NCBI GenBank assembly: GCA_965140415.1 | Contig: OZ223209.1 | Span: 2,976,001 to 3,040,000, forward strand | Origin: Myxococcota bacterium | Lineage (GTDB): Bacteria; Myxococcota_A; SURF-8 | Direction: 5' to 3' | Length of the DNA stretch: 64,000 bases | Position numbers and translations under genes: made by a program | The notes under the pieces: model-generated | What the model was told of the DNA's origin: nothing | Databases searched by the model: none | The model's input: the letters and a program-made list of their open reading frames with translations, nothing else | Part shown: piece after piece, positions 1-64,000 of the stretch | Numbering within the stretch: the first letter of the stretch is position 1 | Layout of the letters: each line of letters begins with the position of its first letter

Positions 1-576
1 TTCACCGGATGGACGCAAGAAGGAAATTCCTCCCTGTATTCAGTCGATCTGGAAACCGTAGCGGCAACGAGTACAGGTGAAAACTTTGAAGAAGATCTGA
101 TCGAAGCCGCAGGGACAATCGTTGCTGCCGGGTTGGTGGGGGGCGGTTCACTGACGACCGAAATCGGAACGGAAAATTTGCCGGACACGGCTTGGAGCAA
201 GTTAAGCATAAGCTTTGAAGGCGCGGCGAATCAGAAGGGCATGCCGCAAACCGATGCGGAAGCGTTTCCCTCAACCATTGAGGTATTTATAGACGAGATC
301 TCGCTTGGAACGATAAGGTTCGCGGATGACTGGGCGGATGCACGCGGCATACTCAGCCATCATCGCTTATCGAGAAGCGGTCCATCCGGTGGGTATGGTA
401 ACTGGGTGGAGCTTGAAGTGTCGGGAGAGAAATTAAACCAGCTCAAGGCTGCTTCGCAAGACGGCGTATGGCGCTTGGTATGGGAAACGGAAGGAGAGGG
501 TGGTGTTATGCTCTACGGAGCACAATCAGGCCGCATCGCGGCTCCACCTCAAGTCGTTGTCGAATCGATGCCTTAA
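1..576 (+). CDS. C-terminal fragment of a probable carbohydrate-active protein (resembles C-terminal domain of some GH2-type proteins); 5' partial
   Basis: Frame 1 is open from base 1 to TAA at 574-576. The motif PQTD..PS..V......G.I...DDWADARGILS....GGYG is recalled from GH2-associated C-terminal domains, so the product is tentative. Confidence 0.45.
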   Translation, partial: FTGWTQEGNSSLYSVDLETVAATSTGENFEEDLIEAAGTIVAAGLVGGGSLTTEIGTENLPDTAWSKLSISFEGAANQKGMPQTDAEAFPSTIEVFIDEISLGTIRFADDWADARGILSHHRLSRSGPSGGYGNWVELEVSGEKLNQLKAASQDGVWRLVWETEGEGGVMLYGAQSGRIAAPPQVVVESMP

Positions 577-1421
577 CCGGCGAACAGGTGCTTTAAAGCA
601 AAGAACAGGTTTTCCTTACGCTCCATCATGCGGCGGCTGAAATAGCCGATCCAGTCGATTCCGTAAGGGACGTACACTCGGATGGCTTCGCCTTCTTTGG
701 CCAGCTTTTCCTGTAGTTTCCGTTCGATGCCGTAGAGCATCTGCCATTCGTAACGGTCTTTTGAAATGTTATTGCTGGCGATAAACGCTCGAAGCGGACC
801 GATCATGTTGCGGTCGTGGGTTGCAATGGCGCAGAACTTCCCATTCGTAAGAATCGTTTCAGCAAGTTTAAGATAATTTTCGTTAACCTGCTCCTTTTTG
901 GGAAAAGCGATTTCGGGCGGTTCCTTGTATGCCCCTTTGCAAAGCCGTATACTTGCCTGCTTTTCGTTTAGCATTGCCACATCCGCTTCGCTTCGGTGCA
1001 AAGCCGATTGAATGACAATGCCGACATTCTTGTAATCTTCGTACAATCTAAGGAAGATATCCAAGGTGCGTTGGGTGACCGGCGAGCCTTCCATATCGAT
1101 GCGTACAAACGTGTTTAATTCCGCTGCTCGCTCTACGATTCGTTTCACGTTTTCATAGCAGAAGTCGTCGTCGATTTCCAAACCCATCATTGTGAGTTTG
1201 ATAGAAACGTTAGCTCTTAAACCATTTACTTTGATTTGATCGAGAATGAGCAGGTATTCATTGGCTGCCTTTACGGCGTCGTCTCTACTGACGACGTTTT
1301 CGCCAAGAAAGTCTATCGTAGCCATGATGTTTCTTGCATTGAGACGGCGTACGGCCTTCATCGCTTCATCGATTCGGTCTCCCGCGACGAAACGTCTGGC
1401 CGCCAACTTCAGGATTCCCAT
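573..1421 (-). CDS. putB: Monofunctional proline dehydrogenase
   Basis: Motifs RFVAG, DFLGE, SIKLT..GL, RIDME, RLCKGAY.EP, ATHD, EWQMLYG, YVPYG..W..YFSRR..ER. Confidence 0.92.
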   Translation of the reverse strand: MGILKLAARRFVAGDRIDEAMKAVRRLNARNIMATIDFLGENVVSRDDAVKAANEYLLILDQIKVNGLRANVSIKLTMMGLEIDDDFCYENVKRIVERAAELNTFVRIDMEGSPVTQRTLDIFLRLYEDYKNVGIVIQSALHRSEADVAMLNEKQASIRLCKGAYKEPPEIAFPKKEQVNENYLKLAETILTNGKFCAIATHDRNMIGPLRAFIASNNISKDRYEWQMLYGIERKLQEKLAKEGEAIRVYVPYGIDWIGYFSRRMMERKENLFFALKHLFAG

Positions 1422-1550
1422 GATTTACTCTCCTATAAAAATCGCAGGCGATGCATTTCTGGCCTTGGCTATGGTAAGAAAAAGCGTTTGGGAAGTCAAA
1501 AATATTCCACTTGTTGCGAAGAATCTGAAAAGGGGGAAGAATTCCGTTTG

Positions 1551-3404
1551 TTAGCGCCAGCGACGCGGACGCTTTCTGAGAACGGCCTTTCCGGTTTTGC
1601 TTGGCTTTTGAATTGCAGGGCGACGATAACGGCGACGATGAGGATCCGTTGGCTCACTATCGGTATCACCAGCAGGACAAAAATCGATCTGCCCCTTTGG
1701 AATGTCAACTCGAATCAGTTTAACCCGGATCGGGTCGCCCAATCTGTAACGAATTTCACTGCGTTGACCAACCAGGGCGTGTTCATTTTCTTGATAAATA
1801 AAGTAATCTGATGCCAGTTTGGAAACATGCACCAGTCCCTCTACAAAGGGTTCGCTGATTTGGACAAAGAAGCCGAATTCTAAAACGCCGGATATTGTTG
1901 CGTCGTATTCTTCACCGATTTTCGAGGCCATGAACTCCGCTTGACAGATGGAAATGGCTTTTCGCTCGATTGTGATCGCGCGCCGCTCGGAAGATGAGCA
2001 TTGTTCGGCCAGAGAGGCATATCGTTGATCGCCTTTTATTGGCGTTTGTTCGTCATCCGGACAGGTCATGGCTTGTTTAAGCAGGCGATGCACGATCAGA
2101 TCCGGATAGCGCCGTATCGGAGATGTGAAATGGCAGTAGTTTTCCAGCGCCAAACCGAAATGACCGATGTTTGTCGTGCTGTACATGGCCTGTTTCATCG
2201 AGCGCAACAAGAGAATATTCAAGTGGTTTCGGTCTTCGCTGGACTGTAATTTACTTAGGAAGCGATTGAGTTCCGTTCCGCGAATCGGTTTTTGGCTCTT
2301 GATGGCATGTCCCAGAGATTTGGCGGTTTCTGCAAAACTTTCAAGCGCTTCTGCATCTGGCCGATCGTGCACGCGAAAGATGCAGGGAAACTCGTGATCC
2401 GTAAGGTAGGTAGCCACCGCTTGATTGGCTTCGATCATGAACACTTCGATCAGGCGATGCGCGTCCAGCCGTGATGACTGTACAATATTCGCGATTTCGC
2501 CGCTTTTATCGATTATGACTTTGGCTTCGGGAATGTCGAGATCCAATGCGCCTCGACTTATTGCCTTTTTCTGAAGCAGTTTGGATAGCTGTTGCATCCT
2601 GTTGAAGGACATTCGAAGTTCCGGTTCTGCATCTGCACCCTTTAGGATGTCCTGAGCCTGTTCATAACTCAGACGCGCCCGGCTGAAAATCAGAGCCTGC
2701 TTGAAATCCAGTCGCTGGGTGTTTCCTTTCCAGTCGTAGTCGATAAATGCAACCATAGCCAGGCGCTTCTCGTTGGGGCGCAAAGAGCACAGACCGTTTG
2801 AAAGAGCATGAGGCAGCATGGGGAACACCGAGCCAGGAACATATACACTGGTGCCACGCATCAGAGCGTCCCGGTCGAGAGGCTGATGCGGAAGCACGTA
2901 ATGAGCGACATCTGCAATCGCCACAGCAAGGCGGATGCCTTGACCGTCTTCGCGTTCCAGTGCGCAAACGGCATCGTCGAAGTCTTTGGCCGAGGCGGGA
3001 TCGATCGTTACAAAAGGAAGATGCTGAAGATCCTCATAATCTTCGGGTAAAGCTTCGACGGAAGAGGGTAGTTCTTCGGTTTCTTTGATTGTCGCTTTAC
3101 TGAATTCAAGCGGAATGCCTTCATCGGCGCACAATCCATGAAAAAGAATCTCTCGTTGTTTCTGTGTGCTGACAGGTTCTTTGGTAGCCGTGAGTCCTTT
3201 GGGTAGCGGAGTTTTACCCAGTCGATAAAAACGACCTTTTCGAAGGCGAAGATAATCGCTGCGAACCAATTCCGATAAAAGATGCCGAAATGAGGTTCGG
3301 TCTTTTACCGAAACGCCTAGCGCCCGTATGAGGTCGCGATAACGGATTTCCTCTACATTGCTTTCGATAAAGATCGAAAGCACATTTGCTGCACTGATGG
3401 ACAT
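1551..3404 (-). CDS. rnr: RNase R / RNB-family 3'-5' exoribonuclease (HTH + RNB + S1 + basic tail; cold-shock domains missing)
   Basis: Catalytic TIDPASAKDFDDA, IADVAHYV, RGTSVY, HFGLA...YCHFTSPIRRYPDLIVHR, S1 domain (FGFFV...EGLVHVS) and a K/R-rich tail. Confidence 0.88.
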   Translation of the reverse strand: MSISAANVLSIFIESNVEEIRYRDLIRALGVSVKDRTSFRHLLSELVRSDYLRLRKGRFYRLGKTPLPKGLTATKEPVSTQKQREILFHGLCADEGIPLEFSKATIKETEELPSSVEALPEDYEDLQHLPFVTIDPASAKDFDDAVCALEREDGQGIRLAVAIADVAHYVLPHQPLDRDALMRGTSVYVPGSVFPMLPHALSNGLCSLRPNEKRLAMVAFIDYDWKGNTQRLDFKQALIFSRARLSYEQAQDILKGADAEPELRMSFNRMQQLSKLLQKKAISRGALDLDIPEAKVIIDKSGEIANIVQSSRLDAHRLIEVFMIEANQAVATYLTDHEFPCIFRVHDRPDAEALESFAETAKSLGHAIKSQKPIRGTELNRFLSKLQSSEDRNHLNILLLRSMKQAMYSTTNIGHFGLALENYCHFTSPIRRYPDLIVHRLLKQAMTCPDDEQTPIKGDQRYASLAEQCSSSERRAITIERKAISICQAEFMASKIGEEYDATISGVLEFGFFVQISEPFVEGLVHVSKLASDYFIYQENEHALVGQRSEIRYRLGDPIRVKLIRVDIPKGQIDFCPAGDTDSEPTDPHRRRYRRPAIQKPSKTGKAVLRKRPRRWR

Positions 3405-3430
3405 ATAGAAGCTTCTCGAGTGTTAGGTGG

Positions 3431-4951
3431 CTACCCTCGTTGTCGTTTTCTTCGATAGAAGGCGAACATGGAAAGCAGCAGCAGAAAAACAAGCGATGAG
3501 GAAGATGTTTGAGAACAACCGCCGCTACCATCTTCGAAATTTCCTCCGTCATCGCTGTCACCATCCGGTGCGATAATTGCTGCGTCGCCATCCGTATCGC
3601 CATCTGTGGCGATTTGGTCTACGACAGAGAAATTCAGTGAACTTTCCGCATCCGAGCATTCCGTGGATTCGTCGTTTTTGACCTCTGCACGCAGTTCATA
3701 GGAACCGATCTGTGGTGCGGTCCAGTATGTTTCCGCCTGTTGGGAATAGGTTTTCAGATAGGTCCATTCCCCACCGGTCTGGCGAACGGAAAAACGATAG
3801 AGCAGATCGCTTTCCCCTGTTGCAGAGCAGGACAGTCGCACGCTGGTTTGAGGCAGTACCGGCGAAATGGGATCGGCTGTAAAGCTTGTGATCGTCGCTG
3901 AAAATTCGGGCGCTTCACCATCATTTAAAACCGTGTCGTCTTTAGCCGTGCAGGCGCGTCCGCTTCCCATCGGCATCAGGAAACTGCATACCCAGCCATC
4001 CGTACAATCCGGAATGTCCGAACAGTATTTCGTACAATAGGCGCGTCCCAGGGTGCTGTCATTCAGACATAACAAGTTTTCTGCGCATATCTTGGCGTTG
4101 GTTTCTTCACCGCAAGGGTCGCCTTGCTGTCCGATTTCCGGTTCAGGAGGAAGGCACTGGCCGTCCAGGCAGGTAAAAGCTGGGGTGCAGTCCGGGGCGC
4201 ATTCGCAGGAGGCGGAACAGATTTTCCCTCCACTTTCCTCGTGTTCCAAACAAATGCGGTCGTTCTTGCAATCATTATCACTTTCGCAAGGTGACCCGGT
4301 TACACCGGTGATCGGGTAAATCGAACAAATGCCCTGAATGTCGTCTGCGGCGAGATCGCGTTTGCTGATTTCCCCAGGGGCTGCACCGAAATACATGGTA
4401 GCATCCAGGATGTTGGGATGATCCAACCCGACAAAATGCCCGATTTCATGTGTGGCGATATTTTGCAGATCCGCCTTATTGGCTTCACCTTCCGCCGCAA
4501 CCGACCAGGAGAAGTTTTTATTGTACAGAATGTCCGAATCCATGATGTGACCGGATGAGGTGTCGAAAACGGGAACGGTGACCGCATAGGCGTCCGTCCA
4601 TTCTCCTGGCCATTCATTCTCATTGATCCAGATCATGACATTTTGACTGTCGGTGGTCAATGTTCCGGCCTGGGAACCATCGATATCGACTGTTCCCTTG
4701 TATTCGAATTGCATGTAAGAACATTCGACATTTCCCCAGGTGTTGAAGCTGGCCTGCAACGCACTCTGGACGGAATCCAGCGAAAAACCGGGAATGCCAT
4801 CTTCATCCAGGTACCAGTTGGCAGGAATGGAATTGTCATCCCAGCGAATCGGAGTGCCTCCACTGGTTTCCAGTGCCACATAGGCATGGACTGGTAATGC
4901 CAAAGCGGAGAGAACGAAAAAGAAGGTGGCCGCGAGATAAATACGTTTCAT
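3431..4951 (-). CDS. Secreted matrixin (M10) zinc metalloprotease with Cys-rich region, Ig-like (triple-Tyr/PKD-like) domain and C-terminal sorting signal
   Basis: Signal peptide (VHA|Y), metzincin HEIGHFVGLDH, Met-turn ATMY, DDIQGI..IYP, and tail GSGGCSQ-TM-RRKRQRG. Confidence 0.85.
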   Translation of the reverse strand: MKRIYLAATFFFVLSALALPVHAYVALETSGGTPIRWDDNSIPANWYLDEDGIPGFSLDSVQSALQASFNTWGNVECSYMQFEYKGTVDIDGSQAGTLTTDSQNVMIWINENEWPGEWTDAYAVTVPVFDTSSGHIMDSDILYNKNFSWSVAAEGEANKADLQNIATHEIGHFVGLDHPNILDATMYFGAAPGEISKRDLAADDIQGICSIYPITGVTGSPCESDNDCKNDRICLEHEESGGKICSASCECAPDCTPAFTCLDGQCLPPEPEIGQQGDPCGEETNAKICAENLLCLNDSTLGRAYCTKYCSDIPDCTDGWVCSFLMPMGSGRACTAKDDTVLNDGEAPEFSATITSFTADPISPVLPQTSVRLSCSATGESDLLYRFSVRQTGGEWTYLKTYSQQAETYWTAPQIGSYELRAEVKNDESTECSDAESSLNFSVVDQIATDGDTDGDAAIIAPDGDSDDGGNFEDGSGGCSQTSSSSLVFLLLLSMFAFYRRKRQRG

Positions 4952-4962
4952 GCGGTCCTCCT

Positions 4963-5529
4963 TTACTTCGATGCCAGAATCGACTGGATACGGGAAAGAA
5001 ATTCGGTCATGCTCATCTCTTCGGGGCTTTTTCGTACGATTTCCGCTTTGCCTGTCTCCGGATTTTGGACGACAACTCCTATATCCGTGAACTTCTGTTT
5101 AACAATCTTATGGTGGGTATCGCTTGTGTTTTTCTCAAATACGGTAAACGCACCCTGACTCATCCCCCGCAGGAAATAGTGCTGTTCTTTTTTTACAAGG
5201 AAAAGAACCACTTCTTCCCCTTCGTGAAAGGCAGGTGAGCCCACTGCACGCATGCCACGGCCCTGGTATTCACCTCCGAATTGACGTAACACGATCTCGT
5301 GCTGTTCTTGCCCCTTCAAAATAGAGGTGGGCGACAGGTGAACTTCGGTATAGATGCGATCGCTTTTTGCATCGTACACGGTATCCAGCTTATTGACGAC
5401 ACCTTGTACGATAAGATCGGATTTCAAGCACAACGCAGTCAAATCGAAGGACTTGACAAGTGTAGCGTGTGCTGAAACCCCGATTGTCAAGACAAACAAA
5501 AACGTAGCAAAAGAAAACAGGCGTTTCAT
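4963..5529 (-). CDS. Secreted conserved hypothetical protein, co-transcribed with the matrixin
   Basis: Signal peptide AHA|T; pattern L...SDLIV.G.V...IYT.V.....LKG....I...GG......G.P.F..GEEVVLFL...GMSQG.F; 11-bp gap to the matrixin. Confidence 0.75.
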   Translation of the reverse strand: MKRLFSFATFLFVLTIGVSAHATLVKSFDLTALCLKSDLIVQGVVNKLDTVYDAKSDRIYTEVHLSPTSILKGQEQHEIVLRQFGGEYQGRGMRAVGSPAFHEGEEVVLFLVKKEQHYFLRGMSQGAFTVFEKNTSDTHHKIVKQKFTDIGVVVQNPETGKAEIVRKSPEEMSMTEFLSRIQSILASK

Positions 5530-5578
5530 TTGTATTTACTCCATGTTCACAACGGCTGGCGAGTCCAGTGGTGAGTAA

Positions 5579-5965
5579 TCATGAACCAAGAATTGTGCGG
5601 ATTTTCTCCACAATGTCTTCGCGGGTGAAAGGCTTGTCCAAATAGTCGGCCTTACCGGCATCGATCAATTTGCGGATCTGATCGTTCAACCCGTAACCGG
5701 ATGAAAAAAGAACTTTCAAGTCTGGTCTTTTTTCCCAGAGAATTCGAGCCAGTTCCGGACCGTCCATTTCCGGCATGACCACATCAAGAATTGAAAATGG
5801 AATGTCCAGTTCTTCCGAGCAGACAATGTCCAATGCTTCTTTACAGTTGTCGGTGGCCTTTACCTGGTATCCCAGGCGCTCGAAAATTCGCCGGCCTAAA
5901 ATGAGAACCAGTTCCTCATCATCGACAAGCAAAACCGTTTGATTGCTCGTGTCATTTCCGTTCAT
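5579..5965 (-). CDS. Stand-alone response regulator receiver (CheY-like)
   Basis: LLVDDE, ILDVVMPEMDG (phosphoacceptor D), SGY, KPF. Confidence 0.88.
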   Translation of the reverse strand: MNGNDTSNQTVLLVDDEELVLILGRRIFERLGYQVKATDNCKEALDIVCSEELDIPFSILDVVMPEMDGPELARILWEKRPDLKVLFSSGYGLNDQIRKLIDAGKADYLDKPFTREDIVEKIRTILGS

Positions 5966-6193
5966 CAGGTTGTCCTTCCACAGGGCTACAAGTTCGGTAG
6001 CCTATTTTTTCCTTTCATAGTTATAAACGATCTTTACAAAAGATGAAACACAAAAAATACTTCTCTTATTGATCAGATAGATCTGATTTTCATTCCTGAA
6101 AGTGTCTTTAGAAAGGCAAAGGAGCAGAACTATGCTGAAGCATCATGCTAACAAATATAGGATGATGAGTATTTCTTAAGGTGTCTGAAAAGA

Positions 6194-6223
6194 AAGCAGG
6201 CGACCTTGATTGGTCGCCTGCTT
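6194..6223 (-). terminator. Rho-independent terminator
   Basis: 12-bp perfect stem aagcaggcgacc/ggtcgcctgctt with a 6-nt loop and a U-rich run on the minus strand, just after the stop at 6232. Confidence 0.75.
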
Positions 6224-6231
6224 GGAAGGAG

Positions 6232-9200
6232 CTAGTTAGATAGGTCAGGCTCTAGTCCAATGATTGCTCGATTGTACGCGGTGTAAATACCGCCGAGATT
6301 GTCGATGTCGTAGTAGCCCCTGATACCACCAAATGCGTAATCTACATAGAATTCGTCGGCATCATTGTAGCCGTCACAGACCCACCAGTGACCATATACG
6401 CGACCTGATTCACCCGGGGCAGGACTGTCGGGGGTGCGTCCTACGACGACAATCGGGCGACCTGCATCCAGTTCGGCTTTAAATATATCGAACCATTCTT
6501 GCCTGGTATAGTTTTCTCGATAGACGATGGAGGCATTCTGACTGAACTTGAAGTAATTGACAAATGTGGAGGGCAGATCGCCTTCCGCACCGATGGCCCA
6601 AATATGGGTGTATTCTCCTACTGCTCCGCTCGCTGCAAACAGCTTTGCGGTTTCCTGGTATTCTGCTTCCGTGGCGTCCGGTGCTAGCGTGGCAGCCATC
6701 GCAGAATAGTCTAGATTCAGGTTTTCAAGATCCATATCCCAGTTGTTGCCCCAGTAATCGTTGAACTGAAGATGTCCTACCCCATTCGTCGGATACTGCC
6801 AGTAGTGAAGAATACGAGCGATGGAGGTTGGACCACAAGCGTTGCCGTAATGACCGTTCGGTCCGTCCACATCTTCGGGGTAATAGGCGTTGTACGGCCA
6901 AGTGAAGGTGTTCCATTGATTCTGGATGAGTGGCCCAACTACTGGCTCCGGAAGTGAAAGAGTGATGTCATCTGCCGAACGTGGATTCAGCCCATACTCG
7001 GAATAGTTGTAGTCTACAATGCCGATGATGGTGTCAAATTCATCGCCATTGGCTGGCGTTTCGTATCGGAACATGCCGTCGTCGATCTGGCAGGCACCCG
7101 ATCCGTCATCTACATACCATTGGTTGTAGCTGTCCGGTACCTGGGTAACACTTGCGTCTGCAACTTTTATCAACACCGATTCATAGGCTTCGGCATTGAC
7201 CGCTGATACAAGATCGCCGGTAGAAACAAGAGTCGGCTCGGGCAAGGAATTTCCTGAGCTTACAACTGAAACCGTTGCGTTGCTGATTTCGGTGAATCCA
7301 AAATATTCGACAATCAGTCCGGTTACGATTACTTCATCACCAAGCGCGGGGGATGTGTCTGCATTGTAAACGTACAGGCCATTGTAAGCACCGCCATCCG
7401 AGGAGGAAATGAAGAAATTGTTGCCATAACCGCTGAAATGGGTTGCCGTCACGATGCCGGTTGTTTGTACAACTTGGTCGAGAAGAGGGCTGGGGTAGGT
7501 GCCATCTCCGGCATCGGTGGTGTATTGGATGTCATAGATCGGCGTTGGACTTGTTTCTCCATCACCGTCGATATCACCATCTACCGTCCAGTCACAACGT
7601 TGTTCCTGTTGATTGCACACCTGGGTGCCATCGTCACAGCTTTCCACCACAGTGTTGTATCCGCATGCGTCGATGTAGAGCAGGTCATTGTTTTCGCACC
7701 AGACATTCGCTCCGGGAAGGCAGAAATCACCCGGTGTGCCGATATTGATGCAGTTGAAACTGTTGTCGCATTCGGACTGTTCCTGGCAGGGCTTCACACA
7801 TACTTTTCTGTCGATAATACTGATGTCTATACAGAAATGGTCCGGTGCGCAATCATCGGTTACTTCGCATTCACTGCATTGAGAACCGATCATCTCACAA
7901 CTTCGGGTTCCTGCATTGCAAGTTTCGGTGGCATCGTCGCAAGTTAAGAGCAACCTCTCTTTGCCACAGGTGTCGACACTATACATGTCATTATCGATAC
8001 AACTTGTTTGCTGGGTGGGGACACAATAGTTGCTCGGACCGCCGATGTCCTGACATGAAAAGTCTTCATCGCAATCAGATTGCTGTGTACAGCTTGCTAC
8101 GCAGAAATTGCCACTTCCATCTTGATAGCCGACACAGGCATGATTTGCAGCGCAATCAGTACTGTATTCGCAGAAATCACACTGTTGTCCCGACATATCA
8201 TCGCCGTCCGCTATATCTCCATCTACAATATCGCCATCGATAACATCACCGTCAACGGTGTCACCGTCAACAACAATATCTCCGTCTACGATATCTCCAT
8301 CCGAAACATCGCCGTCAACAATATCGCCATCAGTGAGATCACCGTCAGATATATCACCATCGGTCACATCGCCATCGATGACATCTCCGTCGGTAACATC
8401 TCCGTCAACAACAATGTCTCCATCTATCAACTCGTCGCCATCGACTGGATAATCACCGTCTACGACTATGTCGCCGTCTTCAACAGGGTTGAGTGAACGG
8501 ACGCAACGGATACGCATCAAATTATGATGATAGTAAGCCCGTAAGATGGCTGCGTTGAAGTTCAAGGACCAAGAGATGTTGTCCTCGGCCAGATTCGCCG
8601 ACCAATAACCCACGCAAGTGTCTTCGTCGATCAATGTGGTCGGCGCGTAGCAACCGGCATCTCCCGGACCCTGAAGAAACGTGCAGTTGTCACCGCAGGC
8701 ATCGTTGTCTTTGCACTGATTGGAAAGACAATCGCCTTCCTTAATGTTACAAGCGCCATCGAAGGCCATTGTATCGCAGCCGCGGACCAGAGTACGCAAC
8801 TCGCCGATACCAGGTAGACGCCAATCATCAAAATCGGCTAAGGAAAGTTCGGCGCAATAGGCAATCGCATCGCCATAATTCAGCGTATCGTCCGAGATAA
8901 TGCGCTGCCACATCAGTCCGTACGTCTCGTCGATCCAGATGTCGCCGAAATCCGCTTCTTCTTTATCGCCGTCAACCTCATCACCGTCGGTGACATCACC
9001 ATCAGTCACATCACCGTCAGTCACATCACCGTCAGTTACATCTCCGTCTGCGATATCACCATCAGCCACATCACCGTCAGTTACATCTCCGTCTGCGATA
9101 TCACCATCAGCCACATCACCGTCAGTTACATCTCCGTCAGTGATATCACCATCAGCCACATCACCGTCTGCGATATCACCATCAGCCACATCTCCGTCAG

Positions 9201-9312
9201 TTACATCTCCGTCGGTGACATCACCATCGGTTGTGTCTTCATCTGAACCACAGGCAGTCAATGTCAGAATTAGTAAAAGGAAGAAGAACATCAACGTTGA
9301 TCTACAGTGCAT
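6232..9312 (-). CDS. Multidomain lipoprotein: DGD repeats, DUF1566 (Lcl C-terminal), DGD repeats, Cys-rich repeats, OB-fold region, peptidase C10 (streptopain-like)
   Basis: Lipobox LTAC; GLMWQ..A.AYC..L....DWRLP...EL..YWS..RCVR (DUF1566); IYDIQ..SP...V..TGIVTA (OB-fold); PYN..P..ACGPT..A.ILHYW.YP and GHWWVCDGY (C10). Confidence 0.8.
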   Translation of the reverse strand: MHCRSTLMFFFLLLILTLTACGSDEDTTDGDVTDGDVTDGDVADGDIADGDVADGDITDGDVTDGDVADGDIADGDVTDGDVADGDIADGDVTDGDVTDGDVTDGDVTDGDEVDGDKEEADFGDIWIDETYGLMWQRIISDDTLNYGDAIAYCAELSLADFDDWRLPGIGELRTLVRGCDTMAFDGACNIKEGDCLSNQCKDNDACGDNCTFLQGPGDAGCYAPTTLIDEDTCVGYWSANLAEDNISWSLNFNAAILRAYYHHNLMRIRCVRSLNPVEDGDIVVDGDYPVDGDELIDGDIVVDGDVTDGDVIDGDVTDGDISDGDLTDGDIVDGDVSDGDIVDGDIVVDGDTVDGDVIDGDIVDGDIADGDDMSGQQCDFCEYSTDCAANHACVGYQDGSGNFCVASCTQQSDCDEDFSCQDIGGPSNYCVPTQQTSCIDNDMYSVDTCGKERLLLTCDDATETCNAGTRSCEMIGSQCSECEVTDDCAPDHFCIDISIIDRKVCVKPCQEQSECDNSFNCINIGTPGDFCLPGANVWCENNDLLYIDACGYNTVVESCDDGTQVCNQQEQRCDWTVDGDIDGDGETSPTPIYDIQYTTDAGDGTYPSPLLDQVVQTTGIVTATHFSGYGNNFFISSSDGGAYNGLYVYNADTSPALGDEVIVTGLIVEYFGFTEISNATVSVVSSGNSLPEPTLVSTGDLVSAVNAEAYESVLIKVADASVTQVPDSYNQWYVDDGSGACQIDDGMFRYETPANGDEFDTIIGIVDYNYSEYGLNPRSADDITLSLPEPVVGPLIQNQWNTFTWPYNAYYPEDVDGPNGHYGNACGPTSIARILHYWQYPTNGVGHLQFNDYWGNNWDMDLENLNLDYSAMAATLAPDATEAEYQETAKLFAASGAVGEYTHIWAIGAEGDLPSTFVNYFKFSQNASIVYRENYTRQEWFDIFKAELDAGRPIVVVGRTPDSPAPGESGRVYGHWWVCDGYNDADEFYVDYAFGGIRGYYDIDNLGGIYTAYNRAIIGLEPDLSN
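8200..8480 (-). repeat. Coding DGDxx repeat block 2 (about 17 copies)
   Basis: Translated DGDIVV/DGDVT/DGDIS/DGDLT arrays with a 15-18 nt period. Confidence 0.85.
8965..9231 (-). repeat. Coding 15-nt tandem repeat encoding DGD(V/I)(T/A), about 18 copies, with a 45-nt higher-order period
   Basis: Units such as tcaccgtcagttaca, tctccgtctgcgata and tcaccatcagccaca; a 45-nt unit repeats identically at about 9024-9113. Confidence 0.92.
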
Positions 9313-9515
9313 GTTTAGAACTCCCGCGTTAAACAGTAAAGTAAAATCTGCAGCAGGTAATGTTATAATTATTTAAAGGATTACAGGCAATGCTTTTCGG
9401 TGGAAAATCGCATTTTATTCTAAAATAAATTACCTATAAAACTCGCGGAGTTGTATGAATATGCCTTGTGTCGAATGAGATGAAATTTCAGGAAAGGGGA
9501 TGTGATAGGTAGAAA

Positions 9516-9544
9516 AAAGCAGCAAGTTGTCCGCTTGCTGCTTT
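9516..9544 (-). terminator. Rho-independent terminator of the sigma/anti-sigma operon
   Basis: Stem aaagcagcaag/cttgctgcttt, followed by U-tract on the minus strand. Confidence 0.72.
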
Positions 9545-9569
9545 CTGGATTCATGCTGTCAAGTAGGGG

Positions 9570-10328
9570 CTAGAAGTCGTATTCCACAGAGGAAGCCATT
9601 GTAATAACTTCGTTTTCCGGGCTATCAGAAACGAACGAGTAGACCATGTTGTTTCGTTTCCACAAAACGACATTCAAGCCGTTTTTATTAGTGACCCAGA
9701 ACTCTCGATTGTTGACAACCTTGCGAATGCCACCGGATGTTTCTGACGGATCTTCTTCAGCAGGAGCTGCAACCAGCGAACAACGCCGTCCGTTGATGTT
9801 ATAAGAGAGGTAAACAGCAGGTGCATCCTTCACGCTGGTGATGCGTCCACCTTCCAACTGGATACCTGCTTTTTTGAAGCGAGGCACATGCATGGCGTAG
9901 TTGACGCGTTGCTGTAAGTAGGATTGTACGGTTTGAAGGTCATTGGATTGCACGTCGAAAGGCAGATTTCGTAAATGTCTGGAAATACTGGCTTCAACGA
10001 TCGGAGAGGAAACCTCGATCCTCGGGAAAAAGAAAATGCCGAAGAATACCAAAATGATGGCCATCGCCGGAGCGTAACGTAACGCCACCGGAGTGTTACG
10101 ACTACGTTCCTGGCTGATCAGGTGACGGACTTCCATCCCCAGGCTTTGGGGTGCTTGGTATTGAGGAAGAGATTGTTTCATCCCTTTCTTGAACCATACA
10201 TGAAAGGCCACTTTTTTCTGGCAGGCGGGGCAGAACTTAAAGTGCTGCTCGATTTCCGTCTCTTCCAGATCACTGAATTCTCCATCTACGTACGTATGGA
10301 GATAGCGTTCAACATCACGGCAATTCAT
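9570..10328 (-). CDS. Transmembrane anti-sigma factor with zf-HC2 (ZAS) domain
   Basis: MNC..V...L..YVDGE...H...C..C (HFKFCPAC), then a TM helix and periplasmic domain; overlaps the sigma stop codon. Confidence 0.88.
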   Translation of the reverse strand: MNCRDVERYLHTYVDGEFSDLEETEIEQHFKFCPACQKKVAFHVWFKKGMKQSLPQYQAPQSLGMEVRHLISQERSRNTPVALRYAPAMAIILVFFGIFFFPRIEVSSPIVEASISRHLRNLPFDVQSNDLQTVQSYLQQRVNYAMHVPRFKKAGIQLEGGRITSVKDAPAVYLSYNINGRRCSLVAAPAEEDPSETSGGIRKVVNNREFWVTNKNGLNVVLWKRNNMVYSFVSDSPENEVITMASSVEYDF

Positions 10329-10972
10329 TGTCCGCCAACTCCTTTCTTCTTTCGTTCCACAATGGAAGTCACTGTTTTTTCTTCTAACTTGTCCTTATTA
10401 ACTTTTATTACACCTTCGCGGATTGCGTATTCCCTTAGCGAAGATTGCAGTTGGTTGCGACCTCTAGCGAGGCGTGACATCACGGTTCCAATTGGACAGC
10501 CAACGATTTCTGCTACCTCCGCATAAGAGAAATCCTGCAAATCCACCAGTTCAACTACGGTGCGGAAAGGTTCCGCCAACTCATCGAACGCTCGTTTCAC
10601 TTCATCTGAAAGATCATCCGTGAAAGATTGATGTTGACGACTGAAATTGGATTCCGACCAGTCATCGACAAACCGATCTTCAATTTCAGAGAAGTCATAG
10701 GAATGCTCAACCAACTGTTTTTCCCTCTTGTTTCGGTGATATTGGTTGATAAAGGTGTTCATCATGATCTTGAATAACCACGCTTTCCTATTGCTTCCGG
10801 GAGCGAAACTTTTCCTGGCTTTATATGCTTTCAAAATCGCTTCCTGTACCAAGTCTTCTGCGTTTGCCGGGTCTTTCGTCAAACGCATGGCAGTCGCGTA
10901 CAACGGATCCAGAAATTCCAGGATCTCTTTAGTAAAACTGTCTTTCGAACGCCAGAATTGGAAGCTCAGCAT
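10325..10972 (-). CDS. ECF RNA polymerase sigma factor (SigR/SigH-like)
   Basis: LY..A.RLT....AEDLVQE, F.PGSN.KAWLF.I..NTFIN, SY.EVAEI.GCPIGTVMSRL.RGR. Confidence 0.9.
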   Translation of the reverse strand: MLSFQFWRSKDSFTKEILEFLDPLYATAMRLTKDPANAEDLVQEAILKAYKARKSFAPGSNRKAWLFKIMMNTFINQYHRNKREKQLVEHSYDFSEIEDRFVDDWSESNFSRQHQSFTDDLSDEVKRAFDELAEPFRTVVELVDLQDFSYAEVAEIVGCPIGTVMSRLARGRNQLQSSLREYAIREGVIKVNKDKLEEKTVTSIVERKKKGVGGQ

Positions 10973-11010
10973 GCTATCGTTCCTTCCAACATAACCTCTT
11001 GCTTACCTGT

Positions 11011-11036
11011 AACCACACGATGCGTGGCTTTATTCC
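11011..11036 (-). promoter_or_regulatory. Putative autoregulatory ECF promoter GGAAT-N18-GTT
   Basis: The minus strand reads GGAAT aaagccacgcatcgtgtg GTT (18-nt spacer), 38 nt upstream of the sigma ATG. This matches the SigR/SigH-type consensus. Confidence 0.7.
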
Positions 11037-11096
11037 CGATTGTCAAGATGTTTTGCATTTTGTTGAGAATTGATGAGTGGTTTTCATCTTTCTTTG

Positions 11097-14000
11097 CTAC
11101 TTCAGCTCATCTTCATTCTCATTAGAGGTCAAACCCTCAAGTTGTATTTCTCTTCCTTGAATGATTTCGCTTGTGCTGCGCATCTTGAACAAGCGTCTAA
11201 ATGCGTTTACCCAATCGTCTGCTATCGAATAAGTGCATGGAATGACAAATAAAGTCAAGAACGTAGCGAACGCCAGACCCCAGCAGATGCAGATCGCCAT
11301 CGGTTGCCAGGTTTTACTGGCCCCAGCAACACCAATCGCCATAGGTAGCAGACCTGCTATTGTGGTTAAAGTTGTCAATAATATCGGGCGCATACGTCTT
11401 GTACCGGAAATGATCAAGGCATCGTATCGCTTCATTCCTGTTGCTCGGGCACGGTTGATGAAATCAACCAACACAAGGGAATCATTCACAACGACCCCGG
11501 ATAGAGCGACGACCGAAATGGCGGCAACAATCGAAAACGTCAAATTCTGAACGATCAACCCAATTGCAACACCTATCAAAGAGAAGGGCACCGTATACAT
11601 TACGATCATTGGTTGAGTGAAAGACTGGAATTGCGTTCCCAAAATGAGATAGATGATGACAAGAGCCACAACAAAAGCTTGAAGCAATGACTTAAAGCTC
11701 TTTTGCTGTTCCTCGGCTTCTCCACCGAATTCAACCTTATATCCGGGATAACGCTCGCTGAATGTTTCATATTTCTTGCGCATGATGCGGTTGGCTTCAT
11801 CGGAATTGACATCGACCTGGTTGACATTGGCGGTCACAGTGATCGTTCGTTTGGCATTGCGACGACTGATGGAGGTCGGTCCTTTCTGAATGACGAATTC
11901 TCCAATTTCTGACAGTTGCACTGCAATACCTAACGGAGTATGAATCACCATCTTTTTCAGATCCTCAACGTCGTCGCGGTCGCTTTCTTTGTATTCGACC
12001 ATGACCTTGACTTCATCTCCTTCGGAATCTCTAAAGGAAGTCGCTTCCAATCCATCGATGGCCGTGCGCATGAATGTCGACAAGGCAACAACGGAGAGCC
12101 CATAGGAACTCATTTTGTCCCGGTCCGGCAAGAAACGGATTTCCTGTTTGCCACTGCTGTAACTCGATTCGATATCCGTAACGCCTTTGATCGCCTTCAA
12201 ATCATCGATTATTCGTTCTGAGTGTCGAATCAGATTGTCAAGGTCATCACCTGCGACTCGCATTTCAATGGGAGATCCGGTAGGCGGACCACTGGAATCC
12301 TTGGAAAAACGGGCACTTTCGATTTCCGGAATCGTTGTAAACCGTTTGCGGATGTCATTTTTGATCAGGTCGTTGTCACGGCGCTTGTCGCTGTCTCCCA
12401 TCTCAAATAGAAGCATTCCACCATTGGTGCGTTTGAGCCAGCGTTCACCGTCGATGATATAGCCGACGATGGCAATAACCGAGTTGATGTCATCTTTTGA
12501 AATGTCCGAACACCTCTGTTCGATCTGATTGATAATACGATCCGTTTCTTCCAATTGGGTGCCGGTCGGGAGTTGGACGATCAGCCATTCCGTAGACGAT
12601 TCTTCCTGTGGAAACATTTCGATACGCAGCACTTTCGCCGCGGCGACCGTAATTAGAATTGTGGCGATTAAAATGCCGATCGTTACCATGTAACGATGAC
12701 GAAGGAAGAACGCGATCTGTTTTTTGTAAGTGCTTTCCAGCCAGGCATAAAGGCGATCACCAAGTCTAGTTCCACTCGCTTTTGGAAGTTTACCGAAATC
12801 GGCAAGATGGGACGGGAGAACGACCAGGGATTGAATGAGCGAGCCGATAAGAGCCACCGTTACGACAATAGGAAGTACGGCCAGGAATTTGCCGACATCG
12901 CCCTCCATTAACAAAAGGGGGAGAAAGGCAGCGATAGTGGTTACAACTGCGGCAACAACTGGCCACATTACTTCTTCGGCGCCTTCGATGGCTGCCTTGA
13001 GAGCAGGCTTGCCCTGTTCCATGTGATGGTACACATTTTCAATGATGATGATGGCATCATCAACGACCATACCAAGCACCAGAATAAACGCAAAAAGGGA
13101 CAGGGAATTGATCGTTCCGCCGGTAACGTCCAGGAAAATAAAAGACGTTAAGAATGCAAAGGGAATTCCAATGATCGCCAGAATGGCGCTTCGGTATCCG
13201 ATCAGCAATGTCATTAAGATCGCGACCAGCAATAAACCTGTGATGGCATTGGAGGTTAGTACATTGATGCTTTCTCGCACCGGGATGGAATTGTCGTTTC
13301 GGATAGACAATTCCAGATCGGGAACCCGTTTTTGAAACTTCTCAACGAGATCCCGGATTTCATCTACGGCGGTAACGATCGACGCTTCTTTTTTCATGTA
13401 AGCGCGCAGGTAGACCGATGGTTTTCCGTTCAGGCGGGTAATGGATTCATCTTTTTCAAATGTGTCGTTGATGGTTGCAACGTCTTTTACTCGCAACGTG
13501 CCGCCTTCCATGCTAGCACGCAAAATAACATCTCCAATATCGTTTGCGTTTTCCAACTCGGAAATGGATCGGACCAGGAATTCCTGCCGTCCCATCGAAA
13601 GCCGACCGGCGGGGAGGTTGGCATTCCCCATTTGAATCGCTGCAACGATATCTTGCAGGGCGATACCGTGGGCTTCCAGCAGGGCGCGATCCGATTCGAC
13701 TCTGAATTCTCGTTTGCGCAGTCCGCTGATATCCATCTTGGCAATACTATCAAGATCCAGGATTTCGTCGCGTAACGATTTCGCAAGTTTGTTTAGGCCT
13801 TTTGTCGAATAATCGCCGCCCATCGCAATGCCGACAATCGGCCAGATCTCATTCGTACTGATTTTAATGTAAAAGATGTTGTCCTGTGCATCATCAGGCA
13901 GATCGGTCTTGATTTTATCGACTTCCGTTTTCAAATCCAGGAAGCTTTGGTCGAAGTTTTTCAGGCCGGCTTCATAACGAATAAACACCACGGAGCGGCC

Positions 14001-14258
14001 TTCTTCGGATCTGGAATTGATGAAGTCGATGTCCGATAGGTTTCGGACCTGCTCTTCAACCGGCAAGGTGATCAGCTTTTCAACATCATCCGGAGAAGCC
14101 CCCGGATATGCGATGATCACCAGCGCCATATCCAGATCGATAGAAGGATTGTTTTCCTGGGGCATCTGCATCAATACGAAAATGCCTGCCACCAGAATGG
14201 CAATCATCAACATATTTACGAGCACGGGCTGCCGTGCGAAAAAGCGTGGAATGGACAT
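11097..14258 (-). CDS. RND efflux transporter permease (AcrB/AcrD/AcrF family)
   Basis: 1053 aa; YPGASP..VE..IT.P.E, GMVVDDAIIIIEN, GVVVNDSLVLVDF, RMRPILLTTLTTIAGLLP. Confidence 0.92.
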   Translation of the reverse strand: MSIPRFFARQPVLVNMLMIAILVAGIFVLMQMPQENNPSIDLDMALVIIAYPGASPDDVEKLITLPVEEQVRNLSDIDFINSRSEEGRSVVFIRYEAGLKNFDQSFLDLKTEVDKIKTDLPDDAQDNIFYIKISTNEIWPIVGIAMGGDYSTKGLNKLAKSLRDEILDLDSIAKMDISGLRKREFRVESDRALLEAHGIALQDIVAAIQMGNANLPAGRLSMGRQEFLVRSISELENANDIGDVILRASMEGGTLRVKDVATINDTFEKDESITRLNGKPSVYLRAYMKKEASIVTAVDEIRDLVEKFQKRVPDLELSIRNDNSIPVRESINVLTSNAITGLLLVAILMTLLIGYRSAILAIIGIPFAFLTSFIFLDVTGGTINSLSLFAFILVLGMVVDDAIIIIENVYHHMEQGKPALKAAIEGAEEVMWPVVAAVVTTIAAFLPLLLMEGDVGKFLAVLPIVVTVALIGSLIQSLVVLPSHLADFGKLPKASGTRLGDRLYAWLESTYKKQIAFFLRHRYMVTIGILIATILITVAAAKVLRIEMFPQEESSTEWLIVQLPTGTQLEETDRIINQIEQRCSDISKDDINSVIAIVGYIIDGERWLKRTNGGMLLFEMGDSDKRRDNDLIKNDIRKRFTTIPEIESARFSKDSSGPPTGSPIEMRVAGDDLDNLIRHSERIIDDLKAIKGVTDIESSYSSGKQEIRFLPDRDKMSSYGLSVVALSTFMRTAIDGLEATSFRDSEGDEVKVMVEYKESDRDDVEDLKKMVIHTPLGIAVQLSEIGEFVIQKGPTSISRRNAKRTITVTANVNQVDVNSDEANRIMRKKYETFSERYPGYKVEFGGEAEEQQKSFKSLLQAFVVALVIIYLILGTQFQSFTQPMIVMYTVPFSLIGVAIGLIVQNLTFSIVAAISVVALSGVVVNDSLVLVDFINRARATGMKRYDALIISGTRRMRPILLTTLTTIAGLLPMAIGVAGASKTWQPMAICICWGLAFATFLTLFVIPCTYSIADDWVNAFRRLFKMRSTSEIIQGREIQLEGLTSNENEDELK

Positions 14259-14261
14259 GAG

Positions 14262-15368
14262 TTACTCCACTACCTGAACGCTGGATTGATCGGAAAGGTT
14301 GTGCTGGCCGCTAATCACCAGTGAGTCGCCATCTTTCACGCCTTCTTTAAGCAGGACGCGCTTACCGATTTTCGGACCAAGTTTGACTTCTCGTTCATGC
14401 GCTGTTCCATCTTCAACCACGAAGACATAGTAGCGATCGAAGCGCTCTATCAGCAACTCGATGGGGAAGAACACACCTTCAATCGGCTCCCCAATGGGAA
14501 TTGATACGCGCACGGCCATGCCGATCCTCAAATCTTCAACGGAATTGTCAATCGTCAGTTCGACCGGGTAACTCATGGTTGGTTTTAATGCTTTTACTCC
14601 GATGCTAGTGACGGTTGCCGTTATCGGTTCGCCTTGCTGCGATTGAATGTTAAGGCTGGCTTTGCGTCCAGTGCGAAGCAGGCCGATGACATCTTCTCCA
14701 ACCCCGACCTGGACTTTCAACTTACTGCGATCCACGATCTGCGCGACAGGAGTTGCTGGTGCCACAGTGTCGCCAAATTTAACCAGTTTCGAGGCGATTT
14801 CTCCAGCAAATGGTGCTCGAATGGATGACTTTCGCAGGGCGCGTTCGGCCTGCTGCAAGCCCGCCTGTGTGGCCGTATTGGCCGCTTGTGCTTGTGCCAG
14901 GGCCAACTTGGCCTGGTCGAACTGACTTTCGCTCACATCCTTGGAATTGAACAACTGCTCAATACGGTTGAATTCCAATTCGGCCTGTTTCAATGCCGCA
15001 CTGGATTGTGCATGCTGGGCTTTGGCCTGCTTGACTTGAATCTGGTAGGGTTCCGGATCAACGGAGAGCAGGACATCACCTTTTTTTACTTTCTGCCCCA
15101 GATCGAATTTTAAGGAAACGATCTGTCCGCTGGTTTCCGAAATCAGGATGACGTCTCGGTCTGAAGTAATAACACCGCTGGCTTCGACAACCTGATAAAG
15201 GGATTCCGTTTTCTCCGTAGCAATACGCACGGGTTCCACCTTACCGGTTGCACCTTCGTTTTCCTGGTCGGAATCTCCGCTATTGGAAGAGGGCTTGGAG
15301 GAACAGGTGCAAAGCAAGAATAGCAACATGAATACGAACAAGGTCGTTTTCATTTTCCAGCCGATCAT
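14262..15368 (-). CDS. RND periplasmic adaptor (membrane fusion) lipoprotein
   Basis: Lipobox LCTC; G..VKKGDVL, coiled hairpin, IRAPFAG, GM.V.V. ATG 15368 is chosen for its AAGGAAG RBS. Confidence 0.88.
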   Translation of the reverse strand: MIGWKMKTTLFVFMLLFLLCTCSSKPSSNSGDSDQENEGATGKVEPVRIATEKTESLYQVVEASGVITSDRDVILISETSGQIVSLKFDLGQKVKKGDVLLSVDPEPYQIQVKQAKAQHAQSSAALKQAELEFNRIEQLFNSKDVSESQFDQAKLALAQAQAANTATQAGLQQAERALRKSSIRAPFAGEIASKLVKFGDTVAPATPVAQIVDRSKLKVQVGVGEDVIGLLRTGRKASLNIQSQQGEPITATVTSIGVKALKPTMSYPVELTIDNSVEDLRIGMAVRVSIPIGEPIEGVFFPIELLIERFDRYYVFVVEDGTAHEREVKLGPKIGKRVLLKEGVKDGDSLVISGQHNLSDQSSVQVVE

Positions 15369-15435
15369 AATGACTTCCTTTCTCGGCACAATATCAAAAC
15401 ATGTGTTTTCCAGTATTCAATAAAAACGGAACAAG

Positions 15436-16499
15436 TCAAGAAAAGGGAAACTGCTTGATATATACATCCTGCTTAGAATACGGGATTTCGATGTCGGCCT
15501 TGTTCAGTTCCGTGTAAATCTTCGTCAATAATATGTCAATCACACGGCCTTTGAATACGGGTTGCTCGATCCAAACTCGTAGCTGAAAATCCAGCGCCGA
15601 ATCGCCAAAGGAAACGAATCGTACGGAAGGTTCCGGCTCTGGGCTGATATGCTCAATGTCCTGTGCGCAAACAAGAAGAATGCGCTTAACTTTGTCGGGG
15701 TCGCTGCCGTAAGCCACTGGAACCGGGATGCGCAGGCGCATCTTTTCAAAACGTCCGCCGGTTTCGTTTATAATCTTGCTATTGCCAATGACAGCATTGG
15801 AATCGTCACTTCGATATCGTCGCGGGTTAAGATGCGTGTCGAACGTAGACCGATCTGTGTAACTTTTCCCCGTTCGTTTCCTTTTTCCAAAATGATAAAA
15901 TCCCCGATCTTGTAGGGGCGGTCGGTGACGATGAACAATCCTGCGAAGAGGTTCGCCAGCGTATCTTTGGCAGCGAAACCAACGGCGATACCAACGATGC
16001 CGGCAGAAGCCAGCCAGCCAGTAACATCGATGTTCCAGGCAACAAGGGCGAAATAGGCGATGCCGCCAACGACAATGGTTTTTACCAGGATCTGAAATAA
16101 GGGCAGGGTGCTCGGTTGTATGAAGGTCGCCCGGTCGGAGACATTGCTCAGGATGGACAGCAACAGTTGGGCCAGCCTCATGATGGCAATGCCCCATATC
16201 AACACGGCCAGCGTTTTCAGAACGCCCATCGCAACGAACAATTCATGTTGTCCCGGATCGAGATCCAATAAGGCGTATCCCAGCCCGGAGAACAACACGG
16301 AAAGAAAGACCGGTCCGCCAAGAATCTGGAAAATCCGGTCGTCCAGATCGGTAGCGGTTTTACGCGTTAAAAGCTTTAATAGACCGTTAATGAAATACTT
16401 GAGAAACAGCGCCAGTACAAACGTAGCGAAAAGAATCGTGAGAAAACGCACTCCGGGGTGCGTTCCATAGGTTTCGATTAGCTGGTTGAGTTGCTCCAT
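15436..16499 (-). pseudogene. mscS: MscS-family mechanosensitive channel, split by a single-base deletion at about 15797-15800
   Basis: The N-terminal frame has GFAAKDTLAN..G....DRPYKIGD..IGLRSTRI..EVTIP. The continuation NAVIGNSKIINE..V.VAYGSD..F..FGDSALDF is in another frame, and the junction reads att-cc-aat. Confidence 0.75.
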
Positions 16500-16553
16500 T
16501 CCAACAGCTTCCTTTCAACAATATCATGATGCACGCAGTGTCGCGATCAAGCT

Positions 16554-17573
16554 TTACTTCATGGCTCCCGGTCCTTCATCCGGGAATTCCCCCGTTTGGT
16601 TATAGGCTCGTACCGCCGGTTCGAGCAGGTTGGGGAAATCGCTCTGCAATAGGAATACACCCGCCTCGATGAAATTCTTCCATCCGCTGTAATCGCCACC
16701 GATTACCAGAATATCTCCGGCGGCCATGACATCCTGCTGAACCTTCAGACCAGCCTGATTCAACTGCTGCACGAGTTCCGGCACAGGGCCGGGGGCGCTA
16801 ATTTCCACAATGCGAATACCCGGCAAAAGCTGACGGATTCCCTCTAATTCTTCAATTGAGGAAAGTGGGGCCATGACTTCGATCTGCTCGTCGTTGGCCA
16901 GCACCTCTGCCAGGCTGCTGGCACCATCGCGTACGAGAGCTACTTCGTAATACGGTCCAGCCGTAATCGCGGCGGCGACCAGATCCGAGCGGTCGGTCTT
17001 TTGATCGACGTACAACATGATGCCCACTTGTTTTGCAAGTGCAAGCGCATCTGCGAAAGTGGGGATCTTGCAGCTTTCGTCGCTACCCTCTTCGCAGTTT
17101 AGTAATGACAGGTCCTGTAACTGCGCCCAGCTCAGTTCATCCACGTACCCTGTGCCCGTTGTGGTGCGGTCCACGTCTCCATCATGCATCAGCACCAGTA
17201 TGTCGTCCTGCGTATGGCGCACGTCGATTTCGGCGAAATCGACACCGATTTCCGCTGCGGCTCGAATTGCAGCCAGCGAGTTTTCCGGCTGATGCACGTG
17301 ATAGCCTCTATGGGCGGTGACGAGCACCTGGTCGCATTCCGGGTCGATCATGCAGGCGTAAGGGGCCACCTTGTTCCATTCGTTTTCGCTCTCCTGTTCC
17401 AAGACCAGTTCGGAATCGAGATCGCCATCTATATCCGTATCTGAGGCGAGTTCTGTGTCGCCATCGGAAGAATCACTGTTCTCGTCACCGGAATCGCAAC
17501 CCGCGCAAAGCAGGAATGGGGTGATGCAGAAAAGCAAAATTGAGGATATGAAACGCAGGCTACAAAATGTCAT
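16554..17573 (-). CDS. Glycerophosphodiester phosphodiesterase family lipoprotein
   Basis: Lipobox CAGC; AHRG...PENSLAA, EIDV..T.D...VLMHD..VDRTT, IPT....L, SDFP. Confidence 0.85.
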   Translation of the reverse strand: MTFCSLRFISSILLFCITPFLLCAGCDSGDENSDSSDGDTELASDTDIDGDLDSELVLEQESENEWNKVAPYACMIDPECDQVLVTAHRGYHVHQPENSLAAIRAAAEIGVDFAEIDVRHTQDDILVLMHDGDVDRTTTGTGYVDELSWAQLQDLSLLNCEEGSDESCKIPTFADALALAKQVGIMLYVDQKTDRSDLVAAAITAGPYYEVALVRDGASSLAEVLANDEQIEVMAPLSSIEELEGIRQLLPGIRIVEISAPGPVPELVQQLNQAGLKVQQDVMAAGDILVIGGDYSGWKNFIEAGVFLLQSDFPNLLEPAVRAYNQTGEFPDEGPGAMK

Positions 17574-17999
17574 CTATCCATCTCCTGAAATGAAAGCCCC
17601 GTTCAGCATGGCTGAATGTAGGCGCCCATTATGCGACAGACCCTTTCGATTGACAAGAAAGATGTTGAGATCTTTGGAACAATTCTAAATTTTACAGAGG
17701 TTGTGATGCCAAGATGTTCGGAGGGTAGGTGGGTGAAAATGTTTGGTTTTATAAAGCCGGATATCGAATTGTTATGTCGCGAAGCATGGTCGCTCACTGC
17801 GTGACGGATTTTCCCGTAACATTTCGCCCTTTTCGCTAGAAAGTAGTTGCTTTCTGTTGCTGCTTGAGTACACTCTTCACGTTTCGCGGATTGCAGGTGA
17901 ATTCCTGCCGCGAATACAACGAAACGGCTGAAATGATGGCCATTTTCTCTTTCTTGTCGCGCGGTGTCCGCCGGGCGGCTGTTACCAAAGCGGATTGCG

Positions 18000-19949
18000 A
18001 TGACTGCACCTCTCGACTTCACATTCAAGCCATTCGAAGAAATGACCCCTGCCGATTATGAGGCCGTAGGGTTAATGAGCGGGCTGGAAATTCACCAGCA
18101 ACTCAAAACAAAACGAAAACTCTTCTGCCGTTGCCCTGCCGGGCGCTACTCGGAGCATATTGACGCGGAGATTCTGCGACACATGCGCCCTACGCTTTCC
18201 GAGTTAGGCGAGTACGACGGCACAGCGCTGATGGAATTTAAAACCAAAAAGGAGATTATTTATCTCCTAAACAACGAAACCGTCTGCACCTACGAAATGG
18301 ACGATGCGCCTCCGTTTGAAATCGACCCGGAGGCAGTGGATATTGCCATCGAAGTGGCTCTGCTTTTGAAGCTGAATACGGTCAGTGAATTGCATATCGC
18401 CAGAAAACAATATCTGGACGGTTCCATCCCGACCGGTTTTCAGCGAACGACGATTCTGGGAATCGACGGTGAAATCCCATACAAAGATCGGAAAATCGGC
18501 ATTATCCAACTCGGATTGGAAGAAGATAGCTGCCGAGAGGTTAGCGATCTGGGTCATACAATCACCTTCCGTACGGATCGCTTGGGTATGCCCTTGATCG
18601 AAACGGTCACCTATCCCGATATGAAAACGCCTCAGGAAGTAGCGGAAGTGGGCGAACTGCTGCGCCGATTGGTGCGCGCCACCGGTAAAGTGCGGCAAGG
18701 TGCAGGCGCTGCCAGACAGGATGTCAACGTCTCGATCAAAGGCGGAACCCGAATTGAAATCAAGGGGGTGCCTTCCCTGCGTCGCATTCCGCGACTGATC
18801 TACAACGAGGCCATGCGACAGCATAACCTGCTGAAAATACGAGATGAATTGCTGCGTCGCGGCATTACTGAAGAAAACCTGGATCATCGTTCGGCGGATA
18901 TTTCCGGTATCGTGCGCCGCACCAGCTATCTTCCCATTCAAAATGCGATTGAACGTGGGTTGGCAGTTGTGGCTGTAAAGCTAAAAGGATTTGGCGGAAT
19001 TCTGGCGCATCCCACCCAAGAACATACCTTCTTCGGGCAGGAGTTTTCGGATCGCGTCAAGGTTATTGCCTGTATGATGGAACATCCGAACATGCTGCAT
19101 TCCGACATGATGGACCCCGGCATCTCCCGAGGACAGTGGAATCGGATTCGCAAGAGATTGCAGGCAACTCCTGAAGACGCCATCGTGTGTGTATGGGGGT
19201 CCGAAGAGGATGTTGACACGGCAGTCAAAGAGATTGTCATCCGTGCACAGGATGCCACAAAGGGTGTTCCTTCCGAAACCCGCCAGGCTTTTCGCGATGG
19301 CACCAACGGTTTCGAGAGGATTCTTCCCGGAGCCGACCGTATGTATCCCGACACGGACGAACCTCCAATCGCGATCGACGATCGCAAGATTGCAATGATT
19401 CAAAGCGCGTTGCCGGAGTTGCCCTGGGATCGCGAAGATCGGTATATAAAGCAAGGGGTTGCAGAAAATGCCGCCCGCATGTTGGCTTATGGCGAGCTTT
19501 GTGTGTTGTTCGATGCCGTGCAGGGGCGTACCGGTTGCGACAACAAGCTTTTATCTTACACGATCCTTCATGTTGTGCGTCACTTCCTGAAAAAAGGAGC
19601 CTATCAGGGAAGACGACTGGAAGATGCTCTTTCCGAGTTGTTCCTGGCGATAAAGGAAAATCGCGTTCGAAGCGAAGCAATTCGCAGAATACTGACCGAC
19701 TATGCGACAAACGAAACGGAAAGTATGCAGGAATTGCTGGAACGCTACAGCATTACAGGATCGGAAGAAGAAGAGTTGACGCAATGGCTGCAAACCGCCA
19801 AGGAAGTTCAGGAGCAACTTTGGTCTGATGACAAGCAAGCCAGGCAGCGATATTCGATGGGACTGATCATGCATCGCATGCGAGGAAGAATCGATCCGAA
19901 TGTGGTTCAACAACGTCTGGAAACTGTGGTAGGTGCCGATCATGATTAG
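18000..19949 (+). CDS. gatE: Glu-tRNA(Gln) amidotransferase subunit E (archaeal GatDE type)
   Basis: GLEIHQQL..KLFCRC, RK..DGS..TGFQRT, LEED, DRLG.PLIE, RQDVNVSI.GG.RIEIKGV, an inserted GAD-like domain, P.ETR and PGA.RMYP.TD.PP. These are GatE rather than GatB signatures. ATG at 18000. Confidence 0.92.
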   Translation: MTAPLDFTFKPFEEMTPADYEAVGLMSGLEIHQQLKTKRKLFCRCPAGRYSEHIDAEILRHMRPTLSELGEYDGTALMEFKTKKEIIYLLNNETVCTYEMDDAPPFEIDPEAVDIAIEVALLLKLNTVSELHIARKQYLDGSIPTGFQRTTILGIDGEIPYKDRKIGIIQLGLEEDSCREVSDLGHTITFRTDRLGMPLIETVTYPDMKTPQEVAEVGELLRRLVRATGKVRQGAGAARQDVNVSIKGGTRIEIKGVPSLRRIPRLIYNEAMRQHNLLKIRDELLRRGITEENLDHRSADISGIVRRTSYLPIQNAIERGLAVVAVKLKGFGGILAHPTQEHTFFGQEFSDRVKVIACMMEHPNMLHSDMMDPGISRGQWNRIRKRLQATPEDAIVCVWGSEEDVDTAVKEIVIRAQDATKGVPSETRQAFRDGTNGFERILPGADRMYPDTDEPPIAIDDRKIAMIQSALPELPWDREDRYIKQGVAENAARMLAYGELCVLFDAVQGRTGCDNKLLSYTILHVVRHFLKKGAYQGRRLEDALSELFLAIKENRVRSEAIRRILTDYATNETESMQELLERYSITGSEEEELTQWLQTAKEVQEQLWSDDKQARQRYSMGLIMHRMRGRIDPNVVQQRLETVVGADHD

Positions 19950-21330
19950 TGAAGATGCATATAAAGGCTACCGTAACGCCGGAAAAGACAAACTGGTCGA
20001 GCAGGGCGTGGAAGTTTGGAGCGATGTGGAAGCCCAGACCGAACGCGGAATGTTCCGAGGAATCATTCTGCCGCGCTCGGAAACGGCGGACGATAAGCAC
20101 ATCGTGTTGAAATTGCAGACCGGCTACAACGTTGGGCTTCGTGCGGATAAAATTCTGTCAATGAAGCAGGTCGGTTATCGCGCTGCGAACTACAAAATCC
20201 CGGAAAAAGCGTTCCCGTTCGATCCCAAAAAACCGAAGGTCAAGCTTTTCGGTACTGGCGGCACCATCGCATCACGCTTGGATTATCGCACCGGTGCCGT
20301 GATTCCTGCTTTTTCTCCTGGCGAATTATACGGTTCCGTTCCGGAACTGGCCGATATCTGCAATCTGGAAACGGAAAAGCTGTTCGGTGTGTTCAGCGAA
20401 AACATGGGACCGGAGCAGTATATCGAAACCGCAAAAAACTGTGGCAAGGCAATCGAAGACGGCTACAGCGGCATCGTGATCGGTCATGGTACGGATACCA
20501 TGCATCACACCGCCGCCGTGTTAAGCTTCATGATTCAGGATTCACCGATTCCAATCGTGATGGTCGGCAGTCAGCGCAGTTCGGATCGTCCCAGTTCCGA
20601 TGCCGCCCGCAACCTGATTCACTCTGTTTATACTGCGGCACATTCGGACATCGCGGAAGTGATGGTCTGCATGTTCGGTCCCACGTCCGATCGCTACAAC
20701 CTGTTGCATCGCGGAACACGCGTTCGCAAGATGCACAGCAGTTACCGTTCGACTTTCCGCACGCTTTCCGATATTCCGTTGGCTCGCATTCAGGATCGCA
20801 AGATCGAGCACTTTACGGAAGATTATCGCAGGCGGCGCGATGACCGCACGGCAAAAATCACGCCGGTGTTCGATGACCGGGTGGCGATTGTCTACTACTA
20901 TCCGAACATGAAGCCGGATATCATCGAATCGCTAATCGATAACGGCTACAAGGGCATCGTAATTGCGGGAACGGGCTTGGGGCATGTCAACAAACCCTTG
21001 TACAGCGTACTTGAGAAAGCCTGCAAGAAAGACATCCACGTTTACATGACGGTGCAGACTCTCTATGGTTTCGTTCAAATGTACGTGTACGAGACCGGAC
21101 GTGAATTGATGCAGCTTGGAGTGGTTCCGGCTTCGAACATGCTGCCGGAAGTCGCTTATGTAAAACTGGGATGGGTGCTGGGGCAGACTCACGACCGCGC
21201 CGAGGTTCAGGAGATGATGCTGACTCCGATTTCGCGAGACATTACGGAACGTGAGCCGTACAACGGGTACACGATTTTACAGGGTGGCATTCCCGAAGTT
21301 GAAGCCGCTCTGCAAAAACTGTGGAAATAG
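19942..21330 (+). CDS. gatD: Glu-tRNA(Gln) amidotransferase subunit D (asparaginase-like glutaminase)
   Basis: N-terminal GatD domain (IVLKL.TGYNVG), TGGTIASRLDYRTGAV, HGTDTM, VGSQRSSDRPSSDA, RGTRVRKMHSS.R..F, GTGLGH, MLPEVAYVKL.WVLG. ATG 19942 overlaps the gatE stop. Confidence 0.93.
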   Translation: MISEDAYKGYRNAGKDKLVEQGVEVWSDVEAQTERGMFRGIILPRSETADDKHIVLKLQTGYNVGLRADKILSMKQVGYRAANYKIPEKAFPFDPKKPKVKLFGTGGTIASRLDYRTGAVIPAFSPGELYGSVPELADICNLETEKLFGVFSENMGPEQYIETAKNCGKAIEDGYSGIVIGHGTDTMHHTAAVLSFMIQDSPIPIVMVGSQRSSDRPSSDAARNLIHSVYTAAHSDIAEVMVCMFGPTSDRYNLLHRGTRVRKMHSSYRSTFRTLSDIPLARIQDRKIEHFTEDYRRRRDDRTAKITPVFDDRVAIVYYYPNMKPDIIESLIDNGYKGIVIAGTGLGHVNKPLYSVLEKACKKDIHVYMTVQTLYGFVQMYVYETGRELMQLGVVPASNMLPEVAYVKLGWVLGQTHDRAEVQEMMLTPISRDITEREPYNGYTILQGGIPEVEAALQKLWK

Positions 21331-21361
21331 GCTCTTGCCTCTCGCAATGCTATATACATAA

Positions 21362-21395
21362 AAAACGCTGACAGGAAATGAACTGTCGGCGTTTT
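21362..21395. terminator. Probable bidirectional terminator between gatD and the HAD gene
   Basis: Stem aaaacgctgacag/ctgtcggcgtttt (one G-U) between convergent genes. Confidence 0.65.
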
Positions 21396-21468
21396 GCGTT
21401 CTTTGGGGGCATGAAATATCTTGAGGCATCCTGGTGCTTCAGAAAACAGCAGTTGCACTCTGCAATTC

Positions 21469-21942
21469 CTATCGTCGTAGCGTGGCGATCAAACGCAATG
21501 GGTCCAGTAAACAATCCAAAGCGCATTCGATGGATTGAACCACCATGTCTCCTGCTATCAGAGCGCTTGTCGCGGCTCCTTCTTTTGCTCCAAGTACAAC
21601 GATACCCAATGAGGCTTCACGAAGCACCAACTCGTCATTCGCACCGTTGCCGAAGACGACGGTCCGCTCCGGCCCCAGTTTTCTTAAAATTTCGAGCTTG
21701 GCTTCTCGGGCAGGTCGATCAGCCGGGATGATGGTCAACGGCAGTCCTAGCTCTTCAGAAATCCGCTTTCCAGCACCGCGTGTGTCGCTTGTAACCAAGT
21801 GAAGCGATAATTTCTCGGAGAGCTGACGTACCTTGTCTTTTGTCACCTCGGTCAATTGGCCAAGATCGGCCAGCGTGCCGTTTAAATCGAAAAAGGCATG
21901 TGTTAGTTCAAGGGTTTTAAAGCCGGGGATGTCGATTTTCAT
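21469..21942 (-). CDS. HAD-family hydrolase, soluble P-type ATPase-like phosphatase
   Basis: MKIDIPG...L....FDLNGTLA..G, LVTSDTRG, K, FGNGANDELVL..A.LGI.V...EGA, DP.RL.ATLR. ATG 21942 has a GAGG RBS. Confidence 0.82.
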   Translation of the reverse strand: MKIDIPGFKTLELTHAFFDLNGTLADLGQLTEVTKDKVRQLSEKLSLHLVTSDTRGAGKRISEELGLPLTIIPADRPAREAKLEILRKLGPERTVVFGNGANDELVLREASLGIVVLGAKEGAATSALIAGDMVVQSIECALDCLLDPLRLIATLRR

Positions 21943-22234
21943 ATACGACCTCGCTTTATCATGCTTTACACTCGTACTGATCGTTTCAGCAGCGAATGAA
22001 TGATTGAGGAAGAGTTCACTATGAATGTACAAGGAATCGATAAAAGAATCAATTGGAATAGGAAACACATCTGTCTGTATCCAAATCTGGGTTGCTAGCA
22101 ATATGTAGTATTGATGGACAAAGAGCAGACGAAAAAAGCTTTCCGACAACCTTTATCCACAGTACAATTAAACCGAATTTAAAGTGCATCTGGGGGATAA
22201 GCGGTTGTTTTCCACTACTGATTAAGGACTTTTC

Positions 22235-24241
22235 ATGGATATCGAACTGTCAACATCGTTCTGTCATGTAAAGGAATTTCGAATCCTCATCAATGAAAAC
22301 AGGAAACAACTTCTGTCAGAAGATAGCCGTAGTTGGCTGAAAAGCCGGTATACGTCGTTGCAATCTATTTTGAAGGTGGAAAAAGAAGTATTGCTGACGT
22401 GGAAAGCCGTTCCGTTCTCTACGCCTCTTTCGTTTCCTGAATCACATAAGGAGCAATCTTTTTTCGGGACGTTATATTCGCGGATTCTGCTTTTGTGGAT
22501 TTCGTTGCAGTTGCTGTTTCTAACCAAAAGAGAAAAACAATATGAGGAAATCCGGTCGTTTTATTACTTTCTATTTACAATTCAACGATCGAAGAGTCTG
22601 TATCTGAAGGTCGTAGAGGAAGACCTGGCTGAATTGGCAGCAAAAGCGAAATCGTCAAAAGCAGATTTGCAACTGTTGAGTTTTCAGAAAACGAGCGTTT
22701 CTCCAGCAAAGCTCTCGGTAATCGTGGACTGGCTCGAACCACGTGCCTATAGCATACCGCTCTTTCGAGGACTATTTTTCCTGCAACCACGGGAAAAGAT
22801 CCGAGCAAAGAAGATTATCACTACGATCCAGGAAAAAATTGGGAACTTTTATAACGAACAGCATAAGGGGTTGCAGAATTTCCTGCAAACCAGTGCAGCT
22901 AATACGCAAAACTACCTTGGCACATTGCAAGCCTATGACTCGGAAGAAGATAAGCAGGATGAAAGCACTACGGCTGCCGCCAAAGCTCGTTCGGAAAGGC
23001 TGGTAGACTCTTTTGAACGCAATTTTTTGGTGAAATTGCAAGAAGTCCAGAAGGTTGTGGAATTTCGAATTGTTGAAACAATCGACACTGTCGTGTCGTT
23101 GCGTAACCGAACATGGATTAACGTTAAGCGCAAATTGTTGATTTCTGAAATGGATCGCGCCAGAAACTGGCGCAAGCAAATGAATGAGCGTGCTGACCGG
23201 TATTTTCAGGAAAAAGAAGAAAAGATCGGACTTTGGGTGAACGAGACTTTGAAGCCTGCAATGGGACTCACCCAGCGGGTGAGAATTCAATCGTCCGCTT
23301 CCAAATTGGATGAGCGCTGGCTTTCTCCACCGGATGCGCCTTCCGATTTAATCGATGTCATGCTGGACAGTCAAAATCCTTCTCTGATGATCGTACCTGA
23401 ACCGGTCGTTAGAATCCTTTCCGATCTGAGAGCGTATTACAAATCCAACCACTGCGGCAATCTGCTATATGTGACCGATCATCAGACCGGCTCGTTCGGA
23501 GTGCTCGGTTATCTGGTTCGTAAGGAATTCAAAGACGCCACATTCCGGGTTTATCGCCATCGAAAAACGATGCCCATTGCCCGTGTGGCGGATTTTTCGG
23601 AAGATGTCCTGTTGTTCGATGATTTCGAACGGTTGGTATACTTGAATGAGCGCCACATTCACCAGGCTCAAGCGCTGGTGCAACAGCTACTCAATTCAAA
23701 CAAATTAACGATCATTTCGGTACACCATGCCGTGGCGAAGCAGCTTCGTCTTGCCGTTCCCGGGTTCAATCGCTTCCTTTTCCAGATCGATTTCAGCAAG
23801 TATGAATTTGAAGCGTTCAAAAATATCATTTCAAGGCGTATGCTGGTAACTGGCTACCAATTTGAATACGATGATGAGAATGAGTTCTGGTCCAGACTGT
23901 ATCAAGCGAGTTCCGGCTTGCCTGGCGTAGGACTGCGTCTCTTTTTAAAATGCGTCAAGCAAGTGAACCGACAGACGATCACACTGCACTACGATCTGCC
24001 TGGAATGAAGGATTTGCTTTCCAGACTTTCGCTGGACGAGAAACTTCTACTGCGACGCATCTACATGCATCCTCAAGTTTCGGAAACCTTACTAGAGGAA
24101 GATGATTTTCCGAACTTCCGAACCTTGCTGGCTTCCATGAAGAACATGGGTATTCTTTTGGAAAATCAGAAACTCTATGAGATCAGGCCGGAAATTTTGG
24201 GGCAACTTCGGGATCACTTGGTCCAGTCGAATCTGCTATAA
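22235..24241 (+). CDS. Hypothetical protein with coiled-coil region and degenerate C-terminal P-loop NTPase-like fold
   Basis: 668-aa ORF with AAGGA RBS; Walker-B-like VLLFDDFE, SSGLPGV.L helix motif and a wHTH-like end; no canonical Walker A. Confidence 0.55.
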   Translation: MDIELSTSFCHVKEFRILINENRKQLLSEDSRSWLKSRYTSLQSILKVEKEVLLTWKAVPFSTPLSFPESHKEQSFFGTLYSRILLLWISLQLLFLTKREKQYEEIRSFYYFLFTIQRSKSLYLKVVEEDLAELAAKAKSSKADLQLLSFQKTSVSPAKLSVIVDWLEPRAYSIPLFRGLFFLQPREKIRAKKIITTIQEKIGNFYNEQHKGLQNFLQTSAANTQNYLGTLQAYDSEEDKQDESTTAAAKARSERLVDSFERNFLVKLQEVQKVVEFRIVETIDTVVSLRNRTWINVKRKLLISEMDRARNWRKQMNERADRYFQEKEEKIGLWVNETLKPAMGLTQRVRIQSSASKLDERWLSPPDAPSDLIDVMLDSQNPSLMIVPEPVVRILSDLRAYYKSNHCGNLLYVTDHQTGSFGVLGYLVRKEFKDATFRVYRHRKTMPIARVADFSEDVLLFDDFERLVYLNERHIHQAQALVQQLLNSNKLTIISVHHAVAKQLRLAVPGFNRFLFQIDFSKYEFEAFKNIISRRMLVTGYQFEYDDENEFWSRLYQASSGLPGVGLRLFLKCVKQVNRQTITLHYDLPGMKDLLSRLSLDEKLLLRRIYMHPQVSETLLEEDDFPNFRTLLASMKNMGILLENQKLYEIRPEILGQLRDHLVQSNLL

Positions 24242-24250
24242 AGGGCAACG

Positions 24251-25081
24251 ATGGAACACGTTCAAAATCTGATGTCGCGTTTTGAATTGACCTGGCTGCA
24301 AGTCGGATTCTCTTTAGTTATTTTGTTTGCGGCCTATTTCCTGAATCAAATATTACTGAAGTTCAGCCTGTACCTGTACCAACAGCAGGTATTGTGGCTG
24401 CGAAAACTTCGGTTCTGGGTGCCGCTTGTTCGCATCATCATCTGGTTTTCGAGTATCTTTTTCGCAATCAGAGTGCTTCATCCACCAACCGAATTGCTCT
24501 TTGCACTGGCGACTTCTGCCGGTGTTGCTGTCGGTTTGGCTGCCCAGGAACTTGTAAAATATATATTTGGAACGGTCATTATCTGGGCCGATCGGGTCTA
24601 TCAAGAAGGTGATCGCGTTACAATAGGAGATGTGGAGGGAATCGTTCAGACTATCGGGTTACGGTCAACAAAAGTCTGGGCTTTCGATGACACCATCATC
24701 GTCATTCCAAACTCCAAGTTGCTTGATGTCGTCGTCTATAACGCCAACTCCGGTGCGCCCTCCGAACAGATCCTGATAGATTTGTATGTTCCTTTGGATG
24801 CCGATACGGACAAGGCTGCTAAGCTTGCACGTTTGGCCGCCATCAGTTGCGATCTTGTGGAGCCGCTTAAACCTGTTGGTGTGTTGGTGAATGACTATTT
24901 TGAAAAGGACACTCCGTTTTCTCGAATTCGGTTAAAGGTATACGTCCGAAATATCATCAACGAGAAACGGCTTGTCAGTGATGTTACCACGAAGGCCAAG
25001 CGTTTGTTCCGTGAAAACGGCATTTACAGCAACACCTCAGAACCGCAACAGAATCAAGAACATACTGCCACTGCTCAATAG
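24251..25081 (+). CDS. MscS-family mechanosensitive channel
   Basis: Three TM helices, AVGLAAQ......FG.....DR.Y..GDRV.IG...G.V..IGLRST......IPNS. Confidence 0.85.
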   Translation: MEHVQNLMSRFELTWLQVGFSLVILFAAYFLNQILLKFSLYLYQQQVLWLRKLRFWVPLVRIIIWFSSIFFAIRVLHPPTELLFALATSAGVAVGLAAQELVKYIFGTVIIWADRVYQEGDRVTIGDVEGIVQTIGLRSTKVWAFDDTIIVIPNSKLLDVVVYNANSGAPSEQILIDLYVPLDADTDKAAKLARLAAISCDLVEPLKPVGVLVNDYFEKDTPFSRIRLKVYVRNIINEKRLVSDVTTKAKRLFRENGIYSNTSEPQQNQEHTATAQ

Positions 25082-25105
25082 ATCTACCAGTTGAATTGAA
25101 CAAAA

Positions 25106-25130
25106 AATGCCTTCGAATTGCGAAGGCATT
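25106..25130 (-). terminator. Rho-independent terminator
   Basis: Stem aatgccttcg/cgaaggcatt, followed by U6 on the minus strand; lies between convergent genes. Confidence 0.7.
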
Positions 25131-25188
25131 AACAATTAAGTAGGAATTTCGTACTTTTACAAATTCAAGCAAGGCTCTTGAATCGGCA

Positions 25189-25656
25189 TTACCCTAGCTT
25201 GCGGCGCAGCCAGTCCATTTTTTCTTGTCGACCGTCTTTCATGTAACCCAACACCATTTTCTCCAGTTTCTTCCCCATCAAAGGGATCGAAATGTCGATG
25301 TTGATTTTATCGATAAAGGTGCAGGTGGCATCTCCCGTCGACACGATTTCCGTCGTTCCACTGACTTTGGATTTCGCGGCCATGCCATCCGCATCACGAG
25401 TCCATGTACATAAGCGGCGATCTAGATCCCAGTTGAAAGTCATATGAGCTTTGATGGTTCCGATGCCGGGGATCGGCTCGTCCAGATCGACTTTCATGAC
25501 GGCTTTGCTGTCGGATTTCTCGGCCAATGTGGCTTTCGGGGAAATTCCTTTCTGAACGACGGTCCATTCTTCGACCAGCTTTTCGTTTAGCATGCCCTCC
25601 ATAACGGTGCTTGCAGGAATGTTTAATTCATCTTTGAATTCAATAGTTTGTGCCAT
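25189..25656 (-). CDS. DUF2505/START(SRPBCC)-like small protein
   Basis: 155 aa; C-terminal .SIPLMGKKLEK motif typical of DUF2505. ATG 25656 follows a GGAGG RBS. Confidence 0.6.
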   Translation of the reverse strand: MAQTIEFKDELNIPASTVMEGMLNEKLVEEWTVVQKGISPKATLAEKSDSKAVMKVDLDEPIPGIGTIKAHMTFNWDLDRRLCTWTRDADGMAAKSKVSGTTEIVSTGDATCTFIDKINIDISIPLMGKKLEKMVLGYMKDGRQEKMDWLRRKLG

Positions 25657-25798
25657 ACTGTCCTCCAAGTGGGTGCAAAAAATCGAAAACGATTAACGCA
25701 TTATATGAAGCCTCGCTTGACTCGGCAAATAATTTCTTGAATTAAGGCTACCTCTAAACAAACGGTTGTAGGTGCTTCGAATTCAATCCGGATTAATT

Positions 25799-28402
25799 TC
25801 AACGTTTGCGCTTTCTTCGTCCACCGCGACCGATTTTAGGCAAGCGATCGATTGCACGCTGCGTTTTGCGGGGAGTACGAGCATCGTTTCGCTGAATCGG
25901 CTGCAAGGGCGCCCCCGGATCTTGCTGGGGTTGTTCCACCGCTTTTTTCGGATCGACGGCCATCCAGGAGCGAATGGCATGTAAGCGGATATCCAGCATG
26001 AGTTGTTGGAACATCAACCCGATTTCCCTGCGGAATTCAACCAGGGGATCGAGGTTGCTATAGCTTCTTAAGCCAACTCCTTCTTCGACGCGTTCCGAGT
26101 CGGTTAAAAATTGCGTCCACAATCGATCTACGGTTTGTAGCAGAACGCCACGCTCCCATTTGACGAGCAACTCGTCCAAGTCCGTACCGTAGCGCTGCTC
26201 GTATAGTTCTTTAAACCATAACCGGAATTCATCTGAATTGTCGGGAATGTCATCTGTTCCTGCCACGGTCGCCACCCCGAAGATTCGTTCCCGTACGGCA
26301 TTCCAAATGCTGTTTTCCAACTCGTTTTTAGCGATTTCGTTATCTTCACTTAAGCGAGTTCTGGTTTCCTGCTCCAGTTGGTCGATCAGTTCTTCAATCA
26401 ATTCTTCCGATTGCTTCTGCCAGCTTTCCAACTTGTCGCTATGAAGCAGGCTTCGTCGCCATTGCCAGATTGTTTCGCGGCGGTCATGGATCACGGAATC
26501 ATATTTGAACACTTCCAACCGGATCGCCTGGTTTTCTACCTCCACTTTAGAGCGTAAGGCTTCCAATGCCGTACGGATTTTTGCATTGTCCACCGGTTCG
26601 TCCTGTGGATGATCTGCCAGGTATTGCTGCAATTCCTCAAGAATTTTCTGTTGTCCGAAGGCACGGTAAACGGGATCTTCTATCGAGATGAAGTAGATTG
26701 TGGAACCGGGATCACCTTGTCTGCCCGCTCGTCCTCGCAGTTGGTTGTCGATGCGCACTGACTCATGCAGTCCTGTGCCGATTACCTGCAAACCGCCGGC
26801 TTCGATGATGCGTTGCTGTTGCTGTTCCGCTTCTTGTTCGAAGCGTTGCAGAGAGCGTTGATAGCGTTCGCTGCCTTCTTCCGCCAGGGCTTTCGCTCGT
26901 AGCTTTGGATTGCCTCCCAGCAGGATGTCCGTACCGCGTCCTGCCATATTGGTGGAAATGGTTACTGCACCTGCACGTCCCGCTTGTGCGATGATTTCCG
27001 CTTCGCGTTTGTGATGCTTGGCATTGAGTACTTCATGTTGAATGCCGCTTTTTTTAAGAATGCGGGAAATCTGCTCCGATTCACGTACCGAGACCGTTCC
27101 AACCAGAACCGGTAGACCTTTACTCTGAAGCTCCTTTATTTCCTCCACAACCGCTTTGTGCTTTGCCTGTAGAGTCGTAAAAAGGATATTGTCATAGTCT
27201 TTTCGAATCATGCGACGATGCGTGGGGATGCGTACGACTTTGCGGGAATAGATTTTCTGAAATTCGTCCCGCTCGCTCCATGCCGTACCGGTCATTCCGG
27301 AAAGACCATAGTAGGAACGAAAGAAGTGTTGATAACTTGTTTTAGCGAGAGTGATATCCTCGCTTTTGATCGTCACGCCTTCCTTGGCTTCCAGGGCCTG
27401 ATGAAGACCGTCTGAGAAACGTTTATCTTCGGAAACCCGCCCGGTATGCTCATCGACCAGCAGAACCTCACCATCTTGCACGATATAGTCCACATCCAAT
27501 TCGAAAATGGCATGGGCTTGCAGGGATTGATGCGTAGCGTGCATCCAGCGAAGGTTCTCCGGTTTTGAAAGAGATCCAACACCTAATGCGTTTTCCACTT
27601 CCGTCAGGCCTTCCTCTGTTAAGGACGCCGTACGAGTGCGACGGTCGGCCTTGAAGTGAATTTCCGGATTTAGCGTGCGCATCACACGATCCATCGCCTT
27701 GAAGAAGCTAGGATCGTCTTGCGCCTGTCCACTGATGATCAATGGGGTCTGGGCTTCGTCGATCAACAACAGGTCCACCTCATCTACAATGGCATAATGC
27801 AGATCGCGGTGAACCGTTTCTTCTAAAGAAGGAGCCAGGTTGTCGCGCAGGTAATCGAAAACGATTTCATGGTTTGTGCCATACGTGATATCGCAGGCAT
27901 AAGCGGATTTGCGGGCTTGAGTATCCGACTGGTTCCCATCACCCATGTTTTCCTGAATACAACCAACCGACATCCCGAGGAATTCATACACCGGCCCCAT
28001 CCAGAAGGCGTCACGCTCTGCCAGGTAATCGTTAACCGTAACAACGTGAACGCCTTTTCCCGCTAGAGCGTGCAAATACGCGGGTAATGTCGCAACCAGT
28101 GTTTTTCCTTCGCCCGTGCGCATTTCGATGATGCGCCCACGTGCCAGTTCCACACCACCGAGCAGTTGTACGTCGAAGTGTCGCAACCCTATGCTGCGCC
28201 GTGATGCTTCACGAACCACCGCGAAGGCTTCAGGGATCAGATCCGTGATTGAACCTCCCTGTTGGAGGCGAAGTTTGAAATCGTCCGTTTTGGCGCGAAG
28301 TTGCTCATCAGAGAGAGACTGAATCGGGGATTCAAAGGTATTGATTCGTTTCACTACAGAACGCGCTGAAGGTTCCCATATGGACTGCAACCATCCTGGC
28401 AT
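25799..28402 (-). CDS. secA: Preprotein translocase ATPase SecA (divergent; no C-terminal SEC-C zinc finger)
   Basis: EMRTGEGKTL, HVVTVNDYLAERD, DYLRDN, VDEVD..LIDEA.TPLIISG, GMTGTA, TNMAGRGTDI.LGG, QLRGRAGRQGDPG, DPLVEF. Confidence 0.88.
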   Translation of the reverse strand: MPGWLQSIWEPSARSVVKRINTFESPIQSLSDEQLRAKTDDFKLRLQQGGSITDLIPEAFAVVREASRRSIGLRHFDVQLLGGVELARGRIIEMRTGEGKTLVATLPAYLHALAGKGVHVVTVNDYLAERDAFWMGPVYEFLGMSVGCIQENMGDGNQSDTQARKSAYACDITYGTNHEIVFDYLRDNLAPSLEETVHRDLHYAIVDEVDLLLIDEAQTPLIISGQAQDDPSFFKAMDRVMRTLNPEIHFKADRRTRTASLTEEGLTEVENALGVGSLSKPENLRWMHATHQSLQAHAIFELDVDYIVQDGEVLLVDEHTGRVSEDKRFSDGLHQALEAKEGVTIKSEDITLAKTSYQHFFRSYYGLSGMTGTAWSERDEFQKIYSRKVVRIPTHRRMIRKDYDNILFTTLQAKHKAVVEEIKELQSKGLPVLVGTVSVRESEQISRILKKSGIQHEVLNAKHHKREAEIIAQAGRAGAVTISTNMAGRGTDILLGGNPKLRAKALAEEGSERYQRSLQRFEQEAEQQQQRIIEAGGLQVIGTGLHESVRIDNQLRGRAGRQGDPGSTIYFISIEDPVYRAFGQQKILEELQQYLADHPQDEPVDNAKIRTALEALRSKVEVENQAIRLEVFKYDSVIHDRRETIWQWRRSLLHSDKLESWQKQSEELIEELIDQLEQETRTRLSEDNEIAKNELENSIWNAVRERIFGVATVAGTDDIPDNSDEFRLWFKELYEQRYGTDLDELLVKWERGVLLQTVDRLWTQFLTDSERVEEGVGLRSYSNLDPLVEFRREIGLMFQQLMLDIRLHAIRSWMAVDPKKAVEQPQQDPGAPLQPIQRNDARTPRKTQRAIDRLPKIGRGGRRKRKR

Positions 28403-28417
28403 TAGTACGACTCACTC

Positions 28418-31400
28418 TTAGTTGTTATCAGGATTTCGACGCCAAAAACGATGTAAAGCCAATAAAAGCAACAGCATTAGCCAGAATGCGTTTGGGGGTT
28501 GGTTCATTTGCCTGCAACCATCCGAGCCTTTGAAATCGTAATCGCCGCCGGTTCCCGAACTATAGGCACGAAGTTGGAAGGGGACGTAAAGCGCTCGAAT
28601 CGTTTCCGCAGACGGCTTTGCAAGTTGTCTGTTCATATAATACAAGCCGTCCGTGCGCAGCCCCTGCTCGTTGTCGTACCAGTCAAACATGCCTTTCCAT
28701 ACCGCTCCCATCAGATAACCGTCTTTCACGATGATTCGTTCTGAATCGACTTGCGAATGCGCCAAAACGGCATTCCAACTGTTTTCGGCAACGTTTACCT
28801 GATTGCCTATACCCGATCCGTCATATTCTGACTGCGTTCCGAATTCCGCGAGAAAGACAGGTTTCTCTGGGAAACGCTCTCGCAAGGTCTCAATCGCCGT
28901 TAAGCTTTTTGATTCGACTTCATCTTCTGACCAATCCGTCAAGGCTGCCAGGCTGGTAATATCTGCCTTTTCCAGACCGCTGTCGTCGAGGTTTTGCTCA
29001 TCGGCGGCAATGGTTACGCTAAGCAGGCGGCCATCCGGGTAGTGGGCTTGCATGTCGTCTACCAGTGAACCAATAAACGCCTCCGTTCCGTTGTCCCCAG
29101 AAACCGATTCGCATCGAGTACAGAGATTCCATAGAATGATACTCGGCCTGTTGCGACGGGAAAAGATCATTTCCCGCCACATCTGCAAGGCAAGTGGTCG
29201 CTCAAGTTGAGCTTGATAGGCGGCTTGATCCAATCCCCAGGCAGGAATGCCTGAAACCATTGTCAGTCCGAATCGATCTGCCAGTATAGACGTTTGTGGG
29301 TGATTCGGAGCTAGACTGCTATTCATCAGTAATGCCCCGTTTTCTCGAATCAGGGAGAGATCACGTCGCAACTGATTCCAACTCATGCTGCAACCACTTT
29401 CGACACTGTCTTCGACTCTCCCGATGCCTGGAAGAAACGTGATGCTGTCATTGAATTCGAATTGACCGCCCTCGACAACCGTTGCCGTGCGAAAGCCGGT
29501 TTGAATGTAAGCTCGGTCCAAAAGTCCGCCACTTTCCGTGCGGAGATTCACTCTTGCAACATATGTCTCCGGGTCCAAAGGACTCCAGTCTTGAGAACCA
29601 CGAGCAATTGCCTGCATCGAAATGCCGCTTAATTTACCGGCACGAACTTGGATGTCCATCTCGTCATCCAGGCCCATGACCATGTCTTGTACGAGCAGAG
29701 TCGATAACGGAGCGTTTTCCCAGTATCCGTCCGCTCGTTCATCCATTTCAAAGACTTCCACTTCGATCTTGCCGGTAAAGTCGCTGCTCCCAAGTCCCTC
29801 GACAATCGCCTCGACACGTAACGACCCGAAAGGTGATTCCGGAATGACATGCACCGACGCCAACACTGCTCGCTTGTCGCTTGGGAGGTATTCCCAGTAC
29901 AGGTCGTGCATGACTCCGGTATACGCCATGCGTTCGGTGTCAGCAAGATAGGGCAGCATTCCGGCGAAATATCCCGGTTCCGGGTTGTCGACGCGCAAAG
30001 TCAAAACAATGGAGCCTTGGTCTGTCAGAGAAGAGGGGAGGGGTAGTAAAATCGGTGTTGATGCACCTTCATGATGTCCCAGGTACAGGCCGTTGGCCCA
30101 GACATCCACAATGTATCCAGCGGACAGCATTACCAGGCGCACTCGCTTTGCGCCGGTAGGCACGGACACTTCCCGGCGATACCAAACGCCCTCCCAATAC
30201 TTCTCGGCTCCGGAAGGATGTTCGCTTGGTGCAAGACGGTTTTCGACAGAGGGCAGGCTGATCTCTTCCCAGTCCGTATCATCAAATTCGGGAAGAATAG
30301 CTCCTCCCGATTCCGCTGCCAGCAAACGCAGGTTTTCCGCCGTTCTTGCCTGAAAAGTCAACCGGTGATCCAGGCACATGCGGCGTTTCTTCCAAACACC
30401 GGACAAGTTCTGGCGGCTGTAGGTTGAGGAAGCCAAATCAGGCATGACTTCCCCGTTTTGCAAAAGTGCCGCCACGCCATCGACATCCTGTAGCTCAGTG
30501 GAAAGTTCCAACCCTGGTGTGGCCTCGTCTGCAAGCGCCGGAGTGATTTCCAATTCGAAAATCTCATGTTGCACCGAATCGGCCTGTGAGGCAGTTAAAT
30601 GCACCCAATGATGCATTCGCTGAGAAGCAGACGGCTCCTCCGCTTTATTCGCCAGTAAAGAAACCAACCCATGAGCGTTAACCTGGGCGTCGATATCCGA
30701 GCTGGTATCTACCGACCATTCCAAGTCGGTGGGCATACGAAATCCGGCGTCGAATGTCCACTTCTGTCCCTGGCGAGCCATGCTTAATGGCACATTGACC
30801 ATTGGTGCGAAATCCGCCTGACCCGAGAAACGCGCGGTAAGCGGTGTGCGCTCTTCTCCGCTAGCAACTTCAATGAGGTACCCTAAACTGTCTTCTGCGA
30901 CAGGATAGAGCAGGGTGTAATGTCCCTGTTTCAGTAATTCGAGCCGATTTTCAGCTTTGCTGAACGAGTCTCGAACGCCGTATAGTTCCGCCTGTAGAAG
31001 TTGAATTGCTAAATGTGCGCCGTATGCTTTTGCCTTCAGCTTTTCCAGCCTTAATGCCAATTCGTCGGCAAGATCGCGGGATGGCAAGTTCAGCGAAATG
31101 TCATCTGCCATATTCAATAGCGCAAGAATGTCTTCCATCACCACCTGATGAATGTCGGCAATTTCGGACTCGTTTTTGAGATCCAATGCTGTCAGCAAGG
31201 TGTCGATGTTGTCGCTCAATTCTGGAAGAGATTCGCGTTCCGGGAATAGCTTGATGTTCTCGGAAAACAGATCCTGCAATTTCCACAAACTTTCCCCATC
31301 ACCCATCGGGTCCAGTGCCATGCGAATCTTTTCCGCTCCCATCGTCGAGGTGCTATAATTCTGGGGATCTTCCAGCAATTCGGCATAACTGGAAATGGCG

Positions 31401-32956
31401 AACAGGGAGGCCATTCCTTCGATCATCGGATTGCATAATATTCCGGCGATTTCATCAAGCATCGCCGGGGATCGTCCCTCGATAGGTGCCAGGTACATGC
31501 CCAGACCGAGATCGAAATCATTAACGGGGTAGTTATCCCAGAGCCAGACCGGATGTCCTACCAGTTCCCGAAAGCTGATCACCTCGTCCGCCGTGATTTC
31601 AACATCGAATGTTCCCTGTCCCGTCCATCCGATGGGGATGTCTGCCTGGATGTTTTGCAATGCCTGTAGGTAGTCGATTTCGTCCTGGTCGAAACTGCCG
31701 GCGGTTCCCGAGTAAACTGTGGGAACGAACAACAGATTCGTAGCACCCTGTTCGCTTTCCAGCCATGTCGCCAGGTTGTTGACCAGAGTCGCCTGGTTCG
31801 CTCCCGAGGTCGCATTGATCGACACAGAGATGTCATCCATCAATAGGGCGAAATGAGTGATTCCAGCAGATGTCAGTTGGGTTAGCTTTGCAGTTAGCGC
31901 AGAGAAATCATCGGACAATAGGGGGTCGATGTCATTTCCGGGACTGATTCCGTAGATTACATTCACGCCGGACTTGATACCGGCTTGTGCCAATTCTTCG
32001 AAACGAGTCAGTTCGGAATCATCGTACAAATCCCGCCATTGATCGCGGTGCTTCTTGTCGTTCTTCGGTGCGTAGATGTAGGTGTTAAGTCCCCATACTC
32101 CCATCCAGCGTATGATTTCAAGACGTTTTCTATGCGACCACGGGTGCCCGTAATATCCCTCTACAACACCTCCCATGGAGACCTGTTGCGATCGCTTGGG
32201 GTCATAGTTTGTCACAGAAACGATGGGGGACCACTCGCCAGCCTCGCCATTGTAATCGATTCCGCGAACACGATACGACACATCTCCCGCATTGACAGGT
32301 CGGTCGAAAGCTTTTGGATTTGTCGTGTTAAAAAGATGAACAAGTGTTCCATCCGATTCGCTTCGCTCGACTTCATAATGGTGCGCTCCGTCGATTGCAT
32401 CCCAATTCATCTCCAAAATTCCTTCTTTCCCATTAATCGTGGGAGAAGAAATGCTGCCAAGCGACGGTACGGTTTTGGCAAAGACGGAAAGCCGAGCCAC
32501 ACTGACACCGGAACCTTCCAGGACCACACGAAGATACCGGACGCTGTTTAATGTCGTGGTGGGGGTAAGCACTGCACTGGTTGGATCGGAAACGGTCAAG
32601 GAGCTAAGAACGGTTTGTGTGAAACGATCCGGACCACCGCTTAGGGTAACGGTGCGAGCCCAGCGTTCTCCCCAGTCGATTTCCACACGGTCAATTTCCA
32701 AACGAATGTCCCTGCCGTCGCTGGACAGGTCAAGCTCGATCCAGGCGCTATCGCCCTCCGGTGGAGTCCATGCCGTATCGGGATCATCATCGCGCAAAGC
32801 GGTCCGACCTTCAGTCGCTTCCGCCACCAATCCGGCAACATTTGCAACGCCACTGACTTCCAACTTGGAATCGATGGCCAGGTCCAGTTCCGCTTGCGCT
32901 ACGGTGCTCCATAGTAAAATCGTCGAAAATGAAATCAGCAACAAGGCAATTCTCAT
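28418..32956 (-). CDS. Secreted multimodular glycosidase: F5/8-like + FN3 + GH84 beta-N-acetylglucosaminidase + GH2-like module + C-terminal sorting signal
   Basis: Signal AQA|E; GVVEGYYG.PWS, NTYIYAPK.D..HR..WR..Y, FALLMDDI, WDNYPVND (GH84); WYRR, G.HEG..TP, YTG, FLAEFG (GH2-like); tail GSDGCRQ-TM-RR. Start taken at ATG 32956. Confidence 0.82.
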   Translation of the reverse strand: MRIALLLISFSTILLWSTVAQAELDLAIDSKLEVSGVANVAGLVAEATEGRTALRDDDPDTAWTPPEGDSAWIELDLSSDGRDIRLEIDRVEIDWGERWARTVTLSGGPDRFTQTVLSSLTVSDPTSAVLTPTTTLNSVRYLRVVLEGSGVSVARLSVFAKTVPSLGSISSPTINGKEGILEMNWDAIDGAHHYEVERSESDGTLVHLFNTTNPKAFDRPVNAGDVSYRVRGIDYNGEAGEWSPIVSVTNYDPKRSQQVSMGGVVEGYYGHPWSHRKRLEIIRWMGVWGLNTYIYAPKNDKKHRDQWRDLYDDSELTRFEELAQAGIKSGVNVIYGISPGNDIDPLLSDDFSALTAKLTQLTSAGITHFALLMDDISVSINATSGANQATLVNNLATWLESEQGATNLLFVPTVYSGTAGSFDQDEIDYLQALQNIQADIPIGWTGQGTFDVEITADEVISFRELVGHPVWLWDNYPVNDFDLGLGMYLAPIEGRSPAMLDEIAGILCNPMIEGMASLFAISSYAELLEDPQNYSTSTMGAEKIRMALDPMGDGESLWKLQDLFSENIKLFPERESLPELSDNIDTLLTALDLKNESEIADIHQVVMEDILALLNMADDISLNLPSRDLADELALRLEKLKAKAYGAHLAIQLLQAELYGVRDSFSKAENRLELLKQGHYTLLYPVAEDSLGYLIEVASGEERTPLTARFSGQADFAPMVNVPLSMARQGQKWTFDAGFRMPTDLEWSVDTSSDIDAQVNAHGLVSLLANKAEEPSASQRMHHWVHLTASQADSVQHEIFELEITPALADEATPGLELSTELQDVDGVAALLQNGEVMPDLASSTYSRQNLSGVWKKRRMCLDHRLTFQARTAENLRLLAAESGGAILPEFDDTDWEEISLPSVENRLAPSEHPSGAEKYWEGVWYRREVSVPTGAKRVRLVMLSAGYIVDVWANGLYLGHHEGASTPILLPLPSSLTDQGSIVLTLRVDNPEPGYFAGMLPYLADTERMAYTGVMHDLYWEYLPSDKRAVLASVHVIPESPFGSLRVEAIVEGLGSSDFTGKIEVEVFEMDERADGYWENAPLSTLLVQDMVMGLDDEMDIQVRAGKLSGISMQAIARGSQDWSPLDPETYVARVNLRTESGGLLDRAYIQTGFRTATVVEGGQFEFNDSITFLPGIGRVEDSVESGCSMSWNQLRRDLSLIRENGALLMNSSLAPNHPQTSILADRFGLTMVSGIPAWGLDQAAYQAQLERPLALQMWREMIFSRRNRPSIILWNLCTRCESVSGDNGTEAFIGSLVDDMQAHYPDGRLLSVTIAADEQNLDDSGLEKADITSLAALTDWSEDEVESKSLTAIETLRERFPEKPVFLAEFGTQSEYDGSGIGNQVNVAENSWNAVLAHSQVDSERIIVKDGYLMGAVWKGMFDWYDNEQGLRTDGLYYMNRQLAKPSAETIRALYVPFQLRAYSSGTGGDYDFKGSDGCRQMNQPPNAFWLMLLLLLALHRFWRRNPDNN

Positions 32957-33166
32957 TGTACACATTCCTCCGAAACATCTGAAAAATGCTCATCTAAAAG
33001 CATTCAGAATCGTTGCGTCGTAAAAACGCCACTATTATCTATTGAAAATACTTTGAAAACAAGGGAAAAGCGGTATGAGATTTGTATGACAAAGGAGAAA
33101 CCGCGCTTTAAGGACGTAGTAAGATTCTTTACAAGAAGTGCGATGGCCCTGCGCTTGTCGGTAAAA

Positions 33167-33772
33167 CTAGCGTTTTAGCAGTTGGCGTAGCGTTTTTAAA
33201 AGCACCATAAGGTCTGTTGTCATCGATTGCTGTTCGATGTACCGCAAGTTCAATTCCAGCTTTTTCGGTAGAATTTCCTGGATATAGACCGTGCGCACAT
33301 CTTCTGATTGAGCTAGCAACTCACTTTCGTCAATGTATTCCAGAGAAGCAAAATCCGTAATGCCAGGGCGTACCTGTAAAATCGTTCGATATTTCTCTTC
33401 GAATTGACGTACATACTGTTCCACTTCGGGGCGTGGACCGACTAGCGACATCTGCCCTAAGAACACATTGATCAATTGCGGTAGTTCGTTAAGCTTGGAT
33501 CTGCGAAGGTAATGCCCGATTCGGGTTACACTTTGATCCGAAGGCAAACTCAATCCCAGGTCGTTTGGTGGGATATCCGGCTTCATGGTGCGAAACTTGA
33601 ACATGCCGAAGGGATTGAAATCGCGCCCGATTCTCTGATGCGAAAAGAATACCGGACCTCTATCTTCCAATTTGATAAGTAGCGCAATGCCTGCGAAAAG
33701 AGGGGACAATGCACAAAGTCCCGCGAGAGACCCTGCCAAGTCGAAAATCCGTTTGCCGGTTACACGATTCAT
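33167..33772 (-). CDS. Bacterial sugar transferase (polyprenyl-phosphate phosphoglycosyl transferase)
   Basis: KRIFD, GPVFF...RIG....F...KFRTM, T.IG..LR.SKL(N)ELPQL.NV..G.MSLVGPRPE, RPGIT. Confidence 0.88.
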   Translation of the reverse strand: MNRVTGKRIFDLAGSLAGLCALSPLFAGIALLIKLEDRGPVFFSHQRIGRDFNPFGMFKFRTMKPDIPPNDLGLSLPSDQSVTRIGHYLRRSKLNELPQLINVFLGQMSLVGPRPEVEQYVRQFEEKYRTILQVRPGITDFASLEYIDESELLAQSEDVRTVYIQEILPKKLELNLRYIEQQSMTTDLMVLLKTLRQLLKR

Positions 33773-33832
33773 CCTGCTTGAAAAGACTCGCCTTTTATTT
33801 GTCAACTGACGATCCGTGGCAAAATATTATGC

Positions 33833-34702
33833 TTAATTATAGCTTGCCGACACCAGTAACATTCCGCCTACGTTGGTCATGGATTTCGGAATCCAGGACG
33901 CATTGACCATCCCGATCAGGCCGACCCCCCAGGATTCCGAGACTTCCCATTCTCGTCCAACCATCAGGTTGCCCGCCAGACCGCCAAAATCATCGATAAA
34001 CGTACTGCTTTCATCCGCATCGAATACGAAAAGGCTGGAAAGTTCCAGGCTCGCACTCACATAGACATTCGAAGGCATGAAATAATAGGTAAACCCGATG
34101 CCATAGTTTTGAACGTAAATAACGCTGTCGTCTGGGAAAGTATCCCCTGTATTTTTTCCGGAAAGGGTAGGGAGAATGCCGAAGTAGTTGTCGAAGGTCA
34201 AATGGACGGCGATGTTCGGCTCTACAAATCCACCTAGAGCGAAACCGAAAAAGGCCGTGGCAGCATAGCTGTCTACACTTGCAGACGATCCATCCGCGTT
34301 CTCATAATCGACAATCGTGTAACTGAAACCGGGACCGACTAGCAGCCTGAAAAGCAGACCCGTATGCCCGAGATCGATATCATCTACCTGTGCCTCTCCG
34401 GCATCCGAGGATTCAATTTCCAAATCGGAGACTTCCTGTTCCTGATTGATTTCCGAGGGAGTTTCTTCCTCGATTGCGTTTTCAGCATCAACTTGAGGTT
34501 CATCGGTTTGCAAAGTCGTTTCGCCCGATTCCACTGGTGTCGAATCGTCTGATGCCTTACTGTCTGTCACCGGTTGGACTCGTTCAGTTTCAGGTTCGGC
34601 TGTGTTGTCGGCATCTTGGGCATGTGAAGTGACAGGAAAGACCACGAAACACCATAGCAGTGCAACAAACAGCAATTTTCCAAATTTCCGCCGATTCTCC
34701 AT
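33833..34702 (-). CDS. Secreted protein with acidic linker and putative small outer-membrane beta-barrel
   Basis: Signal SHA|Q; alternating strands G.G.TYY.MP.N.Y.S, G.EW.VS..WG.G, terminal SASYN. Confidence 0.65.
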   Translation of the reverse strand: MENRRKFGKLLFVALLWCFVVFPVTSHAQDADNTAEPETERVQPVTDSKASDDSTPVESGETTLQTDEPQVDAENAIEEETPSEINQEQEVSDLEIESSDAGEAQVDDIDLGHTGLLFRLLVGPGFSYTIVDYENADGSSASVDSYAATAFFGFALGGFVEPNIAVHLTFDNYFGILPTLSGKNTGDTFPDDSVIYVQNYGIGFTYYFMPSNVYVSASLELSSLFVFDADESSTFIDDFGGLAGNLMVGREWEVSESWGVGLIGMVNASWIPKSMTNVGGMLLVSASYN

Positions 34703-34953
34703 GTTTTCCCTCGCAGGTTTTCAATCCGTTCATTTTACTTTAATCGGATTTTGATTGAAGTAAAGGAAAAGCCACACCATATCGTTGTTGTTTAAAATCT
34801 TTTAACACCCGATCCGTACATGACATTGCCAATTCGTATCGTTGTATGATAACCTCTTTATATTCGCGTAACATTCAGAACAATCGAATGATGTGCATAC
34901 GAAAATTATTAACAGCGAGTTGCGATCCGGCCGGAATCTGGAGGGAATGAGGT

Positions 34954-36663
34954 ATGCTTAAAAGACTATTGCCGACAATATTCATGCTGTTTGGCATACT
35001 GGCTCCAATGGCTCACGCCAGCACCTATCAAGTGGGCGATATCGCGATAATCGAAGATGAAGGGAATTACATCAACTCTGCTGTAGCCATGCCGAACGTT
35101 TTCCTTTTACGAGCGACCTGTGCCTTTTATCAAGTTCACGCCGATGCTTTCGATGCTGTTTTCGTGTTCAACAGTAACCAGTTAGACATGATTTCCAATA
35201 CGCAGCAAGGCTGGCCAGTCAATTCGCCTTCTCAGGGAATCGGTCGTGGATTTGCTGATCAGAGCGAAACCTTCTGCTCGTTCAATCACCGTCTGCGCCA
35301 AGCTGTCAAGATGGGATCGATCGATACTCTGCCGGACAATACCGATGCACCTTATACCGGAATTCTTTTCTACCCGTTAACGGGAATCGAACTGATGGCA
35401 CACGAGTTCGGTCATCAGTGGCTGGCTGCGATGGATTACGATCTTGGAGACGGCGTTGGCAAGCGTTGCGATTTGCGGGGCTATGAGCCCAGCAGCAGTG
35501 GCAGCGATGGTACTCAGACCGGAAATGAAGATTGTGCCGGTTACAATTCCAACGATTTCAACCAACACTGGAGCTACTACTTTAATTCAGGTTCGTTGAT
35601 GTATGGCAGTTTCATCGAAGAACTGGGAGGTGGCCAATTTCGCATCTATAACGGTGATTACAAGTATGGCCATTTCGACCAGTATGCCATGGGATTGCGG
35701 CTGCCAAAAGACGTTGAACCTTCGTTTCTAATTAAAAAGGACGACATAAGCGGTTCTGCCTCGTTGCCCATTTATTTCGACAGGGAAGCCACACACGAGG
35801 GAGAGAAGCAGGTCATCACGATCGATGATGTCATTCGTGCCATGGGTCCACGTGACCCCGCGTTGGAAACCTGTCACTGGAAAGCGGCGTTTATCATCAT
35901 TCATCCTCCCGGTTTTCCCCCGACCCAGCAACAGATCGACAAGGTAGAGCGATATCGGCAACGCTGGGAAGAGTTTTATTCCTGGGCGACCGATGGCAGA
36001 GGTTCGATGGACACAAGTCTGGATGGTTGCGGCACTGGAACGGCTAGCTGTGTTGGTGAAGTGTCCGAACAATGCGGCGCAGAGGATTGTTCCGAAGGGG
36101 AAACCCGCTGCAATGGAAATGTAACCGTTGCCGTTTGTCATGACGGCGCTTTTCAGGATGTGGAGACCTGTACGAACGGCGATATCTGCCAACAGGGAAT
36201 GTGTATCGCGACCTCCGATGGCGACCAGAATATGACCGATGGCGATACCACGGATGGAGATATGGCTGAAGATGGGGATGTGATAGTCGATGGAGACAAA
36301 CCGGATGGAGACTGGGCGGCAGGTGATACGGATTCTGACGCTATTCCCATCACAGATGGAGATCAAAGCATCGACGGAGATATCATCATCGATGGCGACA
36401 GCAATTCTGGACAGATTTGTACTCCGGGGGAACACATCTGCGACGGTGAAATCTATAAAAAATGTAGTGCGCTTGGGATCGCGTGGCTGACCGAAATGGA
36501 TTGCGTGGCAAACAATTCCACCTGCGACGAAGAAGAGGGGTGCATCAGAGGTTCTTCTTCCGGTTGCAACCAGCCTCTATCCTCGCCGATGGCGACTCTG
36601 TTATTGCTGCTTCTTTCAATGGCTGCGTTTGGCCGGTCTATCAATAAGCGTAAAAGAGGTTAA
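34954..36663 (+). CDS. Secreted putative zinc metalloprotease with Cys-rich/DGD linker and C-terminal sorting signal
   Basis: Signal AHA|S; HEFGHQW, HWS, D.Y.MGL; DGD repeats; tail GSSSGCNQ-TM-KRKRG. Confidence 0.72.
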   Translation: MLKRLLPTIFMLFGILAPMAHASTYQVGDIAIIEDEGNYINSAVAMPNVFLLRATCAFYQVHADAFDAVFVFNSNQLDMISNTQQGWPVNSPSQGIGRGFADQSETFCSFNHRLRQAVKMGSIDTLPDNTDAPYTGILFYPLTGIELMAHEFGHQWLAAMDYDLGDGVGKRCDLRGYEPSSSGSDGTQTGNEDCAGYNSNDFNQHWSYYFNSGSLMYGSFIEELGGGQFRIYNGDYKYGHFDQYAMGLRLPKDVEPSFLIKKDDISGSASLPIYFDREATHEGEKQVITIDDVIRAMGPRDPALETCHWKAAFIIIHPPGFPPTQQQIDKVERYRQRWEEFYSWATDGRGSMDTSLDGCGTGTASCVGEVSEQCGAEDCSEGETRCNGNVTVAVCHDGAFQDVETCTNGDICQQGMCIATSDGDQNMTDGDTTDGDMAEDGDVIVDGDKPDGDWAAGDTDSDAIPITDGDQSIDGDIIIDGDSNSGQICTPGEHICDGEIYKKCSALGIAWLTEMDCVANNSTCDEEEGCIRGSSSGCNQPLSSPMATLLLLLLSMAAFGRSINKRKRG

Positions 36664-37634
36664 ATTCTCCCGGTTTTGCGGTACCAGGAAAAGGTATCTT
36701 TTAATGTCTGTTCGATTGGACGTGGGTTATACCCCAATTCTTCCTTGGCCTTGTTTATGTTTACGTTTCTATAGGTTTGTAAAATTCGGATGTACTGGTG
36801 ATTAATTGGAAATTCCTTTCCCAGAGCATGAGCTATTCGAGACAACCCCCAGCCAAGAAACATGGCAGCGCTTTCCGGGATAACGATTCCTGGCGCACGA
36901 TTGCCGGTAATGTGAGAGATCGTCTGCGCCAGTTCGGACATCGACAGCCACTGCCCGCCAATAAGATACCGTTCCCCGGCTTTTCCATTTTCCATGGCCA
37001 ATAGAATCGCACGGGCTACATCCCGAACGTCTACCCAGTCGAAGCCGCCGGCGACAAGGGCTGGTAATTTCTGTTTGTACAATGCAATTAACAGCTTTTG
37101 CATCATCGAGCCGTTGTAGTCGTATGGTCCTATGATTCCAGTCGGATTCAATATCACCACATCCAATCCGTTGGCGGCGGCCTCAAGCACCAGTCGTTCC
37201 GCCTCCGCTTTGGTGCGCCCATAGGCGGTCGGCTCTGATTCGTCGACAAGAGGGCAGTTCTCGTCGATGATCTGGCCTCGTCGGTCTTCACGAAAGACGC
37301 GGATCGAACTCATATACACGAGGCGTTTGACATCGCACGCGATACAGGCATCCAACACATGCTGGGTGCCTTCGATATTGAGTCGGCGCATCAATGCTTC
37401 ACCACCACCTTTGCTGCCGACCTGTGCGGCCAAGTGAATGACGGTGTCTACTCCTTCAAATGCATTGAGGAGGCTTTGAGGATCTGTCAAATCCGCATGA
37501 ACGGTTTCAACCTGCATCCCAGCCAAGGCGTGCCGCGATCGATGAACGAGAACCCTGGGAACAATGTTACGTTCATGAAGCAGCCGCAGGACATTTCCTC
37601 CCACGAAGCCGGTTGCACCTGTTATTGCAATCAT
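36660..37634 (-). CDS. NAD-dependent epimerase/dehydratase (HpnA/dihydroflavonol reductase-like)
   Basis: TGATGFVG, VIHLAA, N..GT, Y...K (YGRTK), LNPT.I.GP.D, VDVRDVA, GERY..GG. Confidence 0.85.
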   Translation of the reverse strand: MIAITGATGFVGGNVLRLLHERNIVPRVLVHRSRHALAGMQVETVHADLTDPQSLLNAFEGVDTVIHLAAQVGSKGGGEALMRRLNIEGTQHVLDACIACDVKRLVYMSSIRVFREDRRGQIIDENCPLVDESEPTAYGRTKAEAERLVLEAAANGLDVVILNPTGIIGPYDYNGSMMQKLLIALYKQKLPALVAGGFDWVDVRDVARAILLAMENGKAGERYLIGGQWLSMSELAQTISHITGNRAPGIVIPESAAMFLGWGLSRIAHALGKEFPINHQYIRILQTYRNVNINKAKEELGYNPRPIEQTLKDTFSWYRKTGRI

Positions 37635-38035
37635 ACTCAGTTCCTTGTCGTTATCTAAATTTCACTATCCACCACAGCGTTTGTACAGCCAAGCCGGATG
37701 ATGTCGCTTGATTGTACTTATCTGCAAGAAATCATGCCAATATTATTCAATCAACTTCGACTATTTAAAACGAATTGAAATCGTTTCGGCCAATTATGGG
37801 CAATTTTCGAATAAACAGCGATATGATGTCTGAAAATTAAAAGTGTCAACCATTTGAAAAAAGCCGTCGATGCGCCTTTATAACCTCGTTCATGATTCCC
37901 ACCCAACGCTATAGTGTATTGATTCTACAAGGGAATCATTGACGAATAAGGACTGGCATGTTAGAAAATAAGAGCCGTGTGTGTAACAACGCCTTACGAA
38001 ATTATGCTGACTTGATGATGCTATGGAGAAAAACG

Positions 38036-41000
38036 ATGAGACGGTTTGATTTCCTCGTCGGGATGTTGCTGTGGGTCGCTCTTGCTTCTGCTGCGTTCAG
38101 TTGCAACAGTTCGGATGATTCCGTGGATTCATCATCCGATGGCGATACCGATACGGAATTTGCCACGCCATATAATCCGAACGATCCCAATAATCCGGGA
38201 GATCCCTTTCTTCCTGGAGATTCAGAGCAATCTGTAGACGGCGACAAGACGGCGGACGGAGACAGTTCGGTTGATGGCGACCAGTCGACAGATGGCGATG
38301 TTCCTGTGGATGGTGACCAGCAAGCAGATGGTGACGAACCAACTGATGGCGATCAACCGGTGGACGGAGACGAACCTTCCGATGGCGATCAACCGACAGA
38401 TGGAGACGAGCCACCTGATGGTGATGAGCCGGTTGACGGAGACAATCCGGTTGATGGAGATCTGCCGACAGATGGGGATGAACCTACCGACGGTGATGAA
38501 CCTACCGACGGTGATGAGCCGGTAGATGGTGATGTCACTACATGCGGCACGTGTCCTGATCATGCTCATTGCAACGAGCAGACCTCGCTTTGCGAATGTG
38601 ATGATGATTACATCTGGAACGGGGCGATCTGCGTTCCGGAAAGCGATCCGTGCCAAGGCTGTCCTGAAAACGCCCACTGCAACACCGGAACATTCCAGTG
38701 TGAATGTGATAGCGGATATCATTGGGAAGGTGCTTTGTGCGTGGAAGATACGGTTCCCTGTGGCGGACCATGCCCGGATCATGCAAGTTGCAACACGCTG
38801 ACGGATCGTTGCGAATGCGATGAGAATTACAGTTGGGAGGGAGACGTCTGTGTCGCCGATGCCGACCCCTATGGCGGGCGTGGCGAGCCATGTACTTTCG
38901 ATGTCCTTTACCCGGCAGCGGGAGACTGTGAAGACAGCCTGAATTGCATCGGAGCCCACTTCAATGCATCGTCGAGTTCTCCGCTGTCTTGTACAACTTC
39001 AAATGATTGCGTTGCCGAACTGGGAGATATCGCCACCTGTGCATCCGGGTACTGTGGAGTGGCGTGGTGCTCTGAACTTTGTACGAGCAATGCCGACTGT
39101 CTTTCCTCCGATTATGGGGAAGGGGGCGGTTGTTGCGGCGAAGTTGGCAGCAGCGATATGTGTTATATCAATGCTTTCTGCACTCCTTCAGGCAGTCAGG
39201 AAGGTGGCGATCCCTGCACGTTTGGCGAAGTACACGCCGAATCCGGCTACTGTCTGGAAGACCTCAGTTGCATTGGATTATATGCGGATGCATCCAGCAG
39301 TTCGCCGGTTGCATGTACGAATGCGCAGGATTGCGTCTCTGAATTTGGCTCCCAGGCGGATTGCGCTGCGGGGTACTGTGGTGTTTCATGGTGCAGTGAA
39401 GCTTGCGTCAACGACAGCGATTGTCCGCAAGGCGATTATGGGACCAACGCCTGCTGTGGCACGGTCGGTGAAGACAGCATGTGTTACATCGGCGATTTCT
39501 GTACGCCGGTTGGAACGCAAGATGAGGGCGAACCCTGTGCCTTTGGCGTAGTGAACGAACTTGCCGGTGCATGTTTGGACGAGCTTTCCTGCGTGGGTTT
39601 GTATGCCGATGGAACGGGGAACTCTCAGACGCTGACTTGCACTACCTCTGCCGATTGCTCGGCAGAAATGGGCGCAAGCGGGCGTTGTGTTTCGGGGTAT
39701 TGTGGTGCTTCATGGTGTGGCGCGATCTGTGTAAACGACACGGACTGCGCTTCCAGTGATTACGGCGATGGCGCTTGTTGCGGCACGGTTGGAGAGGATT
39801 CGATTTGCTTCATTTCCGATTTCTGCGAAGCACAGGGTTGCGGAGATGATGAATTCGAGTGTGGAGACGGTAGCTGTCTGCCCGTGCATCGTGTGTGTGA
39901 TGGCAATTCAGACTGTCCCGGTGGTGAAGATGAGGCCGATTGCGGTTGCGATGCAGAGCAGTTCGAGTGCGGAGATGGAAGCTGTTTGCCCTCTCATCGT
40001 GTGTGTGACGGAAACGAAGACTGCCCCGGTGGTGAAGATGAGCAAGGCTGTCCCTGCGGTGATGATGAATTCACGTGCGACAATGGGGATTGTATCCCTC
40101 TGGGCTGGGTCTGTGATGATGTTGAAGATTGCGATAATGGCGAGGACGAAGTCGGATGTGATGTGGATCGGCAGGAAGGGGAACCCTGCACCTATGAAAG
40201 TTTGAACCCAACCGCCGGTGATTGCGAGGCAGGGCTTGCTTGTGTGGCACTGCATGCTGATGGTTCCACTGATACCGTTGCGGTACCATGTTCCTCAACG
40301 GCAGAATGCCAGGGCTACTACGGAAGCAATGCCATGTGCGCTTCGGGGTATTGTGGAGTATCATGGTGCAGCGATACCTGCACAACGTCCGCCGATTGTT
40401 CGACCGCCACATATGGAACGTATGCCTGCTGTCAGGCGGTCAGCGGCCAGGACATGTGCATCATTTCCGAATTGTGTGGCGAGCGCAGCCGAGGTCAGAC
40501 CTGCTCCTTTGATTTGCTGTATCCCGGTGTGGGTGCTTGTATCGACGATTATTCCTGTATCGGCCTGCATGCCGATCAGGATGCAACTACTCCTGCTCCT
40601 TGCAGCACCGATTCCGATTGCTACGCCGAGTTCGGAAACAGATCCACATGCGCTTCCGGCTATTGCGGAGTGGCCTGGTGTAGCGAATCCTGTACGACAG
40701 ATACGGACTGTCCATCTACTTATTACGGTGTTGGTGGATGTTGTGGAACGGTTGGTACGGATTCCATGTGTTACATCTCCGATTTCTGTGCTCCTGTCGG
40801 CAATCGAGGTGCAGGCGAAACCTGTAGTTTCTATGCCTTGTACCCGGATGTCGGCGATTGCGAACAGGGGATGAACTGTATCGGCACCCACGCCAACGCT
40901 TCTTCTACCAGTCCATATCCCTGTACGTCCGATTCCGGTTGTTGGGGAGCGTACGGCACCATGGCGACCTGTGAAGGCGGCTACTGTGGTGTGGCATGGT

Positions 41001-41116
41001 GTGCAGAGACATGTACGACAAACACGCAATGCCAGAATTCCGATTATGGCTGGGGAGGATGTTGTGGCACGGTTGGAGAGGACCATCTGTGTTACATAGA
41101 GGATTTCTGTGATTAG
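38036..41116 (+). CDS. Very Cys-rich lipoprotein: DGD repeats, 3 EGF-like repeats, six 14-Cys modules and 3 LDL-receptor class A repeats
   Basis: ATG 38036 after GGAG; lipobox AFSC; the repeats are visible directly in the translation. Confidence 0.82.
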   Translation: MRRFDFLVGMLLWVALASAAFSCNSSDDSVDSSSDGDTDTEFATPYNPNDPNNPGDPFLPGDSEQSVDGDKTADGDSSVDGDQSTDGDVPVDGDQQADGDEPTDGDQPVDGDEPSDGDQPTDGDEPPDGDEPVDGDNPVDGDLPTDGDEPTDGDEPTDGDEPVDGDVTTCGTCPDHAHCNEQTSLCECDDDYIWNGAICVPESDPCQGCPENAHCNTGTFQCECDSGYHWEGALCVEDTVPCGGPCPDHASCNTLTDRCECDENYSWEGDVCVADADPYGGRGEPCTFDVLYPAAGDCEDSLNCIGAHFNASSSSPLSCTTSNDCVAELGDIATCASGYCGVAWCSELCTSNADCLSSDYGEGGGCCGEVGSSDMCYINAFCTPSGSQEGGDPCTFGEVHAESGYCLEDLSCIGLYADASSSSPVACTNAQDCVSEFGSQADCAAGYCGVSWCSEACVNDSDCPQGDYGTNACCGTVGEDSMCYIGDFCTPVGTQDEGEPCAFGVVNELAGACLDELSCVGLYADGTGNSQTLTCTTSADCSAEMGASGRCVSGYCGASWCGAICVNDTDCASSDYGDGACCGTVGEDSICFISDFCEAQGCGDDEFECGDGSCLPVHRVCDGNSDCPGGEDEADCGCDAEQFECGDGSCLPSHRVCDGNEDCPGGEDEQGCPCGDDEFTCDNGDCIPLGWVCDDVEDCDNGEDEVGCDVDRQEGEPCTYESLNPTAGDCEAGLACVALHADGSTDTVAVPCSSTAECQGYYGSNAMCASGYCGVSWCSDTCTTSADCSTATYGTYACCQAVSGQDMCIISELCGERSRGQTCSFDLLYPGVGACIDDYSCIGLHADQDATTPAPCSTDSDCYAEFGNRSTCASGYCGVAWCSESCTTDTDCPSTYYGVGGCCGTVGTDSMCYISDFCAPVGNRGAGETCSFYALYPDVGDCEQGMNCIGTHANASSTSPYPCTSDSGCWGAYGTMATCEGGYCGVAWCAETCTTNTQCQNSDYGWGGCCGTVGEDHLCYIEDFCD
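38237..38534 (+). repeat. Coding 18-nt repeat encoding (P/S)xDGD(E/Q), about 17 copies
   Basis: Translation DGDEPT/DGDQPV/DGDEPV; a near-identical gatgaacctaccgacggt duplication at 38477-38512. Confidence 0.88.
39839..40159 (+). repeat. Three tandem LDL-receptor class A repeats
   Basis: C....F.C.DG.C.P...VCDG..DC..GEDE..C three times. Confidence 0.88.
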
Positions 41117-41247
41117 AGACAAGAGTGCAGATAATCGTTAAATTGTGTAAAGACTGGGAATGACTGGTTGCCGTTTGGCTTCTGTCTAGTCTGTACGATC
41201 AAGAAAGACTTACTGAAGACCTGTAATTGCGGAATGCGATGGAGTAA

Positions 41248-41541
41248 ATGACAAGAAAACGACGGACGGTTAAACAAGCAAAACAACTTCCTGCCTGGCA
41301 GTCTAAAGAAATCGCGCGTTATGTGCGTGATTTCAAGTGTCCGGAATGCAAAGCCTATGCGCTTTACGTGGACGAACGAAACGACACCTGGACGGTACGT
41401 TGCCGGAAATGCGGATACTCATTGCCTTTGGCGGAATTCGCCCGGACTGTCATGTCTTATGCGGAACATGCTGATCATGTCTCGATTCTTGTTCCCGATC
41501 TGCTAGGGAAATTGAAGGAAATCACGATCACGGAAGAATAG
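41248..41541 (+). CDS. Small zinc-ribbon protein
   Basis: GGAG RBS; CPEC-x17-CRKC. Confidence 0.6.
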   Translation: MTRKRRTVKQAKQLPAWQSKEIARYVRDFKCPECKAYALYVDERNDTWTVRCRKCGYSLPLAEFARTVMSYAEHADHVSILVPDLLGKLKEITITEE

Positions 41542-41837
41542 CTTTGTTGTCTTCCTTGTTGATAAGTAATTTTACTCTTAGTAAGAATTGGTCTGTCTGA
41601 AATATAATTCCAAAAATGAAAATACTGAATCCATAGTGATTCGAAAGTGTTTGCCCGTTTCGCTTTTCCTAAAGGTCGAATGTGTAAGTTTTTGCCAAAA
41701 ATGTGACTTGACAGTAACTGAAGCTTTTTGTAACGTTAACCATCTCAAGACGCTACATCAAGAAATACAGTGGGGAAATCGTTCCCAACAACTGCTTTTA
41801 AAGCTATTCCGTTGAAACGGGGCTCGAATGGAATGAG

Positions 41838-42209
41838 GTGATTCCTGTGATCAAACTGGAAGGAAATCGTTCATCAAAAAAGTCGGTTGCATCATCTGTT
41901 TTTCCGATAGAGAGGAAAAACAATCATGTTCAGCTAAAGGATGATTACTTTAAGCGCACCTCCCTGGAAGCGATTACGCATCGAAAGCTTAGCTCCATTA
42001 TCTCCGCTATGCGGCTGGAACCCGGAGATCTTCACCAAGCGGTCATGCAAAGTGTAGAACGACCGCTGATTCTGCTCGTGCTTCAGAAAGCCAATGGTAA
42101 CCAAACGAAAGCCGCAAGTATGCTGGGGATCAATCGAAATACTCTGCGAAAGAAAATAGACGCATTGGGGTTGGACCCGGAAGCCTGCCATACAGAAACA
42201 GAAATCTGA
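41838..42209 (+). CDS. Stand-alone Fis-family HTH DNA-binding protein
   Basis: L...V...VERPLI..VL....GNQTKAA.MLGINRNTLRKKI. Confidence 0.8.
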   Translation: MIPVIKLEGNRSSKKSVASSVFPIERKNNHVQLKDDYFKRTSLEAITHRKLSSIISAMRLEPGDLHQAVMQSVERPLILLVLQKANGNQTKAASMLGINRNTLRKKIDALGLDPEACHTETEI

Positions 42210-42344
42210 TTTTCGACCTTTTCTCTAAATCGATTCTCTAAGTAAACAAATTTTCTAATCCGCACAGGGGCTATGATACACTGCGTTCACGTGTAAGCAG
42301 GCTTCCTTCGAGTGAAAACAGAGAGTAAGAATTCGGAGTAACAG

Positions 42345-43145
42345 ATGGGGATTAAAGGTAACTCAACAAAAAAGCCGATTTGCTGTCTTTCAGCTGCCGG
42401 ATTGGACCCGACCGGTGGAGCGGGAGGATCGGCGGACATGCGTGTCTTTAAGCGATTCGGCATGTTGGGCACCTTGGCTTTGACCGCCATCACGCCTCAA
42501 AACACAAATGGAGTACGCTCTGTTTATCCCGTTGAAGAAGAAACTCTTCGCGATCAACTTCTTGCAATTTTGGAGGATTACCCCGTTTCTGCTGCCAAGA
42601 TAGGTCAAACACCGAATGAAGCTTGTGTGCGCGTCTTGGCCGAAATTTTTCATGATTCAAAATTTCCTTTGGTGCTTGACCCGGTTCTTTCTCCTTCATT
42701 GGGGAGCCGGTTGGTAATGGGTGGGGTGGTTTCAGCGCTCGTTCGTTATATGTTGCCAATCACCACAATCTTGACTCCCAATGTGAATGAAGCAGCTTTG
42801 CTTTGTGGTTTAGAGGTAAAGACTAAAACGGACATCGAACATGTGGCGGAATGCCTATTGGATAAAGGTTGCAAAGCGGTTGTAATTACAGGTGGCGACC
42901 GTAAAGGCGAAAAGTCCGCCGATCTGTTTTACGATGGCACCGAATTGAGATGGTTACAGTCCACAAAAAGAAATGTGGGCTTGGTTCATGGTACGGGGTG
43001 CCATTATTCGGCGGCTCTGTGCTGCTATCTGGCCAAAGGACATTCTCCTTTGGAAGCAGTCATGCTTGCAAAACGCTGGATGAACGGGATGTTAGACGCT
43101 CACGTGGTGAACCTCGGCGGAAAGATGAGCGTGCTTGATTCGTGA
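42345..43145 (+). CDS. thiD: Hydroxymethylpyrimidine/phosphomethylpyrimidine kinase
   Basis: AG.DPTGGAG..AD, TAIT.QNT.GV, KIG, VLDPV, TPN..EA..L, HGTGC.YSAA. Confidence 0.85.
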   Translation: MGIKGNSTKKPICCLSAAGLDPTGGAGGSADMRVFKRFGMLGTLALTAITPQNTNGVRSVYPVEEETLRDQLLAILEDYPVSAAKIGQTPNEACVRVLAEIFHDSKFPLVLDPVLSPSLGSRLVMGGVVSALVRYMLPITTILTPNVNEAALLCGLEVKTKTDIEHVAECLLDKGCKAVVITGGDRKGEKSADLFYDGTELRWLQSTKRNVGLVHGTGCHYSAALCCYLAKGHSPLEAVMLAKRWMNGMLDAHVVNLGGKMSVLDS

Positions 43146-43200
43146 TGACTGTTTGGAAGATGCAAAACAAGCGACAGTCGAAAAATTCACCTTAAAAAAC

Positions 43201-43229
43201 TTGCAATTACATGATCTATCTGCTAGGTT
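43201..43229 (+). promoter_or_regulatory. Putative sigma70 promoter of the rpsF operon
   Basis: TTGCAA-17 nt-TAGGTT with an extended -10 TG. Confidence 0.5.
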
Positions 43230-43290
43230 TCGTGGCTCTCGGAGCAGGAACTCCGAGATTTGACATTTCGGAACGGGGAAATTCCCCGCA

Positions 43291-43352
43291 AACCCTTGCC
43301 TTTCCATTGCACGCTCCCGCGTAAGGAAAGGCTAGATTACCCAGAAGGAGTT
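43291..43352 (+). promoter_or_regulatory. Probable S6:S18 ribosomal protein leader RNA
   Basis: Directly before rpsF: cctt pairs with the aagg of the SD, inner stem gcctttcc/ggaaaggc, and an unpaired CCC on the 3' side. Confidence 0.6.
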
Positions 43353-43357
43353 TGTCT

Positions 43358-43882
43358 ATGTATTCTCGTGAATATGAGACCATTTTCATCATGCGTCCCG
43401 ATCTCGGAGACGATGCCATTCAAGGCGTTGTCGATCGAGTCAAGGGTGTAATTGATGAGCGCCAAGGTGTGATTCTGCGTGAGCAGAACTGGGGCAAGCG
43501 CAAACTTGCTTATGAAGTTCACAAGCAGTTGAAGGGCGTTTACTATTACCTGCATTACACCGGTCAGCCGGGGTTGGTGGAGGAAATCGAGCGCAACTTC
43601 AAAATGATCGAATCCGTGATCAAGTTCCAGACCGTCAAATTGAATGACAAGGTCGTTGCTGAAAAGCGGATCGAGGAAATCAAAGCCGAGATCGAACTGC
43701 GCGAGCAAGAAGAAGCCGAGCGTCACAGCCAGAGTGCAGAATCCGAAAAAGAGAAAAAAGACTCGGATGATGACAACGATGACGACAACGATGACGACAA
43801 CGATGATGCCAAGTCTGATGACAATGACGAAGACGGCGAAGAAAAAGAAGACGAAAACGGGGATGAATCCAAAGAGGATTGA
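43358..43882 (+). CDS. rpsF: 30S ribosomal protein S6 with long acidic tail
   Basis: REYETIFI.RPD, WGKRKLAY.V.K...G.YY; AGGAG RBS, ATG 43358. Confidence 0.95.
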   Translation: MYSREYETIFIMRPDLGDDAIQGVVDRVKGVIDERQGVILREQNWGKRKLAYEVHKQLKGVYYYLHYTGQPGLVEEIERNFKMIESVIKFQTVKLNDKVVAEKRIEEIKAEIELREQEEAERHSQSAESEKEKKDSDDDNDDDNDDDNDDAKSDDNDEDGEEKEDENGDESKED

Positions 43883-43957
43883 TCGCTAGATAATAAATAA
43901 ATTCGAATTGTTGTATGGCGATTCGAAAAGAATAGATTCCAGGAAAGGAGAATTCAG

Positions 43958-44221
43958 ATGGCTCATCCGAGATCAAATGTTCGGAGAAAAAAACGGCGTC
44001 GGTCTCATCCCAAGCGGAAAGTGTGCCGCTTCTGCGCCGATAAGCAACTGACCATCGATTATAAGAACGTCAGTATTTTGGAGCAGTTCGTTACCGAACG
44101 AGGAAAGATCGTTCCGCGCCGTATTTCGGGCACTTGTGCCAAGCATCAGCGCAAACTGGCTTTGGCGATCAAACGCGCCCGCAACATCGCCTTGATGCCG
44201 TACACCGTCCTGGGTGATTAA
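43958..44221 (+). CDS. rpsR: 30S ribosomal protein S18 (Zn-binding type)
   Basis: CRFC...IDYK...[27 protein letters not shown]. Confidence 0.96.
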
Positions 44222-44232
44222 AGGAGGTCAAC

Positions 44233-44676
44233 ATGAAAGTGATCCTCAAGCAAGATATAGAAGGATTGGGCAATGGCGGCGACTTGATGGACGTCAAGGA
44301 CGGCTATGCTCGTAATTATTTGATTCCCCAGGGATTGGCGCTGGCGGCTACCGCCAAGAGCATCAAATCGGTTGAACACGAGCGGGCCCTGATTGCCAGT
44401 CGTTTGAAAAAAGAACGTCAAGGCGCGCAAGACATTGCCGAGCGTATCGCCAATACCTCCTGCACGATCGCCAAGCGCGTTGGTGAAAACGACCGTCTGT
44501 TCGGTTCCGTCACCAGCAAGGAAATCGAAGAAGCACTGCGGGAAGAAGGCATCCTGATCAGCAAGCGTTCTATTCTTCTGGAAAACCAGATCAAAGAACT
44601 GGGCGTATTTGAAGTGCCGATCAAACTGCATACCGATGTTACTGCCACCTTGAAAGTTTGGGTGGTAGCGAAATAG
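44233..44676 (+). CDS. rplI: 50S ribosomal protein L9
   Basis: MKVIL..D...LG..G....VKDGYARNYLIP.G.A, LFGSVT, IK.LG. Confidence 0.96.
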   Translation: MKVILKQDIEGLGNGGDLMDVKDGYARNYLIPQGLALAATAKSIKSVEHERALIASRLKKERQGAQDIAERIANTSCTIAKRVGENDRLFGSVTSKEIEEALREEGILISKRSILLENQIKELGVFEVPIKLHTDVTATLKVWVVAK

Positions 44677-44704
44677 CTGACGTTTGGGTTACATAGGCCT
44701 TGCT

Positions 44705-44736
44705 AAGACCCCGAGATGACTCGGGGTCTTTTTTTG
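44705..44736 (+). terminator. Rho-independent terminator after rplI
   Basis: aagaccccgag atga ctcggggtctt followed by a U-tract. Confidence 0.85.
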
Positions 44737-44822
44737 CTTTGACTAGCTAAAGCTTTTGTGGTTCATTGAGTTCCTTTCGTAATATGCAAAACGTAAAACA
44801 GGTTTGTTCATAGAGGTGTTTG

Positions 44823-46187
44823 ATGTCTGAAGATCCTACCTTCCAACGGGTTCCTCCCCATTCCATAGATGGTGAACAAGCCGTATTAGGCGGCATACTT
44901 CTCGATAGTCGTAGAATCAATGAGGTGTTGGAGATTCTGCGGCCCGAGCATTTTTATATGCAGTCCCATCGCGACATCTATAAAGCGATGATGGAACTGT
45001 CCGACAAGCAGCTACCGCTGGATGTCGTTACGCTTAAAGATAAACTCGAAGGGATGGGAAAACTTGATACCATCGGAGGTATCGAATACATCTCCGAATT
45101 GGCGTCTATGGTCCCTACTGCGGCGAACGTAGCGGTCTATGCGCGTATCATTCGAGAAAAAGCGCTGTTGCGGCAAACGATTGAAGCCGGTATCGATATT
45201 GTCTCGGAAGGTTTCGAAGAACCTTCCGACGTCGAGGAATTTCTTGATCGAGCCGAAAAACGCCTGTTCGATGTAACACAGGAAAAGCTGGAGCAGCCGT
45301 ATCATCCAATCAAATCGGTGGTAAAAGAGGCTTTTAAGCGTATCGAGCAACTCGACGAAAACACGGGTTCCGTTGTCGGTGTACCGACCGGTTTTACCAA
45401 ACTGGACCAAATGACATCCGGTTTTCAACCTTCAGAGTTGATCATTGTTGCTGCGCGTCCGTCGATGGGAAAAACGTCGCTGGCCTTGAATATCGCTCAG
45501 AATGCGGCATTGAACGATGGAGCGAAAGTGGGCATTTTTTCCTTGGAAATGTCCCGCACGGACCTTGTAATTCGCATGATGTGTTCAATTGGCCGTGTGG
45601 ATTCGCAGAAATTCCGTACCGGTCACCTGGATGACAACGAATGGATCAAACTCGTCGAATCTGCGGACAGGCTGAACAATGCTCCCATCTATCTGGATGA
45701 TACTGCCGGTATCAATGTGATGGCCCTACGTGCCAAGGCCCGTCGCATGAAGATGAACCATGGGCTGGATATGGTGCTGATCGATTATTTGCAATTGATG
45801 CAAGGCACATCCTCGCACCGGGATCAGAACCGAGAACAGGAAATTTCGCAGATTTCACGTTCATTGAAAGCGCTTGCAAAAGAACTGGAAATTCCGGTAA
45901 TTGCGTTGTCACAGTTAAACCGCGATCTTGAAAAACGGCAGGACAAGCGCCCGCAGATGTCGGATCTGCGTGAATCGGGAGCCATCGAGCAGGATGCCGA
46001 TGTGATTCTGTTTATTTACCGGGATATTGTGTACAACCCGGATAACATCGAAAAAGAAACCGATGGCGAATTGATCATTGCCAAGCAACGTTCCGGTCCC
46101 ACCGGGATCGTGCCGGTGCGCTATTTCCGTGAGTACACCTTGTTCGACAATTACATTCGGGATGAGGACGCGGATTTGTATCGCTAA
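44823..46187 (+). CDS. dnaB: Replicative DNA helicase (no intein)
   Basis: PPHS...EQAVLG, AARPSMGKT, FSLEM, IDYLQL, SQLNR, DLRESGAIEQDAD, KQR.GPTG. Confidence 0.96.
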   Translation: MSEDPTFQRVPPHSIDGEQAVLGGILLDSRRINEVLEILRPEHFYMQSHRDIYKAMMELSDKQLPLDVVTLKDKLEGMGKLDTIGGIEYISELASMVPTAANVAVYARIIREKALLRQTIEAGIDIVSEGFEEPSDVEEFLDRAEKRLFDVTQEKLEQPYHPIKSVVKEAFKRIEQLDENTGSVVGVPTGFTKLDQMTSGFQPSELIIVAARPSMGKTSLALNIAQNAALNDGAKVGIFSLEMSRTDLVIRMMCSIGRVDSQKFRTGHLDDNEWIKLVESADRLNNAPIYLDDTAGINVMALRAKARRMKMNHGLDMVLIDYLQLMQGTSSHRDQNREQEISQISRSLKALAKELEIPVIALSQLNRDLEKRQDKRPQMSDLRESGAIEQDADVILFIYRDIVYNPDNIEKETDGELIIAKQRSGPTGIVPVRYFREYTLFDNYIRDEDADLYR

Positions 46188-46259
46188 ACGAAAGCGGTTC
46201 CGTTTCGGTGGAAGACTCCCCACCCTGTTATTGAGTGAACAGAATGGAAGGCATCGTTC

Positions 46260-48086
46260 ATGAGTGATTCCGATCGTTTGATGACGGCGGCAGATGTCGA
46301 AGGCATGAGTCCGGAAGAAAAGGAACTCTACTGGTACAAGCATGTCTATCGCGGCGATTCCATGAAGCAGTTGACGTGGCGGGCCGTTCTTATGGGTGCT
46401 GTTTTGGGTTCGTTCATGTCGCTGTCGAACCTGTATATTGGTTTGAAGACTGGTTGGGGACTGGGGGTGGCGATCACCGCCTGTATTCTGTCCTACGCGA
46501 TCTGGAGTTCCTTGCATAAAGTCGGCATCGTCAAAGAGAAAATGACGATACTGGAAAACAATTGTATGCAGTCTACTGCCAGTGCTGCGGGATACTCCAC
46601 CGGTGGGACGCTGGTTTCCGCCATTGCGGCTTATATGCTGGTCAATGGAGAACCGGTCACGACCGGAGTCTTGATGGCCTGGGTTTTTTTCCTGGCGATT
46701 TTAGGCGTAACAATGGCTGTGCCTATGAAACGCCAGATGATCAACGTCGAACAGTTGAAGTTTCCGTCCGGTATTGCAGCGGCTGAAACCTTGAAAGCAT
46801 TGCATGCCGAATCCGGTTCCGGTGTTTCTGCGGCAAAAGCACTGGGAGTCGCCGGTGTGTTTGGTGCGGTTGTTGCGGTAATGCGGGATCTGTTCGAATG
46901 GATTCCCGGCTTGTGGAATGCCTTCGGACGGCGCGCATCGGAATTAACAATCTCCGTTGAATTGTCTCCCATGATGATCGCAGCGGGTGCAATCATGGGG
47001 TTGCGCGTCTGCTGGAGCATGCTATTGGGAGCTTTTTTGAATTATGCCATTCTGGTCCCCTGGATGATGGAACGCGGTGTAATTCAAGGTTACGGCTACC
47101 GGGAAATCGTCAAATGGAGTTTATGGGGTGGAGCTTCGTGCATGGTGGCCAGTGCTCTATTGAGTTTTGGCTTACAGTGGAAAACCGCGCTAAGGGCATT
47201 TTCTGGCATTACCAGCCTGTTTGCCAAAGGTGCCAAGAAAGATGTGGAAAAAGATCCTCTGGCACACATTGAAGTTCCTGGAAGCTGGTACACGGCTGGG
47301 GTCGCTTTCGGTGGCGCCGGTGTTACGGCGATGGTTTTCTATTATTTCCATACACCAATCTGGATGGGCATCCTGGCTGTTATCATGAGTTTCTTTCTTG
47401 CCTTGGTTGCCTGTCGCGTAGCCGGTGAAACAGACACTACCCCGGTGGGGGCAATGGGAAAGATTACGCAGTTGTTCTATGGTGCAATCGCTCCCAAGCA
47501 GATGAACGTCAACCTGATGAGCGCCTGCATCACCGCCGGTGTGGCCGATTCCGCTTCCGATCTGTTGTACGACTTGAAGAGTGGATATCTGCTGGGAGCC
47601 AATGCGCGCAAGCAGTTTCTGGCGCAGTTCGCCGGGATATTCCCTGGAACCATCATTTCGGTTCTGTCGTTTCAATATGTCGTTCACAGCGTGGATGTGC
47701 TGGGCTCGGATAAATTCCCCGCTCCAGCGGCGCAAACTTGGGCAGGTGTGGCGAAATTGCTTGGACAGGGCATGGAGTTTCTCGATCCTACCATGCGCTG
47801 GGCGATCTTGATTGGCGGGCTGGTCGGCATAGCATTGCCGCTATTGGAACGCGCATTTCCCAAAGCGCGCCCTTTCATCCCTTCTGCCATGGGCTTGGGA
47901 CTTTCCTTTACCATTCCATTTTGGAACAGTCTTTCCTTCTTTTTCGGTGGACTGATCGGTTGGATCATCGAGAAGAAACGTCCCAAAGTTGCAGAAGAAT
48001 ACACCATTCCGGTAGCTTCCGGTGTCGTCGCCGGAGAATCTTTAACCGGTGTCGGGGTAACGATTTATCAGAACATGGTGCAGTAA
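46260..48086 (+). CDS. OPT-family oligopeptide / metal-chelate transporter
   Basis: QLT.RA...G..LG......NLY.GLK.G, ENN..Q..ASA, L.FPSG.A.A, DLK.GYLLGA, PAP.A..W, ASG..AGESL.G. Confidence 0.9.
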   Translation: MSDSDRLMTAADVEGMSPEEKELYWYKHVYRGDSMKQLTWRAVLMGAVLGSFMSLSNLYIGLKTGWGLGVAITACILSYAIWSSLHKVGIVKEKMTILENNCMQSTASAAGYSTGGTLVSAIAAYMLVNGEPVTTGVLMAWVFFLAILGVTMAVPMKRQMINVEQLKFPSGIAAAETLKALHAESGSGVSAAKALGVAGVFGAVVAVMRDLFEWIPGLWNAFGRRASELTISVELSPMMIAAGAIMGLRVCWSMLLGAFLNYAILVPWMMERGVIQGYGYREIVKWSLWGGASCMVASALLSFGLQWKTALRAFSGITSLFAKGAKKDVEKDPLAHIEVPGSWYTAGVAFGGAGVTAMVFYYFHTPIWMGILAVIMSFFLALVACRVAGETDTTPVGAMGKITQLFYGAIAPKQMNVNLMSACITAGVADSASDLLYDLKSGYLLGANARKQFLAQFAGIFPGTIISVLSFQYVVHSVDVLGSDKFPAPAAQTWAGVAKLLGQGMEFLDPTMRWAILIGGLVGIALPLLERAFPKARPFIPSAMGLGLSFTIPFWNSLSFFFGGLIGWIIEKKRPKVAEEYTIPVASGVVAGESLTGVGVTIYQNMVQ

Positions 48087-48139
48087 GTTACTCTATGGTG
48101 TCATTTCCCTTTGATGGGTTAGTTTGAAAACGAGAGATC

Positions 48140-50032
48140 ATGCCCGGAAAACGAAAAAAAACGAATCAACCTGGCAAGGGGCGTTCATCGGTTAAAAACA
48201 GTAGCACTCCTTTTCCAAGAACCTCATTTCTACCTGCAACAATGGAAGACGCGCAGAAAAGAGGCTGGGACAAGCTCGACGTCATTCTGGTGACCGGCGA
48301 CGCTCACGTGGATCATCCTTCGTTTCCGGCATCTCTACTTGGCAGAGTCTTGGAGGCGGACGGGGTGCGCGTGGGAATTATCTCCAGACCGGATGTCAGC
48401 AATCCTGAATCTATTGCTGTTTTCGGCTTGCCGCGCTTGTTTTTCGGCGTTACAGCCGGAGCCATGGATTCGATGGTTGCCAATTATACTGCGCTGAAAC
48501 GTCGCCGCTCCGACGACCCTTATGCGCCGGGAGGCAAGGCTGGTGGACGACCAGACCGGGCATTAACCGTTTATTGCAACCTGATTCGCCGTCGTTACGG
48601 AAAAGAAGCGCTTATTATTGGCGGCGGATTGGAAGCCAGTCTTCGTCGTTTCGCCCATTACGATTATTGGAGCGATTCGGTACGGCGTCCGATCTTGATG
48701 GATTGTGGTGCGGATGCTCTGGTGTTCGGCATGGGAGAAGGTCCGGTGCTTTCCATTGCCCACCGCATGGCTGCATTGTTGGATCAGAGAGAAGATTTGG
48801 CTGGTGACAGGGAACTTCAACTGAAAGCCATTCGCGAAGTTTCAGGAGTCGTCTGGCGGCAGCCGAAGTCCATGCCTGAACCGATTAAAGGATTGCATTT
48901 GCCATCCGCAGAGGAAGTGGCAAAGAATCCGGTTGAACATGCCAAAGCCTTTCATTTATTCGAAACTCATCGTGAAGAGTGCATGTGGCAGGAATGTGGC
49001 GGCATGCGTGTCATAGCCAACACTCCTTGGCCATCTCATGATAGTGATACTTTGGACCGGTATGCCGAGCTGCCATTTACACGTTGTGTGCATCCTTCGA
49101 TTGCCGGTCAACCCGTTCCCGCATTGGAGCAGGTGCGATTTTCCATTACCAGCCACCGTGGCTGTGCAGGCGGATGCGCATTTTGTGCCATCAGTGCCCA
49201 CCAGGGGCGCGATATCCAGAATCGGTCGCAGGAATCGATTCAAAGGGAAGCGCGCACCATGGTAAAACATCCCGATTTCCGCGGCGTTATCAACGATTTG
49301 GGCGGTCCAACCGCCAACATGTATGGCGCGAATTGTTCAAGGGACAAAAAGCGGCCTTGTCGGCGTACCTCCTGCCTGTCTCCTTCGATATGTAAAAACT
49401 TACATGCAGACGCTCGTCAGTACCTGGACACCTTAAAGGCGGTAAAACATCTTCCCGGCGTCAACCATTTATTTGTCACCACGGGAATTCGTATGGATCT
49501 GGCTATGCGGTCCAAACAATTGGTCCGAGAACTGGCTTTTACGCATACCAGCGGGCATTTGAAGGTCGCCCCGGAACATACCTGCCCAGAAGTGCTGGCA
49601 TTGATGAGAAAACCGGCAGGAGATGAATTCCAGCGCTTTGTCGAGATGCACCGTGAGCTTTCCGCACAGGTTGGACGAAAGCAGTTCGTTTTGCCCTATC
49701 TGATGGCGGCTCATCCGGGTTCTACGTTGGAGCACATGGTCGATCTGGCGGTCAGTCTGCGACGATTGAATATTCGCGCCGAGCAATGTCAGATCTTTAC
49801 TCCAACGCCGGGAACGGCGGCAACCGTCATGTATGCTACCGGACTGAATCCGGAGACGCTAGAGCCGGTATTCGTTGAAAAAACGGACCGCATGAAGAAA
49901 TTGCAGAAGGCGTTGATTCTCTATCATTTGCCGGAAAGCGCCAATGCCATTCGGGAAGCCTTGAAACTCTGTAAGCGGGAAAAGGATGCTCCGCTGCTAC
50001 TGGCTTCCGTTGTGAAACGAAAACGCTACTGA
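48140..50032 (+). CDS. ygiQ: YgiQ (UPF0313) family radical SAM protein
   Basis: RGWD.LD.ILVTGDA.VDHPSF, G.MDSMV.NYT, GG.EASLRR..HYDYWSD, HRGC.GGC.FC, D.GGPTANMY, LKVAPEH. Confidence 0.9.
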   Translation: MPGKRKKTNQPGKGRSSVKNSSTPFPRTSFLPATMEDAQKRGWDKLDVILVTGDAHVDHPSFPASLLGRVLEADGVRVGIISRPDVSNPESIAVFGLPRLFFGVTAGAMDSMVANYTALKRRRSDDPYAPGGKAGGRPDRALTVYCNLIRRRYGKEALIIGGGLEASLRRFAHYDYWSDSVRRPILMDCGADALVFGMGEGPVLSIAHRMAALLDQREDLAGDRELQLKAIREVSGVVWRQPKSMPEPIKGLHLPSAEEVAKNPVEHAKAFHLFETHREECMWQECGGMRVIANTPWPSHDSDTLDRYAELPFTRCVHPSIAGQPVPALEQVRFSITSHRGCAGGCAFCAISAHQGRDIQNRSQESIQREARTMVKHPDFRGVINDLGGPTANMYGANCSRDKKRPCRRTSCLSPSICKNLHADARQYLDTLKAVKHLPGVNHLFVTTGIRMDLAMRSKQLVRELAFTHTSGHLKVAPEHTCPEVLALMRKPAGDEFQRFVEMHRELSAQVGRKQFVLPYLMAAHPGSTLEHMVDLAVSLRRLNIRAEQCQIFTPTPGTAATVMYATGLNPETLEPVFVEKTDRMKKLQKALILYHLPESANAIREALKLCKREKDAPLLLASVVKRKRY

Positions 50033-50070
50033 TTTCCCGCTTCTCACGGGATTTCTTAAAGTAAAACAAA

Positions 50071-50111
50071 ACGCGCCATGAACCAAGCTTGTTGCTTAAT
50101 CCATGGCGCGT
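50071..50111. terminator. Hairpin between convergent ygiQ and ABC permease, probable terminator
   Basis: acgcgccatg/catggcgcgt stem, with an upstream A-rich run that is the U-tract for the minus strand. Confidence 0.55.
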
Positions 50112-50126
50112 AGTTGAATATTTGCG

Positions 50127-51608
50127 CTAATCTCTGGCGATTTGTTCGACGACATTCATCCGATAGGTAAACAGCATGGCAATCAACGCCAGCAGTTGCC
50201 CTGCAACCAGTGCAACCCATAAACTCATGACTTCCATGCCCGTAACGGTGAACGGTTCGATCGCCACCCCGACCGACTGTCGGATCATCTCCTGGCAGAC
50301 ATAAGCCAGAATATGACCGGAGAATAGTCCGGCCAATGAACCTAAGAGGGTTAACACCAGCGCTTCTATCATGACCGTCAAAGCCAGGGTAAAACGCCCG
50401 ACTCCAAGCATTCGCAGTAAGGCCAGTTCTTTCCTGCGTTCGTTTAAGGACATAACCAATGTAACCAGGATCATTACCAAGGCGATAGCCAGCATACCCA
50501 CGCTGACCATCTCGACGAAGATCTCTCCTTTGTTGATATGATTGACGAATTCACGGATGCTCTTACCCGTGTCTACCGCCAGAGTGCCGTCTCTTAACGT
50601 GTATTCCCGTTCCAGCATTCCGGTATAAGCCGGGTTGGACGTGCGCACCAAAACGGCGGTTAACATGTTGGTAGACAAGCTGTATTTGTCGTGGTGATGA
50701 TGATGGCCTTTGGCTGCTTCGTGTTCGTGTTTGGCTTCGTGAGCGTGCTCGGCTTCGTGAGCTTCTATCACCGGCTCTTCGGGCGTGGCCTGTTGCATGT
50801 TGTGATGATGGTCATCTGTGTCTTGATGCTCGGCATGTTGCTCAGTATGTTGTTCTGCATGGCCATCCTGATGCAGTTCGGCATGATGCTCATGCTGTTT
50901 TATCTCAGCGGGAGCTTTCTCATCTTTCGTGTCGTGATGTTCTCCCGCGTTGTGCGCGTGGGCATGGGAATGCTTTTCGTGGATGTGCCAGACGGATTTG
51001 TAATTTGTAAAGATCGCCGTATCTTCAGGACCACCAGTCGGGTTAAGAATACCGGCGACTTTGTACGTTAATTCAGTATGTTCGTGTGCTCCCATCGAGC
51101 CGACCATGCCATGCTGTCCGTGGAAAGTGTCCCCGATTCGAACATCCGTTCGGGATGCGGCAGCGGCACCGAATACCGCATTTTCAATATTGGAAAGATC
51201 CAACGTTCCGGCGGATGCTCCAACTCCAATGTCTTCCAAAAAGTCCTGGTTTACACCGATAATGCGGATATTCATGTAGGTGTCGGCAACGGCAACCGGG
51301 TAGGCGGAAATAACTCGTTGATCTTCCTTTAGTTCTTCATAGACACTGAACGGGATAGTGCCGCTTGGCTTGTCGATATGGAAAATGGTCGATAAGATCA
51401 ATTGAACGCCGGAAGCACCGGCGGGGCCGACGATCAGCGGGTACCGGATCGAGCCTTCAACGGCAGTCTTTTTTACCGCGAAGTTCACCACACCGACGGC
51501 AACGACGAACGTCAGTGAAATGGCAATTGCAAGGATCGAAATCGTGGTGGCGAAACGTCGATGTGCCAGGTAACGTGAGGCCAGTCGTAACATGGAGGTC
51601 GTTTTCAT
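50127..51608 (-). CDS. MacB/FtsX-like ABC permease with His-rich periplasmic insert
   Basis: N-terminal TM, periplasmic domain, SLNERRKELALLR.LG FtsX motif, three C-terminal TMs; overlaps the ATPase stop. Confidence 0.85.
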   Translation of the reverse strand: MKTTSMLRLASRYLAHRRFATTISILAIAISLTFVVAVGVVNFAVKKTAVEGSIRYPLIVGPAGASGVQLILSTIFHIDKPSGTIPFSVYEELKEDQRVISAYPVAVADTYMNIRIIGVNQDFLEDIGVGASAGTLDLSNIENAVFGAAAASRTDVRIGDTFHGQHGMVGSMGAHEHTELTYKVAGILNPTGGPEDTAIFTNYKSVWHIHEKHSHAHAHNAGEHHDTKDEKAPAEIKQHEHHAELHQDGHAEQHTEQHAEHQDTDDHHHNMQQATPEEPVIEAHEAEHAHEAKHEHEAAKGHHHHHDKYSLSTNMLTAVLVRTSNPAYTGMLEREYTLRDGTLAVDTGKSIREFVNHINKGEIFVEMVSVGMLAIALVMILVTLVMSLNERRKELALLRMLGVGRFTLALTVMIEALVLTLLGSLAGLFSGHILAYVCQEMIRQSVGVAIEPFTVTGMEVMSLWVALVAGQLLALIAMLFTYRMNVVEQIARD

Positions 51609-52282
51609 GCCGCAACCTCCTTTCCATTTAACGTCAGTACCTTATCGAACGTCAGATCCTTCAAAATGGGATCGTGAGTCGCAATCAGTAGAGTCGTTCC
51701 CTGTTCGTGCAACTCCTGAATGGCATGGACGACCGCCTCTGAAGAAACAACGTCCAAACTGGCAGTGGGTTCATCCGCCAGCAATAATAATGGTCGATGT
51801 AGAATCGCGCGAGCGACTGCCACACGCTGCCGCTGTCCGACGGAAAGCTGGTACGGGCGCTTGTCGGCATGCTCGATCAGGCCGAAGCGTGACAGGATCG
51901 CTTTCGCTTTCTGTTCGGTATCCGGCCCGATCGTGCCGTTTAATGCCATGGGCACGGTCAGGTTTTCGAGGATTGTCAATGGAGAGAGCAGATTGAAGCT
52001 TTGGAAGATATAGCCGATATGCTGCGCTCTGAAGCGATCCCGCTGAGATTCAGACAGGTTCGAGATCGCAGTCTTCCCAATGCGAACCATTCCTTCATCA
52101 GGCTTAATAAGGCCGGAAACGATATTCAACAGCGTGGACTTTCCCGCGCCGCTGGGACCGTCGATCAGCGCGATTCCGCCGCTTTTCAGCGAAAGCGAAA
52201 CGTTGTTGATCACAAGCACGTCTTGTCCTTGTGGACTCTTGTACGCTTTCGTGAGCGTTTTCAGTTCAATACTAGCCGTCAT
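51605..52282 (-). CDS. ABC transporter ATP-binding protein (LolD/MacB-like)
   Basis: GPSGAGKST, IGYIFQSFNL, LSVGQRQRVAVARA, LADEPT, THD. Confidence 0.92.
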   Translation of the reverse strand: MTASIELKTLTKAYKSPQGQDVLVINNVSLSLKSGGIALIDGPSGAGKSTLLNIVSGLIKPDEGMVRIGKTAISNLSESQRDRFRAQHIGYIFQSFNLLSPLTILENLTVPMALNGTIGPDTEQKAKAILSRFGLIEHADKRPYQLSVGQRQRVAVARAILHRPLLLLADEPTASLDVVSSEAVVHAIQELHEQGTTLLIATHDPILKDLTFDKVLTLNGKEVAA

Positions 52283-52308
52283 GATAGCGCCTTTCCTGCT
52301 TTAACAAT

Positions 52309-52641
52309 TTATTTCTTATTGCGCTCCAATTGTGCGATTTCAATAGACAGATCGATCCATTCTTCCGTCAAGGATTTGAACCGATTGTAGGTTTCCAGTT
52401 GTGTCTGAACTTCTTCCAAACGATCTTTACGTACGAACTCGGTTTTGCTTTTCCCTTTTCGGGTGTAGCTTAATTGATAATATGGACCGTGTCGCTTTGG
52501 ATTTTCCGGATCTTTGCAGCGACAGGAAGCATTGCCGCAGGTGTTGTACTGTTTGGACAGGCTTCCCGGACGCATATCACCCAACTCAAGCAATTCTTCT
52601 TTTATCTGTTGAATTCGTTTTCGTATGGAAGGGATGCTCAT
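52309..52641 (-). CDS. DUF6788-family protein (usually an IS/transposase accessory ORF)
   Basis: MRPGSLS.QY..CG...CRC.......HGPYY.LS....GK..T..V followed by a coiled coil. Confidence 0.7.
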   Translation of the reverse strand: MSIPSIRKRIQQIKEELLELGDMRPGSLSKQYNTCGNASCRCKDPENPKRHGPYYQLSYTRKGKSKTEFVRKDRLEEVQTQLETYNRFKSLTEEWIDLSIEIAQLERNKK

Positions 52642-52677
52642 CGATATTCCTGTAGAACTGACATGCTATCGGAAACG

Positions 52678-52706
52678 AACGTATCCTTTCCGAAAGAGGT
52701 TGTCAA
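52678..52706 (-). promoter_or_regulatory. Putative sigma70 promoter upstream of DUF6788/ABC genes
   Basis: Minus strand TTGACA-17 nt-TACGTT. Confidence 0.5.
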
Positions 52707-52934
52707 GAACTTCGTTGAGCCAAACTTTAGAAATGAGAGCCTTCCATTTTTGCTTTTTTTCATATCAGTGAGGATGTGATACCTGTAAATACTGCCGTTA
52801 GAATGATGCTTGAATTGTTGACGTTTCCTGTTATAGTCCGTCAGGTTCTTGCAACGTGATAGTTGCTAATCGGTTCTATCGCGTTTATCTCACTCCTATT
52901 CCTGCGGTTTTGATTCTACATCGGAGAGTGATTT

Positions 52935-53846
52935 ATGAAAATGGCGTTTCGTAGTTGGTTTTCTCCAGTTTTACTTGCTGTCCTGTTGATTACAGCAGGC
53001 GTGCCTTACTTATTACCGGACATGTTCAGTCCAACTGTTTCACAATGGGCCGGGTTATTGCTTCCTAATCTTGTTGTCGGAGCAATTGCCGGAATACTTG
53101 CAGGGTTATTGGGAATCGGCGGGGGACTCGTCATTGTTCCCATGCTTGTATTCAGCATGCAATGGCAGGGTATTTCACCGGAATTCATCATGCATCTGGC
53201 GTTAGGTACCTCGATGGCTTCCATCGTGTTTACCTCGGTTTCAAGCTTCATGGCGCATCACAAACGTGGCGCGGTGCGTTGGGATGTCGTTCGGCGCATC
53301 GTGATCGGCATTTTATTGGGAACGTTTGCCGGGACTTTTCTGGCCTCCTCCATGTCCACTGGAGTGCTGAAAGCCTTTTTCGTGATCTTCGTTTACTATG
53401 TCGCAATGCAAATGCTGCTGAATTATCGACCCAAGCCATCTCGTGGCTTGCCTGGCTGGTTGGGTATGTTTGCAACCGGCAATGTCATCGGCGTGGTGAG
53501 CAGCCTGGTCGGCATTGGCGGAGGGACGCTTTCCGTTCCTTTCATGATCTGGTGTAACATTCCGGTGCATACCGCCATCGGAACCTCTGCGGCAATCGGC
53601 TTTCCCATCGCCATCTCAGGGTCGTTGGGATATATCGGTAACGGATTGAATGTACAGGGGCTTCCTGTTGGCTGTTTAGGATATATTTATTTACCGGCGC
53701 TGGTAGGGATCGTCAGTGCCAGCGTTCTGACTGCGCCGCTGGGAGTGCGGCTGGCGCACAGTCTTCCTGTAGATAAACTTAAACGCGTATTCGCGGTATT
53801 GCTGATCATTGTCGGAACGCGCATGTTATATTCACTTTTCACCTGA
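52935..53846 (+). CDS. TauE/SafE-family sulfite exporter
   Basis: Duplicated GLLGIGGG...VP / SLVGIGGG...VP, A.GTS; multiple TMs. Confidence 0.88.
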   Translation: MKMAFRSWFSPVLLAVLLITAGVPYLLPDMFSPTVSQWAGLLLPNLVVGAIAGILAGLLGIGGGLVIVPMLVFSMQWQGISPEFIMHLALGTSMASIVFTSVSSFMAHHKRGAVRWDVVRRIVIGILLGTFAGTFLASSMSTGVLKAFFVIFVYYVAMQMLLNYRPKPSRGLPGWLGMFATGNVIGVVSSLVGIGGGTLSVPFMIWCNIPVHTAIGTSAAIGFPIAISGSLGYIGNGLNVQGLPVGCLGYIYLPALVGIVSASVLTAPLGVRLAHSLPVDKLKRVFAVLLIIVGTRMLYSLFT

Positions 53847-53964
53847 TGGCTCGTACGAGTTCTTTTAGAGTGAAATTCGTTGAAGAAACGATGCCAACGT
53901 GGTAGGTGCGGAATGATTGTTTAAGAAACTGTTGTAAACCGGATGAAATCGCAAGAGAGGATAC

Positions 53965-54846
53965 ATGCGGAAACCGCAGATACTGAGTGACTACCAGCTT
54001 CGAATCGAACAGGTTTTGAAAGAAGCCATTGCAAATTTGACTGGTCCCGAACGTCTGATCGAGGCAATGGGCTACTCGTTATTGGCGGGAGGGAAGCGTT
54101 TGCGCCCCGCATTGTTACTTGCGGTCTGCGATTTGTTCGAAAAACCCGTTGCCGATCCCATGCAAGCTGCTCTGGCATTTGAGTTCATTCATACTTATTC
54201 GCTGATCCACGACGATTTACCCGCGATGGACAACGACGATTTACGTCGTGGTCGCCCCACGAACCATGTGATGTTCGGGGAGGCCATGGCGGTACTTGCC
54301 GGAGATGGATTGCTTACGGAAGCCTTCGGATTGGTGGCGAATCATTACATAGAACCTCATGCTGCGCTGGGAAACCGTTTGCTGCGTGAATTGGTTCTGG
54401 CTGCGGGAGTGGCTGGTATGGTTGGTGGGCAGGGGTTGGATTTACTGGCCACCGGAGAAAAGTTGTCCGTCGATCAGCTACAGCGCATGCATCAATTGAA
54501 AACCGGGGCAATGATTGTTGGTGCGGTTCGTTGCGGTGGGCTGCTTGGAAATGCGAACGAAGAGCAACTTGCCAGTATTACCCGATATGGCGAAAAGATC
54601 GGGTTGGCTTTCCAGGTGGCAGACGATATCCTGGACGTGACCAGCAACAGCCAGGAATTAGGGAAGAGCGTCGGCAAAGACGAAGCTCAGCAAAAGAACA
54701 CCTATGTTTCCTTGCTGGGTTTGGATAAAAGCCGAACCTTGGCGAACGAGCTTATTAGCGATGCCTGCTCGGCATTAGAGCCTTTTGGAGAAAAAGCAGC
54801 CGCGCTTCAGGAATTGGCACGCTTCGTCGTTGAACGGACCTACTAG
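53965..54846 (+). CDS. ispA: Farnesyl/geranylgeranyl diphosphate synthase
   Basis: GGKRLRP, IHTYSLIHDDLPAMDNDDLRRGRPTNH, GM.GGQ..D, KTG, FQVADDILD, GK..GKD. Confidence 0.92.
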   Translation: MRKPQILSDYQLRIEQVLKEAIANLTGPERLIEAMGYSLLAGGKRLRPALLLAVCDLFEKPVADPMQAALAFEFIHTYSLIHDDLPAMDNDDLRRGRPTNHVMFGEAMAVLAGDGLLTEAFGLVANHYIEPHAALGNRLLRELVLAAGVAGMVGGQGLDLLATGEKLSVDQLQRMHQLKTGAMIVGAVRCGGLLGNANEEQLASITRYGEKIGLAFQVADDILDVTSNSQELGKSVGKDEAQQKNTYVSLLGLDKSRTLANELISDACSALEPFGEKAAALQELARFVVERTY

Positions 54847-54853
54847 TCTGAAA

Positions 54854-56914
54854 TCATTCTGCTGGAGTGAAAATCCAGTAATCCCCGCCTTGTGCTTCAT
54901 AATCGGCCAGCGTCGAACGCAACCGGACGACATGCCGGGTAGAGGGTTGCAGGTTCGTCAATGTAACGGTTTTTTCCGTATTGGCCGTCACTTGTCCGAC
55001 CTCGACTGTTTCACCGTAGTCCGGAATCTCCACACCGTAATCGAGTGTAACCGTAGCATCACTGGTTAGCATGAAAGTCACCTTTGCGCTGGTGGCTTGC
55101 ACATCCGAAATAGAAAGCGGCGAAAAGAGCTGGGTGTCCGGCAAATGTCCTGCAACGTTTTGAGGCAAATGAGACCTGGCGTTCTGGCGGAAGGCCTCGA
55201 TTTGACTGGGTGATGCCGGAGATCGCGTGATGCCGTCGGCAGTCATGGCTTGAGCGATACGCTCAAGGTCATCGTAAGCGCCTTGAATCCAAGCAGGAAG
55301 ATCCGTATCCTCCGGCAGGTAAACGGAAGCTTTGGACGCATAAATCAGCAGTTTGACGGCGCGCCAGGTTTCCGCTGCATATTTCTGATGTTTCATCCGG
55401 GTTAAAAGATCCTGGTATTGATCGGAGGAAAGCGCGGCTTGCAGGTTCTCGACTTGTGCTAAATCCGCCGTGGCGATATCGACGGCTTCGGTAGCTTCCT
55501 GCCAGATCCAGTTGACGACTTCCTTGTCCGCTGTATTCACGCGATCCCAGCGTTCTTGCCAATCCTCATCCCATTTCGGCATTTTACCGCGACCATCGAA
55601 CATGTCCGTTCTGAATTCAGTCGGAATATCCGAACCTTTTTCCAACGCCCACATCCCCAGCACATAATGGGATTTCCGACGAATGGGGAAGGTGTCTTTC
55701 AACAGTTGCTTAAGCACCGGCTGCTGTGGTGAATCTTGAGACAAACCATAGAAATAGCTGATGAATTCATCCCAAATCGTTTCGATTGGTTTGTCCGGGG
55801 TTTTCATCCATTCGGAAGTGGCGTAGATATTGACCTCGTTCGGCGTTCCCAATGCGCGCGCAGAACCACGCTCGATTCGGATCGCTGCCCCGATTCCGCG
55901 ATGCTGCCACATGTAGTTCATGCGATACCAGTAATAACCGGGAGACGCGAAGGGCAGGACAGATTGTCCGTAATATTCTCCCGCCGTATCCAATTCGACG
56001 ATCGAAGGATGTGGACCGATGGCACCCATGTTGGCGTGGTGCGGGTTATAAGGTTCCCAATCTTGAACCGCCCCTTTGTGCATACCGGTAAAATTGACGC
56101 CGGTGCTTGCCGCTAGACCGTCACTGTGCCACTCCAATTCTCCGGGTTCGTGAACGAAGGTACGAACGAACAGTTCCTTGCCTAGTTCGTTCACAATGAC
56201 ATTGCCGATATTTTCCATAATGATCGTAACCTTATCGGTGTTGCTTGGCCGGAAAATCGGTTCGTCGGGATAGTTTTCATCGCACCAGTCGCAATTACAG
56301 AAGACCGTCCAGGGAGGAGCGGGGGCGGAGCCGAACATCAGGATGACGCCATCCAGATTCGGCAGTTTTGCAAGACCTTCCCGGTAGGCGTCGGCACGGG
56401 CCTGCCAGATTTCATTACCCGGTTCCCAACAGATCGAAAACCCGGTTTCGGACAATTCATGCGCCCAGATAAAGGCCTTCATTCCATTTTGGTGGGCCAA
56501 GTCGATACCCAGATTTAAAGTCTCTACCCGTTGGTCGATTTCATCATCACTCTGGCCATTATAGCCATACAGGATTTCGTCGATGTTCATAATCAGATTG
56601 TGGGACAGTTGAATGTGATTCACTCCGAATTCCGCTGCGGTTTCAATTCCTTCGCGCACCTTTTCAGGATTGGAATCCAATAAAATCCAGCCGTGTACCG
56701 GTTCGTAGTTGTTGCGATTGAAACTCCATTCCGCTTCCGACTCTGCATCGAGATCCGAATCGGCATCATCATCCCCATCGGTTTCGGATTGCTCAATGGA
56801 ATCAACCGTATCTGCGTCGCCATCAATGGTTTCCGAAGAATCCGAGGAACAGGAAATCGATGAAACGGAAAAGATCGCTAGAATCAGAATGGTTAGAAAG
56901 TACATACGGCGCAT
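54854..56914 (-). CDS. Lipoprotein, putative TIM-barrel glycoside hydrolase with C-terminal FN3-like domain
   Basis: Lipobox SISC and DGD linker; ELD..GEY.GQ..LP and GTPNE.N.YA motifs; V.LT.L.PST terminal FN3. The family is not recognised with certainty. Confidence 0.55.
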   Translation of the reverse strand: MRRMYFLTILILAIFSVSSISCSSDSSETIDGDADTVDSIEQSETDGDDDADSDLDAESEAEWSFNRNNYEPVHGWILLDSNPEKVREGIETAAEFGVNHIQLSHNLIMNIDEILYGYNGQSDDEIDQRVETLNLGIDLAHQNGMKAFIWAHELSETGFSICWEPGNEIWQARADAYREGLAKLPNLDGVILMFGSAPAPPWTVFCNCDWCDENYPDEPIFRPSNTDKVTIIMENIGNVIVNELGKELFVRTFVHEPGELEWHSDGLAASTGVNFTGMHKGAVQDWEPYNPHHANMGAIGPHPSIVELDTAGEYYGQSVLPFASPGYYWYRMNYMWQHRGIGAAIRIERGSARALGTPNEVNIYATSEWMKTPDKPIETIWDEFISYFYGLSQDSPQQPVLKQLLKDTFPIRRKSHYVLGMWALEKGSDIPTEFRTDMFDGRGKMPKWDEDWQERWDRVNTADKEVVNWIWQEATEAVDIATADLAQVENLQAALSSDQYQDLLTRMKHQKYAAETWRAVKLLIYASKASVYLPEDTDLPAWIQGAYDDLERIAQAMTADGITRSPASPSQIEAFRQNARSHLPQNVAGHLPDTQLFSPLSISDVQATSAKVTFMLTSDATVTLDYGVEIPDYGETVEVGQVTANTEKTVTLTNLQPSTRHVVRLRSTLADYEAQGGDYWIFTPAE

Positions 56915-57115
56915 GGAAAGATTCTCCCAATGGATCGGGTAAAGAAATTACGGCGTGCAGGCTGTTTACGCAGATCGCGCTCACAATCTTTTGAGTACCG
57001 GGATTTGAGAGAACTGTCAACGGATGAAGCGTTTTTTTCGGTTATGATTGTGAATCTGATTGGGCAAGCCGAATTTCTGAAAATATGATAGACTCTGTTT
57101 CCACGGAGGATATAC

Positions 57116-58900
57116 ATGAACCATCGAACGCGCCCCAATCGCCTGTTGTTGACAGGCTTTATCACGATCATAGCTTTCTGGCTGGCAGCAGCCTGTGGAT
57201 GCACGAATAAAAGCCAGCAACCAATCGAATACTACTGTGCAGAGGGATTTTATCTTCAACAGGGCGTTTGTGTGCCGGAAGAGGGCGATGCACCAGATCA
57301 AGATGAGCCTTCGGTTCAGGATGGAGATCGGGACATTGAACCGCATGAAACCTCAGATGGCGACATAGAGTTTTATGAAGCAATCGAGTCGGACATGGAT
57401 TCCGATGACAATGAGAACCTTATTCCCGTTGATGCCGACATCGATAATGAGATGGACGATGAATCGGAACAAGGAAATGAGGCGGTAGAGCTTGACGCCT
57501 CGCTTTTTCCGAAGTTGAGCATTAAAGTTCCTTCGGTTCTAGCGCTTGGAAATCAATCCCAGGCCAAAGCCTATTTGGATTTCGGTGCGGATGCACTGCC
57601 AATGGATGTAACAAGTCAAGTGCAATGGACCAGTTATCATCCCAATCTTGCGTCGATTTCGGAGCAGGGGCGCATTTCGGCTTTGGCATTGGGAGACGCC
57701 ATGATTCGCGCCAGGCATGAAGAGCGGGTGTCGGAACCGGAAATCGTCCGTATTCGTCCAAGAGAGCAGGTCGAGGCGCGTGGCTTGTGGGTCAATCGCT
57801 GGAGTTATCATTCCGCACAGGATGTGCGCAATATTATCGAGAAAGCGCACAACAGCCATTTCAACCAGATCTATTTCCAGGTGCGGGGGGTATTCGATGC
57901 GTATTACCACAGTTCTCTGGAACCTTGGGCCAGTTCGTTAAGTGGAAGATTGGGGCAGGAGCCCGGCTGGGATCCGTTGCAAACGGCCATTGACGTCGCT
58001 CATGAGTACGGAATGGAATTGCATGCCTGGATCAATGTGTTGACACTCTGGAGCGGGTCGAGTGCGCCAACGACTTCCACTCCCATTCACAAATACCGTG
58101 AACATCCCGAATGGGTAATGCAGGATCAAAACCACATTCCCATGCCTCTGGGAGGAGAATATATCTGGGCAAGCCCTGGAAATTCACTTGTGCGCGAGCA
58201 CAATGCGCTGGTAGCAAGGGAGATTGTCAGCCTGTACGATGTGGATGGAATCCATCTGGATCGAATCCGCTACCCGGGACCGAACTTCAGCTACGATCCC
58301 GCCAGCCGGGCTGCTTATCAAAACGCATTGCAAAACCAACCGAACCTGGATTATGCAGATTGGGAACGGTCTCAGGTCGTGCTGCAAGTTTCCCGAATTT
58401 ACGAAGAGATTCAATTTGTTAAGCCGCAAGTTGTCCTTTCTGCTGCCGTTGCGGGCATTTACAAGGACAAATGGAACTGGGGTGGGGTGACGGAAGGGTA
58501 TCACCACTGGCTTCAAGATCCGCGCGCAATGGTGGAGCAGGGGGTATTGGATGTCGTGATACCGATGATCTACTGGCCTATTACGACAACATACGGCGAG
58601 TGGACCGATTTTAAAGCTCTTACAGACGATCATGCGCAATCGATTACAACTCGCATGGTACTGATCGGTTCGGACCTTTCGGTTAGTGGAGACGCCGAAA
58701 AGAGAGGGAAGGGCGGCTTAAAAAGCTTTGAAAGCTTCGAACAGATCCGACAGCAGATCGACTATACCCGCCAGCAGCCAACGAATGGCTGGGCACTCTA
58801 TGATTATTCGACTTTGGAAAGCGTCGACTACTGGGACGATCTGCTAAGCGGTCCCTTCGGACAACCGGCAGAGGTGCCGGTATGTGATTGGAAATTCTAG
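57116..58900 (+). CDS. Lipoprotein with Ig-like (Big_2) domain and glycoside hydrolase-like 10 (YddW/DigH-like) domain
   Basis: Lipobox ACGC; V.W.S......I...G.I.A...G (Big_2); E.RG.WV, FN..YFQVR...DA.Y.S..EPW, WDPL......AH..G.ELHAW.N, YDVDGIHLD.IRYP. Confidence 0.85.
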   Translation: MNHRTRPNRLLLTGFITIIAFWLAAACGCTNKSQQPIEYYCAEGFYLQQGVCVPEEGDAPDQDEPSVQDGDRDIEPHETSDGDIEFYEAIESDMDSDDNENLIPVDADIDNEMDDESEQGNEAVELDASLFPKLSIKVPSVLALGNQSQAKAYLDFGADALPMDVTSQVQWTSYHPNLASISEQGRISALALGDAMIRARHEERVSEPEIVRIRPREQVEARGLWVNRWSYHSAQDVRNIIEKAHNSHFNQIYFQVRGVFDAYYHSSLEPWASSLSGRLGQEPGWDPLQTAIDVAHEYGMELHAWINVLTLWSGSSAPTTSTPIHKYREHPEWVMQDQNHIPMPLGGEYIWASPGNSLVREHNALVAREIVSLYDVDGIHLDRIRYPGPNFSYDPASRAAYQNALQNQPNLDYADWERSQVVLQVSRIYEEIQFVKPQVVLSAAVAGIYKDKWNWGGVTEGYHHWLQDPRAMVEQGVLDVVIPMIYWPITTTYGEWTDFKALTDDHAQSITTRMVLIGSDLSVSGDAEKRGKGGLKSFESFEQIRQQIDYTRQQPTNGWALYDYSTLESVDYWDDLLSGPFGQPAEVPVCDWKF

Positions 58901-59149
58901 TCAGCCTCCGGCGCTTGGAAGAATCGACCAGACTTCATCTGTGTCCTTAAGCGGGGTATTGGCACCCTGAAGATAGGCGATGGCGCGTCCATTAACCAGA
59001 ATTGTGGCGCTTTTCAATTCCTCTTCAAAACGGCTGCCGTATTCCTTGCGACCGAATTCCAGTAGTTCCTTGATCGATGAAACCGGCCATTCGATTTCGT
59101 GAGTGTCCATGTGGTTGGCCAGACGAAAATGTGGATGAAAGGTGGCCAT
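58901..59149 (-). CDS. MoaD/ThiS-family sulfur carrier
   Basis: ILVNGR.I..L.G..T.L.D.D.V...P..GG C-terminus. Confidence 0.88.
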   Translation of the reverse strand: MATFHPHFRLANHMDTHEIEWPVSSIKELLEFGRKEYGSRFEEELKSATILVNGRAIAYLQGANTPLKDTDEVWSILPSAGG

Positions 59150-59152
59150 GTT

Positions 59153-61042
59153 CTATCTCCTTATCTGCAACCGGTCCAAGGTTTTGTCTGTCGCAATTCC
59201 ATTCGTATCCCAACCGCGAATCTTGTAATACGCCGGTAACATGTCGTTCAGCGGAACGCCGCTTTTTTGTCCCGGGAAAGAAGGTTCGTCTAATAAACGC
59301 CTGGGTAACGTATCGTCTTTTAAGGAAAATCCCTCTCTCGTATTGAACAAACGCTCCATATTGAAATTACGTTCACCGGTTTCCGTAAATCGGCCCAGAG
59401 AGTATTTTTCGCCGGTGACGTAGCCCAGATAGCGTTCGTACCATAGAACCGGTGCAAACAGTTTGGTTTTCAATACCAGTCTCAAAATGGGTGACGAGTT
59501 CTTCATCGTCCAGGCCACGCTCTTGTATAATGGACCTTGCGGGTTCATGGCACCGGCAATAGAGGGCAGCACCGCATAAGCGCTGAAGGTGCAGATAATC
59601 ATGGAGTTTATTGCGGCGAACAGGTTCTGCTGGAAAGTAACCAGTTCAGGTTTGGCTTTAATGGAGAGCGGATCGACCGAAATCGGCCCTGTTGCCTCGA
59701 AAAACATAACCGCGCCATTGATATGACAGCCGCCCCGGTTGGTTGTGGCATATTCAAGACCTTGTCCGTAGCAGCCACGCGGATCGTAGGCTGCCAGTTC
59801 CATCCCTTTGACCTGTATGGCGAAATCCTCTCCACCATATTTCTGGGATAGCCGGTAGCTGCCTTCCGCCAGTTCGTCGCCGATGCCGCGACGATAGGCG
59901 ATATCTTCTACCGCTTTATCTACCGCATCGATATCACCAAAGCTAAGACCGTTCTTCCAGATTCCCTTTTCATTCGCTTCCATCGCCCAGGCCAGGGTGC
60001 CACCGATGGAAATCGCATCCATCCCAAGCTCGTCTACAACTTCGTTATATCGAAGAACGGTAGGAAGATCGAACACGCCGATATTACTTCCCATCAGGCC
60101 GAGCGTTTCATATTCCGGTCCTTTAATCGGTGCGCCTTCTTCGCCCATGCCGCCCTTCGGGCGTCGAATGCGACGCCCACAGTGGATCGGACAGGCTGTG
60201 CAGCCGTCGTTTTTAATCAGCGAATCTTTTCGTAGCTGCTCGCCGCTGATCTGCCAAGCAAGTCTATGGCTGCCTTGCTTGAAATTATATACCGGCAGGA
60301 TATTGCGTCCGCTGGTGGTCATCACCAGGTTGGCGGTACCGAAAGCCGGGAGCAATTCTCCAGTAATGGCATGACCTTTGAAATATTGTGTCACCCAGCG
60401 GTTGTAATCTTTGAATTTTTCCTTATGGGCGATTTCGACTTTCTGCTTGCCGCTGCATATCACGGCTTTCAGTTTTTTCGATCCCATTACCGCACCAACG
60501 CCGGTGCGACCCGCAACGCGATCACCAGAGACGATGCAGGCATATCGCACTAGATTTTCTCCGGCGGGACCGATGACGGCTGCTTTGTAACTCTTAGGGA
60601 ATTCCTGCTGTGTTTCGGTGGTGGTTTTTCCCCAAAGTTGCCCTGCATCCTTTATTTCCACCCGCTCATCCGTCACATCCAAATAAACGGGCTTATCGGC
60701 TTTCCCCTGAATGACAATAAAATCGAAGCCGGCGCGTTTCATGGCGAATGCGAAATCACCGCCTGCCGTAGAATTTCCGATTGCACCGGTTAATGGAGAT
60801 TTACAGGTTACGCTGAAGCGCGTGGATTGAACGCCGAAAGTTCCGGCAAAGGGGCCGGTGCCGAAAATCAGAGGATTGTCAGGTCCCAAAGGGTCGATTC
60901 CGGGTTCCGTTAAATCATACAACAAGCGTGCGCCGTAGCCTTTGCCACCGATGTAAAGCTTGACTTCATCGCTTAATGGCTTTGGTTCGACAGTCCTTGT
61001 CGTTAAGTCAACATACAGGACTTTTCCCATGTATCCGCCCAT
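59153..61042 (-). CDS. aor: Tungsten-dependent aldehyde:ferredoxin oxidoreductase family protein
   Basis: GY.GK.L.VDL, DPLGP.N.LIF.TGP, KSPLTG, IGPAGENLV, GR.G.GAVMGSK.LKA, C..CPI.CG, GPEYE, G.D.IS, YDPR, RGGCH, YY..RGW. Confidence 0.92.
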   Translation of the reverse strand: MGGYMGKVLYVDLTTRTVEPKPLSDEVKLYIGGKGYGARLLYDLTEPGIDPLGPDNPLIFGTGPFAGTFGVQSTRFSVTCKSPLTGAIGNSTAGGDFAFAMKRAGFDFIVIQGKADKPVYLDVTDERVEIKDAGQLWGKTTTETQQEFPKSYKAAVIGPAGENLVRYACIVSGDRVAGRTGVGAVMGSKKLKAVICSGKQKVEIAHKEKFKDYNRWVTQYFKGHAITGELLPAFGTANLVMTTSGRNILPVYNFKQGSHRLAWQISGEQLRKDSLIKNDGCTACPIHCGRRIRRPKGGMGEEGAPIKGPEYETLGLMGSNIGVFDLPTVLRYNEVVDELGMDAISIGGTLAWAMEANEKGIWKNGLSFGDIDAVDKAVEDIAYRRGIGDELAEGSYRLSQKYGGEDFAIQVKGMELAAYDPRGCYGQGLEYATTNRGGCHINGAVMFFEATGPISVDPLSIKAKPELVTFQQNLFAAINSMIICTFSAYAVLPSIAGAMNPQGPLYKSVAWTMKNSSPILRLVLKTKLFAPVLWYERYLGYVTGEKYSLGRFTETGERNFNMERLFNTREGFSLKDDTLPRRLLDEPSFPGQKSGVPLNDMLPAYYKIRGWDTNGIATDKTLDRLQIRR

Positions 61043-61166
61043 GGTTTTCCTCCGATTCTAAAGTATGAACAACCCGACAAAACGAAGTGTACCGGTTTAG
61101 CTTGTAGCTGTCAAAAGATTGATTATAAAGGAATGAAATTCTTGGTCGAATAAGGCTAGAATTCCA

Positions 61167-61195
61167 TTGACAAGCCGGAATCCGCAGCTTACCCT
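61167..61195 (+). promoter_or_regulatory. Putative sigma70 promoter of serC
   Basis: TTGACA-17 nt-TACCCT. Confidence 0.5.
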
Positions 61196-61281
61196 CAGCC
61201 CGAAACAGGCCTTAAGGTCATTTGTTTTGGATGATGAACCACGAAACGGCATTTATTGTTACACACATTACGGAGGAAATC

Positions 61282-62367
61282 ATGCCGGAACGTATTTTCA
61301 ATTTTGCAGCCGGTCCCTGTACGCTTCCCTTGGATGTTCTGAAGAAGCAGCAGGAACAGTGGGTAAATTTCGACAACACGGGGATGTCGCTGATCGAGAT
61401 GAGCCATCGTGGCGCAATCTACGATGCCATCCATCAAGAGGCTGAGCGACTGGTGCACGATGTATACGATGTGCCGGACACGCATGTCATCATGTTGTTA
61501 GGTGGTGGCGCTACTCTGCAATTCGCCATGATTCCGATGAATTTCCTGCCGCAGGGCGGCTTTGCCGAATACGTTACAACCGGAACCTGGTCAACCAAGG
61601 CATTGAACGACGCCAAACTGATTGGCGACGCTCGCGAAATCGCAACCGGCAAGGATAACAACTTCACCGCGATCCCGAAAGATTTCAAGGTCAGTGCGGA
61701 TGCAACGTTCTTTCACCTGACGACCAACAACACCATTCGTGGTACCGAATGGCATACGATGCCGGAAACCGGCACTGTGCCGATCTTTGCCGACATGAGC
61801 TCGGATTTCATGAGCCGCAAAGTGGACTGGTCGAAAATCGGTATCGCTTACGGTGGCGTGCAGAAGAATCTGGGACCGGCGGGATTGTCGCTTGTGATCA
61901 TGCGCAAAGATATTCTGGAAAAAGCCAACCAGAATCTGCCTGCCTATCTGCGTTACGATCTGCATGCCAGCAAAGACAGCATGTACAACACGCCGCCGAT
62001 GTTCCAGATTTACACCGTAAAACTGGTACTGGAATGGGTACGCGACAATGGCGGTCTGGCGCAGATGGACAAATGGGCGGATGAACGCTCGGGCTTGATT
62101 TACAATGTGATGGACAAATACCCGGAATACTATCGCTGCCCGGCGGTTAAAGAGGATCGTTCCCGCATGAACGTATGTTTCCGTTTGCCGACGGAGGAAC
62201 TGGAAGCACAGTTCGTGAAGGAAGCTCTGGCAAAGGGTATGAACGGTTTGAAGGGACATCGTTCCGTCGGTGGATGCCGCGCCTCCTTGTACAATGCCAT
62301 GCCGATCGCCGGTGCCCAGGCACTTGCAGATTTCATGGTGGAGTTCATGAACGCAAACGCAAAATAA
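61282..62367 (+). CDS. serC: Phosphoserine aminotransferase
   Basis: NF.AGP..LP, EMSHR, GGAT.QFAMIP.N, TG.WS.KA, NNTI.GT, DMSS, QKNLGPAG, NTPP, GHRSVGG.RAS.YNA; GGAGG RBS before ATG 61282. Confidence 0.95.
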   Translation: MPERIFNFAAGPCTLPLDVLKKQQEQWVNFDNTGMSLIEMSHRGAIYDAIHQEAERLVHDVYDVPDTHVIMLLGGGATLQFAMIPMNFLPQGGFAEYVTTGTWSTKALNDAKLIGDAREIATGKDNNFTAIPKDFKVSADATFFHLTTNNTIRGTEWHTMPETGTVPIFADMSSDFMSRKVDWSKIGIAYGGVQKNLGPAGLSLVIMRKDILEKANQNLPAYLRYDLHASKDSMYNTPPMFQIYTVKLVLEWVRDNGGLAQMDKWADERSGLIYNVMDKYPEYYRCPAVKEDRSRMNVCFRLPTEELEAQFVKEALAKGMNGLKGHRSVGGCRASLYNAMPIAGAQALADFMVEFMNANAK

Positions 62368-62394
62368 TCTCTAGTTACAGCAAATCTTCTCGAC

Positions 62395-62424
62395 AAAACG
62401 GGGCCGTCATGGCCCCGTTTTTTT
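62395..62424 (+). terminator. Rho-independent terminator after serC
   Basis: aaaacggggcc gtcat ggccccgtttt followed by a U-tract. Confidence 0.85.
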
Positions 62425-62484
62425 GTCTGCAACTTCACGTAACGAATCGAGCTTTTAAGCAGATTCGCTGGGTGCATCACTCGC

Positions 62485-64000
62485 TTACTTTGCAAGTTCT
62501 TCTTTCTCGAAAGAGTATTGGAAATGCATGGGCAATCTTTCCGGTAGCGGATCTTCGGAATCGATGCCATAGATGGATTTAATAAGAGGTTCCGCCCCGT
62601 TATAATCAATTCCTCCGACACTGACCACAATATTGACGAGACCCGGACCGGAAATCTCGCCTTCCAGTTCTCCAGACACAAGATTTGTGATTGCATCGCC
62701 GGAAGTTTGCAATTCAAGTCTGAAACTTGCGTCGTAAACATCTAGCGTTCCCAGTTGCGCGCCGGTGCTGTCTCGAACGATAAGCGGTACGAGTAAAGCT
62801 GTCCCTTCCCAATTGGAATTGGTAATGCTTCCATTGATGACTTGCTCGCTTTCCAGATCGGGAAGCAGGTTTTCGTTGTAATCAAGTGCAAAATGCTGCT
62901 TCATGGTGTTACTTGCTGCGTTGTACCCCGAAATGCCAAATAGCAGTTGGGGGATAAACCCTTTGATAACGGACCCTGCCACAGGATCGTTTGGAACCAG
63001 CAGATCCATCAGGCTGTTGTTGGTCGAGAAGAGTTGATCTGGAACGGTATCCCAACTCTCCTGGAATGTATCGAATTCCAAGCCGATCAGATCTTCAAGT
63101 TGTTTGTCGCGGCGTGTCCAGAAATGTCCCGTGTAACATTGCTCCAAGTAGCCGTAAGGGTAGGATGTCGGGCTCTTTGTCTTTTCACGGGCTAAAATCT
63201 CTACCGGGTATCGATAAAGCGCCTCGTTTGCGCGGATGATGTCAATGGCGTCTTGACTGATTTGCTGAGCATTGGCAAGGTGTTCACCGGCTGCTGCAAA
63301 TGAGGATTCACGAATACTGCTGTTCGGTTCTTCTACTGGGTCTTGTGATGCTGCACGATGTTTTTCGAGATACCACACGCGCGCCTCTGTGACACCGGAA
63401 TACAATTCGATTACATGTTGCAAGCGCATCACGAATAGCTTGTAACTTCGGTACAACTCGTTATAAAGCGATTTCTGCTGATCCGTACCGCTTTCCATTG
63501 TCTCGGGAAGATCTTCAAACAGCGCCCGGTATTCGGCTTCCATCTGCACAAGCTTGTCGTAGTCTGTTGTTTTCCATGTGTTGAAATCATCCTTGGAATA
63601 TTCAAGCACGTTTCTAAATCCGATTTTCGGTCGTCGCGCAAGAATACCTGCGACTTCCCCGATTTCATCCTGTTTCAATTCCCCGGCCACATAGAAGTAC
63701 AACAGCGGGTTATCTACAAGGAAATGCTGAACTTGTAGATTCGTCCAGGATTTAACGGTAGTCGCAACGGTTGAAGCGTTTTCCGCGTACACGTCTTTTA
63801 TGTAATCCAGGTAATCCTGCCAGGTGAACGTACTGTCCCAGGTGGAACGGGTCAGGAAATAATCGTATTGCCAATACGTCCATTCACGGCCAGAAGTGAA
63901 TGTGACGTGTCCGGTGACGTCAAGATCCGGCAGCACTTGCGATATGTCGTAAGATCTTGTGTAATTCGTGATAGGCAGCACAATTGGCGTGTTGTTATCG
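62485..64000 (-). CDS. Large hypothetical protein, 5' partial (possibly glycoside-hydrolase-like)
   Basis: The frame is open to the window end (DNNTPIVLP...). The GH.TFTSG.EW.YW..DY motif is only loosely recalled from GH115-annotated proteins. Confidence 0.5.
   Translation of the reverse strand, partial: DNNTPIVLPITNYTRSYDISQVLPDLDVTGHVTFTSGREWTYWQYDYFLTRSTWDSTFTWQDYLDYIKDVYAENASTVATTVKSWTNLQVQHFLVDNPLLYFYVAGELKQDEIGEVAGILARRPKIGFRNVLEYSKDDFNTWKTTDYDKLVQMEAEYRALFEDLPETMESGTDQQKSLYNELYRSYKLFVMRLQHVIELYSGVTEARVWYLEKHRAASQDPVEEPNSSIRESSFAAAGEHLANAQQISQDAIDIIRANEALYRYPVEILAREKTKSPTSYPYGYLEQCYTGHFWTRRDKQLEDLIGLEFDTFQESWDTVPDQLFSTNNSLMDLLVPNDPVAGSVIKGFIPQLLFGISGYNAASNTMKQHFALDYNENLLPDLESEQVINGSITNSNWEGTALLVPLIVRDSTGAQLGTLDVYDASFRLELQTSGDAITNLVSGELEGEISGPGLVNIVVSVGGIDYNGAEPLIKSIYGIDSEDPLPERLPMHFQYSFEKEELAK

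What the first reader, a model, noticed from the sequence alone, without database searches (positions are those of the whole stretch)
18000..21330. Complete archaeal-type GatDE tRNA-dependent amidotransferase operon (gatE-gatD) in a bacterial chromosome
Seen: two intact, overlapping genes carry the full GatE signature set (including the inserted GAD-like domain) and the GatD set (N-terminal domain plus asparaginase-type TGGTIAS / HGTDT / RKMH catalytic residues). They end in a terminator and sit among clearly bacterial genes. Established: GatDE is the textbook archaea-specific route to Gln-tRNA(Gln), whereas bacteria use GatCAB or GlnRS. Inference: this lineage acquired the archaeal transamidation module and either uses it in place of GatCAB/GlnRS, implying co-adapted tRNA(Gln) identity elements and a non-discriminating GluRS, or has repurposed it. 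GatD also has a C-terminal extension (EREPYNGY.ILQGG.PEVE), and the order is E before D. Similar bacterial homologues may already exist in databases, so the novelty is mainly functional.
Basis: partly seen in the sequence, partly recalled or inferred. Interest (0 to 1): 0.85.

Follow-up and report, generated by a model that had tools for sequence, protein, structure and literature searches.

The report
Bacterial GatDE operon alongside GlnRS
This bacterial chromosome carries an intact gene pair for GatDE, an enzyme that textbooks call archaea-only, but the pair belongs to a large bacterial branch already labelled in databases, and this genome can also charge glutamine and asparagine tRNAs directly, so why it keeps GatDE is unclear.

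Summary
Window 17964-19949 encodes GatE and 19933-21330 encodes GatD. Both score well above NCBI's GatE/GatD cut-offs, the genes overlap, and a hairpin terminator follows.

- **Host genome:** it is a single 5.98 Mb bacterial contig. gatA, gatB and gatC were not found, but GlnRS, AsnRS, one GluRS and one AspRS are present. GatDE therefore does not replace GlnRS.
- **No recent import:** composition is native and independent contigs span both flanks. All 10 genomes of the same order carry GatE.
- **A bacterial clade:** in a quick tree, bacterial GatE forms one well-supported clade. At least 585 species-level genomes hold a relative.
- **Clade traits:** the gene order is E then D, GatD has a conserved 22-residue C-terminal tail, and the GatE tail motif is remodelled.
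- **Common configuration:** of 28 GatDE genomes from other phyla, 25 had GlnRS, 27 had AsnRS and only 10 had GatA.

My best reading is a working tRNA-dependent amidotransferase that stands in for GatCAB, probably acting on Glu-tRNA(Gln). Its physiological role is unresolved. This scan has already found bacterial GatDE in more than ten other genomes, so this copy is an ordinary member. The open question concerns the whole family.

The parts
17964..19949 (+). gatE (661 aa from GTG 17964; alternative ATG start at 18000; stop TAG 19947-19949)
   Evidence: NF003107 567.6 bits and TIGR00134 478.9 bits, both over cut-off. Best solved relatives are P. abyssi GatE 1zq1_C (E 1.8e-113) and M. thermautotrophicus GatE 2d6f_C (E 6.7e-99). 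74 of 89 columns that are at least 90% conserved in archaeal rows are identical here.
18936..19223 (+). GAD-like (AspRS-type) insertion domain of GatE, residues 325-420
   Evidence: Pfam GAD, E 9e-5, 23.1 bits against a cut-off of 23.4, profile positions 1-94 of 95. It aligns without a break to both solved GatE chains.
19833..19862 (+). GatE tail-domain motif K-Q-A-R-Q-R-Y-S-M-G, at the place of the archaeal GXXAXGX motif
   Evidence: Alignment and counts. G(-7)/A(-4)/G(-2) occur in 21/22/15 of 39 archaeal rows but 2/4/0 of 58 bacterial rows. R/K(-4), R/K(-2) and an aromatic residue at (-1) occur in 37/33/34 of 58 bacterial rows.
19933..21330 (+). gatD (465 aa from GTG 19933; more likely ATG 19942, giving 462 aa); overlaps the end of gatE
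   Evidence: TIGR02153 504 bits and NF003217 500.9 bits, over cut-off. 1zq1_A E 9.7e-117 and 2d6f_A E 2e-114, against 7e-41 for the best plain asparaginase. Start context.
20020..20154 (+). GatD N-terminal domain (residues 30-74)
   Evidence: Pfam PF18195 GatD_N, 46.7 bits, cut-off 25.7.
21244..21327 (+). Bacterial-clade C-terminal tail of GatD (residues 438-465: T..REP.NGY.I.QGG.PEV...)
   Evidence: R440, E441, P442, N444, G445, Y446, I448, Q450, G451, G452, P454, E455 and V456 are at least 95% identical in 60 bacterial GatD. The alignments to the solved archaeal GatD chains stop at query residues 443 and 441, within 5 to 7 residues of those chains' ends. pLDDT is under 50 in the monomer model.
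21362..21405 (+). Terminator-like hairpin (13 pairs, 8-nt loop) with a T-rich tail

Best explanation
This is a functional two-gene operon, translationally coupled, that encodes a GatDE-type tRNA-dependent amidotransferase. It belongs to a large, single-origin bacterial branch of the family. GatD would release ammonia from glutamine or asparagine. GatE would activate, with ATP, the side-chain carboxyl of a mischarged aminoacyl-tRNA and then amidate it. These mechanistic steps are inferred from the solved archaeal enzymes and from the retained catalytic residues. In this Myxococcota-type genome GatCAB is missing while GlnRS and AsnRS are present. GatDE is therefore not the only route to Gln-tRNA(Gln). 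It most likely takes the place GatCAB holds in related genomes, as a second or safeguard route that turns Glu-tRNA(Gln), bearing the bacterial U1-A72 pair, into Gln-tRNA(Gln). Shown here: gene identity, intactness, strong conservation, residency in the lineage and the aaRS inventory. Inferred: the substrate and the physiological role.
For: Family scores are over cut-off for both subunits. 74 of 89 archaeal-conserved GatE columns are kept. The Thr/Thr-Asp/Lys motifs of GatD are invariant in 35 bacterial sequences. 243 of 465 GatD columns are at least 95% identical across 60 bacterial GatD. All tRNA-handling modules are kept: cradle, GAD-like insert and YqeY-type tail. GatE is over cut-off in 14 of 41 related genomes, including all 10 of the order, and GatD in 13 of those 14. 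Of the 41 relatives, 38 keep at least one amidotransferase although 33 have GlnRS and 37 have AsnRS. Five of the 14 GatE genomes (G000, G004, G008, G023, G028) lack GatA and GatB, against 3 of 27 genomes without GatE. This fits GatDE standing in for GatCAB. All six GatE genomes in which no GlnRS was found carry two GluRS copies, and in one of them (G070) neither GatA nor GatB was found, so GatDE would be its only route to Gln-tRNA. tRNA(Gln) has U1-A72 and a 7-nt D-loop, whereas tRNA(Glu) has G1-C72 and an 8-nt D-loop. These are the two features that PMC2811023 says amidotransferases read (passages).
Against: No substrate was shown. GlnRS makes the reaction dispensable on paper. The GluRS carries Arg at the position of T. 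thermophilus Arg358. From memory this marks discriminating enzymes, but three GlnRS-less control genomes carry Arg too, so the test says nothing either way. The archaeal GXXAXGX tail motif is absent and the archaeal A1-U72 identity pair is absent, so substrate choice may differ from the studied enzymes. G070 is a metagenome bin of unknown completeness. No RNA data were available.
Confidence: 0.55

Rival explanations
1. Bacterial GatDE, at least in this lineage, amidates Asp-tRNA(Asn), either alone or as well as Glu-tRNA(Gln). It would then do the job proposed for GatCAB in delta-proteobacteria that already have AsnRS and GlnRS.
For: The single AspRS has His and Gly where E. coli AspRS (1c0a) has Leu and Lys. 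It matches PDB chains named Asp/Asn ligase (4rmf, 5w25) at both positions. The meaning of these residues (His31/Gly83 of P. aeruginosa AspRS) is recalled from Bernard et al. 2006; I saw only its title, in a reference list. Among relatives, His is present in 4 of 5 GatDE-only genomes and in 0 of 3 genomes with no amidotransferase. tRNA(Asn) shares U1-A72 and a 7-nt D-loop with tRNA(Gln). [quoted passage not shown] PMC4206432 (passages) proposes Asn-tRNA formation as the reason delta-proteobacteria keep GatCAB.
Against: In other phyla only 1 of 17 GatDE-only genomes has His at that AspRS position; the rest have Leu, Met or Ile. Nine of 22 readable GatCAB-only relatives also lack His, so the signature follows lineage more than amidotransferase content. 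The genome has AsnRS and three AsnB-family genes. Archaeal GatDE is reported to be Glu-specific (PMC2811023 introduction). The samples are small and the genomes are related to one another.
Confidence: 0.2
2. The enzyme has been put to a use outside routine translation: a tRNA-dependent amidation feeding another pathway, or a role that only matters under nitrogen or amino-acid stress.
For: The pairing with complete direct charging is the rule rather than the exception. Of 28 GatDE genomes from other phyla, 25 have GlnRS, 27 have AsnRS and 10 have GatA over cut-off. It also occurs in at least three single-contig chromosomes: G000, G008 and G061. GatD is unusually conserved across phyla, at 69-73% identity to the window, and has an invariant tail absent from the solved archaeal chains.
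Against: No conserved neighbour hints at another pathway: across 88 loci, no other gene cluster recurs in more than 7. Every tRNA-binding module is kept. Nothing positive points to another substrate.
Confidence: 0.17
3. The operon is a redundant leftover that is no longer used.
For: GlnRS and AsnRS are present. PMC4206432 raises a vestigial role for GatCAB in similar genomes.
Against: Both frames are intact here and in 13 of 14 related GatE genomes; the fourteenth is cut by a contig end. 243 of 465 GatD columns are at least 95% identical in 60 sequences. The catalytic motifs are invariant.
Confidence: 0.06
4. The segment is an assembly chimera with archaeal DNA, or a very recent import.
For: None was found.
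Against: One 74,686-nt contig of run X1 spans 15500-23500 with no other letters. Run X2, from another sample, covers all 30 bins at 99% or better, including both operon borders. X1 may be the source sample of the assembly. GC is 52.27% against 52.36% for the genome, and the tetranucleotide distance sits at the 23rd percentile of genome windows. All 80 of the best relatives kept carry bacterial record titles.
Confidence: 0.02

Closest known systems
Archaeal GatDE (Methanothermobacter thermautotrophicus, PDB 2D6F with tRNA(Gln); Pyrococcus abyssi, PDB 1ZQ1)
   Same: Both subunits have the same domain order and align over their full length. The GatD catalytic motifs and 74 of 89 archaeal-conserved GatE columns are kept.
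   Different: The host is a bacterium that has GlnRS and AsnRS. The available tRNA(Gln) genes carry U1-A72. The GatE tail lacks the GXXAXGX motif. GatD has a conserved extra C-terminal tail of about 22 residues. The genes form a fixed E-then-D overlapping operon. GatE identity to representatives in the archaeal part of the tree is 30-38%, against 51-67% to the aligned bacterial GatE sequences.
The bacterial GatDE group as annotated in public databases and noted earlier in this scan
   Same: Same clade (100% SH-aLRT), same gene order, same GatD tail and same GatE tail motif. NCBI already names such proteins GatE, for example in a candidate division CSSED10-310 bacterium.
   Different: Nothing essential differs. 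This copy lies in a closed genome that lacks GatCAB, which makes the inventory unusually clean.
Bacterial GatCAB kept alongside AsnRS and GlnRS (Bdellovibrio, Deinococcus, Thermus, many delta-proteobacteria; PMC4206432)
   Same: It poses the same puzzle: a tRNA-dependent amidotransferase kept in a genome that can charge both amide tRNAs directly. In the relatives sampled here GatCAB is the usual enzyme and GatDE sometimes the only one.
   Different: The enzyme is different. The ammonia-releasing subunit is an asparaginase-type GatD rather than an amidase-type GatA, and there is no GatC. The window proteins fail all GatB models.

Membership tests
GatDE, subunit E (GatE) | Scores over the curated cut-off of the GatE equivalog models, and above the GatB models | tested here: met
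   NF003107 567.6 bits (cut-off 456) and TIGR00134 478.9 (cut-off 319.55). The best GatB model scores 176 against a cut-off of 338.
GatDE, subunit E (GatE) | Cradle (GatB_N) domain interrupted by an AspRS-like GAD insertion, followed by helical and YqeY-type tail domains | tested here: met
   GatB_N spans residues 39-475 with a large insert, and GatB_Yqey spans 524-653. GAD covers residues 325-420 with E 9e-5 and 23.1 bits, 0.3 bits under Pfam's cut-off but over the full profile length.
GatDE, subunit E (GatE) | GXXAXGX motif in the tail domain (PMC2811023, citing Sheppard and Soll 2008) | tested here: not met
   The window reads K-Q-A-R-Q-R-Y at that place. The motif's G, A and G are found in 2, 4 and 0 of 58 bacterial rows, against 21, 22 and 15 of 39 archaeal rows. 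The motif is therefore not universal in archaea either.
GatDE, subunit D (GatD) | GatD equivalog score over cut-off; GatD N-terminal domain plus an asparaginase fold with the Thr, Thr-Asp and Lys catalytic residues | tested here: met
   TIGR02153 504 bits (cut-off 324); GatD_N 46.7 bits. T108/T111, T187-D188 and K266 are invariant in 35 bacterial GatD and align with 1zq1_A and 2d6f_A. The catalytic role of these residues is recalled from the asparaginase and GatD literature.
GatDE holoenzyme | GatD and GatE form a complex | not tested
   This is only inferred, from the overlapping genes and from adjacent E-then-D genes on one strand in 66 of 88 loci.
GatDE holoenzyme | ATP-dependent amidation of Glu-tRNA(Gln), and not of Asp-tRNA(Asn) | not testable with these tools
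   This needs biochemistry.
GatDE holoenzyme | Substrate tRNA(Gln) with the archaeal A1-U72 first base pair | tested here: not met
   Both tRNA(Gln) genes (CUG and UUG) have U1-A72. That A1-U72 is the archaeal determinant is recalled (Oshikane 2006). PMC2811023 states only that the first base pair and the D-loop are read.
GatDE holoenzyme | The host lacks GlnRS, so GatDE is the only route to Gln-tRNA | tested here: not met
   glnS scores 761 bits (cut-off 425.8) at G000:C1:2610320-2611909.
GatCAB (GatB) | GatB equivalog score over cut-off, with GatA and GatC partners | tested here: not met
   All GatB models are under cut-off. In the genome gatA gave 0 matches, gatC gave 0 matches, and the gatB model matched only the GatE frame itself.
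Free-standing type I L-asparaginase | Asparaginase domains alone, with no GatD N-terminal domain and no GatE partner | tested here: not met
   TIGR00519 scores 375.3, lower than the GatD models. GatD_N is present and gatE is adjacent.

The most novel reading that the evidence does not exclude
Bacterial GatDE is not a transplanted archaeal Gln-tRNA pathway. It is a distinct, strongly conserved bacterial amidotransferase that lives mostly in genomes already able to charge tRNA(Gln) and tRNA(Asn) directly. Its remodelled GatE tail motif and its invariant GatD C-terminal tail would have retuned it to bacterial U1-A72 tRNAs. In lineages like this one, with no GatCAB and an AspRS showing the non-discriminating signature, it could act on Asp-tRNA(Asn) as well as Glu-tRNA(Gln). 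That would be an activity never reported for GatDE.
Probability: 0.2. Interest if true: 0.7.

Novelty: new member of a known kind. Interest (0 to 1): 0.42.

Why it matters
Reviews and primary papers in the searched library still state that GatDE occurs only in archaea. The genes are nevertheless present in at least 585 bacterial species-level genomes. This window adds a closed genome with a clean inventory: GatDE together with GlnRS and AsnRS, and no GatCAB. The small survey made here suggests this is the usual setting for bacterial GatDE. If so, the enzyme's role in bacteria cannot simply be copied from archaea. It would join the unsolved question of why many bacteria keep an amidotransferase they seem not to need. 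The conserved GatD tail and the altered GatE tail motif give concrete handles for experiments on how such enzymes select their tRNA.

Tried and rejected
1. **Division of labour between tRNA(Gln) isoacceptors.**
   - The idea: tRNA(Gln)CUG would be served by GluRS plus GatDE, and tRNA(Gln)UUG by GlnRS. The CUG tRNA has C2-G71, A73, a tRNA(Glu)-like D-stem and a 4-nt variable loop, and lies 18 nt before tRNA(Glu).
   - Result: dropped. The same tRNA type matched in 35 of 41 relatives, including G012, which has no amidotransferase.
2. **GluRS discriminating or not.**
   - The idea: use the Arg358-equivalent residue as a marker.
   - Result: uninformative. Three GlnRS-less control genomes also have Arg. 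A fourth control frame, and a few others, were mis-picked by my ORF chooser and left unread.
3. **AspRS His31 as a general marker linking GatDE to Asn-tRNA formation.**
   - Result: it holds in Myxococcota (4 of 5 GatDE-only genomes) but fails elsewhere (1 of 17).
4. **Conserved neighbours or linked tRNAs.**
   - Result: none. No other gene cluster occurs in more than 7 of 88 loci, and tRNAs lie in the flanks of only 3 of 88.
5. **Synteny with G001, G004 and G008 over about 8-10 kb on each side.**
   - Result: only gatE and gatD match.
6. **Complex prediction of the GatD tail (residues 420-465) with GatE.**
   - Result: no verdict.
7. **RNA evidence.**
   - Result: no RNA holder was listed.
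8. **Tree under the site-heterogeneous model.**
   - Result: it did not finish in two 300-s runs. The tree I report is a quick LG+G4 tree.
9. **Papers not held.**
   - Sheppard and Soll 2008 and Bernard et al. 2006 are not in the library.
   - Supplements are closed. Table S1 of PMC4206432, a survey of 547 genera, could not be checked for GatDE.
10. **Literature on bacterial GatDE.**
    - Result: four searches found no paper describing it.
Full report
**What is there.** The window holds two intact ORFs on the + strand: 17964..19949 (661 aa) and 19933..21330 (465 aa).
- The first scores 567.6 bits on NCBIfam NF003107 (GatE, cut-off 456) and 478.9 on TIGR00134 (cut-off 319.55). Every GatB model stays under its cut-off; the best is 176 against 338.
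- The second scores 504 bits on TIGR02153 (GatD, cut-off 324) and 500.9 on NF003217. The type I asparaginase subfamily model scores lower, at 375.3.
- Pfam finds GatB_N with a large insert, GatB_Yqey, both asparaginase domains and GatD_N.
- The insert matches the GAD profile over positions 1-94 of 95, with E 9e-5 and 23.1 bits, just under the 23.4 cut-off.
- The best solved relatives are the archaeal GatE and GatD chains of 1ZQ1 and 2D6F (E 1.8e-113 and 6.7e-99; 9.7e-117 and 2e-114). GatB chains (1.6e-27) and plain asparaginases (7e-41) are far weaker.
- The gatE stop TAG (19947-19949) overlaps the gatD start. ATG 19942 would give a 462-aa GatD, the usual length in relatives.
- A 13-pair hairpin with a T-rich tail follows at 21362-21395.

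**The host and its inventory.** The window lies at 2,976,001-3,040,000 of a genome held as one contig of 5,975,757 bases. It is 93.7% complete by marker genes.
- It has a bacterial 16S rRNA (1614.9 bits). The neighbours of the operon are ordinary bacterial genes: an AcrB-type pump, HlyD, MscS, GDPD, a HAD hydrolase and SecA.
- Same-family genomes carry submitter titles naming Myxococcales or Myxococcota.
- The gatB model matches only the GatE frame itself. gatA and gatC give no match.
- Present are GlnRS (761 bits, cut-off 425.8), AsnRS (483.5, cut-off 342.6), a single GluRS (576.6) and a single bacterial-type AspRS (767-837 bits).
- A further class II synthetase-like gene is EpmA.
- There are three AsnB-family genes, no AsnA, and two glutamine-synthetase-type genes.
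- There are 47 tRNA genes. Both tRNA(Gln) genes and tRNA(Asn) have U1-A72 and 7-nt D-loops. Both tRNA(Glu) genes and tRNA(Asp) have G1-C72 and longer D-loops (read by eye).

GatDE therefore does not replace GlnRS, and the tRNA(Gln) genes are bacterial in type.

**Not a chimera, not a recent import.**
- One 74,686-nt contig of a public run spans 15500-23500 with no differing letter. That run may be the source sample of the assembly. A run from a second sample covers all 30 bins at 99% or better, including both operon borders.
- The operon's GC content is 52.27% against 52.36% for the genome. Its tetranucleotide distance lies at the 23rd percentile of random genome windows.
- GatE is over cut-off in 14 of 41 related genomes: all 6 of the family, all 4 others of the order, and 4 of 31 from the rest of the phylum. 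GatD is over cut-off in 13 of these 14; in the fourteenth, GatE touches a contig end.
- GatE identity to G001, G004 and G008 is 63.5%, 62.4% and 55.3%. This tracks AspRS (67.4%, 68.0%, 59.4%) and GluRS (70.8% for G004, 60.4% for G008).
- The flanking genes are not shared with those three genomes over about 8-10 kb on each side, so the locus has moved within the lineage.

**A large bacterial clade.**
All 80 of the best loci kept carry bacterial titles: Myxococcota, Aminicenantes, Latescibacterota, KSB1, Calditrichota, Ignavibacteria, Kapabacteria, Chlorobi, Neomarinimicrobiota and others.
- A search of 1.84 billion cluster representatives gave 661 hits at E 1e-30 or better.
- A quick LG+G4 tree of 100 rows, rooted on three GatB sequences, puts all named bacterial sequences in one 58-row clade (SH-aLRT 100, stem length 0.31). 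The window sits inside a Myxococcota subclade (95) next to its family (99).
- Representatives I could label as archaeal (Thermoprotei, Parvarchaeota) lie in a separate 36-row clade. A Heimdallarchaeota representative is the nearest outside row (support 94, not starred) and an Odinarchaeota one is basal.
- The richer site-heterogeneous model did not finish, so the Asgard sister position is tentative.
- NCBI already names such bacterial proteins GatE.

**Clade-specific traits.**
- **Gene order.** E then D, adjacent on one strand, occurs in 66 of 88 loci, with one more locus holding an ORF in between. In the other 21 loci my crude ORF picker missed one or both genes. No other gene cluster recurs in more than 7 loci, and only 3 of 88 loci hold a tRNA in the flanks.
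- **GatD conservation.** 243 of 465 columns are at least 95% identical in 60 bacterial sequences. The window is 69-85% identical to 34 others from many phyla.
- **GatD tail.** Residues 438-456 (T..REP.NGY.I.QGG.PEV) are conserved across the clade. The alignments to the solved archaeal chains stop at query residues 441-443, within 5-7 residues of those chains' ends. In a monomer model (mean pLDDT 73.6) the tail has pLDDT under 50, as expected of a segment that folds on a partner.
[quoted passage not shown] The three motif residues occur in 21, 22 and 15 of 39 archaeal rows but in 2, 4 and 0 of 58 bacterial rows. The bacterial rows instead have R/K, R/K and an aromatic residue at 37, 33 and 34 of 58. 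The window reads KQARQRYSMG.
- **Overall retention.** 74 of 89 archaeal-conserved GatE columns are identical in the window.

**Where bacterial GatDE lives.**
- Among the 41 relatives, 33 have GlnRS over cut-off: 11 of 14 with GatE and 22 of 27 without. AsnRS is over cut-off in 37, and GatA in 29.
- Five of the 14 GatE genomes (G000, G004, G008, G023, G028) have no GatA or GatB. Only 3 of the 27 genomes without GatE (G012, G015, G021) have no amidotransferase at all.
- Of 28 further GatDE genomes from other phyla, 25 have GlnRS, 27 have AsnRS and 10 have GatA over cut-off. One more, G060, has a divergent GatA and GatB. Two of the 30 handles used in those calls were the same genomes as G006 and G008, so I left them out.
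- GatDE plus GlnRS plus AsnRS without GatCAB is thus the commonest setting in this sample. It occurs in at least three single-contig chromosomes: G000, G008 and G061.
- All six GatE genomes in which no GlnRS was found carry two GluRS copies. In one of them, G070, neither GatA nor GatB was found, which would leave GatDE as its only route to Gln-tRNA. G070 is a bin of unknown completeness.
- These genomes are related to one another and many are bins, so the counts are descriptive only.

**What it most likely does.** The retained catalytic and tRNA-handling parts, the very strong conservation, and the pattern that nearly every relative keeps one amidotransferase all argue for a working tRNA-dependent amidotransferase. 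Here it fills the place of GatCAB. PMC4206432 (passages) describes the same puzzle for GatCAB in delta-proteobacteria that have AsnRS and GlnRS. It offers a second route to Asn-tRNA, or a vestige, as possible answers.

I favour Glu-tRNA(Gln) as the substrate (0.55). This rests on family membership and on the link between missing GlnRS and doubled GluRS. Three attempts to narrow this down gave the following.
- **GluRS signature.** I could not show that the GluRS mischarges tRNA(Gln). It has Arg at the Arg358-equivalent position, but so do three GlnRS-less controls. That test is void.
- **Asp-tRNA(Asn) rival.** It has local support. The AspRS shares His and Gly with solved Asp/Asn ligases where E. 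coli has Leu and Lys. His is present in 4 of 5 GatDE-only relatives and in 0 of 3 relatives without an amidotransferase. However, only 1 of 17 GatDE-only genomes in other phyla has it. The meaning of these residues is recalled, not read.
- **Isoacceptor split.** This idea failed.

**Standing.** Four literature searches found no paper on bacterial GatDE, and papers I read in part still call it archaea-only. This scan has already reported bacterial GatDE in more than ten other genomes, with the same verdict of a resident, database-annotated bacterial clade. This window is therefore an ordinary member. What it adds is a closed genome with a clean inventory and a first small survey. That survey suggests the bacterial enzyme usually sits beside complete direct charging, which leaves its role open.

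Noticed in passing
window 15436-16499 (- strand): An MscS-type channel gene is split into two overlapping frames, 15768..16499 and 15436..16197. Contigs of two public runs both carry an extra G after 15798, so the split is probably an indel error in this assembly rather than a pseudogene.
   Followed up: partly
G000:C1:2610176-2612326 (outside the window; L004:1357-3504): The GlnRS is 716 aa long and carries a C-terminal tRNA_bind domain (PF01588, 89.8 bits). In other families of the phylum the GlnRS frame instead continues into a YqeY/GatB-tail-like stretch, seen as GatE-model hits just after glnS in G015, G020, G025, G030 and G035.
   Followed up: partly
G000:C1:2557453-2557619 (L111): tRNA(Gln)CUG lies 18 nt before tRNA(Glu)CUC and shares its D-stem (GUCU/GGAC) and 4-nt variable loop. 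A tRNA(Glu)CUC sits beside tRNA(Gln)CUG in most of the relatives' loci examined.
   Followed up: partly
window 22235-24241 (+): A 668-aa ORF just downstream of the operon region has no Pfam or NCBIfam match. It is followed by a second MscS-like gene.
   Followed up: no
window 6232-9312 (-): A 1025-aa protein combines an Lcl C-terminal domain with a peptidase C10 (streptopain-type) domain.
   Followed up: no
G049, G052, G055, G062, G066, G067 and the Aminicenantes genomes G050, G053-G059, G065, G069: In many GatDE-bearing genomes of Ignavibacteria, Chlorobi and Aminicenantes, gltX and glnS are direct neighbours, and in several asnS lies within a few kb (coordinates). In the Aminicenantes genomes the GluRS model matches only profile positions about 142-466.
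   Followed up: no
G019:C180:2206-7449: In one Myxococcota relative, glnS lies immediately beside gatE-gatD on the opposite strand.
   Followed up: no
G044 (Caldithrix bin, L020): GatDE is present, but AsnRS, GatA and GatB were not found, and the AspRS has His at the position recalled as marking non-discriminating enzymes. If the bin is complete, GatDE would have to make Asn-tRNA(Asn) there.
   Followed up: partly
G006 and G009 (same order): gatE and gatD lie on different contigs, far from each other, unlike the fused operon seen elsewhere.
   Followed up: no
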